Virus record (IMG/VR): IMGVR_UViG_2663762849_000001
Strand: one strand, 5' to 3'
Length of the DNA stretch: 9,380 nucleotides
Origin: a virus
Taxonomy: Monodnaviria; Loebvirae; Hofneiviricota; Faserviricetes; Tubulavirales
Part shown: in pieces, positions 1-9,380 of the stretch
Layout of the letters: every line of letters starts with the position of its first letter
Position numbering within the stretch: position 1 is the first letter of the stretch
Program-made: the position numbers and the translations under genes
The notes under the pieces: generated by a model
The model's input: only the letters and a program-made list of their open reading frames with translations
The model's database searches: none
What the model was told of the DNA's origin: nothing

Positions 1-24
1 TGATATTTATTGGTATCAACATTA

Positions 25-53
25 TTGACGTTTGTTAAGTTTGATAATAGCAT
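25..53 (+). promoter_or_regulatory. Candidate sigma70 promoter upstream of the Rep gene (-35 TTGACG 25-30, 17-bp spacer, -10 TAGCAT 48-53)
   Basis: Hexamers read directly from the sequence; -35 matches consensus 5/6, -10 matches 4/6; correct position for driving the 124 start. No experimental support. Confidence 0.3.
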
Positions 54-54
54 A

Positions 55-76
55 ACTGATACCGTCAAGTATCAGT
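55..76. promoter_or_regulatory. Perfect 8-bp inverted repeat ACTGATAC-(6 nt)-GTATCAGT between the candidate promoter and the Rep start; possible operator or hairpin
   Basis: ACTGATAC at 55-62 and GTATCAGT at 69-76 are exact reverse complements; located immediately downstream of the putative -10. Confidence 0.35.
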
Positions 77-108
77 GCTGAGCCTTGCGGTTCATCTTGA
101 ATGATTGA

Positions 109-2124
<2,016 letters not shown>

Positions 2125-2154
2125 CTGAATTTTTAACATTGAGGAGTCTGATTT

Positions 2155-2580
2155 ATGAATCAAATTTACGACAGTTTTCCGTTTCCTTCCCCTGAGGGTT
2201 TTACCTCAGGCATGACAATGGCGGGATATTTTATTCACGTCACTGTCATAAATGATGAGGAGTTAAAACCCACGGGTTCTCATTATAACCCTGAGGCTAA
2301 ACCCAAATATGCCATTGTTATTGCCTATCCGTATGAGGACCGAAAATTAAAAGTCCGCCGTGAGGAGCATGAGCGCTTTTCCTGTACTGAGGAGGATTTT
2401 AAATTTTTTAATTCATGTCCTGATTTGCAGGGCAAACCTGTTTATCTCACGGTGGATGTTAACTCATGGGCGACAGGCTCAGAACGTCATGGTGTCTGGT
2501 ATCGTTTTATTTCCGGCTCCATGAAACGTTTTGACGGTCAGCCGCTGGGTGCACTGCCCGCAGGTAAAGAAAAAGGCTGA
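2155..2580 (+). CDS. Putative ssDNA-binding protein (gene V-like by position), 141 aa
   Basis: Strong RBS GAGGAG (2141-2146) 8 nt before ATG 2155; position immediately after Rep as in Ff phages; C-terminal segment GKPVYLTVDVNSWA loosely resembles the beta-hairpin region of M13 gVp. Longer than canonical gVp (87 aa), so the assignment is tentative. Confidence 0.5.
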   Translation: MNQIYDSFPFPSPEGFTSGMTMAGYFIHVTVINDEELKPTGSHYNPEAKPKYAIVIAYPYEDRKLKVRREEHERFSCTEEDFKFFNSCPDLQGKPVYLTVDVNSWATGSERHGVWYRFISGSMKRFDGQPLGALPAGKEKG

Positions 2581-2584
2581 TGAT

Positions 2585-2725
2585 ATGTCTGACGCTGATT
2601 TTCTGAACTTTGTTTTATTTGCTGCGCCTGCAATGATTTTATTTTCTTCAGGTTTTGGCATCGGAATAAAACTGATTCGCGCCTGTGACTCACAAAGCAT
2701 TACTGTTCAGCGTTATTATGACTGA
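2585..2725 (+). CDS. Small hydrophobic membrane protein, 46 aa (pVII-like minor coat protein candidate)
   Basis: ATG at 2585 follows the upstream stop (2578-2580) by 4 nt; one predicted transmembrane stretch (FLNFVLFAAPAMILFSSGFGIGI); position between the gV-like and coat genes. The ORF track's 2531 start overlaps the upstream gene by 50 nt and is less likely. Confidence 0.45.
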   Translation: MSDADFLNFVLFAAPAMILFSSGFGIGIKLIRACDSQSITVQRYYD

Positions 2726-2888
2726 ATTTGATTTCAGCGGTGTTTTATCCGCACTGAATTCTGGCGTACAGGACGGGGAGCTTTACTGGTCCGTTCTTTA
2801 TGTCTGGATTGTCTGCTGGCTTCTTGGCTTTGGTCTTGGTGTTATTTTCACTCTGGTCTGCCGGATGTTCAGTGATGCTGTTAATTAA
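2718..2888 (+). CDS. Small hydrophobic membrane protein, 56 aa (pIX-like minor coat protein candidate)
   Basis: ATG 2718 overlaps the stop of the preceding small ORF (translational coupling); single hydrophobic helix (LYWSVLYVWIVCWLLGFGLGVIFTLV). An alternative GTG start at 2685 is given by the ORF track. Confidence 0.45.
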   Translation: MTEFDFSGVLSALNSGVQDGELYWSVLYVWIVCWLLGFGLGVIFTLVCRMFSDAVN

Positions 2889-2894
2889 TTTTAA

Positions 2895-3155
<261 letters not shown>

Positions 3156-3170
3156 TAGTTATTTAACGAC

Positions 3171-3194
3171 AGCGCCCTCCGGGGCGCTTTTTTA
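3171..3194 (+). terminator. Rho-independent terminator after the coat gene
   Basis: Stem AGCGCCC (3171-3177) / GGGCGCT (3182-3188) with loop TCCG, followed by a T-run (3188-3193); same position as the post-gVIII terminator of Ff phages. Confidence 0.65.
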
Positions 3195-3206
3195 ATCATA
3201 CCAGGA

Positions 3207-4571
3207 GTGTTTTGTTTGATTCACTTTATTATTCCGCTTCTGTTTTTGTTCTTTTCCTCGTTTTCTTTCGCTGAAGAGAAAGAAAATCCGGATGCACTTG
3301 TTCAGTGTGCAGGCCATTCATCCTGCAGGACAGATTATTCGGACGCGGGGACGTCGATTAAATTAGCCAGGGCGGCCGGTCATCTTTTCTGTGGTTCGGG
3401 CAGTTATGACGCATGTTCCGGAATAATTCATTATTGTGGTGTGCCACTTTCAACGCCTGTTAATGCACCTTCGACTGTCGGGTCTTTTGTCCGTGCCCGG
3501 TGGTCAGCATATAAAGTCTGGGATTCAGACAAGCAAAAGTGGACAGCCTGCACCCTTGCTTTTCAGGGTGGTGAGGGGGATTTGACACCTGAATATAATA
3601 AGCCGCCAACTGACGAGATTTGTCTTTCTCGTCCGGTTCTTGATGGTATGACTTTTTCTGATGTTTATAAAGGTGATGACGGGACCCGTTATGTTAATGT
3701 GCAGGGGTGTATTTATGAGGCAACCGGTAATCCTCTTATTTGTAATCCCGATGATGATACAGTTTGTACTGCCGACTGGAAACCAGTTGCTGTAGATCCT
3801 GCATTCTCCGATGGTAAGGAGGATGGCGGTAGCTCAGGTGGTGGCAGTTCCGGTGGTGGTAACCCAGGCGGCGGCAGTTCCGGTGGTGGTTCAGGTTCTG
3901 GCTCCGGTGGTTCATCCGGTAGCGGTGGCTCCGGCTCGGGTTCCGGCGGCTCATCCGGCAGTGGTGGTTCAGGTTCTGGCTCCGGTGGTTCATCCGGTAG
4001 CGGTGGCTCCGGCTCGGGCTCCGGCGGTTCATCCGGTAGCGGTAGTTCAGGTTCAGGATCCGGTGGCTCATCCGGCGATGACAATGGCTGGCTTGATGGT
4101 ATTTTGGGCTGGTTAAAAACAATATGGGTGTCAGTGAATGATTTAAATAATGCTTTTTCTGTTTCTCAGGCTGATATGAATAATGCATTAAATTCACTGG
4201 ACAATGGTATTAAAGATATTAGTCAGAATATAGCTTCTTCTTTGCCTGATGGGGATTTCCCTTTAGGGGAGCTTTCGCATTACTTGCCAGGACAGGGAAG
4301 TGAGAGTCATGATAATAACAATTGGCTTACAGTTAATATTGACAAACTGGTAAATACAAATAATGGAACTGCTCTTCCTTTTATTTTACAATTTAGCTTT
4401 GATCTTCCGTTGATTGGCGCTATTAATTTCAAGATTGATACAAGCCATTTTGCAAAAGCTTATGACGATTATGTTCGTTCTGTTCTTGAATATGCTATTT
4501 ATATGATAACCATGTTACGCGTTTTTGTTATTTCTCGCCGTACATTATTTGAACGTGAGGTAAAACTCTGA
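3207..4571 (+). CDS. Adsorption / minor coat protein (pIII-like), ~454 aa: signal peptide, Cys-rich N-terminal domains, Gly/Ser-rich linker, C-terminal anchor
   Basis: N-terminal signal peptide ending SFSFA-EEKE; many Cys in the first 200 aa; long GGSSGGG/SGSGSGG linker; size and position after the coat gene. Start uncertain: GTG 3207 overlaps the AGGAG RBS (3203-3207); TTG 3214 has better spacing. Confidence 0.8.
   Translation: MFCLIHFIIPLLFLFFSSFSFAEEKENPDALVQCAGHSSCRTDYSDAGTSIKLARAAGHLFCGSGSYDACSGIIHYCGVPLSTPVNAPSTVGSFVRARWSAYKVWDSDKQKWTACTLAFQGGEGDLTPEYNKPPTDEICLSRPVLDGMTFSDVYKGDDGTRYVNVQGCIYEATGNPLICNPDDDTVCTADWKPVAVDPAFSDGKEDGGSSGGGSSGGGNPGGGSSGGGSGSGSGGSSGSGGSGSGSGGSSGSGGSGSGSGGSSGSGGSGSGSGGSSGSGSSGSGSGGSSGDDNGWLDGILGWLKTIWVSVNDLNNAFSVSQADMNNALNSLDNGIKDISQNIASSLPDGDFPLGELSHYLPGQGSESHDNNNWLTVNIDKLVNTNNGTALPFILQFSFDLPLIGAINFKIDTSHFAKAYDDYVRSVLEYAIYMITMLRVFVISRRTLFEREVKL
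3826..4076 (+). repeat. Intragenic Gly/Ser-coding tandem repeat in the pIII-like gene (13-aa units SGSGSGGSSGSGG; DNA period ~78 bp, about two and a half copies)
   Basis: Near-identical 78-nt blocks (ggttcaggttctggctccggtggttcatccggtagcggtggctccggctcgggYtccggcggYtcatccggYagYggt) are visible directly in the sequence. Confidence 0.8.
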
Positions 4572-4930
4572 TGTGGGCCATTTTAGGTGCTTTTTTTGTT
4601 GATGTTGTTTTAAAATCACTACGTTTCATTGCAGGAGTTATCGGTGATAAAGCTGTTGCATGGGCTAAGCTCCTTTCTTATCTTGGTCTTTGCTACACTT
4701 CATATTATGCTCTTGTATCTGCCGTCAATTTTATTATTCGTCAAATCTCCGATGTTAATAAACTCGATGTTATTGTAGTTGCATTCAGTTACCTTCCTTT
4801 AAATATTCAGTACTGTTTTAATATCATCCTCCATGTTCAATTTATTTCATACATATATCTTTATAAGGATAGAGTGTATCGATTGGTTTATGATTTATTT
4901 AAATCAAATGGGCTTAATGTTGGCAAGTAA
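4571..4930 (+). CDS. Minor coat protein (pVI-like), 119 aa, hydrophobic
   Basis: ATG 4571 overlaps the pIII-like stop (TGATG, coupling); strongly hydrophobic, AT-rich; size and position match gene VI of Ff phages. Confidence 0.65.
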   Translation: MWAILGAFFVDVVLKSLRFIAGVIGDKAVAWAKLLSYLGLCYTSYYALVSAVNFIIRQISDVNKLDVIVVAFSYLPLNIQYCFNIILHVQFISYIYLYKDRVYRLVYDLFKSNGLNVGK

Positions 4931-4944
4931 TTTTGCGGGGGTAA

Positions 4945-6150
<1,206 letters not shown>

Positions 6151-6160
6151 GACAGAGGAC

Positions 6161-7915
<1,755 letters not shown>

Positions 7916-7944
7916 TATCTTCATGACTGAAAAACAGCACTTAA

Positions 7945-9162
<1,218 letters not shown>

Positions 9163-9215
9163 GTGCCGACCGGGATTATCAGGACGCGGCATCTCAGTTT
9201 ACCCACCACAACGTC

Positions 9216-9243
9216 AGTGCGCATAATGTATATTATGTTAAAT
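9216..9243 (+). other. dif-like XerC/XerD recombination site (phage att site or prophage-chromosome junction)
   Basis: AGTGCGCATAA-TGTATA-TTATGTTAAAT matches E. coli dif GGTGCGCATAATGTATATTATGTTAAAT (recalled from memory) at 27 of 28 positions. Confidence 0.8.
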
Positions 9244-9380
9244 TGCCTGTGAAGGTCCTTTACTTCACCATTCACATCCACACACAGATAAATCAATACG
9301 TTGTGATTTCTGACTTCCCTCCCGTTTCGGTAGAAAAATTCAACCTCTGTTCAGTGATGGCACACCATAGACCATGAGTT

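What the first reader, a model, noticed from the sequence alone, without database searches (positions are those of the whole stretch)
3826..4076. Slippage-prone 78-bp DNA repeats encode the pIII-like Gly/Ser linker
The flexible linker of the adsorption protein is encoded by near-perfect tandem DNA repeats. Such repeats can expand or contract in-frame (39 and 78 are multiples of 3), changing linker length and possibly receptor or pilus reach without destroying the protein. They also generate the spurious Pro/Glu-rich and Val/Ala-rich ORFs on the other frames and strand (3713-4084, 3736-4197, 3811-4116).
Basis: seen in the sequence. Interest (0 to 1): 0.4.

Follow-up and report, generated by a model that had tools for sequence, protein, structure and literature searches.

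The report
Variable Gly/Ser linker repeats in phage pIII
The flexible Gly/Ser tether of a filamentous prophage's attachment protein is encoded by 39/78-bp tandem DNA repeats that gain and lose whole units in frame among near-identical phages and also serve as a crossover point for domain swapping, which is real but already described for related phages.

Summary
Window 3825-4076 encodes an 84-aa Gly/Ser tract of a gene III (pIII/g3p)-like attachment protein of a dif-region inovirus prophage of E. coli/Citrobacter. It consists of four 15-bp units followed by 4.9 units of 39 bp arranged as a 78-bp higher-order repeat (TRF 93% match; exact 58-nt repeat). All differences between units are synonymous. 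The two 78-mers share 74/78 nt, against 55±4 expected from the peptide alone (0 of 100,000 simulations reach 74).

In the window's own allele lineage the array reads A-B-A-C-D (84 aa), A-B-A-C-C-D (97 aa), A-B-A-C×7-D (162 aa) or (A-B)×5-A-C-C… (≥194 aa), in contigs with 0-1 differences over ≥4.6 kb of flanks. Family-wide, linkers in complete replicons span 26-157 aa, while the flanking domains keep constant length.

Added findings: four repeat "dialects" occupy the same site; the window's array is an a/b hybrid; N- and C-terminal domains are reassorted across the linker.

Caveats: pure type-b arrays are 83-85 aa in all complete replicons, and the short forms occur only in draft assemblies. 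Any functional effect of length is untested.

The phenomenon is already published for IKe and UPΦ phages, so this is a new member of a known kind.

The parts
3216..4571 (+). Gene III (pIII/g3p)-like attachment protein CDS, 451 aa. The likely start is TTG at 3216, 10 nt after AGGAG; the ORF finder's GTG at 3207 sits only 1 nt after the Shine-Dalgarno sequence.
   Evidence: ORF. Start region. RefSeq homologues start at the equivalent of 3216. Pfam PF05357 E=6.7e-9. PHROG virion structural/attachment protein. PDB g3p N1 hits.
3216..3272 (+). Predicted signal peptide (MIHFIIPLLFLFFSSFSFA), followed by an N-terminal beta-rich domain of unknown specificity (to about 3600).
   Evidence: Hydrophobic leader read from the translation; this is inference, no signal-peptide predictor was run. 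AF2 beta strands at aa 29-103 with pLDDT 60-72.
3609..3800 (+). N1-type (TolA-binding-like) domain lying immediately upstream of the linker.
   Evidence: phmmer against PDB: 4eo1_A E=1.5e-12, 1tol_A E=8e-13, also 2g3p and 2x9a; query aa 135-198 in 3207 numbering. Pfam Phage_Coat_A aa 129-174. tblastn to IKe/I2-2/If1 gene III, 42-44% identity.
3825..3884 (+). Linker part 1: four 15-bp 'type-a' units (GGSSG GGSSG GGNPG GGSSG). These are the same units that build the GGGSS/GGGNS arrays of related gene III alleles.
   Evidence: Units a, b and d are exact matches, and c is a 1-nt variant, of units in L002/L005/L007/L008/L009. TRF period 15/30 at 3824-3890.
3885..4076 (+). Linker part 2: 'type-b' array of 39-bp units A-B-A-C plus the 36-bp unit D. 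A/B-type units alternate to give the 78-bp period. Each unit encodes GGSGSGSGGSSGS.
   Evidence: The same unit sequences occur in L003, L010, L011, L019, L030 and L032. Copy number varies in L013, L033, L034 and L035.
4077..4568 (+). C-terminal (virion-anchoring) domain: conserved GWLDGILGWL...VNDLN motif, helical, with a long hydrophobic C-terminal helix.
   Evidence: Invariant columns in alignments A1/A2. AF2 helices 292-338 and 419-450, at low pLDDT. 99.2% nt identity to L003 although the N part is only 72% identical.
3713..4084 (-). By-product antisense ORF (123 aa, Pro/Glu-rich). It is open only because GGN/TCN/AGY repeats lack stops in this frame.
   Evidence: The equivalent ORF was mis-annotated as WP_062865521.1 in L020, where gene III is intact.
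3736..4197 (-). By-product antisense ORF (153 aa, His/Arg/Asn-rich).
3811..4116 (+). By-product +1-frame ORF (101 aa, Val/Ala-rich).

Best explanation
Window 3825-4076 is an in-frame, hypervariable tandem-repeat tract (a coding VNTR). It encodes the disordered Gly/Ser tether that joins the receptor-binding N-terminal module (unknown domain plus N1/TolA-binding-like domain) to the virion-anchored C-terminal domain of the gene III attachment protein. The phage is an integrative filamentous phage (inovirus) of E. coli/Citrobacter.

The units (15, 39 and 78 bp) are near-identical at the DNA level. Misaligned pairing therefore adds or removes whole units without breaking the reading frame. This can happen by replication slippage during rolling-circle/ssDNA replication, or by unequal exchange between tandem or co-resident prophage copies. 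The result is linker-length alleles that arise much faster than point mutations.

The same low-complexity DNA is shared by otherwise divergent gene III alleles. It therefore also acts as a crossover site where N-terminal and C-terminal modules are reassorted. The window's own linker, a type-a prefix fused to a type-b array, is the scar of such an event.

Shown: the repeat structure; frame and synonymous-only divergence; copy-number polymorphism on near-identical backbones; mosaicism across the linker.

Inferred: the molecular mechanism (slippage versus unequal recombination), and that the tract is a flexible tether. The latter rests on analogy with Ff/IKe g3p and on the AF2 model's lack of structure.

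Unknown: whether length affects infectivity or host range. The very wide tolerated range (about 20 to >=194 aa) suggests weak constraint.
For: - Identity of the protein and phage. The closest relative carries two tandem prophage copies next to hipBA.
- Repeat anatomy, and DNA identity beyond what the peptide requires.
- Length variation is confined to the linker: 93 homologue clusters have a 203-aa pre-linker, a fixed post-linker and a 16-111 aa linker. Of 111 pairs with identical 320-aa flanks, 101 differ in linker length.
- Complete chromosomes: L002 and L009 are 100.0% identical over 609+489 nt of flanks, with linkers of 96 and 116 aa caused by two separate 30-bp tandem duplications. Two tandem prophages in one chromosome (L015) have 91 and 101 aa.
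- The window's own lineage: A-B-A-C-D (window, L001, L014, L031, L036), A-B-A-C-C-D (L035), A-B-A-C-C-C-C-C'-C-C-D (L034), and A-B x5.5 followed by C-C... (L033). L033/L034/L035 have 0 differences in 1670-3500 nt upstream and 1 in 3000 nt downstream.
- L023-L028 equal L010 at 100.00% except for one 156-bp (2 x 78) gap.
- Mosaicism: window vs L003 is 72% in N and 99% in C; L005 vs L008 is 99.5% in N and 70% in C. N-type x C-type table. Megablast homology breaks at query 677-683, which is window 3883-3889.
- Disorder: pLDDT 25-30 and no secondary structure over aa 199-290.
- Literature: gene III of UPPhi phages varies mostly in Gly-rich repeat number (PMC7307601).
Against: - Pure type-b arrays are 83-85 aa in all complete replicons examined: six distinct alleles in about 16 genomes. 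The 39/78-bp array is therefore not unconstrained or constantly changing.
- The short type-b forms (20, 33, 45 aa) occur only in draft, metagenome or Logan contigs, and they equal what a repeat collapse would give.
- The expanded forms come from IMG/VR contigs whose sequencing technology I could not check, and one of them ends inside the array.
- Both tandem copies in strain 100416 carry identical arrays.
- No rate was measured and no functional data exist for this phage.
- For IKe, the cited study is reported to have found no fitness effect of a longer Gly-rich region (as summarised in PMC7307601).
Confidence: 0.85

Rival explanations
1. The length differences are mostly assembly artefacts, meaning collapse or mis-expansion of a tandem repeat in short-read assemblies. 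The real linker would then be essentially invariant.
For: Short type-b forms are seen only in draft or Logan contigs, and they equal the minimal path through the repeat (pre-A-G, or an A/G chimera). Complete replicons with pure type-b arrays are all 83-85 aa. Exact repeats of 41-107 nt exceed small k-mer sizes.
Against: Chromosome-level assemblies alone span 26-157 aa. These include L002 vs L009 with identical flanks and two different arrays within one chromosome. Collapse cannot create the expanded arrays. The 33-aa allele recurs in 10 contigs from independent samples and three assembler settings (k141, k127, k31) with 0-1 nt differences. Internal unit order differs among equal-length arrays.
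Confidence: 0.05
2. Homologous recombination or gene conversion between co-resident or tandem prophage copies, rather than replication slippage, is the main generator of array diversity. The tract would be chiefly a recombination junction.
For: The window has a hybrid a+b array. N- and C-domain types are freely combined. Prophages sit in tandem, and several genomes hold more than one prophage with different arrays. Equal-length type-b arrays have phase-shifted unit order.
Against: Many differences are simple local tandem duplications on otherwise identical backbones: sd to sdsd, rs to rsrs, C to CC to C x7, AB to (AB)5. These are the classical products of slipped-strand mispairing and need no second parent. 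The two mechanisms are not exclusive, and sequence alone cannot separate them.
Confidence: 0.3
3. The array is an adaptive 'tuning' locus. Linker length would be selected to match host surface architecture (pilus, capsule or O-antigen depth), so unit gain and loss would change host range or infectivity.
For: [quoted passage not shown] Pure type-b arrays keep 6 units despite rearranged unit order, which hints at length selection. Ff work attributes a functional role to the distal linker (Nilsson et al. 2000, J Virol 74:4229; seen only as a reference in PMC10622537, with content from memory).
Against: Near-identical phages tolerate 84 to >=194 aa, and the family as a whole tolerates 16-157 aa. 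No association with host features was tested. The IKe study is reported to have found no selective advantage.
Confidence: 0.15
4. The repeat acts at the nucleic-acid level, for example as a structured ssDNA/RNA element, a G-rich motif or a packaging or regulatory signal. Alternatively, the alternative-frame ORFs are real overprinted genes.
For: The ssDNA fold is slightly more stable than shuffles (z = -2.24). Long ORFs are open in three other frames, and one is annotated in RefSeq.
Against: There is no Rfam match. The fold z-score is weak, and the centroid structure differs from the MFE. All 4-9 nt differences between units are synonymous in the gene III frame, and hence non-synonymous in the other frames. 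Four unrelated repeat dialects of different sequence occupy the same protein position. The annotated antisense ORF lies over an intact gene III.
Confidence: 0.03

Closest known systems
Glycine-rich repeat region of gene III in UPPhi phages (Shapiro & Putonti 2020, PMC7307601)
   Same: dif-integrating, tandemly inserted inovirus prophages of Enterobacterales. Gene III is the most variable gene (95 protein variants among 229 genomes), and most of that variation is in the number of Gly-rich repeats linking the N- and C-terminal domains of g3p.
   Different: The UPPhi unit is a GGGES pentapeptide, and the phage is closest to IKe/I2-2. The window's phage has a P2 gpA-type replication protein (PF05840). 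Its gene III matches IKe only over a 74-aa N1 domain at 44% identity. It uses 13-aa/39-bp units in a 78-bp higher-order repeat, and shows hybrid arrays and linker-centred mosaicism not described in that paper.
IKe / I2-2 g3p and the natural longer glycine-rich IKe variant (Bruno & Bradbury 1997, Gene 184:121; cited in PMC7307601)
   Same: The best isolated-domain PDB match is 4eo1. From memory, the domain order of receptor domain first, then TolA-binding domain, then Gly-rich linker, then C domain resembles IKe. The Gly-rich region is reported to change length within a few laboratory generations.
   Different: From memory, IKe has a second Gly-rich linker between its two N-terminal domains. 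Here only one long linker is present. The repeat sequences are unrelated. No laboratory passage data exist for this phage.
Ff (M13/fd/f1) g3p linkers G1 and G2
   Same: Flexible Gly/Ser-rich tethers between N1, N2 and CT. The linker is the accepted boundary for swapping receptor-binding domains in engineered phages (PMC12477597). The N1 domain is homologous (1tol, 2g3p, 1g3p, 8b3o).
   Different: Ff has two linkers built from (E)GGGS units and a fixed laboratory sequence. Here there is a single 84-aa tract with natural copy-number polymorphism and several repeat dialects.
YpfPhi / CUS-1 filamentous prophages (PMC4266046)
   Same: About 8.7 kb, integrated in tandem at dif, with modules for replication, morphogenesis and secretion in the same order. 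The window's closest relative is a tandem pair next to hipBA with a period of 8,739 bp.
   Different: Sequence relatedness to YpfPhi/CUS-1 was not tested, because no YpfPhi record turned up in the phage collection. That paper does not discuss a linker repeat.
In-frame coding VNTRs of bacterial surface proteins / contingency loci
   Same: Tandem repeats whose unit number changes by slipped-strand mispairing or unequal exchange, far faster than point mutation.
   Different: Units are multiples of 3, so there is no on/off frameshift switching. The product is a spacer rather than an antigenic or adhesive repeat.

Membership tests
Inovirus g3p/pIII-type attachment protein | N1 (TolA-binding) domain, Pfam Phage_Coat_A | tested here: met
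   PF05357 scores 35.8 bits against a cut-off of 20.8. PDB hits 4eo1, 1tol, 2g3p, 2x9a and 1fgp, E from 1e-12 to 1e-6.
Inovirus g3p/pIII-type attachment protein | Gly-rich flexible linker between the N-terminal receptor module and the C-terminal domain | tested here: met
   84-aa G/S tract at 3825-4076. AF2 pLDDT 25-30 with no secondary structure.
Inovirus g3p/pIII-type attachment protein | Signal peptide and C-terminal hydrophobic anchor helix | tested here: inconclusive
   A hydrophobic leader and a C-terminal helix at 419-450 are seen in the translation and the AF2 model. However, the C domain has low pLDDT (35-44), has no Pfam hit, and no signal-peptide or TM predictor was available.
Inovirus g3p/pIII-type attachment protein | Gene position: after the small coat genes, before the gene VI-like and gene I (Zot) genes | tested here: met
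   Order is rep (PF05840), small ORFs, gene III, 119-aa pVI-like protein (phrog_1944), Zot (PF05707), secretin (PF00263). The order is conserved in all loci fetched.
Hypervariable in-frame coding tandem repeat (VNTR) | Head-to-tail DNA repeats with a unit length that is a multiple of 3, and identity above that imposed by the peptide | tested here: met
   Units of 15, 39 and 78 bp. 74/78 nt identical against 55 +/- 4.3 expected; 0 of 100,000 simulations.
Hypervariable in-frame coding tandem repeat (VNTR) | Copy-number polymorphism among otherwise near-identical genomes | tested here: met
   L033/L034/L035 (>=194, 162 and 97 aa; 0-1 SNP in >=4.6 kb). L002 vs L009. L010 vs L023.
Hypervariable in-frame coding tandem repeat (VNTR) | Length changes observed directly during propagation (a measured rate) | not testable with these tools
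   Needs passage plus amplicon sequencing. The only precedent is in the literature, for IKe.
Phase-variable contingency locus (on/off switching by repeat frameshift) | Unit length not divisible by 3, so that unit gain or loss shifts the frame | tested here: not met
   All observed unit changes are 15, 30, 39, 78 or 6 bp, and the gene stays in frame in every locus decoded.
UPPhi / Lineavirus (IKe, I2-2) group | Close sequence relatedness of the structural genes to IKe/I2-2 (about 70% aa identity for covered genes, per PMC7307601) | tested here: not met
   No megablast hit in 50,697 phage records. Gene III matches IKe/I2-2 only over aa 125-198 at 44%. No UPPhi901 sequence was compared directly.

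The most novel reading that the evidence does not exclude
The Gly/Ser repeat DNA may be more than a tolerated spacer. It could be a selected 'recombination cassette' shared across co-resident inoviruses, letting receptor-binding modules be exchanged between phages. Its unit count would at the same time tune tether length to the host envelope, making it a combined modular-exchange and reach-tuning device. The four repeat dialects would then act as compatibility groups. The retention of exactly 6 units in rearranged type-b arrays would reflect length selection.
Probability: 0.12. Interest if true: 0.55.

Novelty: new member of a known kind. Interest (0 to 1): 0.3.

Why it matters
**Annotation and comparative genomics**
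- Gene III lengths in draft assemblies of these prophages are unreliable. The short forms may reflect repeat collapse rather than real alleles.
- The linker generates spurious ORFs. At least one of these has entered RefSeq in place of the real gene.

**Phage biology**
- The data show that the attachment protein of this E. coli inovirus family evolves in two ways.
- The first is rapid in-frame gain and loss of repeat units.
- The second is shuffling of receptor-binding and anchoring modules across the linker.
- This is the natural counterpart of the domain swaps used to retarget M13.

**Typing**
- The array is a ready-made high-resolution marker for otherwise identical prophages.

**Limits**
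- None of this changes current understanding, because the same behaviour is documented for IKe and UPPhi phages.

Tried and rejected
- Megablast of the whole window against 50,697 phage records gave no match, so no named phage could be assigned.
- The Rfam gathering scan of the window found nothing.
- The ssDNA fold of the tract gave z = -2.24 with an unstable centroid, so I judged it not a structural element.
- I first took the 20/33/45-aa type-b alleles from the search for homologous proteins as proof of contraction. I downgraded them after seeing that they come from Logan, MEGAHIT or draft contigs and equal the minimal repeat path. I partly rehabilitated the 33-aa allele because it recurs across assemblers and samples.
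- Tandem prophage copies in strain 100416 were examined for within-genome divergence, and their arrays are identical.
- The accepted model has mean pLDDT 47.5. I used it only for the ordered/disordered pattern and did not send it to fold search.
- Nilsson et al. 2000 (PMC111938) is not held, so the role of the Ff distal linker rests on memory plus the reference listing.
- Relatedness to YpfPhi/CUS-1 and UPPhi901 could not be tested by sequence.
Full report
**What the window is.** The 9,380-bp window carries an inovirus (filamentous phage) gene set.
- A P2 gpA-type replication protein lies at 124-2124 (PF05840).
- A 141-aa protein and several small ORFs follow.
- A 451/454-aa protein lies at 3207/3216-4571, and a 119-aa pVI-like protein at 4571-4930.
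- Zot/pI lies at 4948-6150 (PF05707), followed by a 339-bp x 5.2 tandem array at 6164-7915.
- A secretin/pIV lies at 7954-9162 (PF00263).

There is no megablast match to 50,697 phage records. Related prophages are present in E. coli chromosomes and on a Citrobacter youngae conjugative plasmid. The closest relative, E. coli 100416, has two complete tandem copies with a period of 8,739 bp next to hipBA. From memory, that is the dif region. The layout and tandem integration match what is described for YpfPhi/CUS-1 and UPPhi (PMC4266046; PMC7307601).

**The protein.** The product of 3216-4571 is a g3p/pIII-type attachment protein.
- Pfam Phage_Coat_A is above its cut-off.
- phmmer against the PDB hits the N1/TolA-binding domains of IKe (4eo1), fd/M13 (1tol, 2g3p, 1g3p, 8b3o) and If1 (2x9a), over aa 135-198.
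- tblastn finds only gene III of IKe, I2-2, If1 and the Erwinia PEar phages, over that same segment at 38-44% identity.
- PHROGs gives 'attachment/virion structural protein'.

The likely start is TTG at 3216, 10 nt after AGGAG, as in RefSeq homologues, rather than GTG at 3207. The architecture is leader, unknown beta-rich domain, N1-like domain, Gly/Ser tract, then a helical C-terminal domain ending in a long hydrophobic helix. An AF2 model built from 17 homologues gives pLDDT 60-83 for aa ~50-195, 25-30 with no secondary structure for aa 199-290, and low-confidence helices after that.

**Checking the observation.** TRF finds period 78 at 3883-4075 (2.5 copies, 93% matches, no indels), period 39 (4.9 copies) and period 15/30 at 3824-3890. 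The repeat finder agrees. In the gene III frame the tract is 4 x 15 bp (3825-3884), then 39-bp units A-B-A-C and a 36-bp unit D (3885-4076). All four full units encode GGSGSGSGGSSGS. They differ at 0-9 nucleotides and at no amino acid. The longest exact repeat is 58 nt.

I simulated synonymous codon choice for the same peptide with the linker's own codon usage. This gives 55.0 +/- 4.3 identical nt between the two 78-mers. The observed value is 74, and none of 100,000 simulations reached it. The DNA repeats therefore reflect recent duplication rather than merely a repetitive peptide.

**Does the linker length vary?** Among 93 homologue clusters from the protein database, the pre-linker part is 203 aa and the post-linker part is fixed per C-domain type (150/154/156/162/164 aa). 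The Gly/Ser tract ranges from 16 to 111 aa, mostly in 5-aa steps. Of 111 pairs with identical 320-aa flanks, 101 differ in linker length.

Many of those sequences come from short-read assemblies, so I repeated the test on complete replicons. Twenty linkers range from 26 to 157 aa.
- The cleanest case is L002 (Japan) against L009 (Mali). The N part (609 nt) and C part (489 nt) are 100.0% identical, yet the linkers are 96 and 116 aa. The difference comes from two separate 30-bp tandem duplications, unit strings sd to sdsd and rs to rsrs.
- Two tandem prophages in one chromosome (E100341, L015) have 91- and 101-aa linkers, with identical sequence immediately on both sides.

**The window's own repeat type.** Four repeat 'dialects' occupy the same position:
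- (a) 15-bp GGGSS/GGGNS;
- (b) 39/78-bp GGSGSGSGGSSGS;
- (c) 30-bp SGGSTSGGSS;
- (d) 27-bp GGGSSGGSS.

The window's tract is a hybrid. Its first four units are type-a units: exact, or 1 nt different from, units in L002/L005/L007/L008/L009. The rest are type-b units identical to those of L003, L010 and L011.

Pure type-b arrays in complete replicons are all 83-85 aa, across six distinct alleles in about 16 genomes. Their unit order nevertheless differs: B-A-E-F-C-G, A-I-A-B-A-G, A-B-A-B-J-G and B-A-A-B'-A-G'. Whole-unit events must therefore have occurred.

Short type-b arrays (20, 33 and 45 aa) occur only in draft, metagenome or Logan contigs. They equal the minimal path through the repeat. 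The 33-aa allele is 100.00% identical to L010 apart from one 156-bp gap. It recurs in 10 contigs from independent samples and three k-mer settings. I therefore consider it probably real, but unproven.

The decisive evidence came from scanning IMG/VR for unit A. In the same hybrid lineage as the window, the arrays read as follows:

| Source | Unit order | Linker |
|---|---|---|
| L031, L036 | A-B-A-C-D | 84 aa |
| L035 | A-B-A-C-C-D | 97 aa |
| L034 | A-B-A-C-C-C-C-C'-C-C-D | 162 aa |
| L033 | A-B-A-B-A-B-A-B-A-B-A-C-C... | >=194 aa (contig ends in the array) |

L033, L034 and L035 have 0 differences in 1,670-3,500 nt upstream of the linker. L034 and L035 have 1 difference in 3,000 nt downstream. 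Both 39-bp and 78-bp steps are represented, and all are in frame. Collapse artefacts cannot create expansions.

**The linker as a mosaic junction.** Megablast hits to gene III often cover only query 4-683 or only 677-1365. The break is therefore at window 3883-3889. Pairwise identities:

| Pair | N part | C part |
|---|---|---|
| Window vs L003 | 72% | 99% |
| L005 vs L008 | 99.5% | 70% |
| L010 vs L003 | 91% | 68% |
| L010 vs L005 | 70% | 92.5% |

N-type by C-type cross-tabulation shows most combinations. A second breakpoint lies about 100 nt into the C domain, near 4177, in the comparison of the window with L013. The a/b hybrid array of the window is a direct trace of exchange within the repeat DNA.

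**Mechanism.** The simple local duplications on identical backbones are the classical products of slipped-strand mispairing. This is plausible for a phage that replicates through ssDNA rolling-circle intermediates. The hybrids, the phase-shifted arrays and the reassorted domains require recombination between different copies, for which tandem and multiple prophages provide substrates. Sequence data cannot apportion the two mechanisms.

The tract is most likely a passive flexible tether, as in Ff/IKe g3p. The tolerated range is very wide, which argues for weak constraint. The constant 6-unit length of pure type-b arrays is unexplained.

**Rival readings.** These were assembly artefact, a nucleic-acid-level function, and overprinted genes. 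They are disfavoured by the complete-genome data, by a weak fold z-score (-2.24), by the absence of an Rfam hit, by synonymous-only divergence, and by the existence of four unrelated dialects at one protein position.

**Comparison with what is known.** Repeat-number variation of the Gly-rich region of gene III is published.
[quoted passage not shown] - Swapping receptor-binding domains at the Gly-rich linker is standard in M13 engineering (PMC12477597).

The present case is a different phage lineage with a different, higher-order (39/78-bp) repeat. It adds evidence for several dialects, hybrid arrays and linker-centred mosaicism. I therefore rate it a new member of a known kind, of modest interest (0.3). 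Its practical consequences concern annotation and typing.

Noticed in passing
window 6164-7915: A 339-bp unit is repeated 5.2 times (98% match) between zot and the secretin gene. Copy number is about 2 in L011, L012, L014 and L023, 1 in L013, and 0 in several relatives. A 2.9-copy array sits in the same zot-secretin position of a different inovirus prophage (E. coli ZH49, L038). A ~73-bp core at the start of each unit matches ColE1-type mobilizable plasmids about 290 bp from rop. From memory, that is where pBR322/ColE1 carry the PriA primosome-assembly (ssi) site, so the unit may be a complementary-strand origin..
   Followed up: partly
L020:3390-5000 (NZ_CP027550.1): Gene III is an intact single ORF with a ~157-aa linker. 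RefSeq/PGAP nevertheless annotates fragments plus the antisense Pro/Glu-rich ORF (WP_062865521.1, 187 aa) running through the repeat. This is an annotation error caused by the linker.
   Followed up: yes
L014 (NZ_CM128593.1 2416000-2437000); L015, L016, L019: Prophages of this family are integrated as tandem copies. Strain 100416 has two full copies with a period of 8,739 bp next to hipBA. In E100341 the two adjacent copies carry different linker arrays (91 vs 101 aa). In 100416, TD225-C4 and AST205 the copies are identical.
   Followed up: partly
L003, L004, L006, L010, L011, L019, L030, L032: Pure type-b linker arrays always total 6 units (83-85 aa) although their internal unit order is phase-shifted or rearranged. 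This may be length selection or coincidence, and it is unexplained.
   Followed up: partly
window ~4177: There is a second mosaic breakpoint about 100 nt into the C-terminal domain. The window and L013 are 96% identical for the first 101 nt after the linker and then diverge strongly. The window's C domain begins like type C1 (DDNGWLDGILGWLKTIW) and continues like type C0.
   Followed up: partly
window 3201-3218: The ORF finder's GTG start at 3207 is 1 nt after AGGAG. TTG at 3216 has canonical spacing and is the start used in RefSeq homologues.
   Followed up: yes
L011 (OV141394.1, Citrobacter youngae pCY-CTXM-15): The same inovirus, apparently in tandem (gene III appears at both ends of the 8.8-kb stretch), sits on a 363-kb conjugative IncFIB/IncHI1B plasmid rather than at a chromosomal dif site.
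   Followed up: no
window 9217-9380: The last 164 nt of the window are 100% identical to a stretch of E. coli plasmid NZ_CP141085.1 and 97.5% identical to CP054253.1, with no annotated feature there. This may be the flank of the insertion site or a repeated element.
   Followed up: no

Follow-up and report, generated by a model that had tools for sequence, protein, structure and literature searches.

The window, which is the whole stretch of 9,380 bp analyzed here, corresponds to the complete contig CCBY01000485.1 of the draft assembly GCA_000936105.1, and both of its ends are therefore contig breaks. An exact search with the Rep protein led to this single contig, the coordinates of which are those of the window. 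Its plus strand carries an inovirus gene set recognized by Pfam and PHROG matches, which comprises Rep, pIII-like, pVI-like, Zot/pI, and secretin/pIV proteins. The contig stops 123 bp upstream of rep, inside the promoter/operator region (positions 1–123). The 666-residue replication initiator (124–2124) is a gpA-type rolling-circle nickase (Pfam Phage_GPA, E = 3.8e-48; phrog_91 "nicking at origin of replication", E = 1e-127). It is followed by a gene called in the source record for a conserved 141-residue phage protein of no known function (2155–2580; phrog_30648, E = 1e-95), and by another called gene, a small open reading frame of 80 residues (2913–3155). The product of the latter has no family match in Pfam or PHROG and is a candidate major coat protein, judging from its size and its position in the inovirus gene order. 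The pIII-like attachment protein (3216–4571) has Gly/Ser-rich tandem repeats and matches Pfam Phage_Coat_A (E = 6.6e-9) as well as PHROG attachment and virion structural families; 39/78-bp tandem repeats are located in its gene at 3883–4075. The next called gene (4571–4930) encodes a minor virion protein that is pVI-like by position and has a weak match to phrog_1944 (E = 1.6e-4). The assembly ATPase Zot/pI (4948–6150; Pfam Zot; phrog_1675 "morphogenesis (protein I of M13)", E = 1e-49) and the pIV secretin (7954–9162; Pfam Secretin, E = 9e-25; phrog_1012 "assembly (protein IV of M13)", E = 2.5e-114) complete the set. A rolling-circle Rep, a pIII-like protein, Zot/pI, and a pIV secretin, encoded on one strand of a genome of approximately 8–10 kb, place the phage among the inoviruses.

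The genes of Zot/pI and the secretin are separated by a 339-bp tandem repeat on the plus strand (6164–7915), for which Tandem Repeats Finder (TRF) reports 5.2 copies with 98% matches. The repeat unit opens with approximately 57–66 nucleotides resembling the primosome-assembly site ssiA of ColE1, and its first approximately 66 nucleotides have matches of 82–95% in over 2,000 small plasmids of the ColE1 type. Related phages have either one copy of the short ssiA-like segment or 2.2 copies of the 339-bp unit. The repeat lies outside the integration site.

The dif-like site and its chromosomal flank

The stop codon of the secretin gene is separated by 53 bp (9163–9215) from the dif-like site AGTGCGCATAATGTATATTATGTTAAAT on the plus strand (9216–9243), as had been described in an earlier reading made from the sequence only. 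The query was the 28-bp dif of E. coli, GGTGCGCATAATGTATATTATGTTAAAT, the sequence of which was checked in the Nissle 1917 chromosome. The site is identical to it at 27 of the 28 positions, and the lone mismatch is a change from G to A at position 1 (9216). This is the sole match in the window, and a match with three or fewer mismatches was found in none of 200 dinucleotide-preserving shuffles, so the resemblance to dif that the earlier reading had reported is borne out. The site is composed of the XerC-binding arm AGTGCGCATAA (9216–9226), the central (overlap) region TGTATA (9227–9232), and the XerD-binding arm TTATGTTAAAT (9233–9243). A 28-mer scan of both strands revealed no second dif-like site in the window, including positions 1–123, where the sequence-only reading had also seen none. 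Segments of 11 nucleotides resembling the XerC arm occur at 973, 5077, and 2755 (minus strand); they lie inside genes, and because the central and XerD parts that accompany them are unrelated to those of dif, they were treated as chance matches.

No integrase or recombinase domain was detected in the plus-strand genes or in the longer minus-strand open reading frames of the window, which agrees with the earlier statement that an integrase gene is missing from it. The phage is expected to extend beyond the left edge of the window, since in its relatives a further 0.7–1.1 kb of phage DNA is located between attL and rep, and this stretch contains only small open reading frames (62–70 residues) or an HTH repressor. 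The absence of an integrase of its own, which is one of the properties defining integrative mobile elements exploiting Xer (IMEX), thus applies to the window, with the left 0.7–1.4 kb of the phage lying outside the contig. The second property, insertion at dif with a dif or dif-like junction, is evident from the 27/28 site, its flank, and the chromosomal location of the relatives.

The sequence from 9217 to 9380 is 100% identical to the chromosomes of Nissle 1917, ATCC 25922, APEC O18, NU14, LF82, and other phage-free B2 strains of E. coli. The matching stretch in Nissle 1917 and APEC O18 is the native dif GGTGCGCATAATGTATATTATGTTAAAT together with its right flank, and the order of the empty locus in these two strains is hipBA, dif, and a cluster of esterase, LysR, and SDR genes, with phage genes absent nearby. 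The possibility that CUS-1 resides at the dif of APEC O18 was rejected, because the locus is empty there; it was therefore used as an empty-site control. The identity of 9217–9380 to the chromosome of phage-free strains identifies the site as an attR and positions 9244–9380 as host DNA, with a flank of the phylogroup B2 type from the side on which the acetylxylan esterase, LysR, and SDR genes are located. Two origins had been proposed for 9244–9380 in the sequence-only reading: host chromosome, which is upheld, and the gIV–gII intergenic region of a circular genome, which is excluded by the same identity. Similarly, its suggestion that the left junction lies outside the window holds, since the contig ends 123 bp before rep, whereas the alternative of a circular form is contradicted by the chromosomal nature of 9217–9380. 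Alignment of the right end to the host dif region, which it had recommended as a check, yields a prophage–chromosome junction with inovirus genes to the left of the site and chromosome to the right, in accordance with its proposal of an integrase-less prophage at dif.

Two sequence differences enable the exchange point to be located. Position 1 of the site is G in the empty B2 strains and A at every phage–phage junction of the relatives, and the sequence after ATAA is TGTG in the phage attP1 and TGTA in the chromosomal dif. The similarity of the window to phage–phage junctions ends at 9229, after the common TGT, and resumes at approximately 120–125, whereas the identity to the phage-free chromosome begins at 9217. 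Therefore, the switch from phage to chromosome occurred within 9217–9229, an interval that extends into the central region of attR and includes the XerC cleavage position 9226/9227. The XerC arm of attR is derived from the phage, as its A at 9216 corresponds to the allele of the phage, and the XerD arm is chromosomal, being identical to that of the native dif, whereas the phage attP1 has TTATGTTGAAA in its place. The combination of A or G at dif position 1 with TGT|G or TGT|A provides an annotation rule that separates attL, attR, and phage–phage junctions. In strain 100416 (L006), attL has G, and the phage–phage junction and attR have A. In strain E100341 (L007) and in L010, position 1 of attL is A instead of G, which is not predicted by the simple model.

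Taken together with the relatives described below, the site at 9216–9243 is, with high probability, the attR of an integrase-less inovirus prophage inserted at the dif of E. coli by CTXphi-like integration.

Attachment sites of related prophages

Related prophages with 90–98% sequence identity are present in approximately 15 complete E. coli genomes, and the closest relatives are 93–99.8% identical to the window across rep and the secretin end. The prophages in complete genomes sit between hipA and fimbrial genes, often in tandem. L006, which is 98.4% identical to window positions 125–6898, has two tandem copies, flanked by hipA on one side and by the fimbrial genes ydeR/ydeQ on the other, and the two tandem copies of L007 likewise lie between hipA and fimbrial genes. 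The attL of L006 (position 270) reads ...ttggtttatgtt GGTGCGCATAA TGTGACACGCG TTATGTTGAAA, followed by a 34-nucleotide stem-loop and TTTATACATAA CGTCA TTGTGCGCACT. The phage–phage junction (9009) reads ...cccaccacaacatc AGTGCGCATAA TGTGACACGCG TTATGTTGAAA and continues in the same way as attL, and attR (17748) reads ...cccaccacaacatc AGTGCGCATAA TGTATA TTATGTTAAAT and continues into the chromosome. The same junction anatomy is found in L007, L002, and the IMG/VR contigs L012, L014, and L015. The three IMG/VR contigs are 97–99.8% identical to the secretin end of the window and have the secretin end, a forked site, and rep in succession; L015 is a complete, circularly permuted genome of 8,135 bp. 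The final 53 bp of phage DNA preceding the site in the window (9163–9215) also precede the attR or attP1 sites of L006 (9009 and 17748), L007 (10513), L012 (1177), L014, and L015 (320), and when the phage is circular or in tandem they directly adjoin attP1 on its 5′ side.

The junction contained in 9140–9243 is present at 99–100% identity in at least six complete E. coli chromosomes. The exact junction was counted in 7–8 of 5,426 complete E. coli genomes, and approximately 30 more of these genomes have ends of related phages fused to dif. Scans of species-representative genomes for the forked-attP pattern and for relatives of Rep each gave no match, and the taxonomic spread observed is therefore limited to E. 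coli and the IMG/VR contigs. A small number of enteric E. coli isolates of African and Japanese origin carry the phage backbone at dif, and the window copy is located in a B2-type chromosome.

Each close relative that was analyzed, in total 8 sequence variants at 13 loci, has two inverted dif-like sites in a region before which the window ends. The site attP1 is formed by AGTGCGCATAA, the 11-nucleotide spacer TGTGACACGCG, and TTATGTTGAAA, and attP2, which is on the other strand, is formed by AGTGCGCACAA, a 5-nucleotide spacer, and TTATGTATAAA. The two sites are 34–35 nucleotides apart. In the predicted fold of single-stranded attP, the XerC arms of the two sites pair with each other through ten Watson–Crick pairs and one G-T pair, the XerD arms are likewise paired, and the central region of the hairpin has a bulge formed by six nucleotides from the attP1 spacer. 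The fold of the plus strand has a free energy of −40.4 kcal/mol over 121 nucleotides (z = −10.6) and −33.4 kcal/mol over 94 nucleotides (z = −8.9). The minus strand of the 94-nucleotide segment reaches −28.4 kcal/mol (z = −6.2); its hairpin is weaker because the G-T wobbles of the plus strand become C-A mismatches. The excess stability calculated for the plus strand fits folding of the packaged plus strand. Six of the 38 consensus pairs have compensatory changes across the 8 sequence variants (13 loci), and two of these six are central-region pairs adjoining the XerC arm. All the compensatory changes originate from one divergent variant, and the covariation is therefore thin but consistent.

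The overlap sequence TGTGACACGCG of attP1 and TGTATA of dif have TGT in common on the XerC side, and differ on the XerD side, where GCG is opposed to ATA. Homology to dif is thus located solely beside the XerC cleavage site, as is characteristic of attachment sites of the CTX type. Also in agreement with this type, the 3′ end of the prophage bears a regenerated dif of the functional kind, as seen in the window, and an attP-derived 5′ end is observed in the relatives.

Integration mechanism

The site in the window had been regarded in the sequence-only reading as canonical and duplex-type rather than as a CTX-like forked hairpin, and this was considered to constrain the mechanism of integration. 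This argument fails, since the site is attR and not attP, and the attP of the relatives is forked. The attR produced by CTX-type integration is always a regenerated canonical dif, and attR therefore cannot tell the mechanisms apart.

From the anatomy of the sites and the published work on CTXphi, we infer that the integrase-less prophage at dif exploits XerCD of its host. The packaged plus strand would carry attP1 and attP2 in inverted orientation, and their pairing would generate the forked hairpin attP(+), to which the host XerC and XerD would bind. A single strand exchange with dif would then be carried out by XerC where the XerC arm meets the central region, and the resulting pseudo-Holliday junction would be resolved by replication. 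The left product of the reaction would be a non-functional hybrid, located beyond the contig, that consists of the chromosomal XerC arm followed by the attP1 spacer, the loop, and attP2. The right product would be a functional dif assembled from the phage XerC arm and the chromosomal central region and XerD arm, which corresponds to the site in the window. In the lineage of the window, XerC and XerD would thus act on single-stranded DNA.

Integration of the CTX type is most likely, rather than integration of the duplex type. In the latter, exemplified by VGJphi, the replicative form would carry only one dif-like attP, in duplex form, which would recombine reversibly with dif through catalysis by XerC and would leave an attR of identical appearance. 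With the attP end of the phage outside the window, attR by itself is equally compatible with this mechanism, and the named phages with the nearest Reps are fs2 and VFJ (29% identity), of which fs2 is counted among the VGJ-type elements, which have a duplex attP (PMC4246890). However, in every close relative 11 nucleotides lie between the arms of attP1, compared with the 6-bp spacer of dif, because of which attP1 is expected to be a poor duplex substrate. Furthermore, attP1 of the relatives is always accompanied, 34–35 nucleotides away, by the inverted second site with its 5-nucleotide spacer, and the two sites form the strong hairpin, with its greater stability on the plus strand and its compensatory changes. 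The relatives also form tandem arrays with intact attP1 and attP2 between the copies, in the manner of CTXphi. A duplex mechanism of the VGJphi type is therefore improbable.

An assembly artefact, in which the phage contig was misjoined to the chromosomal dif through the 14 common bases GTGCGCATAATGT, would be conceivable for a draft contig, given that attP1 and dif have 13–14 identical bases in common. Nevertheless, the same junction is found in the complete E. coli chromosomes mentioned above, and an overlap of 14 bases is shorter than the k-mers typically used in assembly; we regard a misjoin as very improbable, and even if the phage were episomal in the strain of the window, the biology of the lineage would be unchanged. 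That the window is instead a linearized free phage genome (replicative or virion form) with a dif-like site of its own, in which 9244–9380 would be the gIV–gII intergenic region, is hardly credible despite its length of 9.4 kb, which is similar to that of inovirus genomes: 9217–9380 is the dif-side chromosome of phage-free strains with no phage genes there, circular and tandem relatives read GACACGCG after ...ATAATGT and not ATATTATGTTAAAT, and positions 1–123 and 9244–9380 form no joined sequence known from the relatives.

The CTX-type reading is based on a well-described system. The attP1 of CTXphi is AGTGCGTATTA-TGTGGCGCGGCA-TTATGTTGAGG with a 12-nucleotide spacer starting with TGTG, and its inverted attP2 is AATGCGTATTA-TACGCCA-TTATGTTACGG with a 7-nucleotide spacer (PMC3089051). 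The hairpin attP(+) of CTXphi is joined to dif by a single strand exchange catalyzed by XerC (PMC3442271, PMC3089051). The overlap regions are homologous to dif on the XerC side only (PMC3089051, PMC3442271), and the role of XerD is only structural because the overlap regions lack homology beside the XerD site. Once the pseudo-Holliday junction has been converted by replication, the prophage is flanked by a new functional dif and, at its opposite end, by non-functional sites derived from attP (PMC3442271, PMC3089051). CTXphi resembles the lineage of the window in being an integrase-less inovirus at dif that regenerates a functional dif downstream of its last phage gene. The relatives have in common with CTXphi a long-spacer attP1 starting with TGTG (11 nucleotides in the relatives), a short-spacer inverted attP2 (5 nucleotides in the relatives), a plus-strand forked hairpin with a bulged overlap and homology to dif on the XerC side only, tandem arrays, and, adjoining attP, a repressor module that is transcribed divergently. 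By contrast, the host of CTXphi is V. cholerae, the dif of which begins with AGTGCGTATTA..., whereas that of E. coli begins with GGTGCGCATAA..., and the loop between the sites is approximately 90 bp long in CTXphi and 34–35 nucleotides in the relatives. The phage of the window also differs from CTXphi in having the 666-residue gpA-type nickase Rep and a secretin of its own, and in the absence of toxin genes. CTXphi uses the host EpsD as its secretin.

Inoviruses that integrate at dif of enterobacteria have been described previously. CUS-1 and YpfPhi are listed as CTX-type, whereas fs2 is listed among the VGJ-type elements with duplex attP (PMC4246890). The YpfPhi prophage has a regenerated, intact dif at its 3′ end, together with inverted XerC/XerD sites, and is arranged in tandem (PMC4266046). 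CUS-1phi from E. coli O18:K1:H7 and YpfPhi from Yersinia pestis thus resemble the lineage of the window as enterobacterial CTX-type inoviruses at dif with an intact dif at the 3′ end, an inverted XerC/XerD pair, and tandem copies (PMC4266046, PMC4246890, PMC3089051). Their core genes, as set apart by the published descriptions, appear to be different from those of the window. The UPphi group (UPphi901 and relatives; Shapiro & Putonti 2020) has internal repeat junctions that match no more than approximately the first 15 bases of dif (PMC7307601), and this signature of approximately 15 bases, which corresponds to the XerC arm with TGT, is the one seen in the lineage of the window. Like the lineage of the window, UPphi phages are dif-integrated tandem inoviruses of E. 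coli and other Enterobacterales. They have three reverse-oriented open reading frames beside the dif end and the gene II/V module of YpfPhi (PMC7307601). The UPphi phages differ from the phage of the window in being IKe/I2-2-like with the YpfPhi-like gene II/V module, whereas the window Rep is gpA-type.

Phage backbone and immunity module

The backbone of the phage appears to differ from those of the described dif-integrating inoviruses of enterobacteria. A megablast search of the whole window against deposited phages (INPHARED/GenBank) gave no match, and the nearest deposited Reps, from the Vibrio phages VFJ, fs2, and Vaf1, have approximately 29% amino acid identity over 76–85% of the protein. 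In light of both results, the backbone has no close match in the INPHARED/GenBank collection, whereas the integration module is familiar. Like the phage of the window, fs2, VFJphi, and Vaf1 are integrative inoviruses; however, they are very distant in sequence, and fs2 has the VGJ-type duplex attP as opposed to the forked CTX-type attP of the relatives of the window.

The left end of the window has a different affiliation from that of the remaining sequence. Positions 1–123 are unlike the regulatory region of the relatives that have the same rep, to which similarity starts at approximately 120–127. Instead, the 128 bp upstream of rep are 88% identical to the region that separates gene II from a divergently oriented HTH repressor gene in L005 and L013, which are dif-integrated filamentous prophages of a different type. 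The phage of the window is therefore mosaic in its immunity module. By gene content, L005 and L013 look like UPphi or a related group, and the gene II/V module of YpfPhi corresponds to the 371-residue Rep and the single-stranded DNA-binding protein of L005 and not to the 666-residue gpA-type Rep of the window. The break of the contig at position 1 may have been caused by a co-resident phage with the same regulatory module.

Because its regulatory module differs from that of the relatives with the same rep, a left end like theirs is not guaranteed in the window copy. Modules of both the L006 type and the L005/L013 type are located directly beside a forked attP of the same kind, and for this reason the window copy, too, probably has a forked attP at its left end, by extrapolation from the relatives. 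A variant in which the left end of the window copy has a duplex attP is less likely; if true, it would imply switching of the attP type within one phage lineage.

Since the CTXphi paradigm in E. coli and the presence of CUS-1, YpfPhi, and UPphi at dif were already known, the prophage adds little to the mechanism of integration. It documents the same forked attP in combination with a distinct phage backbone that has a gpA-type Rep and its own secretin, and indicates that attP and immunity cassettes are exchanged modularly between unrelated inoviruses at the common dif locus. We tentatively propose, as a possibility slightly short of even, that the phage represents a third lineage, not yet described, among the inoviruses that integrate at dif of enterobacteria. 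Such a lineage would combine a gpA/fs2-like Rep and its own secretin with a PriA-type ssi amplified as the 339-bp repeats and an acquired forked attP of the CTX/CUS type, and there would be an exchange of immunity modules between it and the UPphi/YpfPhi-like phages that reside in the same dif array.

Tandem repeats in the phage genome

Between zot on one side and the secretin gene on the other, the plus strand of the window contains 5.2 copies of a tandem repeat with a 339-bp unit (6164–7915), which are 98% identical to each other. The first 57–66 nucleotides of every unit form a segment with 82–95% identity to sequences in over 2,000 small ColE1-type plasmids. The short segment is identical in 47 of 57 positions to the sequence located 3′ of the origin in pBR322/pUC (CCGCTCGCCGCAG...GAGGAAGCGGAA), in the same orientation and on the plus strand. 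We take this plasmid sequence to be ssiA, the n′-pas site for PriA primosome assembly. The short segment is present once in three of the related filamentous prophages and contigs (L002, L007, and L015), and the related tandem prophage L006 contains 2.2 units. The 339-bp repeat may be the minus-strand origin of the phage, multiplied in the copy in the window.

Within the pIII-like gene (3824–4075), there are tandem repeats rich in Gly and Ser, with lengths of 30, 39, and 78 bp. Their copy number differs among the relatives, with extra copies in, for example, L012. This pattern has also been reported in the g3p protein of UPphi phages.

Regulatory module upstream of rep

The region upstream of rep (1–123) represents a different immunity or regulatory module from that of phages with the same rep. 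Its sequence shares 88% identity with the promoter region that separates gene II from an HTH repressor in another type of dif-integrated inovirus (L005, 5433–6128; L013). The mismatch with the rep-sharing phages, together with the similarity to the other inovirus type, points to modular exchange, in which regulatory modules would have been swapped between dif-integrated inoviruses. Heteroimmune rstR variants exist in CTXphi, and the putative exchange in the window is analogous to them.

Integration at dif and a possible remnant on plasmids

Several different elements share dif arrays, as seen in L002 and L005. A second element in L002, located 5′ of the related prophage (1–2880), has a truncated fragment of a secretin in addition to a "replication initiation factor" protein that is RstA-like. 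In L005 (4200–5020), two forked attP sites that differ from each other are positioned in tandem. The spacer of one of them starts with GAT instead of TGT, which leaves it without overlap homology to E. coli dif.

The chromosome-side XerC arm of attL begins with G in four relatives (L006, L009, L016, and L017), as expected for a crossover proximal to the XerC arm. The arm begins with A, the phage allele, in L007 (2013) and L010 (6966). This A could be left over from a previous integration or loss, or could reflect polymorphism in the host.

The IncF plasmid NZ_CP062900.1 (L018, 9000–9054) carries an end fragment of a filamentous phage joined to the dif-like site AGTGCGCATAA TCTATA TTATGTTAAAT. 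The same fusion is present in about seven similar plasmids. All these plasmids, including NZ_CP062900.1, come from pig E. coli and are 141–165 kb in size. The fusion seems to be the remains of an attR carried by a plasmid. The phage fragment of these plasmids is truncated by IS elements.
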